A stretch of 64,000 nucleotides of DNA from an uncultured Dehalococcoidaceae bacterium (lineage in GTDB: Bacteria > Chloroflexota > Dehalococcoidia > Dehalococcoidales > RBG-16-60-22): positions 1,749 to 65,748 of the forward strand of contig CAYQZZ010000004.1 of assembly GCA_964422155.1 (NCBI GenBank), in the 5' to 3' direction. Made by a program: the position numbers and the translations under genes. A model generated the notes under the pieces. It was not told the origin of the DNA, made no database searches, and saw nothing but the letters and a program-made list of their open reading frames with translations. Of the stretch, positions 1-64,000 are shown one piece after another; the stretch's first letter is position 1, and each line of letters opens with the position of its first letter.

Positions 1-500
1 GGGCCGACGGTCATAACGCTCACATTCTTCCCATGCTCTGATTTTAAAGCGTCCATAGTGTCGAAAGTGGACTGGCCCCAGAGATGAGAGGCATCTTTAA
101 TTTCGACTTTACCGTCATATATATAAAGATAGACTGGTTTATCGGCTTTTCCCTGTATTGCCAGGGCGTCATAGCCGGCATATTTAAGCCAGGCACCCCA
201 CCTTTCTCCCAGATTGCAGTAGGAAAAGGTTTCCCGGTCTCCCCGGGGTGCTTTGCCGCAGATTTTCCATCTGAAACCGGCAAATCCGGGGAATCCTGTC
301 AAAGGGCCGTTGGCGGCTATGAAACAATTCTCCGGGTCGAAGGCCCCGGCCTGGGGCGGGACCATCTCCCAGTATAGTCTGGCCGCTATACCCTGCCCCC
401 CCAGGAATTTGTCCGTATAATCCGCACTTGGCTGCTTCTTAATCTTCCCATCGGATAAATTTACTTTTAAAATTTCTCCAGCATAACCATATTTAGACAT
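1..500 (-). CDS. Aldehyde:ferredoxin oxidoreductase (AOR family), N-terminal part; the 3' end runs off the window
   Basis: Absent from the ORF track because there is no in-window stop. My reverse-strand translation from the ATG at 500-498 gives MSKYGYAGEILKVNLSDGKIKKQPSADYTDKFLGGQGIAARLYWEMVPP...ANGPLTGFPG...YDALAIQGKADKPVYLYIYDGKVEIKDASHLWG. This is the typical AOR N-terminal domain and stays open to position 1. Confidence 0.75.
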   Translation of the reverse strand, partial: MSKYGYAGEILKVNLSDGKIKKQPSADYTDKFLGGQGIAARLYWEMVPPQAGAFDPENCFIAANGPLTGFPGFAGFRWKICGKAPRGDRETFSYCNLGERWGAWLKYAGYDALAIQGKADKPVYLYIYDGKVEIKDASHLWGQSTFDTMDALKSEHGKNVSVMTVG

Positions 501-560
501 TATCTAGTATCTCCTATTCTTTTTAATTCTTCTGCATAGACCGCTAGCTTACCAGCCATT

Positions 561-732
561 CTCTCTCCCCTGGGTGGGAGAGAGTTAGAGTGAGGGGGCA
601 CTCATCACCCTCACCCCATTCGCTACGCTCAGGGCAGGCTCTGCCCTCTCCCCTGCCTTCGCCGGAGCGGCTTGCCTTCGCTGAAGCTTTAGCGCAAGCA
701 GGCTACGCGCAGGCAGGCATCGAGGGAGAGGG
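561..732. repeat. GC-rich nested-hairpin intergenic repeat block
   Basis: Inverted repeats ctctctccc/gggagagag and ccctctcccctgcc/ggcaggcatcgagggagaggg. ORF 590..913 is a spurious translation of it. A related motif occurs at 36640..36745. Confidence 0.5.
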
Positions 733-805
733 ATTCTTTTTATCGATTATTGATTTATACAACCTAATACTAGTACTAAGTTGTGAAAAAGGGCGTTATT
801 ATTAC

Positions 806-892
806 CCGCTCGTGGTGAGACCTCGGCGTGAGCTCAGCCGAACGCTTGTCGAACCACGAATCCTCACCCTTCGACAAGCTCAGGGTGAGCGG
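806..892 (+). repeat. Family-B palindromic intergenic element, copy 1 (ccgctc...gtcgaacca...cccttcgacaagctca...gagcgg)
   Basis: Shares its ends and core with 48407..48526 and 57428..57523, all in the same orientation. Internal inverted repeat ttgtcgaa/ttcgacaa. Confidence 0.6.
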
Positions 893-935
893 TATCGAAC
901 TGCCCTTTTATAACGCTATTTTATGCAACCAGGTA

Positions 936-3389
936 CTAGTCATCTTTGGACTCTTCGAAAGTGGTAATCGCCACCAGCCGGTCGGTTTCATCGAGGGCCA
1001 TTACCCTGACGCCTTGCGTGCTCCGGCCCTGGGTAGTGATGCCCTTCCTGGGGTCTTCTTCCTTTACCGGCGTGCGGGTCATCATGCCTTCGGCGGATAT
1101 CAGCATGACCTGCTGTTGCAGCGTCACTACCTTGAAGGCCGTTATATCGCCGGTCTTTTCAACTATTTTAAACGTCCTTACCCCGCTGCCGGCGCGGTGC
1201 TGCTTTGGATATTGGGCCACCGGAGTAACCTTGCCATAGCCATGTTCGGTAACCACCAGCAGGTAGCCATCGGCAACGGCCCTGTCCATCCCGATAATAC
1301 CATCGCCCTGAGATATGCGCATGGCACGCACGCCACCGCTCGTCCTGGAGGCGGCCCTGAGACCGGCGACATCGAAACGTATCGATTGCCCTTTACGGGT
1401 TACGAGTATGACGTCATCCTTATCCTTGGCCAGGCAGACGGATACCAGCTGGTCACTTTGTGCCAGGTCCATGGCGATAAGCCCGCTGCTCCGCACGGCG
1501 GTAAATCTGTCCACCGCCGTCTTCTTTATCTCCCCCATCTTGGTCGCCATCACCATATAGGTACCCGGCATAAGACCGGTGGTCGCCACCATGGCCGTGA
1601 CTCTTTCTCCCTCGGTGATAGATAGCAGATTGATTATCGCCAGGCCCTTTGATGTCCGGGTGCTGCCGGCGGGTATTTCATGGCATTTCAGGTAAAAAAC
1701 CTTGCCCCGGTCGGTAAAGAAGAACAGGTCGTCGTGCGTATCGGCCACCGTCAAAATCATGACGGCATCCTCTTCCCGGGTCACCTGCCCGATGATGCCC
1801 TTGCCGCCCCGGTGCTGCAAGGCATAATGGCGCGAGGGTATCCTTTTGATGAAGCCGCGGCTGCTGAGGGTCACCACCACTCTTTCGTGGGGAATGAGGT
1901 CTTCCTCGGTAAACTCCAGCGCCCCCTGCTCGACTATTTCGGTGCGGCGTTTGTCCCCGTATTTGGACTTAAGCTCCTTCACCTCTTCCGTTATCAGGGC
2001 GAGAATTCTCCTGGGGTTGGCCAGCAGGTCTTCCAGGTAGGCGATTGTTTTCACGACCTCGGTATATTCGTCCTGTATCTTCTGCCTTTCCAGGCTGGCC
2101 AGGCGCCGTAACTGCATATCGAGGATTGCCTGCGCCTGAAGCTGTGACAGGCCGAAACGCGTCATTAGGTTCTTGCGGGCAGCTTCGGCTGTCTCGGATT
2201 CCCGGATAGTCTTGATTATCGCATCGATATTATCCAGCGCGATTCTCAGCCCTTCCAGTATGTGAGCCCGCGCCTTAGCCTGCTTTAGTTCGTATTTGGA
2301 GCGCCGGGTAATTACCTCGCGGCGGAAATCTACATAACTCTGTAGAGCCTCCCTGAGGCTGATTACCTTCGGCTGTCCGTCAACCAGAGCCAGCATGTTG
2401 ACGAAGAAAGACGACTGCATGGCGGTATATTTATACAGGTTATTGAGGACCTGCTGGGGCTGGGACTCCCTCTTAAGCTCGATGAGGATACGCATTCCCT
2501 GGCGGTCGGACTCGTCGCGCAGGTCGCTGATGCCCTCGATTTTCTTGTTTTTAACCAGCTCGGCGATATTCTCAACCAGAGCCGCCTTATTTGTCTGGTA
2601 AGGCAGCTCACTGACCACTATATTGCGGCGCCCGGCGGCGCTCACGCTGGTAATATGCGCCTTGGCACGGACCACCAGTTTGCCGTGCCCGGTGGCATAA
2701 GCATTCCTGATACCCTCCCGCCCCTGGATTATTCCTGCCGTGGGAAAATCGGGTCCCTTCACGAATTTGCCGAGTTCTTCGATAGTGGCCTGGGGATTTT
2801 CGATAAGGTAGGAAATAGCATCGCAGACCTCGCCCAGATTATGCGGGGGGATATTTGTGGCCATGCCCACGGCGATGCCGGAGCTTCCGTTCAACAGCAG
2901 GTTGGGTAATCTGGCGGGCAGCACCCTGGGTTCCTGAAGGCTGTCATCGAAGTTCGGCATGAAGTCCACGGTCTCTTTTTCGATGTCAACCAGCATCTCC
3001 TCGGCTATCTTCGCCAGGCGTGCCTCGGTATACCGCATGGCGGCGGGTGGGTCATTATCGACACTGCCGAAATTACCCTGGCCATCAACCAGGGGATAAC
3101 GCATGGAGAAGTCCTGCGCCATACGGACCATAGCGTCATATATCGAGGCATCGCCATGGGGATGATATTTACCCATTACCTCACCGACAATACGGGCGCT
3201 CTTGCGGTACGGTGTGTTGGGCCGTACCCCCATATCATTCATGGCATAGAGAATGCGCCGGTGCACCGGTTTTAATCCATCCCGTACATCCGGCAGGGCA
3301 CGGGCGACGATGACACTCATCGCATAGTCGAGGTAAGAACCTCTCATCTGGTCTTCGATATTAACCAGTCTCACGTTGCCCGATACCAT
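936..3389 (-). CDS. gyrA: DNA gyrase subunit A
   Basis: 817 aa with [19 protein letters not shown] and YHPHGD motifs and a C-terminal beta-pinwheel repeat region. Ends in TAG. Confidence 0.97.
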
Positions 3390-3404
3390 CAGCAGCTGGA
3401 CCTC

Positions 3405-4214
3405 CTATTCATTATCGCTATCCGTGTCATCGTCCCCTCCCCCGGCTTCCTCCGGCAATACCTCAATTTCGTCACCCCCGATGATGGTATAGCCGGACTC
3501 TTCTTCGTCCTCACTCGCTGATTCCAATTTCAACAGCTTTTCGCTGGCGTAGGAACGGAACTCCTCCATCCCCTTACGCGGGAAAGATAGCTTTCTGGCC
3601 TGGCTGGGGTGCTGATATGTCTCCCTGACCATAACCGTCATCATATCGGCGGTTGACCTGACCACGATTGCCGAATACCGGTTACCGCCCAGCATCAGCC
3701 GGATAAGCCGCTGGGCATGTTTCGGCTCAACCTTTCCCAGATACTCACCACGAACATCCTCCACCACCAAGAAGGAGCCGTTCACTTTTAAATTCGCTTT
3801 GTCTCCTGCCACCGTTCGGGCGCGTTTTTCCTTGGGCGCCAATTCCTGGAGCGTGACTACCCCCGCCTTGCCAATTTCTTCTATAAAATGCTGCGGTTCT
3901 ACCTTGTCCGTCTCGACTTCGGTCTTTTCCGACTCTTTCAAATCGTTCAGGCGCCGCAGGTTCCTGTTGGCGATGGCGTTATATGGGTCCAGCTTTACCG
4001 CCAGGCGGTAGGCTTCCTTGGCCTGCGCATAGTGTCCCAACTCCATATAGGCCCTGCCCAGGCGATTGTAAGTATCGACATCTTCCGGAAAGCTCTCGAT
4101 GATTTCCTTATTGACGTCAACAGCCTCCTGCCAGTGCGCCTGCATTGCCAGGTCGATTGCCTCTTTGCTGCGCTGCTGTTTGAATCTCAGTAGTCTTTCG
4201 TCATCACGCGTCAT
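3405..4214 (-). CDS. TPR-repeat protein with acidic C-terminal tail
   Basis: 269 aa. TPR-like YNRLGRAYMELGHYAQAKEAYRLAVKLDPYNAIANRNL; C-terminal GGGDDDTDSDNE. Confidence 0.65.
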   Translation of the reverse strand: MTRDDERLLRFKQQRSKEAIDLAMQAHWQEAVDVNKEIIESFPEDVDTYNRLGRAYMELGHYAQAKEAYRLAVKLDPYNAIANRNLRRLNDLKESEKTEVETDKVEPQHFIEEIGKAGVVTLQELAPKEKRARTVAGDKANLKVNGSFLVVEDVRGEYLGKVEPKHAQRLIRLMLGGNRYSAIVVRSTADMMTVMVRETYQHPSQARKLSFPRKGMEEFRSYASEKLLKLESASEDEEESGYTIIGGDEIEVLPEEAGGGDDDTDSDNE

Positions 4215-4304
4215 TTAAGTCCCCTGAATAAAATATATAAATATATATTCTACACCAATGATATAAGTCATACAAGGGAATTAAGACACATAAAAATATC
4301 CCGT

Positions 4305-4333
4305 TTGACAAATAGCTCGGTAGTAGATACAAT
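4305..4333 (+). promoter_or_regulatory. Sigma70-like promoter for the nifU-like gene
   Basis: TTGACA, 17-nt spacer, TACAAT, about 45 nt upstream of the ATG at 4378. Confidence 0.5.
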
Positions 4334-4377
4334 CTAAATAGGAGCCTTTTATAAATTTTAAAGGAGATTAGCCTAAA

Positions 4378-4596
4378 ATGCAAGATAAAGTGAAGGATGT
4401 TCTCGATAAAGTCCGCCCGTACCTGGTAAGGGACGGGGGCAATGTGGAACTGGTAGCTATTGATGGCGGTACCGTGAAGGTAAAACTTGTCGGCGCTTGT
4501 GCCGGCTGTCCAATGTCCAAACTGACCCTCAAGAACGGGATTGAACGAATACTGAAGCAGGAAATCCCCGAAGTCAAAGAGGTAGTGGCCGTTTAA
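4378..4596 (+). CDS. NifU-like Fe-S cluster assembly domain protein
   Basis: 72 aa with the RPYLxxDGGxVELV...GACAGCPMS pattern of NifU C-terminal domains. AGGAG Shine-Dalgarno upstream. Confidence 0.8.
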   Translation: MQDKVKDVLDKVRPYLVRDGGNVELVAIDGGTVKVKLVGACAGCPMSKLTLKNGIERILKQEIPEVKEVVAV

Positions 4597-4613
4597 CCGC
4601 TTTTTCAGTAAAC

Positions 4614-5834
4614 CTAATTATCTTTGTCCAGCTCAAAAGCCCGATGCAAGGCGCGAATGGCGTCTTTTACCCTAGCCTCGTCAATAATACAGGTTATTCT
4701 TATTTCCGATGTCGTGATAAGCTGTATGTTGATGTTTTCTTTGCTGAAGGTATCGAACATGCGGGCAGCGTAACCCGGTGCATTCTGCATGCCAGTACCG
4801 ATGATGCTGACCTTCCCCAACTTCGAATCGCTGACACATTTCTCCGCACCGATAGAACGCGCTATCGGCTCAACGACCGCCATTGCTCCGGCCAGCTGGC
4901 TCCTCGCCACCGTGAAGGTAAGGTCGGTAATATTTTTTATACTGGCGTTCTGGACGATGGTATCGATACTGATTCCGGCCTCCGCCAGAGGTACGAATAT
5001 CCCCGCGGCGATACCGGGATGGTCGGGAACGCCGACCACGGTTATCTTGGCTACATCAAGGTCATGGGCTATGCCTCTCACTTTATTTCGTATTTCCATA
5101 GACACCTCTTTATGAATCAACGTACCGGGGTTCTCATTATAGCTCGAGGCGACCAGTATGGGGACGCTGAACACCTCGCCCAGCTCAACGGCGCGGGGAT
5201 GTATCGCCTTGAACCCGTAGGTCACCATCTCCAGCATTTCCTCGTAGCTTATTTCCGGTATTTTCCGAGCCTCGTTTAGAAGGCGGGGGTCGGTGGTATA
5301 AATCCCATCGACATCGGTGTACCTTTCGCATACCTTAGCCTTCAGGCTGGCGGCCAGTGCCACCGCCGTGGTATCCGAGCCACCCCTCCCCAGGGTAGTG
5401 ATATCCATGTCGTCGGTAATGCCCTGGAAGCCAGCCACAATGACGATATTACCTTTCTCCAGCTCCCTGACGATACGTGCGGGGTCGATATTGGTAATCC
5501 TCGCCCGACTATAGGCGGCATCGGTCCTGATGCCTGCCTGAAAACCGCTGAGGCTGATGGCCGCATGGCCCATGCTATGCAACGCCATTGCCAGCAGGGT
5601 GCTGGCGACTAATTCACCGGTGGAGAGCAGGACATCGAGCTCGCGCGTATCCGGCTTTCCGGTAATTTGATAAGCCAGCTTGACTAAGTCGTCGGTGGTG
5701 TCACCCATCGCGGAGACGACAACCACCACCTGGTTGCCGGCCTCCTTAGTTTTGACGATACGCCGGGCGACGTTTTTAATTTTTTCAGCATCAGCCACCG
5801 ACGAGCCGCCGTATTTCTGGACGATTAAAGGCAT
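4614..5834 (-). CDS. lysC: Aspartate kinase
   Basis: 406 aa. N-terminal VQKYGGSSV, GRGGSDTTA, two C-terminal ACT-like regions. Confidence 0.93.
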   Translation of the reverse strand: MPLIVQKYGGSSVADAEKIKNVARRIVKTKEAGNQVVVVVSAMGDTTDDLVKLAYQITGKPDTRELDVLLSTGELVASTLLAMALHSMGHAAISLSGFQAGIRTDAAYSRARITNIDPARIVRELEKGNIVIVAGFQGITDDMDITTLGRGGSDTTAVALAASLKAKVCERYTDVDGIYTTDPRLLNEARKIPEISYEEMLEMVTYGFKAIHPRAVELGEVFSVPILVASSYNENPGTLIHKEVSMEIRNKVRGIAHDLDVAKITVVGVPDHPGIAAGIFVPLAEAGISIDTIVQNASIKNITDLTFTVARSQLAGAMAVVEPIARSIGAEKCVSDSKLGKVSIIGTGMQNAPGYAARMFDTFSKENINIQLITTSEIRITCIIDEARVKDAIRALHRAFELDKDN

Positions 5835-5848
5835 GTATCTGCTTCTCC

Positions 5849-5896
5849 GTATTTACTCAGTTACTCATTTGCGCATTTACTCAAATGCTCGCTTAC
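5849..5896. repeat. Octamer-phased repeat, locus a (gtatttac|tcagttac|tcatttgc|gcatttac|tcaaatgc|tcgcttac)
   Basis: TTAC/TTGC/ATGC recurs exactly every 8 nt for 6 units. Lies 15-62 nt upstream of the lysC start. Confidence 0.6.
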
Positions 5897-6116
5897 AATT
5901 AAATAATCTCTGCAACCATGATGGTTTCCCTCTTGGTCCATAACTGGGAGATGGGAAAGGCTTTCCATACATCCGGCAGCTCTCATTGGCACATTCCCAC
6001 CAGCCTCTTTGCCGTCTACTTTTATACAGGTAATTTCCTCGACCACAAAAGGGGCAAAGCGCCTTACTACGAGGTTCTTTTTCTCCTGCCGAATATTCCT
6101 CCTCCCTGGAAGGCAT
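5877..6116 (-). CDS. Possible small zinc-ribbon protein
   Basis: 79 aa with CPFC...17 aa...CANESC. GAGAGG lies 9 nt upstream of the ATG and overlaps the apgM stop. The C-terminus overlaps the octamer repeat, so the call is uncertain. Confidence 0.3.
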   Translation of the reverse strand: MPSREEEYSAGEKEPRSKALCPFCGRGNYLYKSRRQRGWWECANESCRMYGKPFPSPSYGPRGKPSWLQRLFNCKRAFE

Positions 6117-6122
6117 CTCAAG

Positions 6123-7310
6123 TTACCTCTCTACCAACTTCCCCATTATTTTATACCCTTCCTCCACAAAAACTCCAGTTCTTTTTGCTTCGTTTTCGGT
6201 GAACCTTTTAGCACCGTTAGGTTTTATTCCCTGCCCCCAGATTAAAAATGGCACAGGTTCGGCGGTGTGTGTACGGACTGTTATCGGGGTGGGGTGGTCG
6301 GGCATAATCAGGACCCGCAAATCTTCCCCCCGACATGATAAGAGACGACTTATGACTTCTTCATCTATTTTCCGAATGGCCTCTATTTTACCGTCGATAT
6401 CGCCTTCATGGCCGGCTTCATCGGGCGCCTCGATATGGACCACCACCAGGTCGTGCTTTTTGAGAGATTCTAAAGCGCCGACCACCTGAGCAGCATTGTC
6501 GTTATCGGGACCATCGGTCACACCCTTAATATTCAGGATATCCATGCCAACCATCCTGGCCAGTCCTCTTAAGAGGTCGACCCCTGACGTCATGGCGGCA
6601 GCTAGACCATAAACCTTTTTAAAGGCGGGCATATCCGGCACCTGACCGCTGCCCCAGAAAAGCCAGATAGTGGTAACGGGCGGTTCGCCCCGTTTCTCGC
6701 GTCCTACGTTGATTTTATGACCTCTCAGCAGGGTCTCAGAGCGCGCCATGAGGTTGCGCAGGAAGTCGCTGCCCACACCCCTGGGCAGGTATTCTTTCAC
6801 GAGCCTGCCGGGGATATCGTGGGGCGGGGTACAGGTGGCTTTCAAGGTTTCCTTATGCCCTTTTATTTTTAATATATGCCGGTAGCTGACGCCGGGGTAA
6901 AATTTTACTTCATCGTTTCCGATTTCTTCATTAAGTGCCTTGATAATTTCCCCGGCCTCATCGGTGCTGATATGTCCGGCGCTGTAGTCAAACATCTTAC
7001 CGTCCCGTACCGTCACCAGGTTGCACCGAAAAACTACCTCCCTTTCGCCGATATCTATATCCAGGCTCTTTGCCTCGATAGATGCCCGACCTTTGTAATA
7101 AATCGTCGGGTCATATCCCATTACCGACATACAGGCGCAGGCGCTGCTCGGCTCTAAACCCGGTGGTACGGTACGCACCAGCCCCGATGTTCCCTCTACT
7201 GCCATCGCATCAAAGTTGGAGGTCCGGGCTAGCTCCAGGCAGGTCTGGCCGCCGCGCTCCTTTAGAGGCAGACCGGCGGCTCCATCAATTATCAGAACGC
7301 AGTATTTCAT
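6123..7310 (-). CDS. apgM: Cofactor-independent phosphoglycerate mutase, archaeal type (ApgM family)
   Basis: 395 aa with LIIDGAAG, HIEAPDEAGHEGD and MPDHPTP motifs. Confidence 0.88.
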   Translation of the reverse strand: MKYCVLIIDGAAGLPLKERGGQTCLELARTSNFDAMAVEGTSGLVRTVPPGLEPSSACACMSVMGYDPTIYYKGRASIEAKSLDIDIGEREVVFRCNLVTVRDGKMFDYSAGHISTDEAGEIIKALNEEIGNDEVKFYPGVSYRHILKIKGHKETLKATCTPPHDIPGRLVKEYLPRGVGSDFLRNLMARSETLLRGHKINVGREKRGEPPVTTIWLFWGSGQVPDMPAFKKVYGLAAAMTSGVDLLRGLARMVGMDILNIKGVTDGPDNDNAAQVVGALESLKKHDLVVVHIEAPDEAGHEGDIDGKIEAIRKIDEEVISRLLSCRGEDLRVLIMPDHPTPITVRTHTAEPVPFLIWGQGIKPNGAKRFTENEAKRTGVFVEEGYKIMGKLVER

Positions 7311-7328
7311 ATATACTTGTCAAAAAAA

Positions 7329-7368
7329 TATATTGCGCATATACTCATATACGTTATTACGCATTTAC
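7329..7368. repeat. Octamer-phased repeat, locus b (tatattgc|gcatatac|tcatatac|gttattac|gcatttac)
   Basis: Five 8-nt units, 19-58 nt upstream of the apgM start. Same phase and orientation as locus a. Confidence 0.6.
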
Positions 7369-7402
7369 GCCTTATAATATTATGTTCCCTTCCCTTCCTC
7401 CT

Positions 7403-7448
7403 GGATTCCAGCTGAAGTTTACCCCGATTTCATCGGGGCTGGAATGAC
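7403..7448 (-). repeat. Family-P head module (short copy)
   Basis: The reverse complement gtcattccagccccgatgaaatcggggtaaacttcagctggaatcc closely matches the first 46 nt of the element at 41785. Confidence 0.55.
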
Positions 7449-7492
7449 AACCTCAGTAATGGTTTCAGAGTAAAGCATTTCCTGACTTCTTC

Positions 7493-7522
7493 TTGCCTTA
7501 TTGACCTTTAGAGATTTATAAT
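7493..7522 (+). promoter_or_regulatory. Candidate promoter for tRNA-Pro
   Basis: TTGCCT, 18-nt spacer, TATAAT, ending 8 nt before the tRNA 5' end. Confidence 0.4.
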
Positions 7523-7530
7523 AAGTCCGA

Positions 7531-7609
7531 CGGGGCGTAGCGCAGTCTGGTTTAGCGCGCAGCGTTCGGGACGCTGAGGTCGGTGGTTCAAATCCACTCG
7601 CCCCGACCA
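7531..7609 (+). tRNA. tRNA-Pro (anticodon CGG), CCA encoded
   Basis: Cloverleaf folded by hand. Acceptor cggggcg/cgccccg, D stem gcgc/gcgc, anticodon stem cagcg/cgctg with loop ttCGGga, T arm ggtgg-ttcaaat-ccact, discriminator A, then CCA. Confidence 0.9.
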
Positions 7610-7613
7610 TCCT
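7589..7613 (+). repeat. Direct repeat, left copy (tRNA-Pro 3' end; att-like)
   Basis: caaatccActcgccccgaccatcct recurs at 8217..8241 with one mismatch. Confidence 0.8.
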
Positions 7614-7876
7614 CACAGTCCTTTATAAGTGCTTTCGCTCCTTCGTGCAATTCTTTCTACATAGACAATTCCGTGCTCATTATCAACGAAATAAATAACC
7701 CTATAATTCCTTACTCTTATACGATATAAATTCGTTCCTACTATCTTCTTCGAACGTATCAACCATGGTTCTTCTTCAAGAGAATGAAGTATCCCGGATA
7801 CAGCAAGAAAATCCTTTGGGTTTAGATGGAGAATTGCTTTTTCAGCCTCGCGACTAAGGACTATTTTATATTTCAC
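7613..7876 (-). CDS. RelE/ParE-family type II toxin
   Basis: 87 aa with the LYRIRVRNYRVIYFVDNEHGIVYVERIARR pattern typical of RelE/ParE. 4-nt overlap with the upstream antitoxin. AT-rich relative to its surroundings. Confidence 0.8.
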   Translation of the reverse strand: MKYKIVLSREAEKAILHLNPKDFLAVSGILHSLEEEPWLIRSKKIVGTNLYRIRVRNYRVIYFVDNEHGIVYVERIARRSESTYKGL

Positions 7877-8142
7877 CTGTCTTTATGACTTTCTTTCCAT
7901 TTGCGTTCTACTTCTTCCAGGGAAATATATTCTTGGTTTCCCTTTTTTCTTTCTCTTAAAATTTCTCGTACATCCTCATCATCTTCAATAATTTCCAGGA
8001 CGGCCTTCCTAATTAGGTTTGACATCGAAGTCCGCCGTTCGAATGCCATACGCCTTAACGCTTCATGATGTTCCTCCGTCAAGAAAATGGTCGTCCTCTT
8101 GAGAACGGTTTTTTTCTTGTTCTTAGTATTTGTAGTCGTCAT
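7873..8142 (-). CDS. Ribbon-helix-helix (CopG-like) antitoxin
   Basis: RTTIFLTEEHHEALRRMAFERRTSMSNLIRKAV is an RHH fold signature. I prefer the ATG at 8142, which has GAGGGGGTGA 5 nt upstream, over the track start at 8166. Confidence 0.75.
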   Translation of the reverse strand: MTTTNTKNKKKTVLKRTTIFLTEEHHEALRRMAFERRTSMSNLIRKAVLEIIEDDEDVREILRERKKGNQEYISLEEVERKWKESHKDR

Positions 8143-8169
8143 CTTTATCACCCCCTCGTAAATCATAGT

Positions 8170-8199
8170 AACATATAAACACTTATATGTCTATATGTT
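8170..8199. promoter_or_regulatory. Candidate TA operator (acatata / tatatgt half-sites)
   Basis: aACATATAaacactTATATGTcTATATGTt lies immediately upstream of the antitoxin start. Confidence 0.45.
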
Positions 8200-8216
8200 T
8201 ACCAAGAAATGGAGGG

Positions 8217-8241
8217 CAAATCCGCTCGCCCCGACCATCCT
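8217..8241 (+). repeat. Direct repeat, right copy (att-like)
   Basis: caaatccGctcgccccgaccatcct. Abuts the mazG stop codon at 8241-8243. Confidence 0.8.
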
Positions 8242-9068
8242 TAAACCACCCCCCTTTTCGCCTCCTCCCATAGCTCATTTTGTTCTTTGAAAGACATTTT
8301 ATCAAGGCTGAATCCGCGCTTTCGGCACAGCTCTTCCATATATGCGAAGCGTTTATAAAATCGCTGGTTCGCTTCCCTTAGCGCCGCCTCCGGGTCTACC
8401 CCCTCCCGCCGTATGATATTGGCAAGAGTAAAAAGCAGGTCGCCGTATTCCTGCGCTTTTTCTTCCTGGTTGGCCGCCTCCTGTACCTCCCTTATCTCTT
8501 CCACCAGCTTTTCGATAACCCCCTCGATGTCTTCCCAGTCGAAGCCGACCCGTGCTACCCGACGCTGAATCTCGTAAGCATAACCCAGTGCTGGCATGTT
8601 TTTCGGAACTCCCTCCAGCATGGATGCGCCCTCTTCCCGTTCCTCCCGCTTGAGGGCCTCCCAGTTGTGCATCACTTCCTCGGCATCGCTAGCTTTCCCG
8701 GAACCGAAAACATGAGGGTGGCGGTGTATTATCTTTTCCGTGATGCTTTTAATTACGTCGCCTATCTTAAATTCTTTATTATCGGCGGCAATCTGGGCGT
8801 GGAGTACAATCTGCAGCAGCAGATCGCCCAGCTCTTCGCAAAGCTTCGATGCGTCCCCTTCGTCGAGCGCCTCCAGTACCTCATAGCACTCTGACAGCAG
8901 GTTCCCCCGCAGCGTGGTATGGGTCTGCTGCCTGTCCCACGGGCATCCGTCCGGAGCACGCAGTCGGGCGATTATATCCACCAGCGCATCGAATTTTCTT
9001 AAATCCTTCGGTAAAGACAAACGTTCCTCCTCAATCATGATTATACAGGCTGAACATGGGTGGAGCAA
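8241..9068 (-). CDS. mazG: MazG nucleoside triphosphate pyrophosphohydrolase
   Basis: Tandem MazG domains (EEFGDLL-type motifs ELGDLLLQIV and EYGDLLFTL). The real start may be M11 at 9038, because a TATAAT sits just upstream of it. Confidence 0.88.
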   Translation of the reverse strand: MLHPCSACIIMIEEERLSLPKDLRKFDALVDIIARLRAPDGCPWDRQQTHTTLRGNLLSECYEVLEALDEGDASKLCEELGDLLLQIVLHAQIAADNKEFKIGDVIKSITEKIIHRHPHVFGSGKASDAEEVMHNWEALKREEREEGASMLEGVPKNMPALGYAYEIQRRVARVGFDWEDIEGVIEKLVEEIREVQEAANQEEKAQEYGDLLFTLANIIRREGVDPEAALREANQRFYKRFAYMEELCRKRGFSLDKMSFKEQNELWEEAKRGVV

Positions 9069-9092
9069 GAAAAAGAGCGTAGAGGTTTCTTA

Positions 9093-10031
9093 CTAGCCGG
9101 GCAGCACCGACCCGATGAAGTCCCGCTGTCCCCTCAGAAAATCTGCGGCGTTTACAGCTCTTTTACCCGCGAGCTGCACCTCGAGCACGCCCAGTATACC
9201 CTCGCCGCAAGCGATACCCAGCACTACCTCGCTTCCGGGGAGAGCCACCACCCGCCCTGCTTCTAAAGTACCCCCGCCAGGCAGGACTGCCGCCTCGATG
9301 ATTTTAAGCTGTTTGCCCCGCCAGGTCGTATAACACCCGGGCCAGGGATAGTAAGCCCGCACACGCCGCCAGATTGCCACCGCCGGCAGCCGCCAGTCAA
9401 TTTCTCCATCCCCCTTTTTGACCTGCGGGAAATAAGTAGCCCCCTTATCATCCTGGGGTCGGGGCGTAATTTCGCCGCGACACCATCCTATCAGGGCTTC
9501 CTGAAGCAGGTCCGCCCCTACTAAAGAAAGCTTATCGGTGAGCGTCCCGGCATTATCCCGCGGCGATACCGGCACAGCGGCCATCGATAGTATGGGACCG
9601 GTATCCAGTTCCTTCCGTATAAGCATGATGCTGACCCCGGTAAATTCATCACCGGCAAGTATCGCTGCCGTCACCGGCGAGGCTCCGCGGTGCCTGGGCA
9701 GCAAGGAAAAGTGGACATTAACGCACTGGTAAGGCGGGATGTCCAGTACCGTTTGCGGCAGAATATGTCCGAAGGCGCATACAACGATTACATCGGGTTT
9801 GAACTCTGCCAGCCGCGTTATCGCTTCCTCCGACCTGAAACTGGCAGGCTGTACCACCGGCACTCCCCACCTCAGGGCCGCCTTTTTTACCGGCGGAGGA
9901 ACCAGAGCACGCCCGCGCCCGGCAGGCCTGTCCGGCTGGGTATAAACAGCAACAACATCATACCGATTGACGAGAAGGTGCTCCAGAGATGGCACGGAAA
10001 ACTCGGGCGAACCCATGTAAACAATTCTCAA
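9093..10031 (-). CDS. fmt: Methionyl-tRNA formyltransferase
   Basis: 312 aa. MRIVYMGSPEF...VVAVYTQPDRPAGRG...NVHFSLLPRHRGASP. Confidence 0.93.
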   Translation of the reverse strand: MRIVYMGSPEFSVPSLEHLLVNRYDVVAVYTQPDRPAGRGRALVPPPVKKAALRWGVPVVQPASFRSEEAITRLAEFKPDVIVVCAFGHILPQTVLDIPPYQCVNVHFSLLPRHRGASPVTAAILAGDEFTGVSIMLIRKELDTGPILSMAAVPVSPRDNAGTLTDKLSLVGADLLQEALIGWCRGEITPRPQDDKGATYFPQVKKGDGEIDWRLPAVAIWRRVRAYYPWPGCYTTWRGKQLKIIEAAVLPGGGTLEAGRVVALPGSEVVLGIACGEGILGVLEVQLAGKRAVNAADFLRGQRDFIGSVLPG

Positions 10032-10410
10032 TTTATGCCTCCCGACTTAAAAATTTTATCACTAAATATATTTTTCAACAAGCATTTTTTTTATAGGCTG
10101 GCAACCCCTGAAAACCAGCAAAATAAACAGGTGGAAAGAGGTTGTAAGGGTAAAAAATATTGGTCACTGTCCCCCAAAAAGATTCGCTAGGTTGGTCGCC
10201 GCCCACAAAAAGGTTTGCCAGGGAGAGGTTGCCGGTAGTATGCTAGGTGGTGTTAATAAATTAATCGTTTATTAACATTTTTTCCATAGAACCCGCCAAA
10301 ACAGGCGGGGAATCCAGATGTTTTCCTAAATAGGGTGAACTTTTGCTTAAATCAGGATAGGGGGTTTTTTTGTCTGCTCAGATGTATTATAGCAGGCAAT
10401 TGACGTATAT
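10032..10410. other. fmt-dnaA intergenic region; candidate oriC part 1
   Basis: Point of gene-strand switch. Degenerate DnaA-box-like 9-mers are present (ttatcacta, ttttccata, ttttcaaca). A perfect 10-bp inverted repeat tgttaataaa/tttattaaca lies at 10251..10277. Confidence 0.35.
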
Positions 10411-11778
10411 ATGGAATTAACTCGAACGCGGACGCCGCAGGAAATATGGGAAACCGCCCTGGGCGAACTCCAGGTACAGGTCAGTAAGCCGAATTACCGA
10501 ACCTGGTTCAGCAAGACCATCGGGTTGAGCTATCAGGATAATCAGTTCGTCATCGGGGTTCCTAACACGTTCGCGGCTGAATACCTGGAGAAGAACCAGC
10601 GCTCCCTCATCGAAAAGGCCCTCATCGGGCTCACATCACCCGATGTACAGGTGGTTTTTCAGGTTAATGGCAAATCCCATCAACAGCATGCCAGCACAGA
10701 AAGCGGGCCGGCCATGCCCACACCCTCGCCGACCTATATCAGGCTTAATCCGAACTATGTTTTCGACTCGTTCGTCGAAGGCAGCGGTAACCGCCTGGCC
10801 CGTGCCGCAGCTCTATCCGTTGCCCAGAACCCCGGCCAGAGCTACAACCCCCTTTTCATCTACGGTGGAGCCGGCCTCGGTAAGACACACCTGCTTCACG
10901 CTATCGGGCAGGCGGCCTCGGCCAACCATATTAACGTCATCTGTTCCAGCGCCGAGCAGTTCACTAATGAGTTCGTCACCGCCCTGCGCGAGAAAACCTC
11001 CGAGGAGTTCCGTAATAAGTACCGCAGTATCGGTATGCTGCTTATCGACGACATCCATTTTATCAGTGGAAAAGAGCAGACCGAAGAGAGCTTCTTCCAC
11101 ACCTTTAACGAGCTGCACAATACCAACCGGCAGATAGTTATCACCAGCGATTGTCCGCCCAAGTCGATGCCCCTGCTGGAAGAGCGTTTGCGTTCCCGTT
11201 TCGAATGGGGACTTATTGTCGATATACAGCCGCCTGATTATGAAACGCGGCTGGCTATACTGCAATCGAAAGCCCGACTGAAGGGCATCAACATCGCTTC
11301 GGAAATACTCGAGATGATAGCCAGGGACATACAAAGCAATGTCAGAGTACTGGAGGGCTCTCTCAACAGGGTGATTGCCCTCGCCAAGCTGCTGAAGACT
11401 ACCCCTACCCTCGAAATCGCGACCAAGGCTCTGGAGGACGTCGCCAGTAAAGAGTACCTCGCAGACGATATTTCTCCCGACTCGATTATCGAAGCCGTGG
11501 CCGAAAGTTTTCATCTTTCCCGGGAGATATTGATGGGGCGGCAGAGGGATAAGGATACCTCTTTAGCCCGCCGTCTGGCCATGTACCTTATCCGGCAAGA
11601 GACTAATTACTCTCTCGCCCAGATAGGGCAGGAGCTGGGAAACCGCGATGCCGCCTCGGTAACCGCCGCCTGCAAGAAAATTGCCATTGACATCACTGGC
11701 AGCCACTTCCTGAAGCGACGCGTAAGCGATATTAAGAGACATCTCCAACCTAAAGCAGTTTCTAAAAACTCCGTTTAA
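10411..11778 (+). CDS. dnaA: Chromosomal replication initiator DnaA
   Basis: 455 aa. Walker A GGAGLGKTHLL, LLIDDIHF, C-terminal DNA-binding domain. Confidence 0.97.
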   Translation: MELTRTRTPQEIWETALGELQVQVSKPNYRTWFSKTIGLSYQDNQFVIGVPNTFAAEYLEKNQRSLIEKALIGLTSPDVQVVFQVNGKSHQQHASTESGPAMPTPSPTYIRLNPNYVFDSFVEGSGNRLARAAALSVAQNPGQSYNPLFIYGGAGLGKTHLLHAIGQAASANHINVICSSAEQFTNEFVTALREKTSEEFRNKYRSIGMLLIDDIHFISGKEQTEESFFHTFNELHNTNRQIVITSDCPPKSMPLLEERLRSRFEWGLIVDIQPPDYETRLAILQSKARLKGINIASEILEMIARDIQSNVRVLEGSLNRVIALAKLLKTTPTLEIATKALEDVASKEYLADDISPDSIIEAVAESFHLSREILMGRQRDKDTSLARRLAMYLIRQETNYSLAQIGQELGNRDAASVTAACKKIAIDITGSHFLKRRVSDIKRHLQPKAVSKNSV

Positions 11779-13324
<1,546 letters not shown>

Positions 13325-13328
13325 TTTT

Positions 13329-13946
13329 ATGAAGATAGGCGTGCTCGGTGGAACTTTCGACCCGGTCCATCTGGGGCATATTATGATGGCCGAGGAAGCG
13401 AGAAAATCGCTGGGACTAAAGGAGGTGCTTCTGGTGCCGGCCGGTCAGCCGCTGACGAGGTCGGACGAACGGATAACATCTGCCGAACACCGTCTCCGGA
13501 TGCTGCGCCTCGCGGTGGCCGGGAGTCCCCATCTTAAGGTTTCTACCGTAGAAATAGAGCGACCGGGCCCATCCTTTACCGTCGATACTATTGCCGAACT
13601 GAGACGGAAGTTCGGGGGCAAGGACGAGATATTTTTCATACTGGGTTGGGACAGCCTGGCACAGTTACCTATCTGGAGAGAACCAGCGCGTATCATAAAT
13701 ATGTGTATTCTAGTAGCGGTTCCCCGCCCGGGCTGGACGCAGCCCAGCCTGAAGGCTTTGGAGAAGGATATACCGGGTATTTCGAAAAGGGTGGTGTTTT
13801 TGGAGAAACCACGGGTAGACATCAGCGCCACGGCCATAAGAGAAAAGGTGGCGAGGGGCGAATCTATAGATCATCTTGTCCCCGGACCGGTAGCCGATTA
13901 CATTGAAAATCATGGCCTGTATAAAGCAGAGCAGGAGGTCAAATAG
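13329..13946 (+). CDS. nadD: Nicotinate-nucleotide adenylyltransferase
   Basis: GVLGGTFDPVHLGH motif; 205 aa. Confidence 0.92.
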   Translation: MKIGVLGGTFDPVHLGHIMMAEEARKSLGLKEVLLVPAGQPLTRSDERITSAEHRLRMLRLAVAGSPHLKVSTVEIERPGPSFTVDTIAELRRKFGGKDEIFFILGWDSLAQLPIWREPARIINMCILVAVPRPGWTQPSLKALEKDIPGISKRVVFLEKPRVDISATAIREKVARGESIDHLVPGPVADYIENHGLYKAEQEVK

Positions 13947-14503
13947 TGAAAGCAGTAGGAATTGTCGGCAGCCCCAGGAAAGGGGGTAACACCGAGATAT
14001 TAACGGCCCATTGCCTTAAAGCGATGGCCGAAGAAGGGCTGGAGATAGAACTGGTAAGTCTGGCGGGACTCGATATTAGGGGGTGCAGCGCCTGCGACTA
14101 CTGTTTCGAGCATGAAGGGTGCTCCATCGAGGATGATATGCCGCCGGTCTTCGATAAGATGATTGCGGCTGATGCCATCGTTGTTGGCTCACCGGTATAT
14201 TTCGGCTCGGCTACGGCGCTGGTGAAAGGGTTACTGGAGCGGGCCGGCTTGATTTCCCGGGGGCGTTTTGCCGGTAAAGTAGGCGGTCCCCTGGTGGTAG
14301 CCCGACGCGCCGGGCAGAATTTTACCTTTATGGAGCTCATGCACTGGTTTCATATCATGCAGATAATCAATCCCGGGTCGATATACTGGAACGGGGCTTT
14401 CGGGCGGGAAAAGGGTGAGGTAGAGAAAGACGAAGAAGGCCTGAGAATCGCCTGGCATTTCGGCAAGAACGTCGCCAAACTCGTAAAAAAACTGAGGGCG
14501 TAG
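13946..14503 (+). CDS. Flavodoxin-like FMN reductase / iron-sulfur flavoprotein family
   Basis: VGSPRKGGNT plus the compact Cys motif CSACDYCFEHEGC. GTG start overlaps the nadD stop; GGAGG upstream. Confidence 0.72.
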   Translation: MKAVGIVGSPRKGGNTEILTAHCLKAMAEEGLEIELVSLAGLDIRGCSACDYCFEHEGCSIEDDMPPVFDKMIAADAIVVGSPVYFGSATALVKGLLERAGLISRGRFAGKVGGPLVVARRAGQNFTFMELMHWFHIMQIINPGSIYWNGAFGREKGEVEKDEEGLRIAWHFGKNVAKLVKKLRA

Positions 14504-14662
14504 TTGATGATACATCATACTGTAAAACCGCCCGAATTTTGATTTTAACGCTTCTGGTGGCATGTCAGAACTGCTCTGGGGTTGGGGAAAAGGGGTTGGC
14601 TAGTTACCGGGGCTTTGGGCTATAATTAAATACCGTTAAGGTATGCCGTGGAGGTATCCTGA

Positions 14663-15088
14663 TTGGTTGATGAGTCGGTAATCAGCGGAGAGTTGCAAAG
14701 CCTGCTTAACGTTGAGTTCGGCCCCGAGGTCTACGAAACTGAAAAGGGGGTGCTAAAGAGGTTTGCTGAGGCCATTGACGACCCTAATCCAAAGTGGCGG
14801 CAGGTAGCACCTCCCACTTTCGCAGCCGCACTTGTTCCTACCGAGCTGTTGCACAAGCTTTTTAACGCCGCATGCACGCTTAAACGCATCCTCAATGGTG
14901 TCAGCGAGCTTGAATATTTTCACCCCATCAGGTTGGGTGATGTTATTTCCGTAAAAGGCAGCCTCACCAGGCTGCGGCAGCTTGAGGGCAAGGAGGGCAG
15001 GACGCTTTTCATGATAACGGATGTTACCTATACCAACCAGCGTGGTGAAGTGGTGGTGAAGGGGAAAAACACATACATCAAATATTAG
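14663..15088 (+). CDS. MaoC-like (hot-dog) dehydratase, N-terminal-type subunit
   Basis: 141 aa, FAS1-like dehydratase-N pattern, paired with the next gene. Confidence 0.65.
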   Translation: MVDESVISGELQSLLNVEFGPEVYETEKGVLKRFAEAIDDPNPKWRQVAPPTFAAALVPTELLHKLFNAACTLKRILNGVSELEYFHPIRLGDVISVKGSLTRLRQLEGKEGRTLFMITDVTYTNQRGEVVVKGKNTYIKY

Positions 15089-15099
15089 CTGGGGATAAG

Positions 15100-15540
15100 A
15101 TGGTTGAGTCGATTTTATATGAAGATATCGAGGTGGGCAGCGGGATTCCGGCGCTGGTCAAGTACCCGACGACCATGCAGCTCGTAAAGTATGCCAGTGC
15201 CTCCGGGGACTATTACCAGATACACTACGACAAGGACTTCGCCATAGCTAATGGCCTGCCGGGCGTTATCGTACACGGCTGGCTTACGCTTTCCTTCCTG
15301 GGGCAGATGCTTACCGACTGGCTCGGAGAGGGTGGCGTGCTCGTAAAGTTGAACGGCAGCTACCGGGGCATTAACAAGGTAAACGAGGACATCATCTGCA
15401 ACGGCAAGGTTACTAAAAAGTACGTTGAGGGAAGCAAGCACTACGCCAGGGTGGAAATCTGGGCAGAGAACCCCCAGGGAAAAAAGACGGTTACCGGTTC
15501 GGCGGTGGTGATGCTACCTTCACGGGAGAAAACACAGTAA
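15100..15540 (+). CDS. MaoC-like (R)-specific enoyl-CoA hydratase subunit
   Basis: YASASGDYYQIHYDKDFA...GVIVHGW hot-dog hydratase motif. Confidence 0.75.
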   Translation: MVESILYEDIEVGSGIPALVKYPTTMQLVKYASASGDYYQIHYDKDFAIANGLPGVIVHGWLTLSFLGQMLTDWLGEGGVLVKLNGSYRGINKVNEDIICNGKVTKKYVEGSKHYARVEIWAENPQGKKTVTGSAVVMLPSREKTQ

Positions 15541-15544
15541 AAGC

Positions 15545-15584
15545 GCATTTGAGGATATGCGCAATAACGCAGATACGCAGTTAC
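15545..15584. repeat. Octamer-phased repeat, locus c (gcatttga|ggatatgc|gcaataac|gcagatac|gcagttac)
   Basis: Five 8-nt units filling the 51-nt gap between convergent stop codons. Confidence 0.55.
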
Positions 15585-15591
15585 TGATTTC

Positions 15592-17637
15592 CTACTCAGT
15601 CCCGCCCAGTGATTCCGCAAGCAGTTCACTCAGGTCCATGGCTTTTATGGACTCTTCCGCTCCCTTGGCTTTAAGCGCATCATCGAACATGGTCAGGCAG
15701 TAAGGGCAGGCCGTCGCCACGCAGTCCACTCCGGCTTTGATAACCTCCTCAACTCGCCGCATATTGACGCGCTTGTCCGGCTCCTCCTCCATCCACATGT
15801 GGCCGCCGCCGCCGCCGCAGCAAAAGCTATCGGTTTTATGGCGCGGCAGTTCGATATTCGTTCCGTTTAAAGCCCTCAGGATTTCCCTGGGCTCGTCGTA
15901 GATGTCATTGTAGCGTCCCAGGTAGCAAGAATCGTGGTAGGTGGCTTTCTTGACACTATTTCTATTGACTTTCAGCCGACCCTCTTTAATCAGACCGGCG
16001 AAGAACTGTGTATGGTGCACGACCTCGAAATTGCCGCCGAACTGTTTATACTCGTATTTCAGGCTATTGAAGCAGTGGGGGCAGGTGGTCAGTATCTTTT
16101 TGACGTTGTGCCCCTTGAGAATCTCGATATTCTGCTGGCAGATGGTCTGGAAGAGGTACTCATCGCCCATACGGCGGGCGGGGTCGCCGCAGCAGGCTTC
16201 CTCCTCACCCAGAATGCCGAACTTGATGCCGGCCGCCCCCAGGACTTTAGCCGTGGCACGGGATACCTTCATGTTGCGGTCGTCGAGGGCGGCGCTGCAG
16301 CCCACCCAGTAGAGAATCTCAGCATTTTTGACATCGGACATGGTATTGACTTGCAGTCCGTCACACCAGGTGGTCCTCGTGGAAGTAGTCCCCCGGTAAG
16401 GATGTCCGCGGGTGCCGAGACTTTTCAGCGCTTCCTGGGCCGCTTCCGGGAAACGGCTCTTTTCCATCGCTAGATTGCGGCGCATGTCCACTATCTTGTC
16501 GACGTGTTCGATGTAAACCGGGCATGCCTGCTGGCAGGCGCGGCAGGTAGTACAGTCCCAGATAACCTCTTCGGTGATAATGTCGCCGAGCATTTCCTTG
16601 CGGGACTCCGTCGGCTTTATCGAAATCAGGCCGGGATATACATCGTAGAGGTGCTGCTTGAGGTCCTGAATGACCTGCTTGGGATTAAGGGCTTTACCGC
16701 TGAAATGGGCCGGACAGGCGTCCTGGCAGCGGCCGCACCGCGTGCAGGCGTCAAGGTCGAGGAGCTGCTTCCAGGTGAAATGCTCGATTTTGCTGACGCC
16801 GAAAAGCTCGGTTTTCTCGAAATCGAGTTTGGTCAGCGTGCCACGCGGCCCCAGGTTTCTGAAAAATACGTTCACGGGGTCCCAGATGATGTGGAATAAT
16901 TTGGTGTTGTAAAGCGATACATACACTATGGCGCTAAGGCTCAGGAATACATGGAACCACCACGTAAAGATATGCCAGTCCAGCAGGGCATTCTGACTCA
17001 GGCCGGAGAAAGCCCTGGCAAGCACATAACCCCCGGGCGACCATGGAGCCCAGTCCGGGGACGCCTGAAGCTCGGTGGCGGCCATGCGTAACCCTTCGAC
17101 GATAAAGCCGGTGACGATGACTATCAGGATTAACAGCAGAGTCACCAGGTCATCCCACCTGTTATCGAGTCTTTCCGGCCTCCAGATGTACCGTCTGCCG
17201 ATGGCCATGAGCACGCCGATAATAGCAAGTATGCCGAAGCTATCGACCACCACCGAGTAGCCCAGGTAGAAGTTACCGTGCATAAATTCGAAAAAGTAGT
17301 GGCTGATGAAGTCCAGGAAGGCACCGAGGAGGAAGACAATACACCCTGAGAAAATGAGGAAATGCGCCAGTCCCGCATAAAGCTCACGAAAACGCCAGTC
17401 CTTAGCATCCAAGCCGAAGAACTTGCGGTGTAAAAGGCCGTCGATAAATGCTGTCCGGATAAACGCGGGGATACGCTGGCCCGGCTGGTTGAACCTGTTG
17501 GCCGGCTGGCCCACCCGCCACCTCCGGGGGTGCCTGAGGATGGCATAGACCAATATAGCTACAGAAATAGCGGCCAGGGAGTACATTATCCAGGGGTACT
17601 GAATATTCCAGAAAATCTCACGGGTTGGCTGTTCCAT
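15592..17637 (-). CDS. Membrane-anchored Fe-S oxidoreductase, HdrD/DsrK-like, fused to a DsrM/NarI-like multi-helix N-terminus
   Basis: About 250 aa of hydrophobic helices, then CTRCGRCQDACP and CTTCRACQQACP, then two CCG-type cysteine domains (CCGDP..., CPHC, FCCGGGGGH). Confidence 0.75.
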   Translation of the reverse strand: MEQPTREIFWNIQYPWIMYSLAAISVAILVYAILRHPRRWRVGQPANRFNQPGQRIPAFIRTAFIDGLLHRKFFGLDAKDWRFRELYAGLAHFLIFSGCIVFLLGAFLDFISHYFFEFMHGNFYLGYSVVVDSFGILAIIGVLMAIGRRYIWRPERLDNRWDDLVTLLLILIVIVTGFIVEGLRMAATELQASPDWAPWSPGGYVLARAFSGLSQNALLDWHIFTWWFHVFLSLSAIVYVSLYNTKLFHIIWDPVNVFFRNLGPRGTLTKLDFEKTELFGVSKIEHFTWKQLLDLDACTRCGRCQDACPAHFSGKALNPKQVIQDLKQHLYDVYPGLISIKPTESRKEMLGDIITEEVIWDCTTCRACQQACPVYIEHVDKIVDMRRNLAMEKSRFPEAAQEALKSLGTRGHPYRGTTSTRTTWCDGLQVNTMSDVKNAEILYWVGCSAALDDRNMKVSRATAKVLGAAGIKFGILGEEEACCGDPARRMGDEYLFQTICQQNIEILKGHNVKKILTTCPHCFNSLKYEYKQFGGNFEVVHHTQFFAGLIKEGRLKVNRNSVKKATYHDSCYLGRYNDIYDEPREILRALNGTNIELPRHKTDSFCCGGGGGHMWMEEEPDKRVNMRRVEEVIKAGVDCVATACPYCLTMFDDALKAKGAEESIKAMDLSELLAESLGGTE

Positions 17638-17723
17638 GTTTGAAACCTTCCTTTAAGAAAATCCTTCTACAAGTTACGTGTTAATCCCGATTATATCATA
17701 TATAATTTAAGCTGTAACAGGCT

Positions 17724-17752
17724 TTGACATCCGTTACCAATGGGGATATCAT
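17724..17752 (+). promoter_or_regulatory. Sigma70-like promoter of the archease-rtcB operon
   Basis: TTGACA, 17-nt spacer, TATCAT. Confidence 0.5.
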
Positions 17753-17797
17753 TAAAGCCCACGGGGTAGTAAGTGGTAAACGCAACTGCTCATCTGA

Positions 17798-17821
17798 GCA
17801 TATGCGTAAATGCGTAATTAT
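17798..17821. repeat. Octamer-phased repeat, locus d (inverted orientation: gcatatgc|gtaaatgc|gtaattat)
   Basis: Three units ending at the archease ATG. The reverse complement gives gcatttac units. Confidence 0.5.
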
Positions 17822-18230
17822 GAAAAAATTTGAGCTTATCGAGCATACGGCGGACATGGGGCTGGCGGCCTACGGTAAGACACTGGCCGAGGCTTTTGCC
17901 AACGCCGCCTTCGGCATGTTCTCCATAATCGCTGAACTTGACGCCGTGCGGGAAGTCGAGACCCGGCGGGTGGAGATAAACGAAGAGGACATGGAAGGCC
18001 TGCTCTTCGAGTGGTTGAACAGCCTGCTTTACTACTTTGACGTGGAAATGCTTCTCTTCAAAAGGTTCGATATAATGGAATTCGGGGAGGGCCGTCTGGT
18101 GGCTGAATGTCATGGCGAAAAATACGACCCCTCCCGCCATCATCTGAAAACGGGGGTAAAGTCAGCCACCTATCATATGCTCGAGGTAGACCGGGAGAAA
18201 AACCGGGTTCAGGTTATCTTAGATGTCTAG
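17820..18230 (+). CDS. Archease (RtcB activator)
   Basis: MKKFELIEHTADMGL... is the archease N-terminal signature. The start is chosen at M33 of track ORF 17724..18230. Confidence 0.88.
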   Translation: MKKFELIEHTADMGLAAYGKTLAEAFANAAFGMFSIIAELDAVREVETRRVEINEEDMEGLLFEWLNSLLYYFDVEMLLFKRFDIMEFGEGRLVAECHGEKYDPSRHHLKTGVKSATYHMLEVDREKNRVQVILDV

Positions 18231-18241
18231 GAGGTGCGGTG

Positions 18242-19699
18242 ATGCCGAAGTGGAGTGGCAAACTGGAGAAGGTTGACGAGTATCGCTGGCGCATTCCGAA
18301 GAGTTACAAGCCGGGCATGCTTGTGGACGGGCTTATCTATACCGACGAGGGGATGCTCCCGCATATATTAGAGGAGCAAGCCCTGGAGCAGGTCGCCAAC
18401 GTGGCTTTTCTGCCCGGCATCGTTGGGTATTCCCTGGCGATGCCCGATATCCACTGGGGCTACGGCTTTGCCATCGGCGGCGTGGCGGCGATGAGGGTCA
18501 GCGACGGCGTGGTATCGCCGGGAGGGGTGGGCTTCGATATCAACTGCGGGGTGCGCATCATGCGCACCAATCTGACCCGCGAGGAGGTGAGCCCCAAGAT
18601 AAAAGCGCTTATCGATGCTCTCTTTTACGCTGTGCCTTCGGGGTTGGGGTCGAGGGGTAAAATCAAGCTTAATTCCAAAGAGATTGATAATGTCTTAGTG
18701 AAAGGGTCGAGGTGGGCGGTGGAGAATGGCTACGGAAGGCCGGAAGACCTTGAGACCACCGAGGAGGGTGGAGAGATGGCCGGCACCGACCCTGCCCGCG
18801 TCAGCAGCCGGGCCAAGGAGCGCGGTATCCCGCAACTGGGCACCCTGGGCTCAGGCAATCATTTCCTAGAAGTAGCCGTTGTCGACGAGATATACGAGGC
18901 GGATATCGCCCGTGCCATGGGCATCGACCGGGTAGGGCAGGTGATGCTCTATGTCCACTGCGGGTCACGCGGGCTGGGACACCAGGTCGCCGACGACTAT
19001 ATCAAAGAGATGCTCAGGGCCATGCAAAAGTATGGCATCGAGGTGCCGGACCGCCAGCTTGCCTGCGCCCCGGTAAAGTCTCCGGAAGGGCAGGCTTACC
19101 TTGCCGCGATGCGCTGCGCCGCCAACTACGCCTGGGCCAACCGCCAGTGCATCACCCACTGGGTCAGGGAGGCCTTCTGCCGGGTGATAGGTAAAAACGA
19201 GCGGGATGCCGGTTTGCAGCTTATCTATGATGTTACTCACAATATCGCCAAGATTGAAGACCAAGAGGTAGATGGCAAGAAGGAGAAGCTCTGCGTGCAC
19301 CGCAAGGGCGCCACCCGTGCCTTCCCGGCCGGCCATCCGGATGTGCCGAAGAAATATGCATCGGTGGGGCAGCCGATACTTATTCCCGGAGACATGGGGC
19401 GTACGTCCTACATCCTGGTGGGCACGGAGCGCGCTATGAAAGAGACCTTCGGCTCCACCTGCCACGGCGCCGGCAGGATGAAGAGTCGGGCCGCCGCCAA
19501 GAGACAGCTCAGTGGGAGAGAAGTCCTGGCGGCGCTGGAGGCACGCGGTATCACCGTCAGGGCGGGCAGCCTCCCCGGACTGGCCGAAGAAGCCCCGGAA
19601 GCCTATAAGGACGTGGGGGACGTTGTAAGAATAGCCCACGGCGCCGGCATCTCTAAAAAAGTTGCCAGGACGCGGCCGATAGCGGTGGTTAAGGGGTAA
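18242..19699 (+). CDS. rtcB: RNA 3'-phosphate ligase RtcB
   Basis: PDIHWGYGF, GVGFDINCG, GSGNHF, HCGSRGLGH, CHGAGR motifs. The start is MPKWSGKLEKV; the track start at 18107 would overlap archease. Confidence 0.95.
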   Translation: MPKWSGKLEKVDEYRWRIPKSYKPGMLVDGLIYTDEGMLPHILEEQALEQVANVAFLPGIVGYSLAMPDIHWGYGFAIGGVAAMRVSDGVVSPGGVGFDINCGVRIMRTNLTREEVSPKIKALIDALFYAVPSGLGSRGKIKLNSKEIDNVLVKGSRWAVENGYGRPEDLETTEEGGEMAGTDPARVSSRAKERGIPQLGTLGSGNHFLEVAVVDEIYEADIARAMGIDRVGQVMLYVHCGSRGLGHQVADDYIKEMLRAMQKYGIEVPDRQLACAPVKSPEGQAYLAAMRCAANYAWANRQCITHWVREAFCRVIGKNERDAGLQLIYDVTHNIAKIEDQEVDGKKEKLCVHRKGATRAFPAGHPDVPKKYASVGQPILIPGDMGRTSYILVGTERAMKETFGSTCHGAGRMKSRAAAKRQLSGREVLAALEARGITVRAGSLPGLAEEAPEAYKDVGDVVRIAHGAGISKKVARTRPIAVVKG

Positions 19700-19708
19700 G
19701 GATTTATC

Positions 19709-19978
19709 ATGATTGCTAAATACAATGAAGGCCAGAAGGTAAAAATCATCGACCTGGTGGGCACTGATAGTTATGCCGACAGGCAAATCAGGTAGCATGT
19801 GGATAAGACCGGCACGGTTGTAAAATCCTACTGCATCATGCGGGATGAGATGCCGGACCTGAGCAAGATGTTCGTCTACCCCGATGTCTATAGCTATGAT
19901 GTTCGTCTTGGTAAAGACGGGGATATAGTGCGCGGTATTCCGGAAATAGCCCTGGAAACGTATGTTTTTAGGGCTTGA
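19709..19978 (+). pseudogene. Small ORF (89 codons) interrupted by one in-frame TAG at 19793-19795
   Basis: ATG at 19709 with AAGGGGTAAGGA upstream. Reads MIAKYNEGQKVKIIDLVGTDSYADRQIR-TAG-HVDKTGTVVKSYCIMRDEMPDLSKMFVYPDVYSYDVRLGKDGDIVRGIPEIALETYVFRA-TGA in a single frame. Confidence 0.35.
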
Positions 19979-20049
19979 CAGCGAGTGGGCGAGCGTATTA
20001 AGATAGCCTAACTAATTCATCTGATAAGTCGGAGTTCAGGAGGTAGAAA

Positions 20050-20229
20050 ATGTTGCTCGCATCCCAAATTATTCTCATAATAGCCGGGGCACTGTTGCTA
20101 TTCGATGTATTCCTTATGGTCACCCATCGTCCTAACCCTGTAAAGAGTTGGCCCTTACCGTGTCCTATGAGCCTGCTATTCTTAGCGGTAGGCATCATTC
20201 TTCTCAGCGTCGACGGCCTTATCTCTTAA
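20050..20229 (+). CDS. Small two-helix membrane protein (59 aa; below the track cutoff)
   Basis: CAGGAGG lies 7 nt upstream of the ATG. MLLASQIILIIAGALLLFDVFLMV...MSLLFLAVGIILLSVDGLIS. Confidence 0.4.
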   Translation: MLLASQIILIIAGALLLFDVFLMVTHRPNPVKSWPLPCPMSLLFLAVGIILLSVDGLIS

Positions 20230-20329
20230 GACGCCACCGGGGTAATGTACGAGGGCTTTCAAAGGTAATCTCGGGCAATAGCTGATTTTATTTAGCGGCG
20301 GTTAGCTATACGCTTTTCGGCGTGGTTGA

Positions 20330-20353
20330 GGAATTGCGCAATAGCGCATTTAC
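20330..20353. repeat. Octamer-phased repeat, locus e (ggaattgc|gcaatagc|gcatttac)
   Basis: Three units, 50 nt beyond the stop of the glycoside hydrolase gene. Confidence 0.45.
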
Positions 20354-20402
20354 GGGAATAAAATCCTTTCAACCTCTCTCAGGCGGGCGATTTTTAAAAC
20401 AC

Positions 20403-21926
20403 CTAATCTATCAGGACAAAAATCGGGCTATCGTTCAACTTCAGCGAAGCGGCATCGGTTACTCTCTCGGCTCCGGTGATGTCGATTACCCTGACTTCGC
20501 CAGCTATTGCGGCGGGCAGGGAGCCACCTCCCCAGAGGGCGTAAATGGTCCTGCCCTTGATACTGAATTTGTACTGGCCCTCCTCAATATGCCAACTGCC
20601 GACCCTTTCTCTGATTATTTCAACAGAGTCGCCTTTACCCAACTCACCCAGCATCAGGGCTACGGTAGCGTGTGCTTTGAAAAGCGCGGATTTCTCACCG
20701 TTGTTCTTTATTAGAGCCGACCGCTCATCAAAGGGTATGCCCGCATCGTAAAACGGCGGCATCCTGATATTCACGTAGAAAAGCTTAACAACGCCGTTGG
20801 CCAGGGCGAAGATATAGCTGCGGGCTAGTATTTTGGCGAAATCCTCATTGGAGAAGTTTTGTGTCTGCTGAGATTGCTGGAACTGCACCTCGGTTACCCA
20901 GATGGGCTTATCCTGGAGTCCGTTCCTGGCGAGGAACTGCTTGAAGGCGGGGATATTCAGGTGCTCGCCGTGGCCGATGGAATGCATATTCATAATATCA
21001 AGATAGGCGGCCCCACCCGTATCGAAGACCCCCTGCCAGAAATTCGTGCAAACGTCCATCATCCCCGCCATACCGCCCTGTACTACGTAAGCCTCGGGGT
21101 CGGCCTGCTTGACCGCTTCAGAGGTGGCCTGTAAAATCTCGCAGTAGTCAGCCGGGGTTCCCTGAAAGAAGACGAGGGGCTCTTCCTGAAACTCCGGCTC
21201 GTTCAGGACCTCCCAGTGTTTGATGGGGACGGTCAGGCCTGGCATGTCGTCGATGCCGTCGCCATCATATCGCTCCACCAGCTTGAGTATAAAGTTTTTG
21301 TACGCCGCCATATCGCAGGGCTTGCCCTTGGGCGTTTGGGAGACAGCGACTCCGGGTTTACCGGTGGGGGTTAAGTCCTGGTGGCATTTTACCTGGTCCC
21401 AGGCGGCAAAGGGCTGGAGGTTGGCCAGAATGTGCAGCCCGTAATCCTGTGCCTGTTTCACGTGTTGATCCGTTTCTTGGAAATCGAAGTGACCTGGCTC
21501 TTTTTCAATCCTGTCCCACTGGAACAGCTCAAAGAAGGGGCGGTCATAGACGCCGCCCGCTTCGCGTGCGGACTTAAAGTCCCACTGGGCCGGCATAAAG
21601 CCGAAGTGGCTCTCAAAAGTCTGTTTGAACTCCTCGGCTATGACGGTTGGCTTGGCCGATGGTGGGGGGGGCGGAGTCTCGGTTCGGGGAGCGGGTGCTG
21701 GCGCAACTGGCCCAGTGCCTTTGTTTTCCGGGATAGCCGGGTTAAAAGGCGTTTCTTCGGGAGTAGATACGGAAGGCGGGGTTGCCGGAGGATTTGGTGC
21801 CGGTGCCGCCGGTGGGGGAGAAGGAGCAGGTGCTGGTGCAGCGGTTGGAGCCGACTGACAGGCCAATGTAACTATTACGAGAACCAGAATGAGCCCCGCT
21901 AATGCACCGTGACAGTAAATTCTCAT
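20403..21926 (-). CDS. Secreted or lipoprotein clan GH-A (TIM-barrel) glycoside hydrolase with Pro/Ala-rich linker
   Basis: Signal peptide plus VTLAC lipobox. PAPAPSPPPAAPAPNPPATPP linker. HWEVLNEPEF (acid/base NEP) and IWVTEVQF (nucleophile TE). Confidence 0.68.
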   Translation of the reverse strand: MRIYCHGALAGLILVLVIVTLACQSAPTAAPAPAPSPPPAAPAPNPPATPPSVSTPEETPFNPAIPENKGTGPVAPAPAPRTETPPPPPSAKPTVIAEEFKQTFESHFGFMPAQWDFKSAREAGGVYDRPFFELFQWDRIEKEPGHFDFQETDQHVKQAQDYGLHILANLQPFAAWDQVKCHQDLTPTGKPGVAVSQTPKGKPCDMAAYKNFILKLVERYDGDGIDDMPGLTVPIKHWEVLNEPEFQEEPLVFFQGTPADYCEILQATSEAVKQADPEAYVVQGGMAGMMDVCTNFWQGVFDTGGAAYLDIMNMHSIGHGEHLNIPAFKQFLARNGLQDKPIWVTEVQFQQSQQTQNFSNEDFAKILARSYIFALANGVVKLFYVNIRMPPFYDAGIPFDERSALIKNNGEKSALFKAHATVALMLGELGKGDSVEIIRERVGSWHIEEGQYKFSIKGRTIYALWGGGSLPAAIAGEVRVIDITGAERVTDAASLKLNDSPIFVLID

Positions 21927-22110
21927 CCGTGTGCCACCTGTCCAATATAATGGACAACTGGCTATACTTTAACTCTTTATCGGGAATTTGTCAACCTTAG
22001 CTCCTGGTATCGGCATTACGGCTTCGAGGTTATAAAAGGCTTTTTATCCTTTTCAGACGAAGTTAATTCGTTTTATTGGATATGCTACTATTAGAGCATG
22101 GAGCAGGACG

Positions 22111-22875
22111 ATGTATCGACTGATTGATACCCATGCTCATCTTGAGGAGATGGAAGACCTAAAACGAGTTCTGGCCGACGCCAAAAAGGCCGGACTGATA
22201 GCCATAGTGGCCGTCGGCTCCGATATCGAATCGAATGCTAAAGTGCTAAAAATCTCCGAGGAGTATCAGGGCTTTGTTTACCCGGCGCTGGGCTGGCACC
22301 CCTTTTACATTAAAGAGTCGGAGATAGAGGCTAATCTGGAATTCATTAAAGCTAACGTAGAAAAAACCGTGGCGATAGGGGAGGTGGGACTTGATTACCA
22401 TAAGAGGGTGAGAGCCTCTGCCGATAAAGACCTGCAGAAGCGAGTGCTCCGGGAATTATTGAAGATAGCGAAAGACCATCGAAAACCGGCGCTGATTCAT
22501 TCCCGGTACGCCTGGCGGGATGCCCTGGATACGGTCGTCGAGGCAGGGCTGGAAAAAGCGGTGTTCCACTGGTACACGGGGACATCGAGCGTACTGCGGG
22601 ACATTGTAGACCGGGGATATTATATCTCGGTAACCACCGCCGTGGAGTACCACGAGGAGCACCGGCGGGCAGTGAAAGAAGTCCCACTGGAAAGAATGCT
22701 CCTGGAGACGGACTCACCGGTGGAGTATCAGAGGGGCAGGGAAAACGAGTATAAATCAAGTCCGGCGGATGTGGCGCGGTCTTTAAGGGGGGCGGCAGCG
22801 TTAAAGGGCATAACCGAGGCTGAAATAGCGGAAGCGACCACTGAGAATGCAAAGAGGCTTTTTGGGATGGGATAA
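22111..22875 (+). CDS. tatD: TatD-family metal-dependent hydrolase
   Basis: LIDTHAHL, GEVGLDY, HSR, LETDSP motifs. Confidence 0.9.
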   Translation: MYRLIDTHAHLEEMEDLKRVLADAKKAGLIAIVAVGSDIESNAKVLKISEEYQGFVYPALGWHPFYIKESEIEANLEFIKANVEKTVAIGEVGLDYHKRVRASADKDLQKRVLRELLKIAKDHRKPALIHSRYAWRDALDTVVEAGLEKAVFHWYTGTSSVLRDIVDRGYYISVTTAVEYHEEHRRAVKEVPLERMLLETDSPVEYQRGRENEYKSSPADVARSLRGAAALKGITEAEIAEATTENAKRLFGMG

Positions 22876-22898
22876 CTTAGGTAATATCTGTAAATTTC

Positions 22899-23549
22899 AT
22901 GTGTTTTATTTATAGTGATGGACACAGAATAGAACGATTTGGAGACAATTTGACTAAAACACTGGAAGAAAATCGCCGCCGCCTGTTTTCACTGGACGCA
23001 AAGTTGAGGGCGGAAGCAGACCGGATACTTGAGCAATCAGGAATAGGCATTATCATACGTGAAGAGGGTTTCAAGCCTGTCGGCTCATATATTATGAGGA
23101 CCATGACCTGGCGAAATCTTGATTTTGAGAGAACCGATGACCAGCCCGACTGGCAGCGGCACTGGACGCTGGGATTAAAATTAGCACATACCGGATGGGC
23201 CTGGCGTCTTCGCTGTCTGAATGCTTATCGTGAACCAGGCGGCACTGACAAAGGGTTGTACTGGGGTATATGGGTAAATAATCCGGCCGGCGGGGATACC
23301 TGGAAAATCGACCTGTGGACGGCGAGGCCCGAGGAATTTGAACTCGGCTCTCCTAGACGTTCTCTATGGATGAGTAGATTGACCGAAGACTCCAGATATC
23401 ACATCCTGGTAATTAAAGAAGCAGTGTGTAATTTACCTGAATACCATAAGAGACTTTTGTCGGCGCACATATACGAAGCCGTGCTGGAGCATGGTGTCCG
23501 CAGTATTGATGAATTCTGGGATTGGTGGAAAAAGAATTACGGAAAATAA
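22899..23549 (+). CDS. Hypothetical protein
   Basis: 216-aa ORF with coding-like composition and no family I can name. The true start may be internal. Confidence 0.45.
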   Translation: MCFIYSDGHRIERFGDNLTKTLEENRRRLFSLDAKLRAEADRILEQSGIGIIIREEGFKPVGSYIMRTMTWRNLDFERTDDQPDWQRHWTLGLKLAHTGWAWRLRCLNAYREPGGTDKGLYWGIWVNNPAGGDTWKIDLWTARPEEFELGSPRRSLWMSRLTEDSRYHILVIKEAVCNLPEYHKRLLSAHIYEAVLEHGVRSIDEFWDWWKKNYGK

Positions 23550-23569
23550 ATTCCGCACTAATTATTCTT

Positions 23570-24925
23570 TCATAAAGAGCCAGCCCGTTGCTGCATCCTG
23601 TATTCCCGGTAGATGAATGCGAATGATACTATCAAGCCTAAAATATCCGAAGCCGGCGATGTCAACCAGACACCAGTGAGACCGAAAAGATGACGGAGAA
23701 GGAAAAGTAGCGGGACAAATACGATAAACTGGCGAATAAGGGATAAAACTAGCGCTATTCTGCCTTTGGACAGCCCCTGGAAGGTAGTAACAATCATGAT
23801 ACTCGGTCCGATAAGCACCATCGTGGCAAGCATTATTCTCATGGCAGGCACCGTTACCGAAAGAAATTCCGCGTCTTTACTAAAGATACCGATAATCTGA
23901 GGTGCAAAAGCTTCAATCAGGGCGGTAATAACCAAAAGCAGAAGGACGATACCTATTGAAGCCAGTTTTAACGCTCGCCATAAACGTTTGAAGTTACGGG
24001 ACCCGAAGCAGAAGCCGATGATAGGCAGCAATCCGTTGGATACGCCCATAACCGGCATGTAAGCAAAATCAGAAATCCGCATTACGATACCGACAGCGGC
24101 AATAGCGAGCGAACCAAAAGAAGATACCAGGATGTTAAACAACATAAAGGCCAGGCTTTCCGTGATTTGAAGTATCGCTGACGGAGCACCGACGCGGTAA
24201 ATATCACGCAAGATTGACATATCAGGGCGAAGGTAGGAGGCTTTTATCCGGAAAGCTGTTTTTTGGGCGAAGAAGTAGTACAAGCCCAGTAAAGCCCCGC
24301 AGGACTGGGCGATAACCGTGGCCCAGGCAGCTCCGCGAACGTCCATTTGAGGGAAAGGCCCGATACCGAGAATCATGAAAGGGTCCAGAATAATATTAAT
24401 GATGGTGCCTGAAATCATGATAATCATTGGTTTTACGGCGTCGCCGGAACCGCGGATAAGGCTACTCATCACCATTGCCAGAATCATAAGGGGCGCCCCG
24501 TAAGAGGTGATTACAAAGTACTGTTTACTATATTCCATAATGTCCGGCGTGGCGCCTATTGCGGGAAGGATGCTATCTGAGAAAAGAACAGCCACCATCA
24601 TAAAGAGCAAGCCCCAGAATACGCTGATGAAAAATATCTGTCCGGCAACGTGATTGGTGAATTCGATGTTGCGTTCGCCGAAGCGGCGGGAAACAAGCGC
24701 GCTAATGCCGATGCCGGTGCCGCCGCCAATCGCATAAAACAGAATCTGGTAGGGGAAAACTATCGTTAACGCGGCAATAGCCTCGTGACCCAACCTGGCA
24801 ACCCAGAGGGTGTTGACGATATTATAAAGGCTCGTCGTTATCGTTGAGGCTATACCGGGCAGGCTCAAAGCAATAAGTAGTCTGCCTAACGGCGCAGAGC
24901 CTAAACGCTCGGTATATTTTTTCAT
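23570..24925 (-). CDS. MATE-family efflux transporter
   Basis: 451 aa, 12 predicted helices, MATE-type N-terminus (PLGRLLIALSLPGIASTITTSLYNIVNTLWVARLG). Confidence 0.9.
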   Translation of the reverse strand: MKKYTERLGSAPLGRLLIALSLPGIASTITTSLYNIVNTLWVARLGHEAIAALTIVFPYQILFYAIGGGTGIGISALVSRRFGERNIEFTNHVAGQIFFISVFWGLLFMMVAVLFSDSILPAIGATPDIMEYSKQYFVITSYGAPLMILAMVMSSLIRGSGDAVKPMIIMISGTIINIILDPFMILGIGPFPQMDVRGAAWATVIAQSCGALLGLYYFFAQKTAFRIKASYLRPDMSILRDIYRVGAPSAILQITESLAFMLFNILVSSFGSLAIAAVGIVMRISDFAYMPVMGVSNGLLPIIGFCFGSRNFKRLWRALKLASIGIVLLLLVITALIEAFAPQIIGIFSKDAEFLSVTVPAMRIMLATMVLIGPSIMIVTTFQGLSKGRIALVLSLIRQFIVFVPLLFLLRHLFGLTGVWLTSPASDILGLIVSFAFIYREYRMQQRAGSL

Positions 24926-25120
24926 TCATTCATCCTGTTATATATTGCTGTACGGATCGTTAGATAAATAATGAGAAAAAAGCCGCAGTCCCACAACGTG
25001 CTGGTTGCTGAAAGGCCTATCGGTCTAAAGGACGGAAGAATTGCTCCCGGGTCCTCAACCGTATCAACTGTATGTCACTCCAGCTTTAAATGCTGGATTA
25101 AAGCAATTGGATATCGATAA

Positions 25121-25336
25121 CTATTCCTTCTCAGGTCTATCTCTGTCATCCCAGGGAGTACAGCAGCCGAACCAACGCCAGGGCCGGCGCCGGAACGTTC
25201 TGCCAAAAAGGAAGGATAGCCCCAGAACTATCAGGATAGCAGGCCAGACGTAACTCCAGATTGACCCGGTAAGCGCCCCGGTTTTTACCAGCAGGGCGAT
25301 GACGCCGATAGCCACCAGAATAAGCCCGAAGAACAT
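25121..25336 (-). CDS. Small membrane protein (LiaF-N/DUF5668-like)
   Basis: 71 aa, two hydrophobic helices followed by a basic/Trp-rich tail. Confidence 0.45.
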   Translation of the reverse strand: MFFGLILVAIGVIALLVKTGALTGSIWSYVWPAILIVLGLSFLFGRTFRRRPWRWFGCCTPWDDRDRPEKE

Positions 25337-25390
25337 ATTCCCCTCCTTTTAGCCACCAGGTTTTAACTGGCAGCAGGTTAAATCGAGACT

Positions 25391-25576
25391 CTACTTCCCC
25401 ATTACTTCCGCCGCATCGCTGATGTCTATTTCCAGCATTTTTACGTTAGCCAGAATACGGTCGGCGTTTTTATCGACCGCCGGAATACCGCCGGAAATTT
25501 CTTTCAGCGCCTCGGCATTCCTCCGCAGAGCCTTGATTTTTGTCACCATTCCTTTGATATCGTATTCCTGCGCCAT
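25391..25576 (-). CDS. Hypothetical small protein
   Basis: 61-aa helical-looking ORF with AGGAG-like RBS context. No family recognised. Confidence 0.4.
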   Translation of the reverse strand: MAQEYDIKGMVTKIKALRRNAEALKEISGGIPAVDKNADRILANVKMLEIDISDAAEVMGK

Positions 25577-25600
25577 TTTCTTTCTCCTAAAGCCTTTTCT

Positions 25601-25693
25601 GTCATTCTGAGTCCCGATGTAATCGGGGCGAAGAATCCGTCTATCCAGTATGGGGGACGGATTCTTCAGTCGCTTCGCTCCTTCAAGAATGAC
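25601..25693 (+). repeat. Family-P nested-palindrome element, copy P1 (gtcattctga...aagaatgac)
   Basis: Outer inverted repeat gtcattct/agaatgac. Inner hairpins cccgat-gta-atcggg and gaagaatccgtc...gacggattcttc. Lies just beyond the paaK stop. Confidence 0.7.
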
Positions 25694-25708
25694 AGTAATA
25701 AAATACTT

Positions 25709-27034
25709 CTAGTGCGGCCTGAGGTCCTGGAACCGCCGGCTCTTGGCCTGGGACCGGGGCAGGCTCTCATACTCGTGAAACTCTATATTATAGCCCAGGT
25801 TGGTCTTTAACCGGAGCTGGTCGGTCAACTTCGCCCTGATGGCGGCCTCGTCCTTCTTATATTCAGGGAGGATTTCTACTTTCAACGTGATATCGTCGAT
25901 ATCGCCCTTCTTGGTAACGACCACCTGGTACTCTTGGCTTAGCTGTGGTATGTCCCGCACCACTTCCTCGATGGCCGCCGGCGAAAGCAGCACGCCCTTG
26001 ACCTTGGTGATATCGTCGGCGCGCCCCTGGATGCCGCCTTCGAGTATACGGTAGGTCCGCCCGCAATCGCATTTCCGGGCATTCCACTGGATTAAGTCCT
26101 TCACATCGAACCTGATGCACGGCTGGGCCATCCGATTAAAGGTGGTTACCACCATCTTTCCCTTCCTGCCAGGCTCGTCAATGGATTCCCCCGTGTTCAC
26201 GTCTTCTATCTCCACCAGGAAGAAGCCTTCGTTGACGTGCAGGCCGGCCTGGTAACGGCACTCCCAGCCCCAGTGGCCGATTTCCGTGCTGCCTACCTGG
26301 TCGAAGACTTTGGCACCCCAGGCTTCCTCCATTCTTTTCCGGGTAGCCGGGATACTGCCCCCGGGCTCGCCGGCGACCGTTATTTTCCTGATAAACAGGT
26401 CTTTGGGCGGGTCTATGCCCATCTTCCTGGCTGTCTCGGCCATGCCCAGGACATAGGTCGGCGTGGCGCCCATGGCCGTGGCTTTAAGCTCCTGCATCTT
26501 CAAGATGCGCGCCTCGGTGTTGAGGACGCCGCCGGGAATCACCTCGCACCCCAGCTTCTCGCCGGCATAATGGTAAGCCCAGAAGGCAATAAAAATGTTA
26601 TAGCCGAAGGGCACAAAAAGCCGGTCTTTAGCCCGGTAACCTTGGGCGTACAGGGCATAGCAATAGGACTCGGTGCTGTATTCCCAGTCCTGCCAGGTAT
26701 CCGCCTGGTAAATCGGCTGTCCCGTCGTACCGCTGGTCTGGCGATAGGCCGTCACCTGTTCCAGGGGCACGGATAGAATATCTCCGTAGGGGAAGGGGTC
26801 CTTCCCCTGGATGCTTCGCATCATGGACTTTTCTATCTTGGGCACTTTTTTAATGTCCTCGAATTTCTTTATATCGCCGGGTGCGATGCCGGCGTCGCTG
26901 TAGAGCTTGTGATAGAACTTGGAATGCTCGTAGGCCCAGGTAAAAATTTCCTTGAATTTCTTAAGTTGCAGCTGCTGTAGTTTTTCCCGGGGCATTGTTT
27001 CCAGAACGGGATTCCAGTATTCGCTGTTATTCAT
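25709..27034 (-). CDS. Phenylacetate-CoA ligase family (PaaK / F390 synthetase-like)
   Basis: 441 aa, TSGTTGQP AMP-binding motif, PaaK-like N- and C-terminal domains. Confidence 0.87.
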   Translation of the reverse strand: MNNSEYWNPVLETMPREKLQQLQLKKFKEIFTWAYEHSKFYHKLYSDAGIAPGDIKKFEDIKKVPKIEKSMMRSIQGKDPFPYGDILSVPLEQVTAYRQTSGTTGQPIYQADTWQDWEYSTESYCYALYAQGYRAKDRLFVPFGYNIFIAFWAYHYAGEKLGCEVIPGGVLNTEARILKMQELKATAMGATPTYVLGMAETARKMGIDPPKDLFIRKITVAGEPGGSIPATRKRMEEAWGAKVFDQVGSTEIGHWGWECRYQAGLHVNEGFFLVEIEDVNTGESIDEPGRKGKMVVTTFNRMAQPCIRFDVKDLIQWNARKCDCGRTYRILEGGIQGRADDITKVKGVLLSPAAIEEVVRDIPQLSQEYQVVVTKKGDIDDITLKVEILPEYKKDEAAIRAKLTDQLRLKTNLGYNIEFHEYESLPRSQAKSRRFQDLRPH

Positions 27035-27155
27035 AATGAACTACCTCTTCTAGCTTTAGGATTTCAGTCGGGGGCTGAAACGACATCGACCACCTATAAA
27101 TATACTCAAAATCAAGCGGTATTAGCAAATAAAGTAACGGAGAGTGTTTATAGAT

Positions 27156-27248
27156 GTCATTCTGAAAGAGTCCCGACTATGTCGGGACGACTGAAGAATC
27201 CGTCTTTAAGGGGAATGGTTACGGATTCTTCGCTTCGCTCAGAATGAC
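27156..27248 (+). repeat. Family-P element, copy P2
   Basis: Same architecture and orientation as P1 (gtcattctgaaagagtcccgac...gaagaatccgtc...acggattcttc...ctcagaatgac). Lies upstream of the paaK start. Confidence 0.7.
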
Positions 27249-27386
27249 AATAATAAACAAAGTAAATATGAGAAGGCAGTTCTCAATTAAATGCGAAAGT
27301 GGCATATTTGTTCTATATGGAACAAAACACGACCGTTATATATGCTCAGTAATAACGTATTGAAGACTGGTCGACTGTAATATTTA

Positions 27387-27415
27387 TTGACAAAGGCAGA
27401 AAGCCGTTATAAAAT
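27387..27415 (+). promoter_or_regulatory. Sigma70-like promoter of marR
   Basis: TTGACA, 17-nt spacer, TAAAAT. The TTG that the ORF track uses as a start codon is the -35 hexamer. Confidence 0.5.
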
Positions 27416-27449
27416 TATTCTAGATGGAACATATTTCATCTTTTTTAAT

Positions 27450-27968
27450 ATGATTACTGAATCGAAAAACCACACGACCACCGGCGAAGTAAGCAAGAGA
27501 ACTGATAAGACCCCTTTAGGCACTTTATTATCCATCCTTACGTCATTCGAGGTGCTGGCGCGATATCTTGAAGTCGAGCTAAAGCGCCACGAAGCCAGCC
27601 TTATCCGCTTCAACATTATGAGTACCCTGTTTAAAAACGGCGGCGAGATGACGCCATCGGAAATTGCGGAGAGCGTCTTTCGGGAGAAGAATTCGATTAC
27701 GGCGGTGATAAATACCCTGGAGAGACAGGGAGTTGTCCGCCGAGAACCGTCTCCCGACGACCGGAGGTCGGTGAAGGTTGTCATCACCGATAAAGGCTGG
27801 AAGGAAGCCAATCGGTTAAGCCCCATTGCCCAGGAGTTAAGCCGCGAGGCGTTGTCCTGCATGGACAAAGAGCAAATTGAGGGTTTAGTCGACAGTATGA
27901 GGACGCTCAGGGAAAGCCTGCTGCCCAGAATCGCTAAATCGTCGGGAAACGGAAAACGTCATTTATAG
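27450..27968 (+). CDS. MarR-family transcriptional regulator
   Basis: Winged-helix pattern MTPSEIAESVFREKNSITAVINTLERQGVVRREPSPDDRRSVKVVITDKG. Start at the first in-frame ATG after the promoter. Confidence 0.8.
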   Translation: MITESKNHTTTGEVSKRTDKTPLGTLLSILTSFEVLARYLEVELKRHEASLIRFNIMSTLFKNGGEMTPSEIAESVFREKNSITAVINTLERQGVVRREPSPDDRRSVKVVITDKGWKEANRLSPIAQELSREALSCMDKEQIEGLVDSMRTLRESLLPRIAKSSGNGKRHL

Positions 27969-28048
27969 TCTTTAACGAGAATCGTGGTTTCACAGCGGAA
28001 CCGGAGTAACATTGCGCTGAATACGAATAAAGAGGGGATTATGCAACT

Positions 28049-28597
28049 GTGAAAGAGATAAGGATTCACGGGCGAGGCGGGCAGGGAGCCGTTCTGGCAG
28101 CTAGGATGCTGGCCAGCGCTTTCGTGACCGAGGGCAAGTACGTGGCCAGCTTTCCCATGTACGGTTTCGAAAGGCGCGGCGCGCCGGTGGTGGCTTTCAC
28201 CCGCATTGATGACAAGCCCATTCGGGAAAAAACACAAATTTACAATCCTGATTGCCTGATAGTCATTGACCCTGGACTGTTAACTCTACCAACGCTTTTC
28301 ACAGGGTTAAGGCCGGAGTCAGCCTTCATTCTCAATAGCCCCAAAAAGCTGCCCAAACAGCCCAACGAAAACCTGAAGATAGGCGGAGTGGTCAATGCTA
28401 CCGGCATCGCTGTGCAGGAAATCGGCCGTGACATTCCCAATACCTGCCTTTTGGGGGCTTTTGCTGCCGCGACCGGCTGGCTGGAACTGAAGTCGATACT
28501 TGCCTGCCTGCCGGACTATCTCAGCGGCGATATCCTTCAGAGAAATCTGAAGAGTGCCGAGAGAGGCTACAAGGAAGTGGAGGTAACCAAATGGTAA
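28049..28597 (+). CDS. 2-oxoacid:ferredoxin oxidoreductase, gamma subunit
   Basis: IRIHGRGGQGAVLAARMLA signature. GTG start with a Shine-Dalgarno sequence. Confidence 0.85.
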   Translation: MKEIRIHGRGGQGAVLAARMLASAFVTEGKYVASFPMYGFERRGAPVVAFTRIDDKPIREKTQIYNPDCLIVIDPGLLTLPTLFTGLRPESAFILNSPKKLPKQPNENLKIGGVVNATGIAVQEIGRDIPNTCLLGAFAAATGWLELKSILACLPDYLSGDILQRNLKSAERGYKEVEVTKW

Positions 28598-28881
28598 TAA
28601 AGCATAAAAATCTTTTTAAGACGGAAAATGCCTGGTCCAATGCAGATGAGTTACTTCTCTGCCTGGATACCGGCAGCTGGCGTACGGAGAGGCCGGTGCT
28701 GGACAAGGAGAAATGTAATTACTGCGGCCTTTGCGCCCTCTACTGTCCCCCGCAGTGCATGACGGATAAAGGCGACCATTTCGAGCCCAACCTGGCTTAT
28801 TGCAAAGGCTGCGGAATCTGCGCTCATGAGTGCCCGCGCGGCTCTCTGACCATGGTTCCGGAAGGAGAGTTCGCAAAATGA
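28591..28881 (+). CDS. 2-oxoacid:ferredoxin oxidoreductase, delta (2x[4Fe-4S]) subunit
   Basis: CNYCGLCALYCP and CKGCGICAHECP. Confidence 0.85.
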   Translation: MVIKHKNLFKTENAWSNADELLLCLDTGSWRTERPVLDKEKCNYCGLCALYCPPQCMTDKGDHFEPNLAYCKGCGICAHECPRGSLTMVPEGEFAK

Positions 28882-30071
28882 AGGCTAAAAAGGGTCAGGT
28901 TAAAGTAATGACGGGCAACGCTGCCGCCGCCTATGCTGCCATGCTGTGCCGGCCGGATGTAGCTACTTCTTATCCCATAACGCCCATGAGCGAGGTGGCG
29001 GAGCAGCTCTCCACCTTCCATGCCGACGGTGTTCTGGATGCGGAGATGGTGGAGGTCGAGGGGGAAAACTCAGCCATGAACGTCGTAGCCGCCGCCAGCA
29101 TTGCCGGAGGCCGGGCTTTTACGGCTACTTCTTCCTGGGGCCTGGTGTTCATGTATGACGCTCTACTTCAAGCCGCCGGCTTCAGAGCACCGGTGGTGAT
29201 GGCTATCGCCAACCGCGAGACACCGGGCATCCTGGCGGTCTCTTCCGGCCAGCAGGACATTATCGCCACCAGGGATTCGGGATGGATACAGATAATAGTT
29301 GAGAACTGCCAGGAAATCCTTGACCAGATTATCATGGCTTTCCGGCTGGCAGAAGACTACGATATTCAGCTGCCGGTAATGGTGAACTACGATGGTTTTT
29401 ACCTTTCCTATCTTTCTGAAGCAGTGGAAATTCCCGCTATTGAAGACGTGGATAAATTCCTGGCCCCCCTGAAACAGCAGCCGCAGCGGATGAAGCTAAG
29501 GCCGGGAGTGCCCCTGGGCGCCGGCACCCACGGCATCGAGATAGGATTCATGGAGCTACGCTATAAGCATTGCCAAGCCCTGCTGCGGGCGCTTAAAAAG
29601 GTAGATGAAATAGATGCGGAGTTCAAGCAGTTTTTCGGGCGCGGTTACGGAGGGCAGATAGATGAATACCGCACCGAGGATGCGGAGATAGTTATACTGA
29701 CCTCGGGGGGCGCTGCCGGGACAGCCAAGGCAGTGGTTGACACCAAGAGGGCGGAAGGGGTGAAGGTGGGCCTGGTTAAACTAAGACTTTTCCGTCCTTT
29801 CCCCCATGAGAGGCTGGTCAAAGCTCTTAAGGGGAAAAAAGCCATCGGGGTCATCGACCGCAGCGTGTCTTTCGGCTGGAACGGCGGCCCCATATTTACG
29901 GAGGTAAAGGTACTTTCCCGGGAAATCGGCTCCATGCCCATACTAAGCTATATCGATGGCCTGGCTAATATGGATATAACCATACCACATATCGAGAGAG
30001 TAGTAGACGAAGTAAGTGCCGCCGCACAGGGCAAACCTTACCAGGAGGTTACCTGGATACCCTTAGAGTAG
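28878..30071 (+). CDS. 2-oxoacid:ferredoxin oxidoreductase, alpha subunit
   Basis: MTGNAAAAYAAMLCRPDVATSYPITP. The start MKAKKGQVKV overlaps the delta stop by 4 nt. Confidence 0.87.
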   Translation: MKAKKGQVKVMTGNAAAAYAAMLCRPDVATSYPITPMSEVAEQLSTFHADGVLDAEMVEVEGENSAMNVVAAASIAGGRAFTATSSWGLVFMYDALLQAAGFRAPVVMAIANRETPGILAVSSGQQDIIATRDSGWIQIIVENCQEILDQIIMAFRLAEDYDIQLPVMVNYDGFYLSYLSEAVEIPAIEDVDKFLAPLKQQPQRMKLRPGVPLGAGTHGIEIGFMELRYKHCQALLRALKKVDEIDAEFKQFFGRGYGGQIDEYRTEDAEIVILTSGGAAGTAKAVVDTKRAEGVKVGLVKLRLFRPFPHERLVKALKGKKAIGVIDRSVSFGWNGGPIFTEVKVLSREIGSMPILSYIDGLANMDITIPHIERVVDEVSAAAQGKPYQEVTWIPLE

Positions 30072-30084
30072 TGAGGAAAGAAAG

Positions 30085-31014
30085 ATGGTAGAAAAAACGA
30101 AGAAAAAATCGAGAGTTTTTGACTATTTTATCGAAAAAGAAGAACAGTACGCCGGTGGTCTGGCCTGGTGCTCCGGCTGCCCTCTGGAACTCACCTTGAG
30201 ATTTGTGCCCAAGGTTCTCGGGAAGGATATAGTCATTGTCGGTTGTCCCTGTTGCTCGGCGCCCATTCTTTACGGTCAGAACGTGGGGACATGGCACAAG
30301 ATGTCTTACTACAGCGCCCTGATGACCGGCGTTGCCTCCAGCGCCACGGGAATTTCAAGGTACTACCAAAAGATAGGCCAGGATGCTACCGTGGTCTGTT
30401 TCACCGGCGATGGCTGCGCTGCCGATGTTGGCTTCCAGCCCCTGAGTGGCGCCGCGGAAAGAAACGAAAAAATCTTATATATCTGCTATGATAACGAAGG
30501 CTACATGAATACCGGTGTTCAAAGAAGCAGCACCACGCCCCTTGGAGCCTCGACGACCACGACCCCCATCGGTAAAATGAGCCGGGGTAAACCGACCGGC
30601 TCCAAGAACCTGCCCATGGTGATGCTGATGCACCAGCCGGTGTACATGGCCACCGCCACACTGAGCCACCTCGAAGACTTTGCCAAGAAGCTCCAGAAGG
30701 CTAAAGAAAAGGCGAAAGAAGGGTTTGTCTATCTCCATATTTTTTGCCCCTGCCCGGTAGGCTGGCGCATTGATTCCAACATGTCCATCGAGGTATGCCG
30801 CACCGCCGTGAGGACCAACTACTTCCCGCTCTGGGAGGCGGAGGACGGTAAACCGAAAATTACAGTCGAGGTAGCCAGCCCGAAACCGGTTACGGAATTT
30901 ACTAAATTGATGCGGAAATTCTCGCATTTGAAAGAGGAAGGCCTGGCGGAACTGCAAAAACAGGTCGATGAGAGGTACGCCCTGCTTAAAAAACTGTGTG
31001 ATGCCAGTACGTAA
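30085..31014 (+). CDS. 2-oxoacid:ferredoxin oxidoreductase, beta (TPP-binding) subunit
   Basis: CSGCP..., GDGCAADVGF...YDNEGYMNTGVQRS TPP motif. Confidence 0.87.
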   Translation: MVEKTKKKSRVFDYFIEKEEQYAGGLAWCSGCPLELTLRFVPKVLGKDIVIVGCPCCSAPILYGQNVGTWHKMSYYSALMTGVASSATGISRYYQKIGQDATVVCFTGDGCAADVGFQPLSGAAERNEKILYICYDNEGYMNTGVQRSSTTPLGASTTTTPIGKMSRGKPTGSKNLPMVMLMHQPVYMATATLSHLEDFAKKLQKAKEKAKEGFVYLHIFCPCPVGWRIDSNMSIEVCRTAVRTNYFPLWEAEDGKPKITVEVASPKPVTEFTKLMRKFSHLKEEGLAELQKQVDERYALLKKLCDAST

Positions 31015-31076
31015 AAAATAAAAAATACCAGAGAATTGACTGTATAAAACATAACTTAGGAGGTGGATTGTAAATA

Positions 31077-33830
31077 ATGGTTACCCAAGCAAAAAGCAAG
31101 CCAGTAAAAGACAAACCGGTAAAAGGTCTATCGGTAAAAGGTAATCCGGAAATCTGGGACGACACCTGGGTGAAATCGACATGCGGAGGGTGCTACGGCC
31201 AGTGTACCATTCGCGCCCACCGGGTAAATGGGGTTATCGTGAAGATTGAGGGGGAGCCGGATAATGACTTCGGCGCCCGAGGCGGTCTCTGCGCCAAGGG
31301 CGAAGCGATGATACAGGCCCTTTACGACCCCAACCGCTTCAACTACCCCATGCGCCGGACTAATCCCAAGAAAGGTCTTTTCGAGGACCCCAAGTGGGAG
31401 AGGATTTCCTGGGATGAAGCCCTCGATGAGATAGCCAAGCGACTCAAGAAAATCCGCGCCGAAAATCCCAATAAACTTCTCCATGGCGGCACGCCGTCGG
31501 CGGGTAGCGGGCCTGATTTACCCCTGGGCTTCGGGGTCTTCGGGGCGGTGTTCGGCACCAAGAACTGGTACGTCGGCGGCGCCGGGCTGCACTGCGGGAG
31601 CGGCTCGCACATGGGCGCCGGACTCTATCATGCCTCATGGTCTATCGTGCCGGACTATAAGTACTGCAATTATGTTATCCAGATGGGCTCCAACAAAGGC
31701 ACCGGCTCCGGGCACTCCATGGGCTTCAACATGAGACTCTCGGCGGATGCCCGGGCGAGGGGTATGAAGAATGTGGTTTTCGACCCCATCTGCAACTTCG
31801 GCGGCGGAAAGGCAACCGAATGGGTACCCATCCTGCCTGGTACGGATGGTATCGTCGCCCTGACGATGGTCAATATCATTCTCAATGAACTGAATGTCTA
31901 TGACGCCGAATTTCTCAAGAAGAAGACCAACGGACCTTACCTCATCGGGCCGGACGAGCTCTATGTCCGTGATAAAGGGACTAATAAGCCTCTAATCTGG
32001 GATTCCGTGGATAAAAAAGCCAAGGTCTTTAACGACCCCACCATCAAGGACTATGCCCTGCTGGGGGAGTACACGGTCAACGGCGTCAAGTGCCACCCTT
32101 CCTTCCAGCTCGTGAAAGACAACGTGAAAAAATATACGCCGGAGGCGGCGGAGAAAGAGAGCACCGTGCCGGCGGCGACAGTGCGGCGTATCGCCAAGGA
32201 GTGGACTGACGCGGCGATGGTCGGCGCCACCATTGAAATCGAGGGAGAAAAGCTCCCCCTGCGGCCGGTAGCGGCCATCATGTTCCGCGGCGGCCAGGGC
32301 CATACCAACTCGGCGCAGAGCTACTGCGCCATGTGCCTGCTCAACGCCATCGTGGGCGCCATGGATGTCCCCGGTGGCACTCTCGGCTGGCCGGCCTACG
32401 TCGGCGGCTACCCGGAGACGGGTAGATTCAAGGTCATACCTTACCCCTGCAAGGACGGCATGCTGACGGCCGGGACCTTCATGGAGCATAAACCCTGGCC
32501 GGTAGAGGAATCCCAGGTACCCAATACTTTTCTCATGAAGGAGCTGGTGCCGACGGCATCGTTCTCTCCCCAGCCGGTAACATCGGACTTCGATAAATAC
32601 TGGGATAAGCTGGGGCGGCCTTACGAGATAGAAATGGCGATAATTTTCGGCGCCAACATGGTGCGCAGCACCCAGAACCGCGAAATAGCCGAAAATTTCT
32701 TTAAGAAGATACCGTTCATCGTATCCATTAATATACTACCCAACGAGTTCTGCGAGGGCTTTGCCGACATCGTCCTGCCCGACTGCCATCCGCTGGAGAC
32801 ATACTGCATCTTTGGGGCGCATGGTCCCTTCTTTAACCACCCCATCGGCATGGAAGGCTGGAGCTTCCCTATCAGGCAGCCGGTGGTCAAGCCTGCCTAC
32901 GAGCGGCGGAACAAGGTCGAAGCTCTCTGGGACCTTGCCGATAGAATCGGCATGAGAGAAGAGATGAATCAATACTACAATGTCTATTTCTCCAGCTTCG
33001 GCGGCGAAGCGCTGATAAGCGGCGATATAGCCAGTGTCAGGGACGTGAAACAAATAGACCCGAAAAAGGTAACCGTACTCATCAAGCCCGAGGAGAAGAT
33101 TTCATACCATGAGATGATGGACCGCGCCTTCAAGTTCTACTTCGGCGAAAAACACGGCCTGGAATATATCTCCGAGCACGGCAGCATCGATTGGCCCAAG
33201 AAAGTCAAAGAGGCGTACTGGAGATGGTACGTGGATGTCAGAGTACCAATCTACATGGAGCATATCGCCGAGCTCAGGCCGGAGATAATGGAAAATGCAA
33301 AGAAGGCGGGTGTGGAGCTTGAGTGGGAGCAGTTTACGCCGCTTATCAGCTACTTCACTCCCCAGGTATCCAAGGAGGAAACCAGCGAGTTCGACCTGTA
33401 CAGCTTCTCCTACCGTGATATCCTCCACAACGGCACCTATACCATGGAAATGCCCTGGCTGGACGAGGTCTCCAAGCTTAACCCGTACACTTATAACATC
33501 ACCATGAATGCGGACACCGCTAAAAAGAAGGGCTTAAAAGACGGCGACCTCATCTGCCTGGAGTCATCGTACGGACGCAAGGCAACGGGCACGCTGAAGA
33601 CGATGCAGGGGCAACATCCCAAGACGATAGCAATATCCGCGTGTTCCGGCGCCTGGGCGAAGGGAGCGCCTGTTGCCTACGGCAAGGGCACCAACTTTAA
33701 TATCCTGCTGGAATCGGACTTCAAGCACGCCTGCCCGGTGTGCTGGAGCCAGGAAACGGCGACCATGGTTAAGGTCTATAAAATCGACCATCGCATAGAG
33801 TACGATGGAGTAGGAGGCAAACCGCTATGA
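31077..33830 (+). CDS. Molybdopterin oxidoreductase catalytic subunit (DMSO reductase superfamily), no Tat signal
   Basis: 917 aa. N-terminal CGGCYGQCTIRAH...27 aa...CAKG FS0 cluster motif. The N-terminus MVTQAKSKPVKDKPVKG has no RR motif or hydrophobic core. Confidence 0.85.
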   Translation: MVTQAKSKPVKDKPVKGLSVKGNPEIWDDTWVKSTCGGCYGQCTIRAHRVNGVIVKIEGEPDNDFGARGGLCAKGEAMIQALYDPNRFNYPMRRTNPKKGLFEDPKWERISWDEALDEIAKRLKKIRAENPNKLLHGGTPSAGSGPDLPLGFGVFGAVFGTKNWYVGGAGLHCGSGSHMGAGLYHASWSIVPDYKYCNYVIQMGSNKGTGSGHSMGFNMRLSADARARGMKNVVFDPICNFGGGKATEWVPILPGTDGIVALTMVNIILNELNVYDAEFLKKKTNGPYLIGPDELYVRDKGTNKPLIWDSVDKKAKVFNDPTIKDYALLGEYTVNGVKCHPSFQLVKDNVKKYTPEAAEKESTVPAATVRRIAKEWTDAAMVGATIEIEGEKLPLRPVAAIMFRGGQGHTNSAQSYCAMCLLNAIVGAMDVPGGTLGWPAYVGGYPETGRFKVIPYPCKDGMLTAGTFMEHKPWPVEESQVPNTFLMKELVPTASFSPQPVTSDFDKYWDKLGRPYEIEMAIIFGANMVRSTQNREIAENFFKKIPFIVSINILPNEFCEGFADIVLPDCHPLETYCIFGAHGPFFNHPIGMEGWSFPIRQPVVKPAYERRNKVEALWDLADRIGMREEMNQYYNVYFSSFGGEALISGDIASVRDVKQIDPKKVTVLIKPEEKISYHEMMDRAFKFYFGEKHGLEYISEHGSIDWPKKVKEAYWRWYVDVRVPIYMEHIAELRPEIMENAKKAGVELEWEQFTPLISYFTPQVSKEETSEFDLYSFSYRDILHNGTYTMEMPWLDEVSKLNPYTYNITMNADTAKKKGLKDGDLICLESSYGRKATGTLKTMQGQHPKTIAISACSGAWAKGAPVAYGKGTNFNILLESDFKHACPVCWSQETATMVKVYKIDHRIEYDGVGGKPL

Positions 33831-34474
33831 GATGGGGAATGGCTATCGAACTGAAGAGATGCATCGGCTGTTATGCCTGCGTGCTGGCCTGTAAGGCCGA
33901 GCACTTCCTCCCGCCCCAGATTTTCTGGAACAGGGTGCTGATAGGCGAGAAGGGAAAATATCCCTCGGTAAGTAAGCTCATATATTCGGTACGCTGCAAT
34001 CATTGCGCCGAACCGAAGTGTGTGAAAGTCTGTCCTACCGGGGCTACGGAGCAGCGGGAAGACGGCATTGTCTGGGTCGATGAAACAAAGTGCGTGGGCT
34101 GCCGGTACTGCATGGTCGCCTGTCCTTATCAGATGCGCTCAATGTATGAAGACGGAGATACGCAATACTTCCCCGGACAGGAATTGACCGAGCATGAAAA
34201 GATAGGGAAGACGCTCTATCCGCATCAGCCGGGCGTGGTTCAGAAGTGTGTCTTCTGCAAGGAGAGGATAGATTCCGGCATATCGCTGGGGTTAAAACCG
34301 GGCGTCGACCGCGATGCAACCCCGGCCTGTGTTATCATCTGCCCGACGAAAGCTATACACTTCGGCGACCTGGATGACCCGAATAGCGAGATTAACCGGA
34401 TAATCAAAGAAAAGCACGGCCATGCGTTCCATCCCGAGTTTGACACGGAGCCGTCAATCTCTTACATTGACTGA
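33827..34474 (+). CDS. Four-cluster [4Fe-4S] electron-transfer subunit (DmsB/PsrB/NrfC-like)
   Basis: Four Cys groups (CIGCYACVLAC, CNHCAEPKCVKVCP, CVGCRYCMVACP, CVFC...CVIICP). ATGA overlap with the upstream gene. Confidence 0.87.
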   Translation: MRWGMAIELKRCIGCYACVLACKAEHFLPPQIFWNRVLIGEKGKYPSVSKLIYSVRCNHCAEPKCVKVCPTGATEQREDGIVWVDETKCVGCRYCMVACPYQMRSMYEDGDTQYFPGQELTEHEKIGKTLYPHQPGVVQKCVFCKERIDSGISLGLKPGVDRDATPACVIICPTKAIHFGDLDDPNSEINRIIKEKHGHAFHPEFDTEPSISYID

Positions 34475-34500
34475 AAAAGAAGAAGGGGAGGCATAACAAA

Positions 34501-35382
34501 ATGAGTAATATAAAACCATATGATTTTATGGTAAAAGCCCAGCAACAGAAAGACTGGATAGATGGAAGGGGCAACTTTATCGCCTTCGCCTTTTTCCTGG
34601 GAGGTATCAGCGGCGGTCTGTATCTGGCCTCCGCTTACTTCGATAACCTGACGGGCATGTTCGTGGCCTGGCTGCTCTCCCTGCTCATGGGTATATCCTA
34701 CATGATACACCTGAGCCATCCATTCCGGTTCTGGCGTATGTTCATGAAGCCGAAGACATCTTGGATAGCGCGGGGCTTCATCTTCATCATGCTGTTCATC
34801 GGTTTTACCTTTATACAGCTTATCCTGTCTCAATGGTTCGCGGAACAAACGGCATTGGTAACTACTTTCAAAGTGTTGGCCGGCATATTCGCCTTTGCCC
34901 AGTCAATCTATACCGGCTTCGCCGTCAGCTATGTCAGCGCTATCAAAGTGTGGAATTCGGCGATTGTGCCGGTCCTTTTCGTCACCTGCGGTCTCACCGG
35001 CGGCCTGGCCATCCTCCTGGCTATCTTTATAGCTGGCGACAGTACACAAATCGCAGCGCTGGAGAATATCATCCGTGTCGTACTGATAGCTCTGGCTATT
35101 ATCATCGGAGTTTATCTGTGGAACACCACCTACAGCAGCGCTGCAGCCAGAGATGCCGTCAAGAGGCTCATCGGGGGCAGTCTGGCACCGCTCTTCTGGG
35201 TAGGGGTTTTTCTGTTCGGCATAGTCATACCGATAGCTATATCTATTACCACCTATTATGCCGAGGAGGCTTCCTCCGGAGTACTGATTACAGCCGTGGT
35301 AAGCGAAATAATTGGCGGTCTGGCATTGAGATTCGCCATACTGAAAGCGGGCGTTTATACACCTCTTTTACCCGCTGATTAG
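34501..35382 (+). CDS. NrfD/PsrC/DmsC-like integral membrane anchor
   Basis: 293 aa, about 8 hydrophobic helices, GGAGG upstream. Confidence 0.8.
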   Translation: MSNIKPYDFMVKAQQQKDWIDGRGNFIAFAFFLGGISGGLYLASAYFDNLTGMFVAWLLSLLMGISYMIHLSHPFRFWRMFMKPKTSWIARGFIFIMLFIGFTFIQLILSQWFAEQTALVTTFKVLAGIFAFAQSIYTGFAVSYVSAIKVWNSAIVPVLFVTCGLTGGLAILLAIFIAGDSTQIAALENIIRVVLIALAIIIGVYLWNTTYSSAAARDAVKRLIGGSLAPLFWVGVFLFGIVIPIAISITTYYAEEASSGVLITAVVSEIIGGLALRFAILKAGVYTPLLPAD

Positions 35383-35469
35383 CCAGTTAAAACCTGACGA
35401 TAAGGTACCGAAAAATTGGGGACCATCGTGGCGGAAATCTACCGCCCGGTGGTCTCCTTGTTTTTTTCT

Positions 35470-35569
35470 GTCATTCCAGCGAAGGCTGGAATCCAGGGGA
35501 GAAGGGGTGGTCTGGATTCTCTGGTCAAGCCTTCAGGCTGAAGCGTTCAGGCTGAAGCCAGAGAATGAC
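35470..35569 (+). repeat. Family-P element, copy P3 (gtcattccagcgaaggctggaatcc...ggtcaagccttcaggctgaag...gagaatgac)
   Basis: Shares head, tail and the gccttcaggctgaa duplication with 41785..41915. Confidence 0.7.
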
Positions 35570-35716
35570 ACTATAAAATATTCTCTTTGTTTTGGAATTC
35601 GCTTTGCTTGTTGGGGTATAATTGTTTCAAAGCCTGTCAGGGGGGTGGATATGCCGCACTAGACTGAAGAACTGTTTGAGGAACATCCAGATTTATTTCA
35701 AGGTTTATTCGAGGCT

Positions 35717-35745
35717 TTGACACACACGACGAGAAGTTATAGAAT
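35717..35745 (+). promoter_or_regulatory. Sigma70-like promoter upstream of the DUF3237 gene
   Basis: TTGACA, 17-nt spacer, TAGAAT. A leader of about 110 nt follows. Confidence 0.45.
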
Positions 35746-35859
35746 CGAGCTTCAGCCCCAAATTGAGAGCTACAGGGAGGTGGCAACTATGCATGATGAA
35801 AAAACGGCTTTTCGTCGTCATTAGATCACATCCGACATAAAACATGTAAGGAGGAGACA

Positions 35860-36324
35860 ATGGCAGACATTAAGACAGAATTCTTATTTGACCTTAAAGC
35901 TGATCTGGATATGCCCGGAGCAATCAGAATGGGGACAACACCGCATGGCACGAGGACAATTGTTTACGTTACCGGTGGGACCATCGAAGGGCCGAAGATT
36001 AAGGCTACTGTGCTTCCGGGAGGCGGCGATTGGTTGCTGGGTCGGCCAGATGGAACGAATGTGATGGACGTGAGGGCGGTGGCTCGTACAGACGATGGCC
36101 AGATTATCTACACTTATTATCGCGGCTATCTTAATATTCGACCGGAGGTTCTACAGCGGATATACAAAGGTGAGAAAGTCGACCCATCGGAGTATTACTT
36201 CCGCACTACTCCTGTATTTGAGACCGCCTCCGATAAATACGCCTGGTTAAACAAGGTCGTTATGGTAGGTATCGGCACGCTGTCGGCAACAGGGGTCGCC
36301 TATCGAGTCTACTCCATCCTGTAA
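35860..36324 (+). CDS. DUF3237 (UPF0311) family protein
   Basis: GTTPHGTRTIVYVTGGTIEGPKIKATVLPGGGDWLL...DVRAVARTDDG pattern. Confidence 0.72.
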   Translation: MADIKTEFLFDLKADLDMPGAIRMGTTPHGTRTIVYVTGGTIEGPKIKATVLPGGGDWLLGRPDGTNVMDVRAVARTDDGQIIYTYYRGYLNIRPEVLQRIYKGEKVDPSEYYFRTTPVFETASDKYAWLNKVVMVGIGTLSATGVAYRVYSIL

Positions 36325-36639
36325 TGAGTTCATCGCGAGTACTTGATCGGGAGGTGTAGATAAGGTTATCCCCATGTATTAGAGCACTCCAGCTTCGAAA
36401 TGCATGGGCATAACGGGTCCAGAACTGTGGGTTACCGGGCTCTTTAACCGCAAATCCAAGATGAAGTATTTTAATTAAGGCCGGCTAGACACCGTTCTTT
36501 CCGCATAACAAAATAGCGAAAAGTTCAATCTCCGTCCGTTATGATTCGCTAGTCAAGATTTACTGGACAGTTCCCGAACTCTTTTTTTACGTTTTACCGC
36601 CTATTTTGAGTCTAAAAGGTAGGATGTTATTGCGACTAT

Positions 36640-36745
36640 GCCCTTGAGGGGGCGCAGCCCCCTCTCAGACTCTCCCCCCTCTCCTACCAGATTAGGATTG
36701 ACTCTTGCTGGCGAGTTGGTAGGAGAGGGGGACAAAAGGGGGTGA
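36640..36745. repeat. GC-rich hairpin repeat (gaggggg-cgcag-ccccctc; cccctctcctacca...tggtaggagagggg)
   Basis: 14-bp inverted repeat plus a 7-bp hairpin. Related to the block at 561..732. Confidence 0.5.
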
Positions 36746-36813
36746 GGTATGCATATTTTGAAGATGGTGTAAAAATTCCAAATATTCTCGTATAATTACC
36801 TCGGGAGGGGAAA

Positions 36814-37710
36814 ATGTCCCCTGAGGTTGTTATCTATATCGGCACATCAGGTTGGTCTTACCCGAAAGGGGAAGGCACATGGAAGGGCTATTTCTACCCC
36901 GCCGGTAAGATAAACGAGCTTGAGTATTACAGCCAGTTCTTCAATACCGTGGAGATTAACAGCTCCTTCTATCGGCCGCCCGACCCCGGGTTTGTGTACA
37001 ACTGGGCGCGCCGTGTGCCGCCGGGATTCCTGTTCGCGGTCAAGCTCTGGCAAAAGTTCACCCACCCCAAAATGTATAAAGAAGCTACCGGCGAAGAGGC
37101 GGTCGTAGCTCAGAGCGATGTCGATAGATTTAAAAAAAGCCTGGAACCCCTGGTGAAATACGGCAAACTCGGCGCGCTGCTGGCGCAGTTCCCGCCCAGC
37201 TTTAAAAATGACGACTACGGACAGCAGATACTCGGGGCGGTGGCTAAAGCGTTCGGGGAGTATAAACTGGCCGTGGAGTTAAGGCACCGCAGCTGGAGCG
37301 ATGATGACGGCACCGCCCGGTTTCTCCGTGAACGTAATATGGCCTGGGTACAGATTGACGAGCCCAAATTCAGTACTTCGGTGGCGGCGGAGGTGCCTGT
37401 GACGTCTGATATGGCCTATTTCCGCTTTCACGGCAGGAACGCCAAGGACTGGTGGACGGGCGATAGTGAAACCCGTTACAGGTATCTCTATTCTCCTGAG
37501 GAAATCGCCGGACTGGCGGACAGGGTTAGAGCCGCCGGAGAAAAAGCCCGGATACTCTTTGCCTTCTTCAATAATCACTGGCAGGCATATGCGCCCCGCA
37601 ACGCTAACGACCTGAAGCGGGCTTTACAGCTGCCGTTCCAGGAGATACCCATGAACCTTGAAACGGCGCAGGATGAACACGATACTGAGAGTAAAGAGGG
37701 AGCGAGGTAG
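36814..37710 (+). CDS. DUF72 family protein
   Basis: YIGTSGWSYPKGEGTWKGYFYP..., FNTVEINSSFYRPP, FRFHGRN motifs. Confidence 0.85.
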   Translation: MSPEVVIYIGTSGWSYPKGEGTWKGYFYPAGKINELEYYSQFFNTVEINSSFYRPPDPGFVYNWARRVPPGFLFAVKLWQKFTHPKMYKEATGEEAVVAQSDVDRFKKSLEPLVKYGKLGALLAQFPPSFKNDDYGQQILGAVAKAFGEYKLAVELRHRSWSDDDGTARFLRERNMAWVQIDEPKFSTSVAAEVPVTSDMAYFRFHGRNAKDWWTGDSETRYRYLYSPEEIAGLADRVRAAGEKARILFAFFNNHWQAYAPRNANDLKRALQLPFQEIPMNLETAQDEHDTESKEGAR

Positions 37711-37713
37711 GAA

Positions 37714-39468
37714 GTGCTGGATGAACTGACGGTAAAAGGATTCGGCATCATTGAGGAGATAAACTGGAAGCCGACCGAAGGATTGAACGTAATTACCGGA
37801 GAGACCGGCGCTGGCAAGTCGCTCGTCGTCGATGCCGTCGAAGCCCTGCTGTCCGGCCAGGCGCACGAAGAGGATATCCGTCACGGCTCTGATGAAGCTC
37901 AGGTTGAAGGGATATTCCGTGCTGTTGATAAAGAAGGGAACAAACCGCTGCGGGAGTTGCTAACGGAGAAGGGACTGGAAGCTGATGATGACACTATCCT
38001 CCTCACCTGCGATTTTCGCCGGCAGGGTCGTACCACGCCGAGGGTAAATCGGCAGGCGGTATCGAGGGCGTTGCTGCGGGGTATCGGCGCGGCCCTGGTT
38101 GATATCCACGGTCAGAGCGAGCATCTTTCCCTGCTGAACAAGAGCCATCACCTGGATTACCTTGATGCCTACGCGCATACCCTGGAGAGAAGGCATGCTT
38201 TCAGCGTCAAAGCCTTGGAGCTGCATCAGGTGGAGCGTGAAATCCAGGCATTATCCCGGGACGAACGGGAGCTATCCCGGCATATGGAGTTGCTCAATTT
38301 CCAGATTGATGAAATCAAAAGGGCGGAATTGCAGGAGGGAGAAGAAGAATCACTGGGAAAAGAACTCGCCCTCCTGACCTCCGCGGAAAAGCTGAAGGCG
38401 GCTTCCTATGAAATTTACCGGATAATCTACGGCGATGATAGCGAGCTCGCCTCGTCTTCGGTGGTGGATAAAGCCAGTGAAGCCCTCCCGCTGATGAAAC
38501 AGATGGTCGAAACCGACTCCTCCCTGCAGACGAAGATGGGCTATCTGGAGGAGATGATACATGGACTTGAAGAGCTGGCGCGTGAAGTCCATTCGTACGG
38601 TGATAATCTTAACTATGACCCGCAGCGCCTCGAGGAGGTTCAAAACAGGCTCGAACTCATCAGGAGTTTGAAGAGGAAATACGGCGGTTCCGCTGGCGAG
38701 GTGTTGAATTACCTCGCTAAAGCGGAGCGGGAACTGGAGGGGCTCACCAATTCCGGGGAGCGGCGCGAGCAGCTGGAAGCTAAGAGAGGGCAATTAAAAA
38801 AGGAGATGGGTGCCCTTGCCTCGAGACTTTCACAGGAAAGAACCCGGGCCGCGCAAAAACTGGCTGCGGTGGTGAAAAAAGAGCTTGGCGAACTGAGTAT
38901 GGCGCGGGTAGAATTCTCTATATCAGTCACGCAGGAGCTATCTCCGGAAGGAATTCCATTCCCCGATGGAAAGTGTTACAAGTTTGGTGCCAGCGGTGTC
39001 GACGATGTGGTTTTTATGGCTTCGACAAATCCGGGTGAGCCTGCCAAGGCACTGGACAAAATTGCCTCCACCGGTGAGATATCGCGTTTTATGCTGGCGT
39101 TGAAGAGCGCCCTCGCGGAAGCGGATACGATTCCGGTGCTCATCTTCGATGAAATCGATATCGGTATCGGGGGGCGGAGCGGCGAGGTCATCGGCAGGAA
39201 GCTGTGGAAACTTTCGCGGCACCACCAGGTAATTTGCGTGACCCACCTGCCGCAGATTGCTGCCTTCGCCGATGCCCAGTACCGCGTCAGTAAACAGAGC
39301 ACCGGCGACCGGACGGTAAGCACCATTGAAGCCCTTCAGGGAGAAGCGCGTTTCAAAGAGTTGGCGGTGATGATTGGCGGCCCTCGCTACACGGCGAATG
39401 CGCTTAATGCCGCCAGGGAGCTCATCGAGAGAGCGGAGACCTGGAAGAAGAACCTGGCCAAAGACTAG
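37714..39468 (+). CDS. recN: DNA repair protein RecN
   Basis: 584 aa, Walker A GETGAGKS, long coiled coil, C-terminal FDEIDIGIGG signature/Walker B. Confidence 0.93.
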   Translation: MLDELTVKGFGIIEEINWKPTEGLNVITGETGAGKSLVVDAVEALLSGQAHEEDIRHGSDEAQVEGIFRAVDKEGNKPLRELLTEKGLEADDDTILLTCDFRRQGRTTPRVNRQAVSRALLRGIGAALVDIHGQSEHLSLLNKSHHLDYLDAYAHTLERRHAFSVKALELHQVEREIQALSRDERELSRHMELLNFQIDEIKRAELQEGEEESLGKELALLTSAEKLKAASYEIYRIIYGDDSELASSSVVDKASEALPLMKQMVETDSSLQTKMGYLEEMIHGLEELAREVHSYGDNLNYDPQRLEEVQNRLELIRSLKRKYGGSAGEVLNYLAKAERELEGLTNSGERREQLEAKRGQLKKEMGALASRLSQERTRAAQKLAAVVKKELGELSMARVEFSISVTQELSPEGIPFPDGKCYKFGASGVDDVVFMASTNPGEPAKALDKIASTGEISRFMLALKSALAEADTIPVLIFDEIDIGIGGRSGEVIGRKLWKLSRHHQVICVTHLPQIAAFADAQYRVSKQSTGDRTVSTIEALQGEARFKELAVMIGGPRYTANALNAARELIERAETWKKNLAKD

Positions 39469-39518
39469 GGCGCATGGATGTTAACTTACATAACGGTTCC
39501 GGACCACGCGCCCTTTTT
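39468..39518 (+). terminator. Candidate intrinsic terminator after recN
   Basis: gggcgcatgg ... ccacgcgccc stem (9 of 10 bp) followed by TTTTT. Confidence 0.45.
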
Positions 39519-39559
39519 AAGAATTTCTACCTGTTTACAGTGACGAGAGCAGGCAATAA

Positions 39560-40243
39560 CTATCTCTGCAGTGCTTTCCTGCCTGTGACTTCCTGCCGGG
39601 TGTACCATTTCTCCACGGCGCTGACAACCTCAGAAGGGGAATCGAATACCCGCAGCAGATCGAAGTCTTCCTCCGAAATGGCGCCTTCAGCCAGCACCGT
39701 GTCTTTTAGCCAGTCGAGAAAACCGCACCAGTATTCGCTGGAGAACATTATTACCGGGAAGGGTCTCATTTTCTGTGTTTGTATTAAATTCAATACTTCG
39801 GTGAGTTCATCCAGGGTACCCAGTCCGCCCGGCATGATGACGAAGGCGGAAGCGTATTTTACCAGCATAACCTTGCGGACGAAGAAGTGGTGAAAAGTGA
39901 TTGACTTGTCCGTATAGATATTGCACGCCTGTTCCGGTGTTAGGTGAATATTCAGCCCCACCGACTTTACTCCGGCATCTCGCGCTCCCTTATTGGCGGC
40001 TTCCATGAGACCGGGGCCGCCGCCGGTCATGATGTTGAAGCCGGCCTTACCCAGTAAGCGAGCGATTTCTTCGGTCTGCGCATACCACTTGTTATCGGGT
40101 TTGAGTCGGGCGGAGCCGTAGATTGTCACGGCGGGCACAATATCAGCCAGGGTATCGAAGCCTTCTACCATTTCCCCTATGATGCGGAACATCCGCCACG
40201 ATTCTTCTTTGGCAAGTTGATTGATTTCATATTCGGCGCTCAT
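39560..40243 (-). CDS. LOG family / TIGR00730 Rossmann-fold nucleotide-binding protein
   Basis: TGGGPGLMEAAN and PGGLGTLDELTE motifs. Start at M32 of the track ORF (AAGGAGG upstream), which removes the overlap with the next gene. Confidence 0.85.
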   Translation of the reverse strand: MSAEYEINQLAKEESWRMFRIIGEMVEGFDTLADIVPAVTIYGSARLKPDNKWYAQTEEIARLLGKAGFNIMTGGGPGLMEAANKGARDAGVKSVGLNIHLTPEQACNIYTDKSITFHHFFVRKVMLVKYASAFVIMPGGLGTLDELTEVLNLIQTQKMRPFPVIMFSSEYWCGFLDWLKDTVLAEGAISEEDFDLLRVFDSPSEVVSAVEKWYTRQEVTGRKALQR

Positions 40244-40289
40244 GGGACCTCCTTTATCCTTCACAGGTGAAGGACCGATTGACTTATTT

Positions 40290-41696
40290 TTATTCCAGCC
40301 GGACCTTCGTGCCGTATATCGGTACCGAGGTATCATAGCCGGTTTTTTCCCTTAAAAAATCACTGAACTGCTCGGCGGCCCTGGATTCTCCATGGGTAAT
40401 GAAAACATGCCTGGGGTTTGCCGAAAGATTGGAAAGCCATTTTAAAAGCTCGTCTCTATCGGCGTGAGCGGAAAAACCCTGTATCTGGACTATCCGGGCG
40501 CGGACAGGATACTGCTGCCCGTGGATTCGGACGTTCCGGGCGCCATCAAGTATCTGTCTGCCCAGGGTGCCTTCCGCCTGATAACCGACGAACAGCACGG
40601 TACACTCTGGCCGCGAGATGTTATTGACGAGGTGGTGCTTTATCCGGCCGCCGGTGCACATACCGGAACCGGCGATAATCATGACGGTGCCGGTAATTGC
40701 GTTCAGGGCTTTTGACTCCTCTACGGTCTCCACCATTTTCAGGCCGGGGAAGTCGAAAGGCGATTGGTGCCGGCGTATAAGGTCTTTCATCTCGCTGTCA
40801 AACAGCTCGGCGTGTCGCTTGTAAACCTCGGTGATTTTTATCGCCATCGGGCTGTCGAGATAAACCGTCAGGTCAGGTATGCGATTTTCCCTAAGCAGGG
40901 TATTGAGATAGTAAAGTATTTCCTGAGTTCGCTGCAAAGCGAAACTGGGGACGATGATATTGCCCCCGGCGGCGAAGGCCGCTTTAACTATTACCGCCAG
41001 CTCGTCGCCGATTTCCTCAGTACCCTCGTGTTTGCGGTCGCCGTAGGTGGATTCCATCACGACATAGTCCGTCTTGTGGAATACGCTCGGGTCGTGCAAT
41101 ATCGGGCGGTTCCAACGGCCGACATCTCCGGAGAAAACGATGCTCCTCTTTTCTCCTCTCTGGCTGATAACCAGCTTTATCATGGATGAGCCCAGCACAT
41201 GACCGGCATCGTGGAAGGTGGCTTCGATGCCATTGCCGATAGTTACCGGTTGATTGTATTCGACGGGAGAAAACAGTCGTAAAGATGCCTCGGCATCGGC
41301 GACCGTATAGAGAGGGATTTCAGGATAGGAACCTTTTCTACCCTCTCTGATGTGCCTCTTTTTCTTATACGAGGCGTCTTCTTCCTGCAGGTGTGCCGCG
41401 TCAAGTAGTATGATTTTAGCGATATCGGCAGTAGCAGGAGTACAGATTACCTTGCCCCGGAACCCCTCATCCACCAGCTTGGGGAGCAGTCCGGAGTGGT
41501 CCAGATGGGCGTGGGTCAGCAGGACAGCCGCCAGTTCTTTTGGCGAGCATCTGAAGGGTTCCCAGTTTCTGTCCAGGAACTCCCTTTCCTGATAGAGTCC
41601 GCAATCTATAAGGAGCTTTATATTATTAGCTTCTACCAGGTACCGCGAACCGGTCACGCCGCGGGCAGCACCCATAAAAGACAGGTCGATATCCAT
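40290..41696 (-). CDS. MBL-fold beta-CASP RNA-metabolising hydrolase
   Basis: HAHLDHSG, beta-CASP region, C-terminal HGE motif; 468 aa. Confidence 0.85.
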   Translation of the reverse strand: MDIDLSFMGAARGVTGSRYLVEANNIKLLIDCGLYQEREFLDRNWEPFRCSPKELAAVLLTHAHLDHSGLLPKLVDEGFRGKVICTPATADIAKIILLDAAHLQEEDASYKKKRHIREGRKGSYPEIPLYTVADAEASLRLFSPVEYNQPVTIGNGIEATFHDAGHVLGSSMIKLVISQRGEKRSIVFSGDVGRWNRPILHDPSVFHKTDYVVMESTYGDRKHEGTEEIGDELAVIVKAAFAAGGNIIVPSFALQRTQEILYYLNTLLRENRIPDLTVYLDSPMAIKITEVYKRHAELFDSEMKDLIRRHQSPFDFPGLKMVETVEESKALNAITGTVMIIAGSGMCTGGRIKHHLVNNISRPECTVLFVGYQAEGTLGRQILDGARNVRIHGQQYPVRARIVQIQGFSAHADRDELLKWLSNLSANPRHVFITHGESRAAEQFSDFLREKTGYDTSVPIYGTKVRLE

Positions 41697-41784
41697 GCCT
41701 TGCGTCCTCGTTATTCTATCATGATAACATCTGTGATGATGAGATGCCAGTGTGTAGCGATGAGAGTGTTAGCAATGATTTGGT

Positions 41785-41915
41785 GTCATTCCCGCCCCGA
41801 TGAAATCGGGGTAAACTCCGGCGGGAATCCAGAGGTGGGGAAAAGGGGGTCTGGTCCTTCCTTAGAAGGACGGGTCAAGCCTTCAGGCTGAATCAGGCTG
41901 AAGCCCGAGAATGAC
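41785..41915 (+). repeat. Family-P element, copy P4
   Basis: gtcattcccgccccgatgaaatcggggtaaactccggcgggaatcc...ggtcaagccttcaggctgaatcaggctgaagcccgagaatgac. Confidence 0.7.
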
Positions 41916-41922
41916 AATTATT

Positions 41923-42327
41923 CTATTGGTTTCCGCCGTGCAGTTTGATATGCTCCTTGCGCATGCACTTATTCATGACCACCTTTAAGCCGGCTTTTCT
42001 GGCCTCGGCGGCGGCCTCTTTGTTTATCACGCCTTCCTGCATCCAGACGGCTTTAGCGCCTGTTTTGATGGCCTCGCGCACGATGGGAGGAACGTCTTCT
42101 GACCGACGGAAGATATCGACGACGTCAACTTTTTCGGGGATGGAGGTAAGGTCGGGGTAACTCGTCTCCCCCAGTATCGTCTTTTCGCCGGGGTTAACCG
42201 GTATTATTTTATAGCCTTTTTCCTTCAGGTAGCTGGCGACGATGTGGCTGGGCCGTTCGGGGTTGGCGGAAAGGCCGACCACGGCTACGGTTCGGCTTTT
42301 ATTGAGGATTTCCTCCATTCTGGTCAT
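41923..42327 (-). CDS. CoA-binding domain protein (YccU/YneT-like)
   Basis: VAVVGLSANPERPSH...GYKIIPVNP pattern. Start at the ATG with GGGAGG 8 nt upstream. Confidence 0.8.
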   Translation of the reverse strand: MTRMEEILNKSRTVAVVGLSANPERPSHIVASYLKEKGYKIIPVNPGEKTILGETSYPDLTSIPEKVDVVDIFRRSEDVPPIVREAIKTGAKAVWMQEGVINKEAAAEARKAGLKVVMNKCMRKEHIKLHGGNQ

Positions 42328-42429
42328 TACTTTACCTCCCGGCACTTTAGACTCCAGAATTAAATCTAGCTTGTTTGCTCGTGAGTGTCAATACGGAACT
42401 CGTTCGGTTTAGTCGTGGTTATGCTACAA

Positions 42430-42458
42430 TTGACCGGGGCTACCCTCTGGCATATAAT
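42430..42458 (+). promoter_or_regulatory. Sigma70-like promoter of SDR gene 42507
   Basis: TTGACC, 17-nt spacer, TATAAT. Confidence 0.5.
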
Positions 42459-42506
42459 TGCGGAGAACAAGTACGGCGTTAATAAATTCTATTGAAGGAG
42501 ATTAAA

Positions 42507-43274
42507 ATGGACCGTGTTAAAGGTAAAGTAGCTATTGTGACAGGTGCGGCCAGCGGGCTGGGCAGGGCCACGGCACTATTATTAGCGAAGGAAGGGGCTA
42601 AGGTCACCGTCAGCGACATTAATGAGGTTAGCGGTAAAGAAGTAGTGAAGGAAATAAAACGTGAAGGCGGAGAGTCCATCTTCGTGAAACACGATGTTAC
42701 CAGTGAAACTGACTGGAGCAGGGTCATCGAGAAGACTGTAGCTGAGTTCGGCAAGCTGGATATTCTCGTGAACAATGCCGGTGTCATGCTTATCAAAGAG
42801 TTAGAAAAAACGTCTCTGGAGGAATGGCGCCGGCTGATGAGTGTCAACCTGGACGGCGTTTTCCTGGGCACGAAACACGCGATATTGGCCATGAAAAAGA
42901 CCGGCGGCGGTTCGATTGTTAATATGTCCTCGGCCGTTGGTCTCATCGGCACCATTGATAATACGTCGGCGTACTGTGCCAGTAAGGGTGCCGTAAGGCT
43001 CTTTACCAAAGCGGCTGCCCTCGAGTGTTCCAAGGCAGGCCGCGACTATAATATCCGTGTTAATTCCGTTCATCCCGGTATTATTGAAACACCCATGACG
43101 GCTCCCATGCTCAAGGACGAGACCCTGGGGAAAAATATGGAACAGGTTCAACCCATCGGGTTTCTGGGTAAGCCCATCGATGTTGCCTATGCCGTCCTTT
43201 ATCTTGCCTCGGACGAGTCCAGGTTGTCCACCGGAAGCGAGCTGGTGGTGGACGGGGGCTGGACGGCGCGTTAA
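42507..43274 (+). CDS. Short-chain dehydrogenase/reductase (SDR)
   Basis: TGAASGLG, NNAG, S...YxASK catalytic pattern. Start at the ATG after AAGGAG. Confidence 0.88.
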   Translation: MDRVKGKVAIVTGAASGLGRATALLLAKEGAKVTVSDINEVSGKEVVKEIKREGGESIFVKHDVTSETDWSRVIEKTVAEFGKLDILVNNAGVMLIKELEKTSLEEWRRLMSVNLDGVFLGTKHAILAMKKTGGGSIVNMSSAVGLIGTIDNTSAYCASKGAVRLFTKAAALECSKAGRDYNIRVNSVHPGIIETPMTAPMLKDETLGKNMEQVQPIGFLGKPIDVAYAVLYLASDESRLSTGSELVVDGGWTAR

Positions 43275-43312
43275 GGCAGCCCGCTGATATATGTCAGCCC
43301 TTTCCTCCGGCA

Positions 43313-43984
43313 CTATCCTATAAATATCTCGACCTTAGCCGGCCCGGCCATTTGATTGAGGTCATTGGTGAAAGCCGCCCAGTTGAGGTCGGTGCGGCGC
43401 CGGTACAGGTAGTGCAGGCTGACGCGGTTATCCACTACGGACATCGTCTCCAGCCTGAGGCTGCCCAGACGTTCCTTGAGGAAAGCGGACATCTTTCCTT
43501 CCAGCCCCGCATAAGCAGGCTGGTCGACGGAAATCATCAGGTGGCCCCTCCCGAAAACAGAGATGCGGTTGCGGGTCAGCCAGTGAATACCCAGGGCGAC
43601 GAACACGACGCCGAAGAGAATGGCGGTTACCAGGAAATTATTGGTGGCGGCACCGATTGATGAAGCGATGAGCAAAAGGAGGAAACCGATTTCGGCCGGG
43701 TCTTTTACCGGAGTCCGGAAGCGGACGAAGGACAGCGCTCCCAGCAGCCCCAGCGATAGCGGTATGGATACCTGGATGCCCAGGAAGAGCGCGGTGATAG
43801 CCGGTCCGCCGATGATGAAAGTACGGTGTACCCCGGCCCCGATGTGCCTTGACCCGTAGAATATCTGGTACATCAGATAAGCGATAATGGAAGCCACAAA
43901 GGAAAACCCTATGGCAACGAGAATTTCCCAGAGTCCCAGTGGGGATTGCAGACCTTTTATATACTGCCAGAATCCGTCAGACAT
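43313..43984 (-). CDS. DUF4956 membrane protein
   Basis: Multi-pass N-terminus with LGALSFVRFRTPVKDPAEIGFLLL, which I recognise as the DUF4956 core. Confidence 0.72.
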   Translation of the reverse strand: MSDGFWQYIKGLQSPLGLWEILVAIGFSFVASIIAYLMYQIFYGSRHIGAGVHRTFIIGGPAITALFLGIQVSIPLSLGLLGALSFVRFRTPVKDPAEIGFLLLLIASSIGAATNNFLVTAILFGVVFVALGIHWLTRNRISVFGRGHLMISVDQPAYAGLEGKMSAFLKERLGSLRLETMSVVDNRVSLHYLYRRRTDLNWAAFTNDLNQMAGPAKVEIFIG

Positions 43985-44003
43985 GATATATCCTCCTTTT
44001 CAT

Positions 44004-44732
44004 CTATGGCACGGTTATTTTGCCCGAAGGTGATAAGCGAGCCACGCTCCCCGGCTCGGAAAAATGTGCATCGAGACAGCTGCCGTATTTGGAAAATCGG
44101 CCCCAGTCTATATCCAGAAGCCGCATGCGCCGGAGCGTAAAAGGTAGCTCCAGGGAAGGCCCCTTGACCTCGATGACGCCTCCCGTCAGGCGTATTTCAC
44201 GTTCTTGGCGGCCCAGTTCCGGGGCAACCACCGTGGCGCGGATATCGGAGTCGAATGATACCCGCACGCCGGTCAGCATTTCGTTAAAACGGTAGCGCTG
44301 GTATGATATCACGATAATCGGCATTAAAGGTTTGTCGGGGAAATGGCTGAACCTGGCCAGTGTTTCGATAATCGCCGTTTTGTCCAGAATCCCGCGGCTC
44401 AGATTCGCTGGCTTTAGCTGTTGTGCCTGTACCAGGAACCTCTGGCGCTGCTTGCTGCTGGCAAAGCCCTGTCTGGATTTAAGCTCGAGAAAGACAGGTA
44501 TCTCTCCCTGTTCATCGATGTTATCGACGTACCATCGGATGCGTACCTTGTTTTTCCTGAAATCGCCCGATGCCGACCGCTCGTACTGGTCGAGGTCGGG
44601 GGTATCGAAGTACAGACTGTGGACACGGTCTTTTGGGTATTCCCTATCCGGCCGGCAGACCTGCCGCAATAAGGTATAAGCAAAGCCGATGTTCCTGGGC
44701 AGTATGGCGAATTTCCGTTCGAACCTCTCCAC
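44004..44732 (-). CDS. VTC-domain (polyphosphate polymerase / triphosphate-tunnel-like) protein
   Basis: 242 aa. ERKF...SLYFDTPDLDQY...KVRIRWY...LELK pattern of bacterial VTC-domain proteins. Confidence 0.72.
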   Translation of the reverse strand: MERFERKFAILPRNIGFAYTLLRQVCRPDREYPKDRVHSLYFDTPDLDQYERSASGDFRKNKVRIRWYVDNIDEQGEIPVFLELKSRQGFASSKQRQRFLVQAQQLKPANLSRGILDKTAIIETLARFSHFPDKPLMPIIVISYQRYRFNEMLTGVRVSFDSDIRATVVAPELGRQEREIRLTGGVIEVKGPSLELPFTLRRMRLLDIDWGRFSKYGSCLDAHFSEPGSVARLSPSGKITVP

Positions 44733-44814
44733 AGGTGTGGCTCTGGCTGACTCGGCGTTATTGACTGATTTACCGGTAATTTCTATTTCAATTGCCTCTG
44801 CGTATATTCATCAT

Positions 44815-46620
44815 TTAACCCGGGGGTTTCATCCAGTCCACCATCCACATGCTGCCCCCGTTGCCGCTGCCGTTGCTGGAGCGGCTCGGCCGCTCTCCGT
44901 TAAGCTGCTGCCGCACCGACTCATAGCGAGCTTTGATATATGTCTTCAGGCCGAGGGAGTTGGGGCCGAAGCCGGGCTGGCGGGGCGGCTGTGGAGCCTT
45001 CAGTGGACCGTAGATGTTCTGCAGGAACAAATCATAGGTCTCCGGCGTTAAGCAGCCCTTTAATTTCTCCACCTCGCCGGGTTTGAAATCACGCATCATT
45101 AACTCAAAGAGACTATTGACGCCGAAATTCGTGCGAAGGCAGGAGGTCTCCTTACTACGCAGGAAGAAGGGAAGCATCGGTGATGGCCCGCCGGCCATCC
45201 ACCCCTCGAACAGGTCCGGCGGCCTCAGGTCCTCGGTAAGGCAGCGTTCCCAGTCCTCGTAGGTATAGAACATCTCGGTATCTGCTTTGGCATAAGGGCG
45301 TATCGTTTCGGCGAGCTTGTCGATACGCGGCAGGACAACATCCAGAGAGAAGGGCCCGTCCAGCAAATCTTTCATATAGCGGTTATAGGTGTCCAGGTAT
45401 GGTTTATAAGATAGCAGTCGATTGACGAGGGGAAACCTTTTAATCGGACCGGCGGTTGGTTCGTCTATGTAATAATTAATTATGCCTTCCTTACGGATAC
45501 CGCCGTTAAAGGTTCCGAAGACCATATTCAGGTCCCAGGGGATGAGCGAGAACTTGCCGTTAACCTCATAGAGATAGGTGTTGTGCCCGATGCCGATATA
45601 GTTATCCAGATGCACAATACAGGCTGACACCGCGAAAAACCGCAGTGCTTCATCCACATCCAGCACCTTCTCGATTTCCTGCGGAAAGGCCTCGTCGGGT
45701 TCGTTGTTGAGGACATCCAGGAATTTGAACAGGGCCGAGTAGTTAGGGTTGTTCTGATTGGTCTTCAGGGCCATACCCTCAATATAGTTGCGCGGCATTA
45801 CCATCGGCGGAAGGCCGCGGAAGATATTACCCTGCGCCGGAGGTATAGGCTTGTAAGCAGCTACGGTCTCTTCCTGTCCCAGGGCGCGCAGGATGTCTAG
45901 GAGCGGACCGCCGCCGATATTGGTGTAGAGAATGGGGTTCTGGCGGGGCTGTTCGGGCATGCCCGGTATGACGATATTTTTATAGGCATCTTTTTCCGTC
46001 CAGTCCAGGCGCGCCGATATAACCTCGGGTTTGTACAGGTTGCCGTTGGCATCGGTAAAGTACCGCTGGAGGAAAGGCTGGTCAACCGCCTCAGCCATAG
46101 TATATACGCCAAGATGGGTATCATTGACCCAGACATCGACAATTGAGGCGCGGGGAGCAGGGACACCCATCTTCGCGAATATCTCGTAGGAAATGACGTC
46201 CCGGAGGAGGGTGGGGTCGCTCCAGCCATTATTAAAATGGACCTTTTTCGCGCCGTGGAAAGTGCGTGCCCTATTGAATAGATTGAAATCAATCGCCAGC
46301 GGGAGCCTCAAGCTCGACCAGCCCACCGTTTGACCCAGCGAGGCGTTTCCCTTGGTCCGGATGCCGACATTGGGTATCTTTTCATCGTCGAACCAGAAAT
46401 CAGCCTGTACGTACTGCTTTGTAAAAGCATTTGCCCTCAGGGATTCCCAGTCTTTTTCCTTCATCACGATACGCACCGTGGCCACGCGGTTGGTATCGAA
46501 TGGTGACGCATTACGGTCAAAGGTTTTCCGGGACAGGCTGCCGGCGCACCCGGACACGCTGGTGGCGAGGACAATGAATAGTAAAAATCCCGCCAGGATA
46601 GCTTTAATATTTTTCCGCAT
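44815..46620 (-). CDS. CotH-family atypical kinase, predicted lipoprotein
   Basis: 601 aa. Signal peptide plus lipobox VSGC. CotH-like core (GNLYKPE, IGHNTYLYE, IPWDLN). Confidence 0.78.
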   Translation of the reverse strand: MRKNIKAILAGFLLFIVLATSVSGCAGSLSRKTFDRNASPFDTNRVATVRIVMKEKDWESLRANAFTKQYVQADFWFDDEKIPNVGIRTKGNASLGQTVGWSSLRLPLAIDFNLFNRARTFHGAKKVHFNNGWSDPTLLRDVISYEIFAKMGVPAPRASIVDVWVNDTHLGVYTMAEAVDQPFLQRYFTDANGNLYKPEVISARLDWTEKDAYKNIVIPGMPEQPRQNPILYTNIGGGPLLDILRALGQEETVAAYKPIPPAQGNIFRGLPPMVMPRNYIEGMALKTNQNNPNYSALFKFLDVLNNEPDEAFPQEIEKVLDVDEALRFFAVSACIVHLDNYIGIGHNTYLYEVNGKFSLIPWDLNMVFGTFNGGIRKEGIINYYIDEPTAGPIKRFPLVNRLLSYKPYLDTYNRYMKDLLDGPFSLDVVLPRIDKLAETIRPYAKADTEMFYTYEDWERCLTEDLRPPDLFEGWMAGGPSPMLPFFLRSKETSCLRTNFGVNSLFELMMRDFKPGEVEKLKGCLTPETYDLFLQNIYGPLKAPQPPRQPGFGPNSLGLKTYIKARYESVRQQLNGERPSRSSNGSGNGGSMWMVDWMKPPG

Positions 46621-46728
46621 CGTTAAGACACTAAAAGTGAGTTGTAGACAGATTACCAGAAATAAGGAGATATTACAAATTTCTGGGTCAATGGGGCGGG
46701 TGACGGCAGAGCACTTGCCACCGTCACC

Positions 46729-47520
46729 CTATCCCTGTTGCTTTCTGCGGCCCACTACTCTTATTAGAGCGAGATACCTGCCGGCATCGGCTTCCAGGGT
46801 TTCCTCTTCCGAGGGGAAGATGAGCGTTCCTGCTTCAGCGCATGCCTTCTCGTACTGGAGCCAGTCCCGCCAGCCATCCGGTAGAATATCGGCCACCTCA
46901 ACGTCAACCAGTCCCGTCCGCGCCCAGAAGTGCCGCCACCACTCGGCGGTATGGAAGCACCAGCACTCGTCCGCCCAGAACACGCCGCCGCTCTTGCGGG
47001 GACGGGTCAAATGCTCGGGCACCGGGCCTTCGAAGTCGCGTACCAGCCCCGGCACTACTATCCCGATTTGCCCTCCAGGGCGGACAAACTTGCGTAAGTA
47101 GTTCAGGTAAAGGTCGTCGGTGCCGTAGTATTGATATGAATCCATACTAACGATGGCGTCAAAGAATTCCTCAGCATATGGTAAAGAATGTGCCTCGGCA
47201 TGTATCGGGTAGACCTGATTTTCCAGGCCGACTTCCCGGATACGCTGCCAGTTTTCGGTAGCGCTTATCCACAGGTCGGTCGCCCAGACCTGTACCCCGA
47301 ACTCCCTCGCCAGGAAGACCGAGCTCAGCGCCTTACCGCAGCCCATATCCAGGACGCGCATCCCCGGTTTGAGGTCCATTTTCTCGCCAAGCCACTCCGT
47401 GAGCCAGAGGACGTTCGGCCCCATCCAGCCCTTTAATACCCATTCCGGTTTATACTTAGCCGAACGTGGAAAACGGTCGTTCTTCAACAGCTCTCTCATT
47501 CTTTCTTTACTGATACTCAT
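46729..47520 (-). CDS. Class I SAM-dependent methyltransferase
   Basis: VLDMGCGKALSSVFLAREFG motif I. ATGA overlap with the upstream ORF. Confidence 0.8.
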   Translation of the reverse strand: MSISKERMRELLKNDRFPRSAKYKPEWVLKGWMGPNVLWLTEWLGEKMDLKPGMRVLDMGCGKALSSVFLAREFGVQVWATDLWISATENWQRIREVGLENQVYPIHAEAHSLPYAEEFFDAIVSMDSYQYYGTDDLYLNYLRKFVRPGGQIGIVVPGLVRDFEGPVPEHLTRPRKSGGVFWADECWCFHTAEWWRHFWARTGLVDVEVADILPDGWRDWLQYEKACAEAGTLIFPSEEETLEADAGRYLALIRVVGRRKQQG

Positions 47521-48092
47521 TTGGTTTCTCCTTTTGTTTTTAACCAGTACTTATACAACATTTCTCTATTCCATACCTGGGCTTCGATATTGAACCTATA
47601 TTCATCATAAATTCTGTATTTCTGGATTACTGATGGTAAATCCTCGTATCTATAAACCTTGGGCGTGTTGGTACGTCCTCCGCTGATGATATTACCATCA
47701 GCATCCACAATAAACTCATACATGCTGTCGGGGTAAGTAAAGGAAACCGCCGATAGGTCGATTTCTTGAAGAGGTATCCTTATCTCCTCGCCGTTCTTTT
47801 GAAGGTCAATCCTGATATCAAATTCTCCTTTGGGGGACTCACCTAAGGTCATATATACGGGGACTCCTATTTCAGGTCTCCCTCCAAGCCTTCTTAATTC
47901 TTGATATATCCACCTTTCTATTTCCCTCCTGTGTATTAGATAGTCATCCTGAGCATAAAAGAGTCCAATTCCATTCTTCAGGCAATGAGCCTGTTTTACT
48001 TTATTGGCTTCTTCAAGTGGTAAATCATTCAAAGATAAAAATGGGTACTCTCCCTTCTGGTAATAACGTGTTAAATATTCAGGTACAACCAT
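47517..48092 (-). CDS. Hypothetical protein (AT-rich orphan)
   Basis: 191 aa, GGAGG 8 nt upstream. Composition is clearly more AT-rich than the neighbouring genes. Confidence 0.5.
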   Translation of the reverse strand: MVVPEYLTRYYQKGEYPFLSLNDLPLEEANKVKQAHCLKNGIGLFYAQDDYLIHRREIERWIYQELRRLGGRPEIGVPVYMTLGESPKGEFDIRIDLQKNGEEIRIPLQEIDLSAVSFTYPDSMYEFIVDADGNIISGGRTNTPKVYRYEDLPSVIQKYRIYDEYRFNIEAQVWNREMLYKYWLKTKGETK

Positions 48093-48118
48093 GAAATAAC
48101 CTCCATTGTTATAATCTG

Positions 48119-48153
48119 AAAAAGAAAAAACCGCAGATGTGTCACACCCGCGG
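48119..48153 (-). terminator. Intrinsic terminator or attenuator T2 in the leader of ORF 47517..48092
   Basis: Minus-sense CCGCGGGUGUG-A-CACAUCUGCGG followed by UUUUUUCUUUUU. Two G-U pairs would be C-A mismatches on the plus strand. Confidence 0.55.
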
Positions 48154-48190
48154 TCGGTATACGAGTATATTCGATTTATAGCCGGGCTGA

Positions 48191-48344
48191 ATAAACAAAA
48201 AAGCCGCTCCCGGAGGAACGGCCAAGTTATCGTCTCTCTTTAGAAAGGCTGCTTAGCCGGAAACCTGCCGGGGTGTGACAGCGAGATGGATTTCATATCT
48301 GACTTGAGCTAACATCAACACCCCACTTTTTAGAGTTTAATTTC
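48191..48344 (-). ncRNA. Candidate small RNA or riboswitch-like leader (promoter to T1)
   Basis: Bounded by the near-consensus promoter at 48351..48379 and terminator T1 (GCCGUUCC-UCCG-GGAGCGGC plus UUUUUUGUUU at 48191..48222). No ORF. No family recognised by eye. Confidence 0.3.
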
Positions 48345-48350
48345 GGGGTA

Positions 48351-48379
48351 ATCATATCATGCACTCACGTCAGTGTCAA
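48351..48379 (-). promoter_or_regulatory. Near-consensus sigma70 promoter (minus strand)
   Basis: The reverse complement reads TTGACA, 17 nt, TATGAT. Confidence 0.5.
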
Positions 48380-48406
48380 GCCAGGTTAGTAGAGGTCGTT
48401 TAGTAA

Positions 48407-48526
48407 CCGCTCATGGTGAGACCTCGGCGTGAGCTCGGTCGATCGCCCGTCGAACCATAGCGGCATATTTTCTTGCCCTTCGACAAGCTCAGCGCCTGCC
48501 CTGAGTGAAGCGAACGGGGCGAGCGG
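48407..48526 (+). repeat. Family-B element, copy 2
   Basis: ccgctcatggtgagacctcggcgtgagctc...gtcgaaccatagcg...cccttcgacaagctcag...gagcgg. Confidence 0.6.
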
Positions 48527-48617
48527 TGAAGAAACGCTTTTTGTTCATTTCTAAACGACTTCGTTAGTATTTAGCGGGCGGTTATGTTATCGTTATATTA
48601 TTCGGAGTTAGTGGTTA

Positions 48618-49895
48618 ATGGTTCGAAAGCAACCATTTTTTTATGGCTGGTATCTCGTCGGCGTCATGATTGTCGCCATGATGCTGATTTACGGCATCAG
48701 GAGTTCCTTTTCCGTTTTTTTCTCCCCGGTCCTGGATGAGTTCGGCTGGTACCGCGGCACAACGGCCATCATGCTTTCGCTCAATATCTTCGTCTATGGA
48801 CTGGCAGCGCCAGTAGCCGGCATTCTTGTTGACCGCTGGAAGCCGAGAACGGTGGTGGTGATGGGCATCCTCGTTCTGGCGCTGGCAACGGCCGCCAACT
48901 TCTATGCCGGCAAGCTCTGGCATTTTTACCTGCTATTTGGTGTGCTGGCGCCTATCGGCACAGCCTTCTGCGGTTCACCCGCGTTTAATCCCACTCTCAT
49001 CAACTGGTTCGGCAAGAAGCGTGGGCTCGCGGTCGGGCTGGGTCAGATCGGGGGAGGACTGAGTTTCGCTTATGTTATGCTTATTGAAAAGGTGATATCC
49101 ACATGGGATTGGCAGACTTCCTTCTTTGTCATGGCGGGCCTGGTTGTGGTTGTTTTATTGCCGCTCTATATTATCTTTTTCTATCACCGTCCGGAGGATA
49201 AAGGGTTGACTGCCTATGGCGCGAGTGAATCCCCGGGTGGGAACAAGGCAACAGATATACAAGATGTCCCCGTCCGCGATTGGACACTCCGCGTCGCGCT
49301 GAAGACTTATCAGCTATGGCTCCTGGTTTTTACCGAATTCTGTTTCTGGGGGGTCGGCAGCTACATGATTCTGGCCCACCAGATCAAGTTCGCCGAGGAC
49401 GCTGGATACAGCAGCGCGCTCGCCGCTTCGGTATTTGCCCTTTTCGGTATCGCCTCCATCGGCGGTCAGCTCTGCTCTCCCATTTCCGACTCGATAGGAC
49501 GGGAGAAGACCCTGACGGTAGCGGCCGTCCTGTCCATTGGCGGACTGATAGCATTGATGGCGGTCAAGGATACCTCGCAGCCATGGCTTCTTTACGTATA
49601 TGCCATAAGCTACGGTTTTTCGACGGGTCTTTTTTCACCTAACATTATCGTGGGCACAGCCGATATATTCCGTGGCAGAAATATCGGTACAATATCCGCC
49701 CTGTTGCTTACCGGAGTCGGTTTAGGCGGCGCTATCGGCCCATGGCTGGGAGGATATCTCTATGACGTTAAGGGGAGTTACGATATCGCCTTCATCATCA
49801 GCATGGCGGCTTATGCCGTAGGTTGTATCAGTTTCTGGATTGCCGCCCCGAGAAACGCGGAAAAACTACGGGCGAAGCTGATGAGTCCGGTCTAA
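48618..49895 (+). CDS. MFS transporter
   Basis: 425 aa, 12 helices, DRWKPR-type loop motif between TM2 and TM3. Confidence 0.87.
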   Translation: MVRKQPFFYGWYLVGVMIVAMMLIYGIRSSFSVFFSPVLDEFGWYRGTTAIMLSLNIFVYGLAAPVAGILVDRWKPRTVVVMGILVLALATAANFYAGKLWHFYLLFGVLAPIGTAFCGSPAFNPTLINWFGKKRGLAVGLGQIGGGLSFAYVMLIEKVISTWDWQTSFFVMAGLVVVVLLPLYIIFFYHRPEDKGLTAYGASESPGGNKATDIQDVPVRDWTLRVALKTYQLWLLVFTEFCFWGVGSYMILAHQIKFAEDAGYSSALAASVFALFGIASIGGQLCSPISDSIGREKTLTVAAVLSIGGLIALMAVKDTSQPWLLYVYAISYGFSTGLFSPNIIVGTADIFRGRNIGTISALLLTGVGLGGAIGPWLGGYLYDVKGSYDIAFIISMAAYAVGCISFWIAAPRNAEKLRAKLMSPV

Positions 49896-50047
49896 CCCCG
49901 GCAGAGCGGGTATTATTTATCGCCACTGGACGAGGATGGATTCCCTCTGGAAAAGACGGACGGCGAAACGCAGCGTCAGTATGTCCGCAATGTCACAACC
50001 AGTGCCTGTCCTCTCCGCTAAAACCTGGATATGTTGTATCACCCGGC

Positions 50048-51808
50048 CTATTGCCTGATAGGAATCCTGGAGAACTCAAATTTTCCTTGATTCTTTTTCA
50101 GGGCTAGGAAGGCGAGCCATTTTGCGTCGTCCTGCTCCGGGAAATCCGCCCGGATGAACCCGAAAGGCGCTCTGCGGCTCTCCTGCCTTTCCAGCGAGGC
50201 ATTCAGTACCATCTCGGCGTTATCGATAATCGACTGCACTTCAAAGCACCGCATGAGTTCATGGGGATTTTCGGCTTTAAACAGAGCGTTTTTCTTGATA
50301 TCGTTTAGGCGTTCGATGCCGCGTCTCAGCGTGTTTCCCGCCCTGACGTCGCCAGCATAGTAATCTAGCGCGTTCTGTACGGCCAGCTCTACCTCGCGCC
50401 AGTGCTGTCCTTCCTTACTTGTTAATATGCCGGAGCACAGCTTTTTGAGGGACTCTATTTGTTCGGCATCCACGGGCAGGAAATCTTTCTGCTGCCTGGC
50501 TTCCTTGGCCGCCTTCTCACCGGCGCGCCAGCCCATGACGAAAGCCCCCGGCGCCCCCGCCCAGGGTACCCCGCCGACGTCATCCCCGGCGCCGAACAAC
50601 CCTTTGACCTCGGTTTCCAGGTCATTGTTCACCACCACTCCTGAGGCAGCCGTGCCGGCCATCTCGCGGCTGTTCGGGAGCCATTCCAGCTTGTCCTTTC
50701 GGAAGTCGAATCCTTCCTGCTTTTTTAAGTAGTCCAGGAACAGAGACCCTTTGCCCTCGTTGCCGATTGACCATTCTATGTATTTTATCTCTTCCTCGGT
50801 GCCGCCGGTGAGGTCGAGATAAAAGGGCCCCTCTCCCTGTTTATGCAGTTGTTCGTAAGACGGACGCGGGTTCCGGTTCCCCGAGAGCATCTTCTGTCGG
50901 CTTATCCTGGCGTCCACTTTCTCCTTGCCCAGGTTCTCCCAGTCATAGAAACGGGTTCTCGGGACGATTACTTCGCCTTGGGGGCCGGTAACAGCCGCGG
51001 CCGGCTGTACCGTGTTCCGGGGAGAGCCCAGGTTTAGCTCGTAGTTGCCGATGGAATAGTATCCCGAGGAAAGGAACTCCATGTTGATTACCGGAATGCC
51101 GGCGCGGAAAGCCATGGCACGGCCGTCCCCGGTTTCATTCACGGGTATGCGGTGGTTGCCCCAGATGCCGGTTACGTTGGGGGTCAGTCGGTTGGCCCGC
51201 CCCGTGCACAGGACGACCGTTTTCGCCCGGAAAGAATATAGATGGCCGTTATTTGTGCCTATGCCGAGCGCCCCCGATATCTGGCCGTCGGTGATTAACA
51301 GGGCTACCATCATGACCCGATTTATAATATTGACGCCCCTTTTTTTAGCCTCTAACGTAAGCTTTACCTTTAAATCGCGGCCGTCAAAGTTAAATGAGCT
51401 CGGCAGGCTGTGGAACTGGTACACAATCCGGAATTTGCCGGGTATTTTGCTATCTTCGTACCTGATTTTAATGCCGAACTTCTCCAGGTCCAGCATCCTG
51501 CTATAGTTTTCGCTGGCCACCAGGCGGAGCAGCTCTTTATTGATAAAGCCCCGCGCTATTAGCTGGGCGTGGTCTTCTATCAGGTCGTCGATAGTCCACC
51601 CCATCTTTTCATGGACAAGTGGTATATAAGCCCATGAGTGGTCGACTCCCGTCCCGGCGCAGCCGCTGCTCAGTGTATTGGCCTTTTCCGCTATCGTGGC
51701 TTTTACCCCGTATTCGCTGGCTTTTATCCCGGCCATGCAGCCGGCCAGTCCACCGCCGATGACCAGTACGTCCGTCTCAACTGGTATCACTTCGGTATCT
51801 GGTTTCAT
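50048..51808 (-). CDS. FAD-dependent oxidoreductase, AprA / fumarate-reductase-flavoprotein-like
   Basis: DVLVIGGGLAGCMAG dinucleotide-binding motif; 586 aa. 4-nt overlap with the upstream ferredoxin gene. Confidence 0.78.
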   Translation of the reverse strand: MKPDTEVIPVETDVLVIGGGLAGCMAGIKASEYGVKATIAEKANTLSSGCAGTGVDHSWAYIPLVHEKMGWTIDDLIEDHAQLIARGFINKELLRLVASENYSRMLDLEKFGIKIRYEDSKIPGKFRIVYQFHSLPSSFNFDGRDLKVKLTLEAKKRGVNIINRVMMVALLITDGQISGALGIGTNNGHLYSFRAKTVVLCTGRANRLTPNVTGIWGNHRIPVNETGDGRAMAFRAGIPVINMEFLSSGYYSIGNYELNLGSPRNTVQPAAAVTGPQGEVIVPRTRFYDWENLGKEKVDARISRQKMLSGNRNPRPSYEQLHKQGEGPFYLDLTGGTEEEIKYIEWSIGNEGKGSLFLDYLKKQEGFDFRKDKLEWLPNSREMAGTAASGVVVNNDLETEVKGLFGAGDDVGGVPWAGAPGAFVMGWRAGEKAAKEARQQKDFLPVDAEQIESLKKLCSGILTSKEGQHWREVELAVQNALDYYAGDVRAGNTLRRGIERLNDIKKNALFKAENPHELMRCFEVQSIIDNAEMVLNASLERQESRRAPFGFIRADFPEQDDAKWLAFLALKKNQGKFEFSRIPIRQ

Positions 51809-52065
51809 GGCTTCTCTCCTCTCAGGATGGATACCCTCATCGGGAGGGGCGGGACAATCTTGATAGCCCCCTTTTCCCGCTGCGGGCAGCGCATCCAGCA
51901 GGCTCCGTCATAGGCGCATTCGTCCGGGTATTTTATTAAGGGGGGTTTACCCTTCTCGGGATTAGCCTCAAGGATTTCCATGAGGCAGACATCCACGCAG
52001 GTATTGCATCCCGTGCAAACATCCTCGTTAAAAACAATTGGGTTAAACATCGCTGACCTCCGCAA
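51805..52065 (-). CDS. Small 2x[4Fe-4S] ferredoxin (AprB-N-terminal-like)
   Basis: CTGCNTCVDVC and C...C...CWMRCP cysteine groups. The start may be the internal MFNPIV. Confidence 0.72.
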   Translation of the reverse strand: MRRSAMFNPIVFNEDVCTGCNTCVDVCLMEILEANPEKGKPPLIKYPDECAYDGACWMRCPQREKGAIKIVPPLPMRVSILRGEKP

Positions 52066-52134
52066 TCTTTAGTATAACTCTGGAAGCAGGATGTTAAGAG
52101 AATATCAGAAATGGGTTTATAATACAAATTGAAG

Positions 52135-52167
52135 AAAAAAAAAGAGGGGGAGCCGTTCGGCTCCCCC
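52135..52167 (-). terminator. Strong intrinsic terminator after SDR 52237..52992
   Basis: gggggagcc-gttc-ggctccccc, a 9-bp GC stem, followed on the minus strand by a run of at least 9 U. Confidence 0.7.
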
Positions 52168-52236
52168 CTTTGAATTGTCCAATACGACAACTCTATTTAC
52201 TCGATATATAGCTCTTCTACTTCATAAGCTTCTAGC

Positions 52237-52992
52237 CTAGGGGGAGACGCCGCCCGAGACCACGAGTACCTGTCCGACGATGTCGCTGGCGGCATCCGAA
52301 ACCAGGAAAGTCACCGCGTTGGCGATATCCTGGGTCGTGGTGAGCCTTTTAATCGGCAGCGTCTTGGGGAAGTTCTCTAACATACCGGGAGGCGCATTCT
52401 TGGCGAAGCCGGTATTGGCGGGTCCGGGGGAAACGCAGTTGACGTTAATGCCTTCGGGCGCAGCTTCTTTAGCTACACCCATGCTGAAAGCGATGATTCC
52501 CGCCTTGGCCGCGGCATAACCGGTGGTAAACATCCCGCCGTGTATACCGGCGCCCGATGTAATATTCACTATTTTACCGCTCTTTTGCTTAATCATAAGC
52601 GGGAGGACGGTCATGGTGCCGTTCCTCGTGCTTCTGAGGTTAACATTGATATCGAAGTCCCAGTCCTTGTCCGTCATTTGCAGGAAGGGCTTGGGTGGGG
52701 TGCAGCCGCCGGCATTGTTCACCAGTATGTCTATCCTGCCGAACTTTTCCAGCACCTTTTTTACCATGGTATCCCATTCCGTGCCGCTGGTGACATCAGC
52801 TTTAATCGCCATGGACTTGCGCCCCAGCTTTTCTACCTCGGCCGCTGTTTTCTTGGCGCCATCGAGGTCTAGGTCGTTAATAATGACATCGCACCCTTCT
52901 TTAGCCAGCTGTAATGCTATGGCTTTGCCGAAGCCTATCTGGCTGCCGGCTCCGGTTACCAGAGCTACCTTGCCTTTTAAGCCTAGTTCCAT
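52237..52992 (-). CDS. SDR-family oxidoreductase
   Basis: TGAGSQIGFG, NNAG, Y...K catalytic pattern. Confidence 0.87.
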   Translation of the reverse strand: MELGLKGKVALVTGAGSQIGFGKAIALQLAKEGCDVIINDLDLDGAKKTAAEVEKLGRKSMAIKADVTSGTEWDTMVKKVLEKFGRIDILVNNAGGCTPPKPFLQMTDKDWDFDINVNLRSTRNGTMTVLPLMIKQKSGKIVNITSGAGIHGGMFTTGYAAAKAGIIAFSMGVAKEAAPEGINVNCVSPGPANTGFAKNAPPGMLENFPKTLPIKRLTTTQDIANAVTFLVSDAASDIVGQVLVVSGGVSP

Positions 52993-53051
52993 GTAATTCC
53001 TCCTTTTGATTATTTGCTTAATAGCTCCTTCATCAGATATGCCAATATCCC

Positions 53052-53837
53052 TTAAAACTTTATTATCTTGCCTCCATCCACGTCAAAGGTCTGTCCCACG
53101 ATATCGCTGGAGACATCCGAGGCTAGGAACGCCACCATGTTGCCGATATCCTGAGGGGTAGTCATCCTGCCCACCGGTATGTCCATGGAAACGTGTTTAA
53201 TAAATTCAGGCGGGGTTTCCGCCGTTTTTAATACTTTACTGGAACGTAAAAAGCCAGTATCGCCGAGGCCGGGGCTAACGCTGTTTACGTTAACGCCAGA
53301 GGCTATCACTTCCTTGGCCAGAGCTTTGGTGAAAGCGATAACTCCGGCCTTGGCCGCGCTATAGATACTGGAGTTTGCCAGGCCCATAGTGCCGACGCCT
53401 GACGAAGTGTTGATAATCTTACCGCTCTTGCGTTCCAGCATTTGGGGTAGGACCGCTTTGGTGCAAATAAACACCGACCTGAGGTTGATATCTATATCCG
53501 GGTCCCACTCCGCCTCGGTCTTTTGCACAAAAGGTTTCGGTGGCGTGGATTGACCGGCATTATTTACCAGAATATCTATCCTGCCGAATTTCGCCAGGGC
53601 CGCCTTTACCGCGTTGTTTACCTCGGCGCTTTTAGTTACATCCGCCTGAAGAGCTATGGCTTTATGACCTGAAGCCTCAATTTCTGCCGCGGTCTTTTTC
53701 GCGCCTTCGAGGTCCTTATCAACAACGATTACGTTGCACCCCTCTTTTGCCAGCGTCAGGGCAATGCCCTTACCGAAACCTGTCTGGTTGCCGGCTCCGG
53801 TTACCAGTGCCGCTTTGCCTTTTAATCCCAGGTCCAT
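53052..53837 (-). CDS. SDR-family oxidoreductase
   Basis: TGAGNQTGFG, NNAG, YSAAK. Confidence 0.87.
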   Translation of the reverse strand: MDLGLKGKAALVTGAGNQTGFGKGIALTLAKEGCNVIVVDKDLEGAKKTAAEIEASGHKAIALQADVTKSAEVNNAVKAALAKFGRIDILVNNAGQSTPPKPFVQKTEAEWDPDIDINLRSVFICTKAVLPQMLERKSGKIINTSSGVGTMGLANSSIYSAAKAGVIAFTKALAKEVIASGVNVNSVSPGLGDTGFLRSSKVLKTAETPPEFIKHVSMDIPVGRMTTPQDIGNMVAFLASDVSSDIVGQTFDVDGGKIIKF

Positions 53838-53843
53838 AATTAT

Positions 53844-54653
53844 TTATCCCCTTTCACCGAATATCCCTGTGATATTGTTGGAAATCCGTCTCGAACTGGC
53901 TTTTAGCTCGGCAATAACCTCTTTCACCTTGGGTTGGAGACGGCTCTCCGGGCCTACGACGCTCAGGCCGACCGGCAGGATGTAATTATGAATAGGTGCC
54001 GCGATACAAAAAGTTCCCTGGACCCGTTCTCCGTAGCTGATGGCGTATCCCTTTTGCCTGATTTCCTTCAACTGCGCCATCAGCAGTTGCTTATCGGTAA
54101 CGGTACGTTCGGTTTCCGGCGTGATGTTTATGTTATCCATTAATATTTTCAGTCTTTTTTCATCGAGTTGCATGAGTAATACTTTTACGGAGGCTCCGGC
54201 ATACAGACCGGCGTAGAGAGGTCCTATCTTTTTACTCTCCTGGGTGACTTTGAGGGTATGCTTGCTCGGTATTTCATGCAGCGGAAGATATTGAATACCT
54301 ATCATGATATCCAGGGCAACCGTTTCCTCTGAGAAAGATGCCAGGTGTTTCATCTCGTCGATGGCGCACGTTATCAGGCGCTTATGAGTGGTTACGGGGT
54401 TTGATGTCAGTTGCGTGATAAGGGGACCGAGGTAATAGCGGCGGTTGATAGTATCCTGGACCACAAGGAGGGGTTCTTCCAGTAGTTTGAGTACTCTGTG
54501 GACGGTGGATTTGCTGAAATTGCATTGCCTGGCAATATCGCTTATCTTGTGGACATCGTTGCTCAGGCAGATGAGAATTTCAGTAGCATGAGCTATGGAA
54601 CCGGTAGCCTTCTTTGCCTTTTCCGGGATTACTTTCGGAATACTCGCCTCCAT
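53844..54653 (-). CDS. IclR-family transcriptional regulator
   Basis: N-terminal wHTH (ISDIARQCNFSKSTVHRVLKLL) and a C-terminal IclR effector domain. Confidence 0.87.
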   Translation of the reverse strand: MEASIPKVIPEKAKKATGSIAHATEILICLSNDVHKISDIARQCNFSKSTVHRVLKLLEEPLLVVQDTINRRYYLGPLITQLTSNPVTTHKRLITCAIDEMKHLASFSEETVALDIMIGIQYLPLHEIPSKHTLKVTQESKKIGPLYAGLYAGASVKVLLMQLDEKRLKILMDNINITPETERTVTDKQLLMAQLKEIRQKGYAISYGERVQGTFCIAAPIHNYILPVGLSVVGPESRLQPKVKEVIAELKASSRRISNNITGIFGERG

Positions 54654-54827
54654 GGTCAGGGCTCTCCTTCCAGAGAAATTCTAATATTACATTACATTTT
54701 ACCATTTTCTGCTGAGAAAGATTAAGAAAAGCTTCGCCCTCTATCAGGCGTTGGGATTTTCCCGCTATATCACCGCGAAAGATGTATAATATAACGAAGT
54801 ATTAACGTTAGATATAGGAGGTAATTT

Positions 54828-55604
54828 ATGTTACTTAAAGACAGGGTCGCCATTATTACCGGCGGAGCCCGCGGCATGGGCAGGGCCATCGCCCTCCGCT
54901 TTGCTAAGGAAGGCTGCTCCTCGGTTATCATTGACCTTCTGGATAAAGAAGGCGAAAAAACGGTTAGCGATATTAAAAAGGCCGGGAAGGATGCTATTTA
55001 CGTCCGTTGCGACGTCACCAGCAGCGCCAAAGTGAGGGAAATGGTGGCCAAGTCTATAGTTAAGTTCAAGAAAGTGGATATCATGGTGAACTGCGCCGGT
55101 ATCGGCAGGCCGCCTGTGCTGATTAATGATATCTCCGAAGAGGAATATGACAAGGTCGTGGGGGTCAACATGAAGGGTATCTTCCTGTGCCTCCAGGCCA
55201 TCGCCCCGCACATGAAAGCCAATAAATACGGCAAGATTATCAACATCTCTTCTCTGGCGGGTATTTCTCCCGGCGCGTTTGCCATTCACTATGCCGCCGC
55301 CAAAGCCGGAGCTTTGCACCTCTCGAACTGTTTTGCCCTGGAAATGGCCAGGTATAATGTCACCGTCAACGTCATTCTCCCGGGGATGATTCGCACGGAT
55401 ATGACCAGAGATTTTGCCCCGCCGATGATTAAAGACCTGGACGCTTTCATGGGCGAGATGGCTAAAGGCATACCTCTGGGGAGGGAAGGTACCGTGGATG
55501 ACATCGCCTCGGCGGCGCTGTTCCTGGCATCCGATGAATCCTCGTATATCACGGGCGATAGTATACGTGTCGGGGGCGGTATGCCCAACCGGGCGGCACC
55601 GTAA
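54828..55604 (+). CDS. SDR-family oxidoreductase
   Basis: TGGARGMG, NCAG, YAAAK. GGAGG upstream. Confidence 0.87.
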   Translation: MLLKDRVAIITGGARGMGRAIALRFAKEGCSSVIIDLLDKEGEKTVSDIKKAGKDAIYVRCDVTSSAKVREMVAKSIVKFKKVDIMVNCAGIGRPPVLINDISEEEYDKVVGVNMKGIFLCLQAIAPHMKANKYGKIINISSLAGISPGAFAIHYAAAKAGALHLSNCFALEMARYNVTVNVILPGMIRTDMTRDFAPPMIKDLDAFMGEMAKGIPLGREGTVDDIASAALFLASDESSYITGDSIRVGGGMPNRAAP

Positions 55605-55651
55605 AATATCGGCAAATTAAAGGTAGCATTGAGGAGGATGTCCGAAAATTG

Positions 55652-56485
55652 TCATTCCCGACCTTTCAGGAAGTTGCCCGCGATATTGTTGGAAATCCGG
55701 ACCGAGCTTGCCTTCAGCTCTTCGATTACCCCTGTTGCCCGCAATTGTAGTCGACTCTCTGGCCCCACGACACTCAAAGCAACCGGCAGAACGTAATTAT
55801 TAATGGGCACGGATATGCATAATGCTCCGGGAATCCTTTCTCCGTAGCTGATAGCGTACCCCTGCTGCCTGATTTCTTTAATCTGCGCCATCAACAGTTC
55901 CTTGTTGGTTACGGTACGCTCGGTGGCGCGTGTGATATTCATACTGTCTAGCGCTACTTTCAGCTGTTTATCATTAAGCAGGGAAAGCATTACTTTCACC
56001 GAGGCCCCGGCCTGTAAAGGCCCGGACATTCTGCTTTCTTGAGTAACTTTTAGGTCATGTTTACTCGCTATTTCATATAGTGAAAAATGTTGAATACCTA
56101 TCATAATGTCCAGGGTCACCGTTTCCTCGGAAATATGTGATAGGTGTTTCATCTCCTCATTCGCATACATAATCAGATATTCATGGGTGGTTATCGGGTT
56201 TGACGCCAGTTGTGTTATCAGGGGGCCCAGGTAATAGCGGCGGTTAGTGGAGTCCTGTACTACAAGCTAAGCCTCTCCAAGCAGCTTGAGTACCCTGTGG
56301 ACGGTGGACTTGCCGAGATTACACTGCCTGGCAATATCGGTTAAAGCATGGATATCATTGCTTAAACATATCAGGATGCTGGTGGCATGGGCGATAGAAC
56401 CGGTGGTCTTTTTTTCAGCAACGGGGAAATCGTTCCGTATGTTAGAACTTGTGTTCCTTTTCGGCACGTTTTTATTATAGCACAT
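55652..56485 (-). pseudogene. IclR-family regulator paralog interrupted by one in-frame TAG (56267-56269)
   Basis: Track ORFs 56267..56485 (HTH) and 55652..56170 (effector domain) are in the same frame. Reading through gives ...LKLLGEA-TAG-LVVQDSTNRRYYLGPLITQL..., colinear with ...LKLLEEPLLVVQDTINRRYYLGPLITQL... of the intact paralog. The TAG aligns with a Leu. Confidence 0.7.
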
Positions 56486-56583
56486 CCTGTCAAGAAACTA
56501 TAATCAGGATTCTGTTGGTTTTGGTTGCACCCCCTTGGGAGGTTGTCATTGCGAAGGCACGCCAGTGCCCATAAAGCCTTAGC

Positions 56584-56611
56584 TTGACAGGTATGACATA
56601 AATGATATAAT
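56584..56611 (+). promoter_or_regulatory. Sigma70-like promoter upstream of the cupin gene
   Basis: TTGACA, 16-nt spacer, TATAAT. A leader of about 120 nt follows. Confidence 0.5.
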
Positions 56612-56738
56612 AAGGGTACATTACAAAGGAACAGAAGTTCAGATAAATGGAACGTTATTTATAGCTGGATAGATACTTCGGATGTACTTTCGTCGTGAAA
56701 CGTCGTTCGGTAATATAAAAGCAGGAGGCTGATTCAAG

Positions 56739-57194
56739 ATGGCTAAGACAAAATATGGAAAATACGTCATAAAGGCACCTACCCTGAAAGGGGACTTCCC
56801 GCCTTTGGCGCAGAGAATGGTCTATGACGGCCTTACCAAAGGCGGTATCGGAAATGTCGGCATAAGATATTCATACTTTTACGGGCCTCCCTTCCAGTTC
56901 GAGGTCCCTCACAAGCATGATTATGACCAGTTCCTGTGTTTCCTGGGCACCCCGGAGGATGTCAGGGTTTTCGATGCGGAAGTTGAGATATGGCTGGGCG
57001 ATGAAATGGAAAAACACACCATAACCGAGTCCACCATCGTCCATGTCCCCGCCGGATTGCTTCACTGCCCTATGAATTACAAGCGGATAAGCAAGCCCAT
57101 CATGCTTATCAATATCACGCTCGGCGGCGAATATATTAAGAAGAGCGCTAAGGGCGAAATAATGCCCTGGCGACCCGATATGCCCAAGAAATAG
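56739..57194 (+). CDS. Cupin-fold protein, function unknown
   Basis: PHKHDYDQ...VHVPAGLLHCP resembles the two cupin motifs. AGGAGG upstream. Confidence 0.55.
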   Translation: MAKTKYGKYVIKAPTLKGDFPPLAQRMVYDGLTKGGIGNVGIRYSYFYGPPFQFEVPHKHDYDQFLCFLGTPEDVRVFDAEVEIWLGDEMEKHTITESTIVHVPAGLLHCPMNYKRISKPIMLINITLGGEYIKKSAKGEIMPWRPDMPKK

Positions 57195-57214
57195 AGAACA
57201 GGTAATAATTTATA

Positions 57215-57256
57215 AGGGGTGGACCGCCGCAATAAGTGGTGTCACCCCTTTTTTAT
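57215..57256 (+). terminator. Candidate intrinsic terminator after the cupin gene
   Basis: aggggtg...cacccct stem followed by TTTTTTATTT. Confidence 0.45.
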
Positions 57257-57260
57257 TTCA

Positions 57261-57335
<75 letters not shown>

Positions 57336-57427
57336 CCGGAGCGTTTATATTTTATCTCAAAAGACCGATGTTGTAAAGAAGGGGCGGGGTTAAGATAAGC
57401 CGGCTGAAAGTATCGGTCGTTCAGCAA

Positions 57428-57523
57428 CCGCTCATGGTGAGCCTGTCGAACCATAGCGATGTGCTTGAATTTGCCCTTCGACAAGCTCACTTCGTGGTGA
57501 CTCAGTGGAACCAGGGCGAGCGG
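57428..57523 (+). repeat. Family-B element, copy 3
   Basis: ccgctcatggtgagcctgtcgaaccatagcg...cccttcgacaagctcac...gagcgg. Confidence 0.6.
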
Positions 57524-57549
57524 GAAAAGATAGTATCAAAGTGTAACAT

Positions 57550-57578
57550 TTGACTTTTCATTTAGGCATTGATATACT
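57550..57578 (+). promoter_or_regulatory. Near-consensus sigma70 promoter of the corrinoid/methyltransferase cluster
   Basis: TTGACT, 17-nt spacer, TATACT, 90 nt upstream of the ATG at 57668. Confidence 0.55.
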
Positions 57579-57667
57579 CGCCATGAGCAGGTGCACCTCA
57601 AGCTTGGACGAGGGAAATCCACACCATTCTCAAATAGACCATCGATAAATTTAAGGAGGATAAAGGT

Positions 57668-58303
57668 ATGCCCAAGGATTTTGTCAATCTGTTAGCTGAC
57701 CTGAAAGAGGATGAGGTTCTTAAACTAACCAGGCAAAGACTTGAGTCCAAAGAAGACCCGATGAAAATCCTGGAGGACAGCCGAAAGGGCATGGAAATCG
57801 TAGGCAAGCGTTTTGCCGACGGCGAGTATTTCCTGCCGGAGCTTGTCTTTTCCGGTGAGCTTATCAAGCAAATTACCGAGATAGTAAAACCCCATCTTAC
57901 CAAGTCATCGGCTAAAATCAAGCGTCTGGGCAAGGTTGTCATCGGCACGGTAGCCGGTGATATTCATGATATCGGCCTGAACATCGTTGATTTCATGCTG
58001 GACGTCAATGGTTTTGAGGTTACCAACCTCGGTGTCGACGTACCTGCGGAAAAGTTCGTCAAGGCGATGAAAGATACCAAGGCACCCGTTCTCGGTTTAA
58101 GCGGATTCCTTACCCCCGCCTTCGACGCCATGAAAGAGACCGTCGAGGCTCTGGACAAGGCTGGACTGAGGAAAAATATCAAAATCATGATTGGCGGCGG
58201 CCAGATGGACGATGAGGTCAGGAAGTACGCCAAGGCCGATGCCTTTGGTAAAGACGCTATGGCGGCGGTGGCTCTATCCAAGAAGTGGATTGGTGTTAGC
58301 TAA
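57668..58303 (+). CDS. Corrinoid (cobalamin-binding) protein, MtaC/MtbC-like
   Basis: N-terminal helical cap domain and a Rossmann B12 domain with the GDIHDIG (DxHxxG) lower-ligand motif. Confidence 0.88.
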   Translation: MPKDFVNLLADLKEDEVLKLTRQRLESKEDPMKILEDSRKGMEIVGKRFADGEYFLPELVFSGELIKQITEIVKPHLTKSSAKIKRLGKVVIGTVAGDIHDIGLNIVDFMLDVNGFEVTNLGVDVPAEKFVKAMKDTKAPVLGLSGFLTPAFDAMKETVEALDKAGLRKNIKIMIGGGQMDDEVRKYAKADAFGKDAMAAVALSKKWIGVS

Positions 58304-58304
58304 T

Positions 58305-59639
58305 ATGGCAAAAACCTGGGGGGAGTTATCTCCGGATGAAAAGCGGGAAGAACGCTTCAAGCGCTGGCTTTCTCCCTCGGGTATTGCTTTCTCCAGCCCG
58401 CAGACCGGGAAAGCTTATAAGGAGAGGGTAACCAGGTTATCCAGAGCCTTTCAGTTGAAAAAGCCTGATAGGGTACCCTGTATCCTGCCGGCGGGTAATT
58501 ACCCGGCCTACTATGCCGGGACAGACCTCCATACCGTCATGTATGACTACGATGAACTGAAACGTGCCTGGCTAAAATTCCTTCACGACTTTGATAAGGA
58601 TATGGACACCTATACCCCTCCCGGTATGGTCCCCCCGGCTAGAGCCCTGGAGGCTGTGGACTATAAGCTGTATAAATGGCCCGGCCACGGGATAGCTGGT
58701 AATACGACGTCATATCAGTGCGTTGAAGCCGAATGGATGAAAGCCGACGAGTACGATGCCCTCATCAAAGACCCCTCCGACTTCTGGCTGCGTACCTATA
58801 TGCCGCGGGTCTTCGGCGCTTTTAAAGCATTCCAGCAGCTCCCGCCCCTGACCAGCTTCGAAGAAATCGCCATCCAATCTTTCGTACCCTTCGGACTTCC
58901 GGATGTTCAGGCCGGATTCCAGGCTTTGCTGGAGGCCGGTAGGGAAAGCCTGCGATGGATAGCCGTAGTCGGTGCCGTCGCCGGTGAGGCGATGGCGGCG
59001 GGATTCCCCGGTATCCTGGGCGGCATGGCCAAGGCCCCGTTCGACACCCTCGGGGATACCCTGCGGGGTACTCAGGGGATAATGATGGACATGTTCCAGA
59101 GGCCGGATAAACTTCACGAGGCCATGGAAAGAATCGCCCCACTGACCATCAAATCGGCCATATCCTCGGCCGACGGCGGCGCCGCGCCTTTGGTATTCAT
59201 GCCCCTGCATAAGGGTGCTGATAGCTTCATGTCCGTCAAACAGTACGAGACCTTCTACTGGCCCACCTTTAAAAAGGTCGTCATGGCCCTGGTCAATGAA
59301 GGTATCGTGCCGATACTGTTCGCCGAGGGCAGCTATAACAAGCGCCTCGATATTATCGGCGATTTCCCGAAAGGCTCGGTAGCCTGGTATTTCGACCAGA
59401 CCGATATCTTCAGGGCTAAAGAGGTGCTCGGGGATACCTGCTGCATTATCGGCAACATACCTACCTCATTGCTGATGACGGGTACGCCGCTGCAGGTCAA
59501 GGAACACTGCCGCAAGCTCATCGAGGGCTGCGGCAAAGGCGGGGGTTATGTACTGGCCGGCGGCGCTCAGATTGATGAGGGTAATCCGGAAAATCTACGC
59601 GCCATGATGGCTGCCGCGAAAGAATACGGCGTATATTAA
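58305..59639 (+). CDS. UroD/MtaA-superfamily methyltransferase paralog 1
   Basis: 444 aa. Start MAKTWGELSPDEKREERFKRWLSP lies 1 nt after the corrinoid gene stop. The track start at 58191 overlaps that gene. Shares PFDxxGDxLRG and MPLHKG motifs with paralogs 2-4. Confidence 0.8.
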   Translation: MAKTWGELSPDEKREERFKRWLSPSGIAFSSPQTGKAYKERVTRLSRAFQLKKPDRVPCILPAGNYPAYYAGTDLHTVMYDYDELKRAWLKFLHDFDKDMDTYTPPGMVPPARALEAVDYKLYKWPGHGIAGNTTSYQCVEAEWMKADEYDALIKDPSDFWLRTYMPRVFGAFKAFQQLPPLTSFEEIAIQSFVPFGLPDVQAGFQALLEAGRESLRWIAVVGAVAGEAMAAGFPGILGGMAKAPFDTLGDTLRGTQGIMMDMFQRPDKLHEAMERIAPLTIKSAISSADGGAAPLVFMPLHKGADSFMSVKQYETFYWPTFKKVVMALVNEGIVPILFAEGSYNKRLDIIGDFPKGSVAWYFDQTDIFRAKEVLGDTCCIIGNIPTSLLMTGTPLQVKEHCRKLIEGCGKGGGYVLAGGAQIDEGNPENLRAMMAAAKEYGVY

Positions 59640-59778
59640 GAAGAAATAACCAGATCTCAAGGTACAATAACCAAACTTCTTGGTCATTAATTATTGAATA
59701 TTGGAATTTGTTTGGTGCTTGTATCTTGGTTATTGGTTATTCCTTACACAGCTAGCAATAAAACGTGAGGCAACGGTA
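59640..59778 (+). promoter_or_regulatory. Conserved structured intergenic element, copy IG1
   Basis: Block A aaataaccagatctcaaggtacaataaccaa. Block B ttggtcattaattattgaatattggaatttgtttggtgcttgtatcttggttattggttatt. 59690..59742 is identical to 61195..61247 (53 of 53 nt). Confidence 0.6.
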
Positions 59779-61122
59779 ATGGAAGGGGTAAATAACTGGG
59801 AAAAACTGACCTGGCAAGAGAAGCGTGAAGAACGGTTCAAGCGGTGGCTTTCTCCCTCAGGGGTGAAATTCAGCAGCCCGGAAGCCGCGAAAAAATATAA
59901 AGCCCGCGCCACCCGGATGATGAAAGCCATCAAGATGGAGATGCCGGACCGCGTTCCGGTTCATTTAGCCACCGGTTCTATCGTCGCCTACAACGCCGGG
60001 TTAACACTTCAAGACGTCCTCTATGACTATGACAAGATAAAGCCCGCCTGGATAAAATTTCTTAATGACTACGACCAGGACTCGGCTGACAGCCCCGGAT
60101 TTTTCTCAGGCAGGGTCTATGAAATCCTTGACTATAAAGTGAACAAGTGGCCGGGGCACGGCCTGCCGTCCAATCAGACGATGCAGCAGTTCGTGGAAAA
60201 AGAATACATGCAGGCGGATGAGTATGACCTTTACATGAAAAACCAGTTCGACTACGGTGCGCGGTACCTGCTGCCGCGCATGTGGGGTATCTTTGAGCCA
60301 CTGGCAAATGCCCCGCCGTTTACCTCTTACCAGGGGCTGCCACAGCAGCTCATGATGATGTGCCAGGACCCGGCTTTCCAGAGACTCTTCAAGGCTATCT
60401 GGAAGGCCAGCCGGGAAAACGTTAAGTGGCAAAAAGTCGGCGACGATTGCCGCCAGATTTCTCTGGAAATGGGTTTTCCTCCCTTGATGGGTGGCATGGC
60501 GCTGGCGCCTTTTGATACCATTGCCGATATGCTAAGGGGTACCTACGGTTCTGTTATGGACATGTACCGGCAGCCGGAAAAACTGCTCGAAGCTCTGGAA
60601 GTAATTACGGAGCGGAGTTTAGAATCGGCCGTGAATATGGTCAATATGTCTCGCAGCCCGATAGTATTTGTCCCGATGCACAAGGGCGATGACAGTTTTA
60701 TGTCCGTCAAGCAGTTCGAAAAGTTCTACTGGCCCACGTTCCGTAAGCTCCTCCTGGGCTGTATTAACGAGGGCTGCGTGCCGATGATGGTTATCGATGG
60801 CAGCTATAATAGTGCCCGCCTGGAAATTATCAAGGAACTGCCCCGGACATCGGTCGTGTGGACCATGGAGAAGACGGATATGTTCAAGGCCAAGGAAATC
60901 CTGGGCAATTCCGCCTGTATTGCCGGCAATGTCACCGCGGCGCAGCTTTATACGCAGACTCCGCAGGTCATTAAAGAGTACTGCCGCAGGCTCATTGAAG
61001 TCTGCGGTAAAGGCGGCGGTTATATCCTGTCGCTTGGCTCCGGCATTGATAAGTGCAACCCGGCAAACCTGCATGCCATTATTGACGCTGCCAGGGAATA
61101 CGGCATCTATAAGAAGAAATAA
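59779..61122 (+). CDS. UroD/MtaA-superfamily methyltransferase paralog 2
   Basis: 447 aa, start MEGVNNWEKLTWQEKREERFKRWLSP with GTGAGG upstream. Confidence 0.8.
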   Translation: MEGVNNWEKLTWQEKREERFKRWLSPSGVKFSSPEAAKKYKARATRMMKAIKMEMPDRVPVHLATGSIVAYNAGLTLQDVLYDYDKIKPAWIKFLNDYDQDSADSPGFFSGRVYEILDYKVNKWPGHGLPSNQTMQQFVEKEYMQADEYDLYMKNQFDYGARYLLPRMWGIFEPLANAPPFTSYQGLPQQLMMMCQDPAFQRLFKAIWKASRENVKWQKVGDDCRQISLEMGFPPLMGGMALAPFDTIADMLRGTYGSVMDMYRQPEKLLEALEVITERSLESAVNMVNMSRSPIVFVPMHKGDDSFMSVKQFEKFYWPTFRKLLLGCINEGCVPMMVIDGSYNSARLEIIKELPRTSVVWTMEKTDMFKAKEILGNSACIAGNVTAAQLYTQTPQVIKEYCRRLIEVCGKGGGYILSLGSGIDKCNPANLHAIIDAAREYGIYKKK

Positions 61123-61284
61123 CCAAATCTCAAGGTACAATAACCAGACAATAACCAATAACCAAATTTAAATAATCAAGCTTTTTGGTCATTGATTATT
61201 GAATATTGGAATTTGTTTGGTGCTTGTATCTTGGTTATTGGTTATTCTTTACCAGAGCTCGCAATGAAACGTGAGGCAACGGCA
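61123..61284 (+). promoter_or_regulatory. Conserved structured intergenic element, copy IG2
   Basis: Same A and B blocks, plus extra aataacca boxes (acaataaccagacaataaccaataaccaaa). Confidence 0.6.
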
Positions 61285-62625
61285 ATGGAACGTGTAAATA
61301 ATTGGGAAAAACTGTCCCGGGGGGAGAGGCGGGAGGAGCGGTTCCGGCGGTGGCTTTCACCCGATGTTAAATTCAACAGTCCACAGGCTAGGAAACTCTA
61401 TAAAGAGCGAGTCACGAGATTTATCAAGGCCATCAAGCTGGAAGAGCCTGACCGCGTCCCGGTTATGCTGCCGGTGGAATATTACCCGGCCTACTATGCC
61501 GGCGGTAATCTCAAGAAGGTCATGTATGATTACGATGAGTTGAAGCGCGCCTGGCTGAAATTTATAGAAGAATTCGATATGGATTCGTTCAACAGTCCCA
61601 GCCTTGTCTTTCCCGGTAAAGTGCTGGACATGATTGACTATAAAATACAGAAATGGCCCGGGCATGGCCTCGCTGATGATGCCCCGTCACACCAGTTTAT
61701 CGAAGGCGAGTATATGCCGCCCGGGGAATATGATGCCCTTATCAAAGACCCGGCTGATTATCTTCTCAGGTACTTTTTACCCCGCTCCAATGGCGCTTTA
61801 AGGAGCTTCAGTAAGCTTAGCCCGATAACACCCTTTGTCGGTATACCGGTCTTCTACATAGCAAATTTCGGCGACCCTGATATACGTGCGGCGTACCTGA
61901 AGCTTCTGGAGGCCGGCCAGGAATGTATAAAGTGGATGGCCGCCGTCGGTGAAGTCAGCCAGGCGTCGCTGGCGGCCGGATTCCCCACCGTGTGGGGCGG
62001 CATGTCCGGGGCGCCCTTTGATATGATTGGCGATTGGCTGAGAGGCACCCAGGGCATAATGATGGACATGTTCCAGCGGCCGGATAAGCTCCACGAGGCC
62101 ATGGAAAGGCTGGTGCCCATAGCTATTGATGAAACGGTCAGCTCGGCAAACGCCTCCGGCTGCCCGATTATCTTCATGCCGCTGCATAAGGGGACCGGCG
62201 GTTTCATGTCCAACAGGCAGTTCGAGACTTTCTACTGGCCAACTCTTAAGAAAGTTATGATGGGTCTGATTAACGAGGGCCTCGTGCCCATGCCTTTTGC
62301 GGAAGGCAACTATGAGCCCCGCTTGGAGATTATCAGAGAGATGCCTATGGGCTCGGTGATATGGTTTTTCGAACAGATGGATATGGCCCATGCCAAGAGG
62401 GTTCTCGGTGGTAATGCCTGTATCGCCGGTAATTTACCTGCCTCGGTACTGTGCACGGGCACGCCACAGCAGGTCAAGGATTATTGCCGTAAGCTCATCG
62501 AGGTCTGCACGCCGGGCGGCGGTTATATACTGACGGCTGCCGTGCACATGGATAAAGGTAACCCGGACAACCTGCGCGCCATGATGGAAGCGGCTAAAGA
62601 GTATGGGGTGTATAAGGAGAAATAA
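61285..62625 (+). CDS. UroD/MtaA-superfamily methyltransferase paralog 3
   Basis: 446 aa, start MERVNNWEKLSRGERREERFRRWLSP, chosen by analogy with paralog 2. Confidence 0.8.
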   Translation: MERVNNWEKLSRGERREERFRRWLSPDVKFNSPQARKLYKERVTRFIKAIKLEEPDRVPVMLPVEYYPAYYAGGNLKKVMYDYDELKRAWLKFIEEFDMDSFNSPSLVFPGKVLDMIDYKIQKWPGHGLADDAPSHQFIEGEYMPPGEYDALIKDPADYLLRYFLPRSNGALRSFSKLSPITPFVGIPVFYIANFGDPDIRAAYLKLLEAGQECIKWMAAVGEVSQASLAAGFPTVWGGMSGAPFDMIGDWLRGTQGIMMDMFQRPDKLHEAMERLVPIAIDETVSSANASGCPIIFMPLHKGTGGFMSNRQFETFYWPTLKKVMMGLINEGLVPMPFAEGNYEPRLEIIREMPMGSVIWFFEQMDMAHAKRVLGGNACIAGNLPASVLCTGTPQQVKDYCRKLIEVCTPGGGYILTAAVHMDKGNPDNLRAMMEAAKEYGVYKEK

Positions 62626-62797
62626 TCAAATCTCAAGGTACAATAACCAAGATACAAGATACAATAACCAAACAATGAACAATAACTAAATTCTAATAAC
62701 CAAACGAGTTTGTAGCGTTTGGTCATTGGATATTGAAATTTGTTTGGAATTTGTATCTTGGTTATTGGTTATTTAGATTAAAAGGGGGTATTTGAAT
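62626..62797 (+). promoter_or_regulatory. Conserved structured intergenic element, copy IG3
   Basis: The 16-nt aataaccaagatacaa is perfectly complementary to ttgtatcttggttatt, and ccaaacaa to ttgtttgg. Five aataacYa boxes are present. Confidence 0.6.
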
Positions 62798-64000
62798 ATG
62801 GCTAAAACTAAGAAATGGGAAAAGCTGACCTGGCAGGAAAAACGCGAAGAGCGCTTTAAAAGATGGCTTTCACCGCCGGACGTGAAATTCGTCAGCAAGG
62901 AAGCTGAAAAGCTCTACAAGCAAAGGGTGACCAGGTTTATCAAGGCCATCAAGCTGGAAGAGCCCGACCGCGTGCCGGTGATGCTGCCGACCGGTAATTA
63001 CCCGGCTTACTGGGCAGGGGCGAACTTCCGGACGTTAATGTATGACTATAAAAAGGCGCACCAGATATGGATAAAATACATGGAAGCTTTCGGGGACATG
63101 GATATATTTAACGGGCCCGGTCTCGTCCCTTCGGGGAAGATAGCGGAAGTCGTTACTTCCAAGCTCCAGAAACTGCCCGGCCTGGGCTTGCCCGATGACG
63201 CCTCGATGAACCAGTTCGTCGAGGGCGAATACATGATGGCCGATGAGTACGACCTTCTGATGATGGACCCCACCGACTACAACCTGAGAGTCATGCTGCC
63301 CCGCACCACTCCCCTCTTTGAATCATTCAAGAAGCTGCCGCCCATCCGCTCCCTCATGGGCACATCGTGGGTTGCCGTACTCTCTGACCCGAAAATACGC
63401 AAGACGTTCCAGGCCCTCATGGACCTGTCCGATGAACACAAACGATGGCAGAGAGCTAACATGAGGATTAACAAATACATCAGGTCACAGGGATATCCTT
63501 CCTTATTCGGCGGCGGCCCCATGGCCGGGGCGCCCTTCGACCACTTTGCCGATGCCCTGCGGGGAACTCATGGCGTCGTCATGGACATGTACCGCCAGCC
63601 GAAGAAGCTGCATGAGGCCATGGAATTCTGGTTGAACATGATGATTGAAACATCTATCAAGAATTTCCCGATGACAAATAGCCCTATTTGCATGATGCCT
63701 CTGCACAAGGGTGATGATACCTTTATGTCCGATAAACAGTTCGAGGAATTCTACTGGCCTTATCTGCGGGGGGTCTTCATGGCCATGATTAACGAGGGTC
63801 TTGTGCCGATGCCGTTCGCCGAGGGCCGGTACAATAACCGCCTCAAGCAGATTGCGGATACGCCCAGGAGCGGCGTCGTCTGGTACTTCGACCAGACGGA
63901 TATGGCCCAGGCGAAAAAAATTATCGGCGATATCTGCTGTATTGCCGGCAACGTGCCCACCTCGGTGGTGATGACCGGCACCGTCAAGCAGGTGAAAGAG
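62798..64000 (+). CDS. UroD/MtaA-superfamily methyltransferase paralog 4 (3' end off the window)
   Basis: Absent from the track because there is no stop in the window. ATG at 62798 after AAAGGGGG. My translation MAKTKKWEKLTWQEKREERFKRWLSPPDVKF...PFDHFADALRGTHGVVMDMYRQP...MMPLHKGDDTFMS... stays open to 64000. Confidence 0.78.
   Translation, partial: MAKTKKWEKLTWQEKREERFKRWLSPPDVKFVSKEAEKLYKQRVTRFIKAIKLEEPDRVPVMLPTGNYPAYWAGANFRTLMYDYKKAHQIWIKYMEAFGDMDIFNGPGLVPSGKIAEVVTSKLQKLPGLGLPDDASMNQFVEGEYMMADEYDLLMMDPTDYNLRVMLPRTTPLFESFKKLPPIRSLMGTSWVAVLSDPKIRKTFQALMDLSDEHKRWQRANMRINKYIRSQGYPSLFGGGPMAGAPFDHFADALRGTHGVVMDMYRQPKKLHEAMEFWLNMMIETSIKNFPMTNSPICMMPLHKGDDTFMSDKQFEEFYWPYLRGVFMAMINEGLVPMPFAEGRYNNRLKQIADTPRSGVVWYFDQTDMAQAKKIIGDICCIAGNVPTSVVMTGTVKQVKE

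Follow-up and report, generated by a model that had tools for sequence, protein, structure and literature searches.

The pad system of Thauera aromatica and Aromatoleum includes PadBCD, a three-subunit enzyme with a Mo-bisPGD subunit of roughly 860–920 aa which has no Tat signal, adjoins a Pad-type 2-oxoacid oxidoreductase (OFOR) and is linked to a CoA ligase. The OFOR of this system, PadEFGHI (NF045762-NF045766), reduces NAD+. Within the DMSO-reductase family, PsrABC, PhsABC and ArrAB are members of the broad branch to which the Mo enzyme described below also belongs; they bind Mo through a cysteine and have FeS and NrfD partners of the same types, but they are exported by Tat and face the periplasm, with catalytic subunits of about 760–850 aa. 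A Pad-like route has already been proposed for the marine Dehalococcoidia DEH-C11 (PMC4959651), so the idea of such a route in this class, which the initial annotation had put forward as unusual, is not new. A Pad-like gene set has also been annotated in the strict anaerobe Desulfotomaculum gibsoniae (PMC4148979). In both of these non-denitrifiers a ligase, a Mo oxidoreductase and a phenylglyoxylate OFOR were inferred from genome annotation, and their likeness to the locus described here is one of published annotation.

Gene content and conservation of the locus

We analysed a 64,000-nt stretch of DNA, referred to as the window, from a wetland or sediment Dehalococcoidales bacterium. The proposed set of CoA ligase, MarR regulator, OFOR and Mo/FeS/NrfD enzyme is real, with all nine genes present at the positions first assigned to them (Table 1); the genes which flank the cluster are housekeeping genes. 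The gamma and delta genes overlap by 7 nt and the Mo and FeS genes by 4 nt, the delta and alpha genes also overlap, and the remaining gaps among the eight plus-strand genes are 13–80 nt; this tight packing fits a single operon. The MarR protein matched the Pfam MarR family over residues 74–129 (47 bits). A promoter-like TTGACA-17-TAAAAT was found at 27387-27415, so marR probably starts further downstream than the TTG listed for it. Repeats D1, D7, I3 and I5 connect 25609-25702 to 27145-27259, and the inverted repeats I4 and I9 extend to 35446-35585.

Table 1 Features of the cluster, in window coordinates.
Feature	Coordinates	Strand	Remarks
PaaK-family acyl/aryl-CoA ligase (phenylacetate-CoA-ligase-like)	25709..27034	-	441 aa, divergent from operon
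Divergent control region, ligase gene to marR	27035..27386	.	one palindromic intergenic repeat copy, about 27145-27259
MarR-family regulator	27387..27968	+	first gene of plus-strand operon
OFOR gamma subunit	28049..28597	+	PF01558 127 bits, TIGR02175 201 bits
OFOR delta subunit, two [4Fe-4S] clusters, ferredoxin-facing module	28591..28881	+	TIGR02179 83.5 bits
OFOR alpha subunit	28830..30071	+	PorA_Arch 404, PadG 381
OFOR beta subunit, ThDP-binding	30085..31014	+	309 aa; PadI 321, VOR-beta 299, PorB 287
Catalytic Mo/W-bisPGD subunit	31077..33830	+	917 aa; Pfam Molybdop_Fe4S4, Molybdopterin, Molydop_binding
Four-cluster FeS electron-transfer subunit, PsrB/DmsB/PadC type	33827..34474	+	215 aa; Fer4_11 and related Pfam families
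NrfD/PsrC-type integral membrane anchor	34501..35382	+	293 aa; PF03916 86 bits
Terminator-like hairpin, 3' of last operon gene	35439..35452	+	followed by another palindromic repeat copy

The nine-gene block (the eight-gene operon and the divergent ligase) was found at about 35 Dehalococcoidales MAG loci, so the arrangement is not due to chance, and the three functional classes are conserved as the unit which had been suggested. Across these loci the identity of the Mo subunit was 79–92%, that of the ligase, found in the same position, was 80–95% and that of MarR was 70–98%. The OFOR is upstream of the Mo genes in the window clade and downstream of them in a clade at 69–72% identity (L037, L039, L046), while in 11 loci at 45–52% identity, from Desulfobacterota, Clostridia and other Dehalococcoidia, an OFOR also adjoins the Mo enzyme. 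The linkage between Mo enzyme and OFOR survives rearrangement and spans phyla, and relatives of the Mo enzyme in other phyla adjoin Pad-type OFORs, in keeping with the initial annotation.

Several of these neighbourhoods are informative. A Desulfobacteraceae locus (L081) has a Mo enzyme of the same clade as ours (clade W, described below) beside a PadI which scores over the NCBIfam equivalog cut-off (756 vs 700), and a PadH-like gene is also present. At L069 the module lies between UbiD plus a CoA-transferase and a TRAP transporter, with the OFOR gamma subunit fused to an NAD(P)H-flavin reductase, and at L067 and L116 PaaK-like ligases are again found beside related Mo enzymes. Many genomes carry two to four paralogues of the Mo enzyme, some of them in tandem (L049, L050, L065, L071; G455, G510). 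The deeper relatives P0129, P0156 and P0177 have quite different neighbouring genes, suggesting that there are several functions in the Mo superfamily.

The Mo/FeS/NrfD enzyme compared with PadBCD and named reductases

As reference we used the pad cluster of genome G196 (L093), in which PadE to PadI all pass the Pad cut-offs and Mo/FeS/NrfD genes follow 1.5 kb downstream; it was this position near genuine PadEFGHI genes which identified the PadB reference. A further locus (L114) has the same layout. In the G196 genome the best match of the window Mo subunit was PadB (448 bits, next match 176 bits), and its identity to synteny-defined PadB was 33–35%. The FeS subunit and the NrfD anchor were 44% and 27% identical, respectively, to their counterparts in the true pad cluster. 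On these matches, PadB is the closest identifiable relative of known function. The window enzyme shares with PadBCD the three-subunit build, the size of its Mo subunit, a cysteine and a histidine (residues 173 and 178 of the window protein), a neighbouring Pad-type OFOR and, in the operon and its divergent gene, the linkage to a 2-oxoacid oxidoreductase and a CoA ligase. The FS0 cysteines of the Mo subunit are C36/C39/C43/C72. C173 is likely to be the Mo ligand: it is invariant across the Mo superfamily and aligns with what we take to be the cysteine that ligates Mo in ArrA. The FeS subunit has four Cys motifs visible in its sequence and no signal peptide, and scored 168 against the DsrO cut-off of 200, while a hydropathy scan of the anchor gave about 8 hydrophobic helices.

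No RR motif was found in the N-terminus of the Mo or FeS subunit, and PadBCD likewise has no Tat signal. The Tat motif was absent from every member of clade W, whereas 36/43 members of the neighbouring clade carry it. The lack of a Tat signal is as expected for an enzyme which oxidises CoA esters, and the Mo and FeS subunits are predicted from it to face the cytoplasm.

The window Mo subunit falls in clade W with a support of 100, separate from PadB. An exclusive grouping of clade W with strict PadB was rejected by the AU test (delta lnL 198, p-AU 1.2e-5), which rules out a strict PadB orthologue. Monophyly of the wider Tat-less group was not rejected (p 0.44), the deep nodes of the tree are weak (support 52–63), and the active-site columns do not separate clade W and PadB from their Tat-bearing relatives. 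The reading of the Mo subunit as a Pad enzyme therefore stands as far as its nearest known relative is concerned, but not as strict orthology. The window cluster also differs from the pad cluster in its gene order, in which the OFOR precedes the Mo genes, and its host differs from the PadBCD hosts in belonging to a strictly anaerobic lineage, in which no quinone pathway was found on searching for one family, the futalosine-pathway gene MqnA/D, in the genome.

Clustering of the Mo subunit with Psr, Phs or Ttr, which the initial annotation had named among the outcomes that would speak against a Pad-like enzyme, was not seen, and neither was clustering with Arr. Its top NCBIfam match was PhsA (190 vs a cut-off of 694), TtrA reached 73 vs 1750, and no named-reductase model scored over its cut-off, with PhsA, TtrA, ArrA and DmsA all missed widely. 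In the PDB, ArrA and PsrA matched only the N-terminal third (119 and 113 bits). Unlike PsrABC, PhsABC and ArrAB, the window enzyme has a longer, Tat-less Mo subunit, and the missing Tat motif together with the PhsA and TtrA scores speaks against membership of PsrABC, PhsABC or TtrABC. A plasmid match (H15) considered as a SoeA candidate is unrelated: it is an enzyme of 1142 aa and has neither FeS nor NrfD partners. A sulfite role of the SoeABC kind is made less likely by the conserved partnership with an OFOR and a ligase.

The OFOR and the CoA ligase

The OFOR shares the gamma-delta-alpha-beta core of PadEFGHI but scored far below four Pad cut-offs: 186 vs 300 for PadE against gamma, 82 vs 150 for PadF against delta, 381 vs 700 for PadG against alpha and 321 vs 700 for PadI against beta. 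PadI was nonetheless the top-scoring model for the beta subunit, which matches only positions 136–439 of the profile; the subunit lacks the ferredoxin domain found at the N-terminus of PadI, and no PadH gene was found between 27387 and 35382. Because PadH and the PadI ferredoxin domain are missing and the Pad cut-offs were failed, ferredoxin rather than NAD+ is the likely acceptor.

In subunit composition and size the window OFOR is the same as PorABCD, represented by the four-subunit PFOR 9bt4, which was the best PDB match for alpha (291 bits), and by a second OFOR of the same genome (contig C33). The latter is an ordinary POR whose beta subunit passes the PorB cut-off (426 vs 405), and the two OFORs are 36–42% identical. 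PorA_Arch was nominally the top model for the window alpha (404 vs a cut-off of 550, with PadG at 381), and beta reached 299 vs 405 for VOR-beta and 287 vs 405 for PorB; failure of the PorA and PorB equivalog cut-offs speaks against PorABCD membership. In the alpha tree, which held no named POR or VOR references, the window subunit grouped with other Mo-linked alphas (100/99) and this group was sister to PadG (100/98), with the C33 PorA of the same genome outside the whole grouping. As a Pad-type enzyme the OFOR is thus borne out by the kinship of its alpha subunit to PadG, apart from the genome's own POR, but not by its four-subunit composition or its Pad scores. The genome also encodes a 1116-aa PFOR and an indolepyruvate:ferredoxin oxidoreductase (IOR), so the operon OFOR is not needed for pyruvate.

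These results bear on whether the adjacency has any pathway meaning. An ordinary pyruvate or branched-chain OFOR lying next to an unrelated respiratory Mo complex of the Psr/Phs/Ttr/Soe kind would agree with the nominal lead of PorA_Arch, the PFOR structure as best match of alpha, PhsA as the top match of the Mo subunit and the housekeeping flanks. However, we regard it as very unlikely: Mo enzyme and OFOR remain linked in rearranged loci and in several phyla, a Tat signal is missing from both the Mo and the FeS subunit, the cut-offs of named reductases were missed by far, the genome owns a cut-off-grade POR as well as a PFOR, and alpha groups with PadG and not with the genome's own POR.

The ligase matched Pfam AMP-binding_C_2 (PF14535) with 65 bits and, by its sequence, is a member of the PaaK family. 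It scored 243 bits against the TIGR02155 PaaK cut-off of 646, below the level of a PaaK/PadJ equivalog. Its best PDB match was the Bacteroides phenylacetate-CoA ligase 4r1l (214 bits), followed by 2-hydroxyisobutyryl-CoA synthetase (194 bits). The AOR gene placed at 1-500 of the window, which had been suggested as part of the route, could not be kept in it: the gene (3-500) is 25 kb from the cluster, with gyrA, aspartate kinase, dnaA, obg and further housekeeping genes in between, and is one of about 20 AOR paralogues in the 2.4-Mb genome.

Proposed function

The gene content, the missing Tat signal, the conserved linkage and the kinship to PadB and PadG are observed; we infer the substrate, the direction in which the reactions run, the electron acceptor and what becomes of the product. 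With moderate confidence, we propose that the operon encodes a Pad-like module which converts arylacetate to arylacetyl-CoA, arylglyoxylate and then aroyl-CoA, and stops there. Such a module would remove one carbon from the arylacetate side chain independently of oxygen. The PaaK-family ligase would form the CoA thioester, or IOR could yield arylacetyl-CoA directly from aromatic amino acids. The cytoplasm-facing Mo/FeS/NrfD complex would then oxidise the alpha-methylene group with water to the arylglyoxylate, passing four electrons through the FeS subunit to the membrane anchor. In the last step the four-subunit OFOR would carry out the oxidative decarboxylation of the 2-oxoacid to aroyl-CoA and reduced ferredoxin, where PadEFGHI reduces NAD+. 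MarR may control the divergent promoters.

The overall process would be an incomplete oxidation. BamA/Oah was not found in the genome or in five relatives which are 92–96% complete, and BcrC was not found in the genome. The expected feed into benzoyl-CoA degradation is therefore not supported, and the lineage differs here from DEH-C11 and D. gibsoniae, for which onward benzoyl-CoA degradation was inferred (PMC4959651, PMC4148979). Since enzymes for reducing or opening the ring were not found in the lineage, aroyl-CoA or the free aromatic acid is the probable end point of the route.

It is also conceivable, though unlikely, that the same chemistry (alpha-oxidation of an acyl-CoA to a 2-oxoacid, and oxidative decarboxylation of this to an acyl-CoA one carbon shorter) acts on a substrate other than an arylacetate, such as a heteroaryl, alicyclic or branched aliphatic acid with blocked beta-oxidation. 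The position of clade W apart from strict PadB, the paralogues in many genomes, which suggest diversified substrates, the near-equal match of the ligase to 2-hydroxyisobutyryl-CoA synthetase and the lack of an aromatic ring pathway among the genes found in the genome are all in line with this. Against it, water-dependent hydroxylation by Mo works most easily on a benzylic alpha-CH2, the OFOR alpha subunit has PadG as its sister group, cut-off-grade PadI and a PadH-like gene accompany a clade-W enzyme at L081, and the UbiD at L069 provides an aromatic-type context.

A biosynthetic or reductive role, for example with the OFOR as a synthase which forms a 2-oxoacid by reductive carboxylation of an acyl- or aroyl-CoA, while the ligase would activate an acid taken up by scavenging and the Mo complex would supply or withdraw electrons, is very unlikely. 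OFORs are reversible, some anaerobes assimilate arylacetates by means of PaaK-like ligases, and ferredoxin coupling through the delta subunit without PadH would suit low-potential reductive chemistry. However, the genome already has IOR, the usual arylpyruvate synthase, a membrane quinone-type anchor would be unnecessary, the PadBCD reaction, which includes thioester hydrolysis, is regarded as irreversible, and the MarR-controlled organisation is catabolic in style.

Benzoate-type end products and cross-feeding are predicted because no ring pathway was found. More tentatively, clade W may be a distinct and widespread family of cytoplasm-facing membrane molybdoenzymes which, with a ferredoxin-type OFOR, could allow strictly anaerobic wetland and sediment Dehalococcoidales to gain energy from the arylacetate side chain only, excreting benzoate-type acids instead of breaking down the ring. 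On this reading the arylacetates, derived from aromatic amino acids, lignin or humic matter, would supply ferredoxin and the membrane with six electrons per molecule in an incomplete-oxidiser niche, and syntrophic partners would receive the ring. The annotation "PadBCD" covers at least two separate enzyme lineages, each partnered with Pad-type OFORs, and if the substrate is something else, clade W would add an activity new to the DMSO-reductase family. Sediments, peat and aquifers are rich in non-dehalogenating Dehalococcoidia, and little is known about what these bacteria use as substrates; for anaerobic turnover of arylacetates among them, the operon offers a conserved candidate which can be tested.

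Layout and conservation of the operon

We found, by an ORF listing and Pfam/NCBIfam scans of the window, that all of the genes named in the initial annotation lie where it had placed them. The plus-strand genes from marR to the NrfD-type anchor overlap or are closely spaced, indicating one operon, with the PaaK-family ligase gene divergent from it. The Mo subunit carries the FS0 cysteine motif. No twin-arginine (Tat) signal was found in the Mo subunit and no signal was found on the FeS subunit, while the anchor contains approximately 8 helices according to a hydropathy scan.

Features of the window (positions in nucleotides)
Feature	Position	Strand	Remark
AOR-family fragment	3-500		aldehyde:ferredoxin oxidoreductase family
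dnaA	10411-11778
HdrD/GlpC-like protein	15592-17637	minus	681 aa; two CCG domains and a 4Fe-4S dicluster
Palindromic repeat, copy	25601-25702
PaaK-family ligase	25709-27034	minus	441 aa
Palindromic repeat, copy	27145-27259
MarR	27387-27968	plus
OFOR gamma, delta, alpha, beta	28049-31014	plus	subunits in that order
Mo-bisPGD subunit	31077-33830	plus	917 aa
FeS subunit	33827-34474	plus	four-cluster
NrfD-type anchor	34501-35382	plus
Terminator-like hairpin	35439-35452		downstream of operon
Palindromic repeat, copy	35446-35585
DUF3237 gene	35860-36324		between operon and DUF72 gene

The AOR fragment, which the initial annotation saw as a possible phenylacetaldehyde-oxidising enzyme, lies outside the unit and is separated from it by 25 kb of housekeeping genes (gyrA, dnaA, obg). 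Approximately 20 AOR-family paralogues are found in this 2.4-Mb genome (including those at C12:34451, C24:22360 and C25:24518, on other contigs, and the fragment in the window), an unusually large expansion.

The window belongs to contig C4 of a 2.44-Mb MAG which is 87% complete, and the nearest relatives in public databases are Dehalococcoidales MAGs recovered from peat, soil, aquifer and sediment. About 35 loci contain the complete block of ligase, MarR, OFOR and Mo/FeS/NrfD genes, with Mo subunits at 79–92% identity and the same flanking housekeeping genes: TatD and MatE on one side and DUF72, RecN-like and RNase J genes on the other. Homologues of the Mo subunit at E ≤ 1e−150 were present in 20 of 201 sampled genomes of the order and in 6 of the 12 other genomes of the window's own family. 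One homologue, 82% identical, was called padB2 by its NCBI submitter.

Several other features of the window were also observed. A palindromic intergenic repeat of about 90 nt, ending in AGAATGAC, is REP- or MITE-like and has copies on both sides of the ligase gene and after the last operon gene; it might act as a terminator, recombination site or regulatory element. None of the syntenic relatives examined has the DUF3237 gene at this place, so it looks like a recent insertion. The cumulative GC skew has its minimum near 10–12 kb, in the region of dnaA (10411–11778 and about 11000–12500), and the chromosomal replication origin is probably within the window. The HdrD/GlpC-like protein is encoded beside hot-dog dehydratases (MaoC, FAS1) and an FMN reductase.

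Relationship of the Mo subunit to PadB

We searched 401 Burkholderiales genomes for PadI (NF045766), of which two gave matches above the cut-off. In our reference genome, G196, PadE, F, G, H and I each scored above cut-off, and a Tat-less Mo subunit of 867 aa, identified as PadB by synteny, is encoded with an FeS subunit and an NrfD-like anchor 1.5 kb downstream of PadE-I; a metagenome contig (L114) has a matching layout. This PadB aligned with the window Mo subunit over its full length (33–35% identity, 448 bits) and was its best match in that genome, the next scoring 176 bits. Solved structures of ArrA and PsrA matched only the N-terminal third (113–119 bits), and the window protein scored far under the cut-offs of the PhsA, TtrA, ArrA and DmsA models. 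No named PadB was found among plasmids by tblastn with the Mo subunit as query, all matches being ≤ 30% identical. Genome G148, which has a true PadEFGHI beside Oah and BcrC, was rejected as a second PadB reference because nothing in it matched the window Mo subunit at more than 249 bits, and a Phaeobacter candidate for SoeA (H15) was an unrelated enzyme of 1142 aa.

An exhaustive HMMER search gave 506 clusters at E ≤ 1e−30, from which 149 representatives were combined with the locus proteins, PadB and the other Mo enzymes of three genomes. The window protein fell into a clade (FastTree: support 100%), hereafter clade W, with relatives at identities of at least 45% and no Tat motif in any member. 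Clade W and the PadB-containing clade formed a Tat-less group (FastTree: support 88), and the clade next to this group has the motif in 36 of its 43 members; NCBIfam gave no names to the representatives of the neighbouring Tat-bearing clades. In an IQ-TREE analysis of 81 sequences the support for clade W was 100, with weak deep nodes (60–63). Monophyly of the Tat-less group was not rejected (AU test: P = 0.44). An exclusive clade of W and strict PadB was rejected (AU test: delta lnL = 198, P = 1.2e−5), it being noted that this group was defined post hoc, which weakens the test. Deeper superfamily members have unrelated gene neighbourhoods. From the tree, the AU tests and these neighbourhoods we infer that the window Mo enzyme is PadB-like and not a PadB orthologue. 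The resemblance to PadBCD noted in the initial annotation is thus one of likeness, and not of strict orthology.

Cys173 and His178 are invariant throughout the superfamily, so the active-site motif does not discriminate between functions; Cys173 aligned with the ArrA position which we take to be the Mo ligand. Only 7 of 102 conserved positions were common to clade W and PadB and not to Tat-bearing relatives, none of them near the Mo ligand.

The genome also encodes a second membrane molybdoenzyme (C71:7899-10035 and C38:20503-20994) with a 712-aa catalytic subunit. Sequence identity to the operon is 59% for its FeS partner and 45% for its NrfD partner. This enzyme may be a terminal reductase that uses the same electron-transfer scaffold.

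The OFOR and its linkage to Mo genes

HMM scores of the window OFOR were ambiguous: the alpha subunit scored 404 against PorA and 381 against PadG, and the beta subunit 321 against PadI, 299 against VOR-beta and 287 against PorB, all under cut-off. Another four-subunit OFOR of this genome is encoded on contig C33; its beta subunit scored above the PorB cut-off (426 vs 405) and much lower on the Pad models. A 1116-aa PFOR and an IOR are present as well. In a bootstrap-supported tree, the window alpha subunit joined other Mo-linked alphas (100/99) in a group sister to the PadG clade (100/98), with the PorA of its own genome outside. The likeness to the phenylglyoxylate oxidoreductase PadEFGHI drawn earlier is therefore upheld by the position of alpha, while the missed Pad cut-offs and the absence of PadH count against it. 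PadEFGHI has PadH and a ferredoxin domain in PadI; as the window OFOR lacks both, ferredoxin is the likely electron acceptor, via the delta subunit.

We consider the adjacency of Mo and OFOR genes to be meaningful, judging by gene order in other loci. In a clade at 69–72% identity (L037, L039, L046) the OFOR is encoded downstream of the Mo genes rather than upstream, and OFOR genes adjoin Mo genes in 11 loci at 45–52% identity from Desulfobacterota, Clostridia and other Dehalococcoidia. Several of these OFORs are plainly Pad-type: PadH-like genes occur in L053 and L077, the beta subunit of L048 is PadI-like and has an N-terminal ferredoxin domain, and the neighbouring beta subunit in L081 exceeded the NCBIfam PadI equivalog cut-off (756 vs 700). 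In L069 the module is flanked by UbiD with a family-III CoA-transferase on one side and a TRAP transporter on the other, and the OFOR gamma subunit carries a fused NAD(P)H-flavin reductase. The MAGs of L078, L079 and L082 (beta- or other proteobacterial, 45–46% homologues) had no cut-off-grade PadI, and no OFOR was found in the flanks of these loci.

Two further loci are worthy of note. The 31-kb Desulfobacteraceae contig JASFIT010000004.1, which includes L049 and L081, is densely packed with Pad-like paralogues: three clade-W Mo genes, FeS/NrfD genes in two sets, an OFOR of the four-subunit type, and a PadI of cut-off grade together with PadH. In L116 (GCA_016190625.1, JACPQF010000118.1) a PaaK-like ligase is immediately followed by a member of the wider PadB clade and then by CoA-transferases, an AOR, FeS/NrfD genes and a MaoC dehydratase; no OFOR is present, and the same type of enzyme is here in another pathway setting.

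Probable downstream fate and the proposed Pad-like module

The ring-cleavage marker Oah/BamA (TIGR03200) reached at most 74 bits in the window's genome against a cut-off of 464 (positive control G148: 642 bits), and no match at E ≤ 1e−30 was found in five same-family genomes which are 92–96% complete and have an orthologous Mo subunit. BcrC was absent from the window's genome, and the five relatives had only distant family members (114–151 bits vs a cut-off of 421). Onward degradation through a benzoyl-CoA ring pathway thus finds no support from these two markers in the six genomes. One ADP-forming acyl-CoA synthetase-type ATP-grasp gene is present, on contig C86. On the simplest reading, the pathway would end at an aroyl-CoA or aromatic acid. 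For quinone biosynthesis, the genome gave no match to MqnA/D and has three unassigned UbiA-family genes.

Earlier work had inferred a Pad route in the marine Dehalococcoidia DEH-C11 (PMC4959651) and in D. gibsoniae (PMC4148979). D. multivorans is a warning that annotation is not function, as it degrades phenylacetate without PadB (PMC5109826). The Pad-pathway interpretation is partly upheld, in the form of a Pad-like module. The operon most likely represents a Pad-like, ferredoxin-coupled module which would remove one carbon from an arylacetyl-CoA, with a Mo enzyme from a lineage sister to PadB and, probably, no ring degradation afterwards.

Follow-up and report, generated by a model that had tools for sequence, protein, structure and literature searches.

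The far end of the window, that is, of the whole 64,000-nucleotide stretch of DNA analysed, is probably the promoter-proximal part of one corrinoid-dependent methyl-transfer operon, which would feed methyl-tetrahydrofolate (methyl-THF) to the Wood-Ljungdahl pathway. As judged from its sequence, it is very likely that the locus encodes a working corrinoid methyl-transfer system. The domain content and family placement of the proteins, the operon architecture of relatives, the age of the paralogs and the presence of all four components together with a Wood-Ljungdahl pathway were observed directly. In the proposed system, the Co(I) form of a corrinoid protein (CP) would be methylated by any of several substrate-specific methyltransferases (MT-I), all of which would share the one CP. 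A pterin-binding MT-II would then transfer the methyl group from CH3-Co(III)-CP to tetrahydrofolate, and the resulting methyl-THF would enter the Wood-Ljungdahl pathway, whose genes lie at other sites of the genome. CP that becomes oxidised to Co(II) would be re-reduced by a RACo-type, ATP-dependent activase.

The array consists of the CP gene followed by four co-oriented open reading frames of the URO-D family, all on the + strand, as defined by open reading frame calls and Pfam (Table 1). A fifth URO-D-family copy, which starts at C4:66072 about 180 nt past paralog 4, is truncated by the contig end, which brings the count to at least five. A first-pass annotation of this DNA had proposed at least four tandem paralogs after a corrinoid protein and this is borne out, each being 444–447 aa long with the fifth copy on the same contig. 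The ATG of paralog 1 lies 1 nt past the TAA of the CP gene, which suggests translational coupling. The consensus-like promoter noticed earlier in front of the CP gene is present, but it is a candidate only: promoter-like sites in the region (12) are not above the number in shuffles (8.8 ± 2.9), so that this site alone is weak evidence. The spacers between the paralogs contain long imperfect hairpins, and the one between paralogs 2 and 3 is 98% identical over 55 nt to the copy that separates paralogs 1 and 2.

Table 1. Features of the methyltransferase array and of its upstream context (positions in the window)
Feature	Position	Strand	Evidence and remarks
IclR regulator (context)	53844-54653	-	
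SDR (context)	54828-55604	+	
Small metal-binding cupin (HxH...H), 151 aa (context)	56739..57194	+	own 12/12 consensus promoter at 56584-56611; 84 family matches in genome
Sigma-70-like promoter candidate, TTGACT-17-TATACT, TG-extended	57550..57578	+	10/12 matches; 90 nt upstream of CP start
CP, MtaC/MtvC type, 211 aa	57668..58303	+	Pfam, NCBIfam, DIHDIG; AAGGAGG 8 nt upstream of ATG
MT-I paralog 1, 444 aa	58305..59639	+	Pfam URO-D family; orthologue R1 in relative 80% identical
Long imperfect hairpin, spacer of paralogs 1/2	59641..59745	+	fold -38.2 kcal/mol, z = -3.7; repeat families D5/D6/D8
MT-I paralog 2, 447 aa	59779..61122	+	Pfam URO-D family; orthologue R2 80% identical
Long imperfect hairpin, spacer of paralogs 2/3	61120..61244	+	fold -43.4 kcal/mol, z = -5.8
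MT-I paralog 3, 446 aa; structure-modelled copy	61285..62625	+	CdmB E = 6e-44; orthologue R3 83% identical
Long imperfect hairpin, spacer of paralogs 3/4	62641..62767	+	fold -46.0 kcal/mol, z = -7.7; inverted repeat I3
MT-I paralog 4, 445 aa in all, extends 141 nt beyond the window	62798..64000	+	orthologue R4 79% identical

The CP is of the MtaC/MtvC type, which combines a B12-binding_2 cap with a B12-binding Rossmann domain that carries DxHxxG. Both Pfam domains were matched (B12-binding, 78.6 bits; B12-binding_2, 55.8 bits) and the motif is present as DIHDIG at residues 98–103, in agreement with the earlier description of an MtaC-like B12 protein. The score against the NCBIfam family "methyltransferase cognate corrinoid protein" (TIGR02370) is 149 bits, below the trusted cut-off of 215, which makes this CP a diverged member.

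Within the UroD superfamily, the four paralogs belong to the MT-I (substrate:corrinoid methyltransferase) clade, which includes MtvB, OdmB, MtoB and CdmB, and they are neither UroD nor MtaA. A single-sequence search with paralog 3 produced a full-length match to the sequence of the CdmB crystal structure (PDB 9rui; E=6e-44). With a profile of 30 sequences, the match to CdmB reached E=2e-65, compared to 3e-4 for UroD and 0.02 for MtaA (4ay7), so that full-length homology to a characterised member of the clade stands well above that to UroD or MtaA. The AF2 model of paralog 3 (pLDDT 93.7, pTM 0.92) is a UroD-type barrel with about one quarter of the protein outside the UroD core (Foldseek TM 0.56 when normalised to the query length and 0.69 when normalised to that of the target). 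The paralogs therefore have the build of an MT-I, a UroD-type TIM barrel of ~430–450 aa whose N-terminal half carries additional inserts, as seen from the model and from Pfam, where the URO-D match is limited to residues 238–441. CdmB, the sole member of the clade with a solved structure, has likewise been described as a UroD barrel, with its inserts between the first strands (PMC13222342). In the tree of that study, CdmB is grouped with the O-demethylase MT-I enzymes MtvB, OdmB, VdmB and MtoB (PMC13222342). Placement of the paralogs beside true O-demethylases rests on this published tree and on a gene cluster of Neomoorella; in our own tree the characterised-type references are CdmB, as the outgroup, and the mtv-like MT-I of Neomoorella only, with the latter nesting among the paralogs of the source genome. 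The genes are also linked as expected for MT-I: the CP gene lies directly upstream, MT-II genes close a relative's operon and two further arrays on contigs C76 and C88, and a RACo gene is found on contig C5.

Identification as MtaA, MtbA, CmuA or HemE was rejected, as all NCBIfam scores are far under the cut-offs. Membership of MtaA/MtbA was defined as a score over the cut-off of NF040654, NF041608 or TIGR01463, and the scores obtained were 42 bits for MtaA (cut-off 400), 39 for MtbA (600), 50 for mtaA_cmuA (235) and 62 for PRK06252 (244). The first-pass description as UroD/MtaA-family methyltransferases consequently gives way to the MtvB/MtoB/CdmB clade. It is highly improbable that the paralogs are MtaA/MtbA-type MT2 enzymes, which move methyl groups from a methyl-corrinoid to a thiol acceptor. 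The weak MtaA/MtbA matches in the C-terminal half and the Foldseek match to MtaA 4ay7 (TM 0.71 by target length) point that way, but they are outweighed by the shortfall in bits, by the profile E-values above and by a separate pterin-binding MT-II that closes the relatives' operon. In addition, bacteria of the source lineage are not known to make coenzyme M.

It is hardly conceivable that the paralogs are genuine uroporphyrinogen decarboxylases, or some other UroD-fold enzymes that are not methyltransferases. Most database names read "uroporphyrinogen-III decarboxylase", a Pfam URO-D match exists and the top Foldseek matches are UroD structures and MtaA; however, the Foldseek library is older than the CdmB entry and the Pfam match covers only the C-terminal half. 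The HemE model (TIGR01464), run as a check for such decarboxylases, gives 18–34 bits against a cut-off of 303, again in the C-terminal half only, so the proteins are not assigned there. Further, the genes are coupled to a CP, and in relatives also to an MT-II, and 17 copies per genome make no sense for an enzyme of the haem pathway.

All four window paralogs carry the conserved N-terminal extension noted earlier, here defined as W-x-x-L-(T/S)-x-x-E-K-R-E-E-R-F-K-R-W-L-S-P, as do 14 of the 17 full paralogs of the genome. Its core (W7, E14, K15, R16, E17, R19, F20, W23, L24) carries the consensus residue in 99–118 of 132 family members, depending on the position, and the motif also occurs in Acidobacteriota, Spirochaetota, Thermodesulfobacteriota and Bathyarchaeia. 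It is a signature of a subfamily that spans several phyla and not a peculiarity of this locus. Between the paralogs, variation is concentrated at residues 101–120, 161–240 and 281–300, which are inserts, and residues 241–260, 301–320 and 401–420 are conserved stretches.

Six polar residues, E140, R167, H301, K302, Y317 and R346, show little or no variation across the 132 relatives, and they are also kept in the Neomoorella and Bathyarchaeia homologues. These residues bear on whether some or all of the paralogs could be CdmB-like methyl halide dehalogenating methyltransferases, with chloromethane, bromomethane or iodomethane being scavenged instead of methoxy groups, which we regard as very unlikely. 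The host's class is known for organohalide metabolism and CdmB is the closest relative that has been both solved and assayed. It has also been argued that haloalkane use arose several times in the superfamily (PMC13222342). Against this, identity of the paralogs to CdmB is just 23–27%, and all six polar residues are replaced in CdmB (E140K, R167K, H301W, K302Y, Y317H, R346L), with the position of G303 deleted. The cavity of CdmB is aromatic, hydrophobic and non-catalytic, and its substrates are non-polar haloalkanes (PMC13222342). Closer relatives of the paralogs, in turn, occur in mtvCBA-like clusters.

The proposed methyl-transfer operon is seen more completely in relatives. In one of these, with 83% identity, a CP gene, six MT-I genes and a Pterin_bind MT-II form one operon with the gene order of the window; by synteny, the full source operon would have six or seven MT-I genes and then one MT-II. 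On the window's contig, a search found neither a pterin-binding or MtrH-type MT-II nor a RACo/RamA activase. The first-pass statement that the window has no MT-II or activase thus extends to the whole contig, and the sequence past position 64000, to which it had pointed for these genes, contains the end of paralog 4 and the fifth MT-I, with neither gene before the contig end. The genome has two pterin-binding MT-II genes on other contigs, at the ends of the homologous arrays on C76 and C88, and a single RACo-type activase with Fer2, linker, middle and C-terminal domains is present on C5; MtrH was not found in the genome. A Wood-Ljungdahl cluster (ACS/CODH/CFeSP/AcsE) and two MetF genes are also present. 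The methyl acceptor, which had been considered open, is no longer so, given the MT-II genes at the ends of these arrays and of the relative's array, the activase and the Wood-Ljungdahl cluster.

The window paralogs are 50–58% identical (58%, 50% and 54% for the other three against paralog 3). Orthologues are 79–86% identical, compared to 34–64% for paralogs, and in the tree each window paralog falls in its own starred orthologue clade of 8–18 sequences from many metagenome-assembled genomes (MAGs). Most of the operon paralogs lie in a Chloroflexota-dominated MT-I radiation, a clade of 65 rows. Peat, aquifer sediment, soil and sulfidic spring sediment are the habitats from which related MAGs were obtained. 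The window paralogs are old, separately conserved lineages and, for this reason, they probably differ from one another in the methyl donor that they use. In the 2.4-Mb genome there are 17 full MT-I genes with only two MtaC-type CPs, two MT-II and one activase, a ratio which suggests a hub arrangement. Another eleven MT-I genes stand alone at scattered sites, and a CP gene adjoins only the one on C24.

Large MT-I families per genome, read as breadth of methyl donors, are shared with acetogens and Desulfitobacterium. D. hafniense DCB-2 has about 17 O-demethylase operons. These genomes mostly repeat whole CP/MT-I/MT-II sets, whereas the source genome combines many MT-I with few CP and MT-II. In Acetobacterium dehalogenans, 26 methyltransferase systems are present (PMC13222342), including the chloromethane dehalogenase/methyltransferase CdmBCA, which likewise consists of a CP, an MT-I and an MT-II, but uses haloalkanes and not methoxylated aromatics (PMC13222342). 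Its MT-I, CdmB, is without the ~20-aa N-terminal helix motif. A cluster of Neomoorella stamsii DSM 26217 and MtvABC, the vanillate/dicamba O-demethylase of Moorella thermoacetica, agree with the source system in the order CP, ~440-aa MT-I and pterin-binding MT-II. The Neomoorella MT-I, which is mtv-like by its cluster, shows 48% identity to paralog 3 (residues 8–443), with PLHKG kept and the N-terminal helix motif degenerate. MtvB needs no zinc (PMC13222342). Mtv-type systems have one or two MT-I per CP, compared to at least five in the source operon and six in the relative. In MtoABCD of Methermicoccus shengliensis, which functions in methoxydotrophy (PMC8630106), two tandem MT-I of 47–48 kDa (MtoB1 and MtoB2) share one CP, as is proposed here for an array of at least five. 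The divergence of these two has been taken as a hint of differing substrate preference (PMC8630106). An activase (MtoD) also belongs to that system, as in the source genome, with MFS transporter and regulator genes nearby likewise. The Mto MT-II, however, is MtrH-like and methylates H4MPT, while that of the source genome is a Pterin_bind protein. A Bathyarchaeia MT-I, 51% identical to paralog 3, has as its neighbours a CP, an MtrH-like MT-II and a RACo activase.

The earlier reading of the locus as an O-demethylase-type array of MT-I genes sharing one corrinoid protein is supported by the CdmB-clade profile match and by the mtvCBA-like Neomoorella cluster. As for the donors, we lean towards the prediction that most are aryl methyl ethers of lignin or humic origin. 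An indirect pointer in this direction is that the six polar residues conserved here, and in the Neomoorella and Bathyarchaeia homologues, are replaced in the haloalkane enzyme CdmB. Every assayed MtvB/OdmB/VdmB/MtoB member uses methoxylated aromatics, and methanol and trimethylamine are not used by MtoB (PMC8630106). In sediment incubations, lignin amendment enriched Dehalococcoidia (PMC10116835). The only characterised relative compared by sequence is CdmB, a haloalkane enzyme without activity on methoxylated aromatics, and the neighbouring SDR, FAD/Fe-S oxidoreductases, cupins and DUF169 proteins give no clear pointer to aromatic substrates.

It is also conceivable, if unlikely, that the corrinoid relay works as proposed on other donors, namely methylthiols or methylthio-propionate, methanol, aliphatic methoxy acids or O-methyl sugars, with the neighbouring SDR and FAD/Fe-S oxidoreductases processing the demethylated products. 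Here, SDR, FAD_binding_4 with CCG (GlcD/GlcF-like), FAD_binding_2 with ferredoxin, and DUF169 recur beside MT-I genes in this genome and in relatives, and the number of paralogs, 17–19, points to donors of broad chemistry. Within the UroD family, methyltransferases that act on thiols and halides are known (PMC8630106). In addition to the assays above, what weakens this alternative is that the co-located families are very common in the genome (for example, 84 cupin matches), so that adjacency is weak evidence.

The preferred reading of a corrinoid operon with mostly aryl methyl ether donors makes the locus a new case, of large size, of a system type that is already known. It had first been thought that it may be an undescribed methyl-scavenging module; the type is well described (PMC8630106, PMC13222342), and it is the scale of the system in this Dehalococcoidales lineage that was not found described. 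Tentatively, one corrinoid hub might gather methyl groups from chemically broad donors for the Wood-Ljungdahl pathway, and the MT-I radiation would then mark a lifestyle, within a single family of Dehalococcoidales, that has not been described before. The donors would in that case reach past the known aryl methyl ethers, for example to methyl halides, to methoxy groups of aliphatic compounds or sugars, or to methoxyls bound in humic matter, and these uncultured bacteria would live as specialised scavengers of methyl groups or as methoxydotrophic acetogens.

Upstream of the array, the cupin is considered context only and is at most a putative member of the system; the SDR and IclR genes recur beside homologous MT-I arrays. 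The window lies, as the first-pass annotation had proposed, in an origin-proximal region of a Dehalococcoidia-like, here Dehalococcoidales, genome, with dnaA at 10411–11778 and a turn of the GC skew near 12 kb.

The window spans positions 1749–65748 of the 66.3-kb contig C4 and belongs to a 2.44-Mb metagenome-assembled genome (195 contigs, 87% complete), in which a gene for a corrinoid protein (CP) and an array of substrate:corrinoid methyltransferase (MT-I) genes form a real, well-formed feature that runs off the end of contig C4. The first-pass annotation had described a CP followed by at least four tandem paralogs of about 445 residues, and this stands: the four genes are co-oriented open reading frames of 444–447 aa sharing 50–58% identity, and a fifth copy, which starts ~180 nt past the end of paralog 4, is broken off by the contig end. 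The DxHxxG signature reported for the B12 protein is the cobalt-ligand motif DIHDIG at CP residues 98–103, and AAGGAGG lies 8 nt upstream of the CP ATG. The promoter proposed ahead of this gene is present as TTGACT-17-TATACT, but such sites are no commoner in the region than in shuffled sequence. TAG codons inside matches were ruled out as signs of pyrrolysine or of broken genes: the aligner had run on past each gene's final stop codon, and the 17 full-length paralogs in the genome are all open reading frames.

Each of three inter-paralog spacers contains one AT-rich imperfect hairpin of 100–125 nt (z = -3.7 to -7.7 versus shuffles). From one spacer to another the hairpin arms, TTGGTTATTGGTTATT and AATAACCAATAACCAA, reach 98% identity, which is much higher than the conservation of the genes, and the hairpins may be intercistronic elements of RNA processing, stability or attenuation. 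Both gyrA and dnaA lie in the window, and the turning point of the cumulative GC skew is near 12 kb. This places the operon start on the leading strand, ~46 kb away from where replication probably begins, in keeping with the origin-proximal setting noted earlier.

Features of the methyltransferase locus and related loci (window coordinates, unless another contig of the same genome, C, is named)
Feature	Coordinates	Strand	Remarks
gyrA	936-3389	-	
dnaA	10411-11778	+	
Flavoprotein	50048-52065	-	
Small mono-cupin, 151 aa	56739-57194	+	HxH...H metal site; AlphaFold2 pLDDT 80.6; upstream of CP gene
Promoter candidate	57550-57578	+	
CP, 211 aa	57668-58303	+	Pfam B12-binding_2 and B12-binding; best NCBIfam match "methyltransferase cognate corrinoid protein"
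Paralog 1, 444 aa	58305-59639	+	starts 1 nt past CP TAA
Spacer with hairpin	59641-59745		
Paralog 2, 447 aa	59779-61122	+	co-oriented with CP
Spacer with hairpin	61120-61244		
Paralog 3, 446 aa	61285-62625	+	co-oriented with CP
Spacer with hairpin	62641-62767		
Paralog 4, 445 aa	62798 onward	+	ends 141 nt beyond window
C76 array	C76:128-5116		three MT-I and MT-II
C88 array	C88:71-3951		two MT-I and MT-II
Divergent split gene	C65:1347-2481		two overlapping ORFs, 177 and 208 aa
Flavoprotein	C114:2517-4437		
Flavoprotein	C53:3366-5625		
Cupin family example	C63:3110-5503		
Cupin family example	C28:18488-21617		
Cupin family example	C1:92464-99595		

The label "UroD/MtaA-family" given to the paralogs did not survive PDB sequence and profile searches, which favour CdmB (9rui, 429 aa), the haloalkane MT-I of Acetobacterium dehalogenans. 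CdmB far outranked every other PDB sequence, in a full-length alignment with E=6e-44 for paralog 3 as a single sequence and 2e-65 for a 30-sequence profile, versus 3e-4 for UroD and 0.02 for MtaA (4ay7). The suggested Pfam check (URO-D, B12-binding, B12-binding_2) matched the CP domains and, in the MT-I paralogs, gave a URO-D match confined to residues ~238–441. The NCBIfam models for MtaA, MtbA, MtaA/CmuA and HemE scored far under their cut-offs. A true UroD is therefore rejected on its HemE score (24 against a cut-off of 303) and partial URO-D coverage, an MtaA-type MT2 on its NCBIfam score (42 against 400) and its PDB E-value relative to that of CdmB, and a CmuA-type fusion because the CP is encoded by a separate gene.

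The AlphaFold2 model of paralog 3 (pLDDT 93.7, pTM 0.92) recovered UroD and MtaA in a Foldseek search of the PDB, with TM scores of 0.69–0.71 by target and 0.56 by query length. Only these two appear among the fold matches because the fold library predates the CdmB entries, and the higher score by target length indicates a UroD barrel with about a hundred additional residues. CdmB is the MT-I of a three-part system with the CP CdmC and a second methyltransferase (MT-II), CdmA; it lies in the UroD superfamily, adjoining the O-demethylase MT-I enzymes MtvB, OdmB, VdmB and MtoB, and its fold is a zinc-free UroD barrel that has added segments between its first strands (PMC13222342). The source names of the present proteins are "uroporphyrinogen-III decarboxylase", "uroporphyrinogen decarboxylase family protein" and "hypothetical protein". 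Carried by many of thousands of homologues, the name uroporphyrinogen decarboxylase is misleading and conceals methyl metabolism in metagenome surveys.

The conserved N-terminal extension described earlier is real as a motif (W-x-x-L-T-x-x-E-K-R-E-E-R-F-K-R-W-L-S-P), present in the window paralogs and lying upstream of the CdmB alignment, in which query residue 32 pairs with CdmB residue 12; residues 12–24 are a predicted helix (pLDDT ~96 in the paralog 3 model). However, it also occurs in relatives of several phyla and is missing from three paralogs in the genome (C2, C53 and C169; 409–437 aa) and from many short representatives of the wider family, which makes it a subfamily signature. Mean pairwise identity among the paralogs is 0.50–0.57 in the motif, about equal to that of the barrel core, and 0.27–0.36 in the inserts at residues 181–240. 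From this pattern we infer that the helix would have the same role in every paralog, e.g., dimerisation or docking of the CP they share, and that the substrate site would be shaped by the variable inserts.

Seven residues, E140, R167, H301, K302, G303, Y317 and R346, vary little or not at all among 132 relatives; in CdmB their places are taken, in this order, by K, K, W, Y, a deletion, H and L. The homologues from Neomoorella and Bathyarchaeia retain PLHKG. CdmB is reported by its authors to handle non-polar haloalkanes via hydrophobic channels and to play no role in the catalysis itself (PMC13222342). The conserved polar residues weigh against a CdmB-like haloalkane role and would fit, without proving, donors that depend on polar binding or on a donated proton, like aryl methyl ethers.

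Neither an MT-II nor a corrinoid activase was found on contig C4, which extends to the whole contig their reported absence from the window. The methyl acceptor, called open at that stage, can be predicted from the rest of the genome and from a relative: Pterin_bind proteins of 284–287 aa lie directly 3' of the MT-I arrays on C76 and C88, and an MT-II also ends the operon of the relative (L027). A RACo activase is encoded on C5 (653 aa; Fer2, RACo_linker, Raco_middle and RACo_C_ter), and an ACS/CODH/CFeSP/AcsE cluster on C18. The genome has two MetF genes, one of which adjoins an MT-I on C38, and no MtrH was found in it.

The L027 operon, on a 326-kb contig, comprises a CP, six MT-I and a Pterin_bind MT-II. 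Its first four MT-I are orthologues of paralogs 1–4 (79–83% identity; 83% for paralog 3), the fifth is 81% identical to the truncated fifth copy, the sixth is 81% identical to C88_b, and the MT-II is 86% identical to that of C88. By this synteny, the window covers the opening two-thirds of an operon that is conserved and ends in an MT-II, and C88 may be the continuation of the C4 array. C76 was rejected for this place, as the 63 residues of the fifth copy are only 81% identical to C76_b. The orthologue groups of paralogs 4, 5 and 6 are represented a second time on C76, by genes only 79–86% identical to those of L027, and this divergence implies that the bin includes a co-binned strain (estimated contamination 3.5%) or else another operon that has diverged.

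Besides the 17 full-length MT-I and the truncated fifth copy, the genome has one split, divergent copy on C65, a URO-D-like gene ~25% identical to paralog 3; this gene may be a pseudogene with a frameshift, or a separate, short member of the UroD family. There are two MtaC-type CPs only, on C4 and on C24 (62% identical); by size and neighbours, the remaining B12-binding matches resemble radical-SAM proteins or the subunits of mutases. Within the same taxonomic family, the MT-I family occurs in 14 of 24 genus representatives, whose genomes are ~2 Mb and have the Wood-Ljungdahl pathway. Copy numbers in these 14 are 1–18 (7–18 in 11), the longest tandem runs in the taxonomic family reach seven or eight genes, and only two of 16 other families of the order have the MT-I family.

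In a FastTree phylogeny of 133 sequences, whose deep branches are provisional and in which the known systems are represented by CdmB (as root) and an mtv-like MT-I of Neomoorella, paralogs 1–4 each have a starred clade of their own, with 8–18 sequences that stem from various MAGs. Most operon paralogs share one Chloroflexota-dominated clade (65 rows), and scattered single MT-I (C24, C38, C42, C54 and C114) group with Acidobacteriota, Spirochaetota, "Deltaproteobacteria", Bathyarchaeia and Neomoorella. Judged from these sequences, the duplications are old and every copy has been retained, which would fit differing substrate specificities.

With each species represented by one genome, the scan yielded 541 relatives, of which the best 80 are mostly Dehalococcoidales/Dehalococcoidia MAGs at 50–79% identity; others, at 48–52%, belong to Acidobacteriota, Spirochaetota, Desulfatiglans, "Deltaproteobacteria" and one Bathyarchaeia MAG. 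The one cultured source among these 80 is Neomoorella stamsii DSM 26217 (48% over residues 8–443), whose cluster order of CP, MT-I, pterin-type MT-II and second MT-I is the mtvCBA arrangement. In the Bathyarchaeia locus (JAVZIQ010000002.1) the MT-I is 51% identical, has a complete N-terminal motif and lies between a CP, an MtrH-like MT-II and a RACo activase. This locus corresponds to the "bacterial-type MT1" system that bacteria and archaea are reported to share through horizontal transfer (PMC10989822), and its composition indicates that the MT-I moved between domains, the type of MT-II differing. A 72%-identical copy on a 5.8-kb contig (Thermodesulfobacteriota SPRUCE 180) is nested among Dehalococcoidia sequences, which points to recent transfer or mis-binning. 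HMMER over 1.84 billion cluster representatives returned 1043 at E<=1e-30, so the family is large and already sampled.

The observed domain and family assignments, component inventory and operon order suggest the following cycle. Activated Co(I)-CP would dock onto one of several MT-I dimers, the MT-I would take its methyl donor, and the methyl group would pass to cobalt. The CH3-Co(III)-CP would then go to the MT-II, where tetrahydrofolate is methylated, and methyl-THF would be oxidised, or condensed to acetyl-CoA, via the Wood-Ljungdahl enzymes, with Co(II) being repaired by the RACo activase. The eleven scattered MT-I genes would share the CP, and the methyl donors proposed for the system are putative.

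In anoxic sediments, aquifers and peat, Dehalococcoidia rank with the most abundant of the uncultured bacteria. For the taxonomic family studied here, the presence of 1–18 MT-I per ~2-Mb genome, together with the Wood-Ljungdahl pathway, points to methyl groups as a main carbon and energy source, probably lignin methoxyls. One study reports that lignin enriched Dehalococcoidia in sediment incubations (PMC10116835).

Systems of this type are already known (MtvABC, OdmABCD, MtoABCD and CdmBCA), as are large MT-I complements, with 26 systems in A. dehalogenans (PMC13222342). The present one differs from them in its Dehalococcoidales lineage, in its long tandem array with a single CP before and a single MT-II after, and in its ratio of at least 17 MT-I to two CP, two MT-II and one activase in a small genome. 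No description of such arrays in Dehalococcoidia was found in the searchable open-access literature (O-demethylase, MtvB, MtoB, methoxydotrophy). The paralogs are concrete enzymes for expression and screening, and the hub, in which many donor-specific enzymes rely on a single CP and a single folate methyltransferase, may be of use as a natural demethylase panel on a common carrier.

Among the neighbouring genes, the 151-aa cupin has no Pfam match, and its best PDB folds are the non-haem-iron epimerase/lyase 7eqk and MarH. It was dropped as a component of the system because adjacency says little when the 2.44-Mb genome contains 84 matches (E<=0.01) to its family. The expansion of this family, many members of which are tandem or double-domain ORFs, is striking. 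A flavoprotein of 586–648 aa (FAD_binding_2/Succ_DH_flav_C) lies near MT-I at three loci; it is paired with a small ferredoxin in the window (Pfam-confirmed) and with a putative one on C53, and on C114 the contig end falls inside it. SDR, FAD_binding_4 plus CCG, and DUF169 genes recur next to the arrays both here and in L027.

Follow-up and report, generated by a model that had tools for sequence, protein, structure and literature searches.

The methyltransferase array at the end of the 64,000-nucleotide stretch of DNA analysed here (the window) raises the question of why the spacers between paralogous genes should be better conserved than the genes themselves. Three spacers, IG1, IG2 and IG3, separate four URO-D-family methyltransferase genes (MT1 to MT4) which follow a corrinoid protein gene on the same strand. 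The spacers are 71-86% identical to each other, compared with 62-66% at the DNA level and 49-58% at the protein level for the paralogs, which confirms the impression of an earlier, sequence-only reading of the locus. That reading took the spacers for a cis-regulatory RNA, an operator array for a dedicated regulator, with the IclR proteins as candidates, or a recombination substrate kept uniform by concerted evolution.

Hairpins of 7-nt words in the three spacers

Each spacer contains one copy of an AT-rich, non-coding, imperfect palindrome of about 105-150 nt (Table 1), and the G+C content of the spacers is 29-35% compared with 52% for the window. The copies are each predicted to form one long imperfect RNA hairpin with an AU-rich stem of 45-55 bp, with minimum free energies of -38.2 (IG1), -48.4 (IG2) and -49.2 kcal/mol (IG3) and z-scores of -3.7, -7.1 and -9.2, respectively. 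The 23-mer TTGTATCTTGGTTATTGGTTATT occurs once per spacer where 0 copies are expected by chance, and 15 of the 16 copies of AATAACCA in the window (2.1 expected) lie inside the three spacers. The left arm is composed of 7-nt words with a terminal CAA (AAATAACCAAG.., GATACAA, TAACCAA, ACAATGA, CCAATAA, CCAAATT, CCAATAA, CCAAAC) and the right arm of complementary TTGnnnn words that terminate in TTGTATCTTGGTTATTGGTTATTT, while the ends of the element are themselves palindromic (AAATAACCAAG / CTTGGTTATT(T)). The 7-nt periodicity is strict in both arms, with a lag-7 self-identity of 0.53 compared with 0.29 in shuffles and a TTG-to-TTG spacing of 7 in 400 of 566 cases; it is absent from the sequence-only reading.

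Table 1. Features of the methyltransferase array, with positions in the window
Feature	Position	Strand	Evidence and remarks
Corrinoid (B12-binding) protein gene	57668..58303	+	Pfam B12-binding, B12-binding_2; first gene of the array
MT1, URO-D-family methyltransferase paralog	58305..59639	+	Pfam PF01208; L122 ortholog 95% identical
Gene-conversion tract, ~175 nt	59635..59808, breakpoints approximate	+	Identity switches relative to L122 and paralog
IG1 heptad-repeat hairpin	59641..59745	+	nhmmer vs family seed E = 1e-21; left arm shorter than that of IG2
GAGG Shine-Dalgarno of MT2	59767..59770	+	Read from sequence; 8 nt before ATG, outside hairpin
MT2, URO-D-family	59779..61122	+	Stop is TAA within AAATAACC end of IG2 element
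IG2 heptad-repeat hairpin, full length	61113..61250	+	nhmmer vs family seed E = 1e-34
MT3, URO-D-family	61285..62625	+	Stop is TAA within AAATAATC, duplicated left end of IG3 element
IG3 heptad-repeat hairpin	62621..62776	+	nhmmer vs family seed E = 4e-35
MT4, URO-D-family	62798..64000, continues past window end	+	Pfam PF01208; L122 ortholog 92% identical

The arms contain a perfect complement of 16 bp in IG2 (61150-61165 / 61231-61246) and of 17 bp in IG3 (62641-62657 / 62751-62767); a 16-bp complement had been noted before but was placed in IG3. The hairpin proper of IG3 spans 62642-62773 and is preceded by a 21-nt (3 x 7) duplication of its left end (62621-62641), which is visible as a direct repeat with a spacing of 21. 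In IG2 and IG3 the AAATAA end of the element supplies the TAA at which the upstream gene stops; in IG1 the stop lies 5 nt upstream of the left-hand conserved block (block A), which had been described as starting at the stop codon. On the other side, 24-38 nt separate the end of the hairpin from the next start codon, which leaves the Shine-Dalgarno sequence outside. The 53-nt perfect match between IG1 and IG2 (59690-59742 and 61195-61247) is exact and ends 37 and 38 nt before the respective start codons, and the argument that identical nucleotides stand in different frames relative to the two downstream genes therefore holds, even though the gene starts had been given one base off. The stop codon of the corrinoid gene lies 1 nt ahead of the MT1 start with no element in between, and nhmmer finds heptad elements nowhere in the 64-kb window other than in the three spacers of this array.

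A dispersed family and the history of the array

Elsewhere the same element is multi-copy, dispersed, non-coding and bounded by palindromic ends, as in miniature transposable elements (MITEs). Exact matches to the 20-mer GTATCTTGGTTATTGGTTAT number more than 119 in contigs that represent one genome per species, and some single metagenome-assembled genomes (MAGs) have several copies. With the family seed, nhmmer recovers 162 elements from 119 loci. A few of the 119 matches to the 20-mer are probably coding coincidences in N/Q-rich proteins (L078, L096) or a possible signal peptide (L015). The MAGs are labelled Omnitrophota, Patescibacteria, Elusimicrobia, Saganbacteria and Chloroflexota, but these labels are partly unreliable, as loci labelled 'Omnitrophota' and 'Planctomycetia' have 93%-identical DNA in common, and the number of independent phyla is therefore smaller than the labels suggest. 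Full-length alignments of IG2 and IG3 with copies in Omnitrophota, Chloroflexota and other MAGs show 77-86% identity (IG2 with the Chloroflexota copy L045, 85.7% over 133 nt, and with the Omnitrophota copy L030, 84.6% over 136 nt; IG3 with L030, 84% over 144 nt). The order of the words is conserved in an alignment of 19 sequences, and it is noteworthy that a non-coding hairpin of ~140 nt should keep its word order at about 80% identity across MAGs with different phylum labels.

Once the elements had been masked, since the TTG-rich arm lengthens open reading frames artificially, 57 of 67 full-length copies were found between co-directional genes, 36 in the sense and 21 in the antisense orientation. 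The copies fill the spacer, often with the element's own TAA as the upstream stop codon, and are flanked by unrelated housekeeping genes. Some arms also occur solo, with no partner, for example L010, L038 and L102. BLAST searches of the element against plasmids and phages and against 5,426 complete E. coli genomes gave no match, and a scan of IMG/VR found the 20-mer in only 2 contigs, so that the element is not evidently virus-borne. A description of the family was not found in the searchable literature, where sequence strings matched unrelated primers only, nor was anything specific on MITE or REP elements in these phyla. Colonisation of co-directional spacers across many uncultivated phyla argues for a selfish or tolerated repeat and against a design feature of the methyltransferase operon, and the three spacers are thus probably copies of one large dispersed family of heptad hairpins.

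Longer members of the family hold a gene of the PF05635 family (23S-rRNA intervening-sequence protein, Avd-like) in the apex of the hairpin. These genes turned up in a search for a transposase between inverted half-elements, and the PF05635 gene lies in a heptad-hairpin apex in all five cases among the 20-mer loci. When metagenome loci were picked by the protein alone, a family arm directly adjoined the PF05635 gene in 46 of 80, and the polarity of the arm relative to the gene is fixed (38/38 arms). This linkage, together with the strict periodicity, sets the family apart as noteworthy. The 64-kb window contains no PF05635 gene, and among the loci examined no copy of the family lies inside an rRNA gene or overlaps conserved rRNA motifs.

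Dehalococcoidales relatives keep the gene array and its order, with orthologs that are 71-95% identical, but the element is present in just a part of their orthologous spacers. Spacers without it are either empty and 17-33 nt long or consist of an unrelated conserved sequence of ~95 nt, while in others the element is kept and its apex swapped for another heptad hairpin; in the array of one relative, L122, a second hairpin family built of ACAGT/ACTGT words is nested within it. Heptad hairpins of very different word vocabularies occupy the same spacer in related genomes, replacing or nesting within one another, which is a further noteworthy trait. Comparison of filled and empty syntenic sites yields no clean insertion boundary and no clean answer on a target-site duplication, because the relatives bear different hairpins there rather than empty sites.

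The near-identity of IG1 and IG2 has a more recent cause. The 3' end of MT1 departs from MT1 of L122 immediately after the conserved GGCGTATAT, and nucleotides 1-30 of MT2 are 90% identical to both MT3 and MT3 of L122 but 54% to their ortholog, MT2 of L122. Past nucleotide 30, MT2 is 80-100% identical to the ortholog per 30-nt interval (93-100% in all but one) compared with 40-80% to the paralog. These switches delimit a gene-conversion tract that runs from the last bases of MT1 after GGCGTATAT through all of IG1 to about nucleotide 30 of MT2. Judged from the alignments, the source of the tract is of the IG2/MT3-5' type, the MT2/MT3 junction having been copied onto the MT1/MT2 junction, and the copies in IG2 and IG3 predate the split from the closest relative found. 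The tract is flanked by coding motifs conserved between the paralogs (...EYGVY at the C-terminus, W.E.TWQEKREERF at the N-terminus), and as the breakpoints fall in these motifs, outside the element, the genes served as anchors. The spacers therefore look more conserved than the genes because the genes are ancient paralogs and the spacers younger or homogenised copies of one repeat. Spacer conservation here reflects membership of a repeat family plus one gene-conversion event, and of the possibilities raised by the sequence-only reading concerted evolution is the one borne out, by a tract with mapped breakpoints.

Possible consequences for the transcript

If the element is transcribed within a polycistronic mRNA, it would form an AU-rich imperfect duplex of 45-55 bp whose base takes in the upstream stop codon. 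By analogy with ORF-carrying relatives of the type of 23S rRNA intervening sequences (IVSs), such a duplex would most likely be a substrate of RNase III, and cleavage would split the operon transcript between cistrons and change the stability of the segments. RNase III processing of the RNA form can be inferred from this analogy, which also makes the suggestion of a processing site plausible. It is proposed that the hairpin is tolerated because translation would be undisturbed.

Searches for regulatory RNA features gave little. At the gathering threshold Rfam identifies only two tRNAs elsewhere in the window and nothing in the spacers, in line with the statement that no known riboswitch is recognisable, and a permissive search of 59500-62900 returns only chance-level miRNA and sRNA matches (E >= 0.08). 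Neither terminator-like nor promoter-like sites were found in the three spacers; a promoter function was rejected on this ground, as was an intrinsic terminator or attenuator, which would require a short G+C-rich stem and a U run as opposed to AU-rich stems of 45-55 bp. Fold energies of the transcribed and the non-transcribed strand do not differ over 57 copies (p = 0.34). In all three window copies the sense strand gives a fold that is 2.5-8 kcal/mol more stable, which would fit selection at the RNA level, but the family as a whole has no such bias. Arms paired with their own partner give -44.9 kcal/mol compared with -41.4 kcal/mol for chimeras (median rank 22 of 58), which reveals no copy-specific compensation, although slippage of the heptads in register limits the power of this test.

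These results bear on four other explanations. A dedicated cis-regulatory RNA (an attenuator, a riboswitch-like leader or a regulated processing site) that sets the ratios of the methyltransferase paralogs would account for stable hairpins placed precisely between cistrons, for the better folding of the sense strand in the window and for the lack of other heptad elements in its 64 kb. It is nevertheless very improbable, as the same element is met in either orientation in unrelated operons from other phyla and is missing from orthologous spacers of relatives with the same genes, and as Rfam matches, terminator- or promoter-like sites, family-wide strand asymmetry and copy-specific co-evolution of the arms are all lacking. 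Rather less improbable, but still unlikely, is that the 7-nt words are sites for an oligomeric nucleic-acid-binding protein (a pentameric PF05635/Avd-like, cold-shock-domain or S1 protein), so that the element is a global platform and the hairpin secondary. The strict periodicity, the solo arms, the fixed polarity of arms linked to PF05635 genes and the interchangeability of arms of different copies in pairing are all consistent with this, and S1, Csp or CsrA have been suggested as binding proteins for the intergenic TAACTGA heptamers found in Beggiatoaceae, Cyanobacteria and Bacteroidetes (PMC4679880). Against it, the window is without a PF05635 gene, differing vocabularies in the same spacer are hard to square with one sequence-specific binder, and replication slippage is another possible origin of 7-nt repeats (a view cited in PMC4679880).

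Two further possibilities place the function in the DNA. That the element has no effect at the RNA level and is a near-identical patch which promotes ectopic recombination or gene conversion between neighbouring paralogs agrees with the mapped conversion across one spacer and with a family that carries no orientation, strand or covariation signal. This is improbable, since the breakpoints lie in the flanking coding motifs with the genes as anchors, and since long AU-rich duplexes seldom remain inert in an mRNA and RNase III acts on relatives of the element (PMC4990558). Least credible of all is that the hairpins are attC-like sites of an integron-like cassette array which shuffles methyltransferase genes. 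Tandem genes on one strand, each followed by an imperfect palindrome of 105-140 nt with AAC...GTT near its ends, and spacers more alike than the genes do resemble such an array, but relatives keep the gene order whether or not they have the element, the 'cassettes' are paralogs of ancient origin in fixed order as opposed to unrelated genes, and elsewhere the element is a singleton in ordinary operons in either orientation. In addition, the ends AAATAAC/GTTATTT do not match RYYYAAC/GTTRRRY and no integrase is present among the scanned genes next to the array, so that context and core sequence both largely refute an integron.

A selfish or tolerated repeat remains the preferred reading. Both outcomes which the sequence-only reading had named beforehand as speaking against it are found, namely an element scattered through genomes with no link to these genes, and homologous clusters of close relatives that lack it in several orthologous spacers with no copy-specific covariation. 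Neither a dedicated cis-regulatory RNA nor an operator array for the methyltransferases or IclR can be upheld; element-specific control of these genes is not supported, and the spacers say nothing specific about their regulation. As the 64-kb window has the element only in this array, a small probability of a local role is nevertheless left. For annotators, the locus illustrates that such spacers can mimic conserved regulatory RNAs in paralog arrays.

Relation to known repeats and intervening sequences

The family shares features with several classes of repeat. With regard to MITEs, the family yielded neither a transposase nor a target-site duplication nor any other mechanism of mobility, and no autonomous relative with a transposase and the same ends was found, as the long forms found carry only the gene for the PF05635 four-helix-bundle protein, which to our knowledge is not a known transposase. 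In the seed alignment no direct repeat is visible at the element ends, and the flanks often lengthen the stem (GAAATAACC/GGTTATTTC). ERIC (IRU) of Enterobacteria and Correia (NEMIS) elements of Neisseria are palindromic intergenic repeats of 100-155 bp whose RNA hairpins are processed by RNases and affect mRNA stability. They have in common with the family the size, the imperfect palindrome, the presence in multiple copies and a location in transcribed operon spacers in either orientation, but are confined to one family or genus, whereas the heptad hairpins span phyla, have no sequence similarity to them, are made of heptad words and display no TA target duplication.

The cyanobacterial STRR repeats reportedly consist of heptanucleotide units such as TTGGTCA and CAACAGT, the former of which is a literal word of the right arms in the window, and ACAGT/ACTGT words recur in the second hairpin family nested in L122. 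Like the STRR and TAACTGA repeats, the family is a tandem repeat with a 7-nt unit, is intergenic and often lies just before start codons, and like them it crosses phyla with no known mechanism of transfer (PMC4679880). Those repeats are direct tandem arrays of one unit, whereas the family has degenerate units in two complementary arrays of conserved order which form a hairpin, and homology between its copies extends over their whole length, at about 80% over 140 nt. REP, BIME and REPIN elements are palindromic, extragenic and multi-copy, often situated within operons and proposed to stabilise mRNA (PMC3733652). REP sequences are 20-40 bp long, lineage-specific, tagged with GTAG or CGTC and associated with RAYT transposases, and membership of this class was rejected on the length of 105-150 nt and the absence of a GTAG/CGTC tag from the consensus.

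The closest parallel in layout is with ORF-containing IVSs of 23S rRNA in Coxiella, Leptospira and others. The terminal inverted repeats of the Coxiella IVS are cut by RNase III, and tandem heptameric repeats lie just upstream of its S23p ORF (PMC4990558). Long members of the heptad family likewise combine a long stem of terminal inverted repeats with tandem heptameric repeats beside a PF05635 ORF in the apex, and both kinds of element lie within a transcribed region whose function is not destroyed and occur sporadically across distant taxa, which for IVSs is ascribed to horizontal transfer (PMC4990558). IVSs occupy helix 25 or 45 of 23S rRNA genes and have a stem of 28 bp, whereas the window copies are ORF-less, have arms in which degenerate heptads make up 50-65 nt, and are situated in mRNA spacers between protein genes and not in rRNA helices. 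It can tentatively be put forward that the heptad hairpins are the ORF-less form, and the PF05635-bearing elements the long form, of a cross-phylum IVS-type element which spreads horizontally, inserts preferentially into spacers and the apices of hairpins already present, in a 'Russian-doll' manner, and is tolerated in operons and rRNA because its stem is cut or removed by RNase III, and whose 7-nt words may be recognised by a toroidal PF05635 pentamer. If so, the spacers of the window would correspond, in mRNA, to the IVSs of 23S rRNA, and the family would offer a handle on the function of non-DGR PF05635 proteins, joining the heptamer repeats of Cyanobacteria and Beggiatoa, 23S rRNA IVSs and the widespread stand-alone Avd-like proteins in one testable picture.

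Heptad-repeat hairpins in the spacers of the methyltransferase array

The four URO-D-family methyltransferase paralogs MT1-MT4 share 49-58% protein identity and 62-66% DNA identity and are separated by the spacers IG1, IG2 and IG3 (Table). The spacers are 71-86% identical to each other, which upholds the sequence-only reading that they are better conserved than their flanking genes, and have a G+C content of 29-35% compared to 52% for the window. The 53-nt perfect match claimed for IG1 and IG2 is exact (59690-59742 and 61195-61247), a shared 23-mer occurs once per spacer where none is expected by chance, and the window contains 16 copies of AATAACCA (2.1 expected), of which 15 are inside the spacers. 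IG1, IG2 and IG3 each fold into a single long imperfect hairpin (-38, -48 and -49 kcal/mol; z-scores of -3.7, -7.1 and -9.2). The proposed complementarity of 16 perfect base pairs in IG3 is likewise present but was misplaced, as the 16 bp belong to IG2 and IG3 has 17 bp. Spacer identity, the 53-nt match, the word excess and the hairpin folds thus confirm the initial observation.

Both arms of this element are runs of degenerate 7-nt words. The self-identity at lag 7 is 0.53 versus 0.29 in shuffled sequences, and the TTG-to-TTG spacing of right arms is exactly 7 in 400 of 566 cases, the most frequent words being TTGGTTA, TTGTATC, TTGTTTG and TTGGAAT. Hairpin potential and 7-nt periodicity are established properties of the element, and within the 64-kb window the periodicity is confined to IG1-IG3. 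In the IG3 element, 21 nt (3 x 7) at the left end are directly duplicated (62621-62682), which fits arm growth by slippage in 7-nt units; long GATACAA/TTGTATC runs occur in loci from other genomes or metagenomes (for example L100 and L127).

The element provides, with the TAA of its AAATAA end, the stop codons of MT2 and MT3, and MT1 stops 5 nt earlier. The Shine-Dalgarno sequence of every downstream gene, as read from the sequence, lies outside the hairpin stem. A sequence scan of the three spacers found neither promoter-like nor terminator-like sites, and Rfam holds no family matching the element, in agreement with the earlier remark that no known riboswitch is recognisable. Upstream of the array, a perfect sigma-70-like match (56584-56611, plus strand; TTGACA, 16-nt spacer, TATAAT and upstream TG) precedes a 151-aa ORF at 56739-57194, and a 10/12 match (57550-57578, plus strand) lies ahead of the corrinoid protein gene. 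Both are likely operon promoters, and between them lies a minus-strand tRNA gene (57264-57335).

Features of the array, its spacers and the PF05635 genes (L-numbers are loci from other genomes or metagenomes; L122 is the closest relative with a methyltransferase array, L123, L124 and L126 are further relatives)
Feature	Position	Strand	Remark
B12-binding corrinoid protein gene	57668-58303	+	First gene of operon-like array at window end
MT1 (URO-D family)	58305-59639	+	
IG1, MT1>MT2 spacer	59640-59778		Element in window and L123; different ~95-nt spacer in L122, L124, L126
MT2 (URO-D family)	59779-61122	+	
IG2, MT2>MT3 spacer	61123-61284		Element in window; element ends with other hairpin nested inside in L122; none in L123, L126
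MT3 (URO-D family)	61285-62625	+	
IG3, MT3>MT4 spacer	62626-62797		Element in window; same flanks in L122, apex replaced by ACAGT/ACTGT heptad hairpin
MT4 (URO-D family)	from 62798	+	
PF05635 gene in heptad apex	L046:1786-2112	+	
PF05635 gene in heptad apex	L119:2814-3104	-	
PF05635 gene in heptad apex	L044:4873-5214	+	
PF05635 gene in heptad apex	L066:5343-5741	+	
PF05635 gene in heptad apex	L052:1968-2504	+	Frameshifted

A dispersed repeat family

IG1-IG3 are members of a dispersed repeat family. More than 119 sites, a lower bound, in a one-genome-per-species collection match exactly a 20-mer (GTATCTTGGTTATTGGTTAT) taken from the element's conserved right end; the MAGs that hold those listed are labelled Omnitrophota, Planctomycetia, Saccharibacteria and other Patescibacteria, Elusimicrobia, Saganbacteria/WOR-1, Chloroflexota and Dehalococcoidales, and one MAG often has several copies. 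Full-length alignments (130-150 nt) of IG2 and IG3 with copies in other phyla show 77-86% identity, and the word order is the same end to end in an alignment of 19 copies. The profile built from this alignment identifies 162 distinct elements in 119 loci and, over the 64-kb window, matches only the three spacers. The suggestion that the element is dedicated to methyltransferase genes does not survive these 20-mer sites and full-length copies in other phyla. Two loci labelled Omnitrophota (L002) and Planctomycetia (L083) are 93% identical at the DNA level over 3.3 kb; at least one MAG phylum label must therefore be wrong, and phylum counts based on titles need care. The spread across Chloroflexota, Omnitrophota, Patescibacteria, Elusimicrobia and Saganbacteria stands on long contigs; some contigs measure 0.8-2 Mb. 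Searches of plasmids, phages and E. coli gave no match to the element. A few 20-mer sites fall in apparently coding sequence (L015:~230-330, L078:~700-800 and L096:~5480-5560), namely a putative signal peptide (MKNIGNWLLGLGYSLVIVSWLLVIPASA) and low-complexity proteins rich in N, Q and T; they are exapted arms or else match by chance.

When ORFs were called after masking of the elements, 57 of 67 full-length copies were flanked by co-directional gene pairs, 36 with the orientation of the window copies and 21 with the opposite one, a split that is not significant at 0.05 (normal approximation); five further copies lie between convergent and five between divergent genes. The copies occupy the whole spacer. 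Their terminal AAATAACC often supplies, with its TAA, the stop codon of the upstream gene, and the downstream gene starts a few to about 40 nt further on. Ordinary, unrelated genes flank the copies and encode Mfd, ArgRS, M50 peptidase, ABC-2, AI-2E and GT9 proteins. No target-site duplication was seen at the copies; in some, the flanks lengthen the stem instead. The genomic context of the copies is that of REP/ERIC/Correia-like intergenic repeats rather than of a dedicated regulator, and it does not resemble an integron array either.

Turnover, gene conversion and possible mode of action

MT2 orthologs are numerous (72-89% identical) and mostly found in Dehalococcoidales. Four contigs share the order corrinoid protein, MT1, MT2, MT3, MT4, further methyltransferases and a pterin-binding methyltransferase; L124 is without an MT3 ortholog. 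Across the arrays of relatives, orthologs are 71-95% and paralogs 47-64% identical, and the paralogs are therefore far older than these genomes. The spacers vary between these arrays (Table), and that between MT3 and MT4 measures just 33 nt in L123 and 27 nt in L126. Since orthologous spacers differ, the array can do without the element, which is polymorphic between closely related genomes. The ~95-nt spacer orthologous to IG1 is mutually conserved (L122:3052-3152, L124:5906-6000 and L126:5905-6000), with a predicted stem-loop of 20 pairs and one compensatory change, and could be the true ancestral element between these cistrons, overwritten in the window. A second hairpin family, composed of ACAGT/ACTGT heptads (TTAACAG.../...AACTGTT) with a C-rich loop, occurs in the L122 array (4491-4648, 5990-6183 and 9147-9249) either by itself or inside the apex of a window-type element. 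In relatives a rve-family transposase gene is located immediately 5' and a phage-type integrase gene immediately 3' of the array (L124:2413-3375, L126:12570-13332), which suggests that the entire cluster lies within a plastic region.

Over its first 30 nt, MT2 shares 90% identity with MT3, also with that of L122, and only 54% with its L122 ortholog, whereas identity per 30-nt segment from nt 30 on is 80-100% with the ortholog (93-100% in all segments except one) and 40-80% with the paralog. MT1 in turn matches its L122 ortholog until GGCGTATAT and then continues with the MT2-type end AAGAAGAAATAACC. It follows from these switches that a tract of ~175 nt (about 59635-59808) was transferred by gene conversion from the MT2/MT3 to the MT1/MT2 junction, with conserved coding motifs of the C-terminal and N-terminal ends as anchors. 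This accounts for the 53-nt match of IG1 and IG2, for which selection on the spacer is not needed, and bears out concerted evolution, one of the options put forward by the sequence-only reading.

Heptad hairpins nested in an existing apex distinguish one pair of MAGs as well as the window and L122, and the sequences suggest that hairpins may insert into hairpin apices or replace one another. Two other MAGs, related Omnitrophota with flanks 82-84% identical, have entirely different heptad words in the same spacers (L080:2141-2288 versus L056:2280-2400; L056:4374-4569 versus L080:4530-4690), AATAACC-type versus AGTAGTT-type at one site and AATAACC-type versus GAAATAC-type at another; here the heptad hairpin is retained and its sequence replaced.

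As promoter-like and terminator-like sites are absent from them and good promoter-like sites lie upstream, IG1-IG3 would be transcribed together with the operon, and the AU-rich duplex of 45-55 bp is a likely substrate of RNase III, cleavage by which would part the cistrons and could alter the stability of the segments. As the Shine-Dalgarno sequences are outside the stem, translation of the downstream genes should not be blocked. All three window copies fold 2.5-8 kcal/mol better on the sense strand; over 57 copies there is no asymmetry between the transcribed and the other strand (median -0.06 kcal/mol, p = 0.34). Within the limited power of the comparison no copy-specific compensation between arms was seen (own arms -44.9, mixed arms -41.4 kcal/mol), and the own partner arm was the best in 2 of 58 cases. 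Own arms thus pair only slightly better than swapped ones, and pairing is a property of the shared vocabulary. Alternatively, a protein may read the 7-nt words, or the element may be purely neutral.

Association with PF05635 genes and comparison with known elements

A small ORF between two facing half-elements encodes a protein of the PF05635 (IVS-protein; S23p, Avd-like) family, and each of the five PF05635 genes that the 20-mer loci contain lies in the apex of a heptad hairpin (Table). Among 80 metagenome loci sampled independently, by the PF05635 protein alone (L127-L206), an arm of the window family directly adjoins the gene in 46, and other loci have heptad arms with other vocabularies. 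The polarity is constant, with the CA-rich arm upstream and the GT-rich arm downstream of the gene in 38 of 38 scorable arms. The element family is therefore associated with PF05635 genes.

The 23S rRNA intervening sequence (IVS) of Coxiella is a selfish element whose terminal inverted repeats form a stem that is cleaved by RNase III; its loop carries the S23p ORF, just upstream of which lie tandem heptameric repeats in variable number (PMC4990558). From this description the long forms of the family have the layout of an IVS, sharing stem, PF05635/S23p ORF and heptads, and the window copies, which are without the ORF, look like an ORF-less form of it. No copies in rRNA genes were found among the loci examined. 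Nor was a description of the element found in the literature searched, although absence is weak evidence given the open-access scope. As an explanation of the methyltransferase spacers a repeat is ordinary; as a repeat family the element is unusual enough to merit a full census. Its nearest described counterparts are the ORF-bearing 23S IVSs, palindromic repeats of the ERIC/Correia type, and the cyanobacterial STRR heptamers and TAACTGA heptamers of Beggiatoa (PMC4679880).
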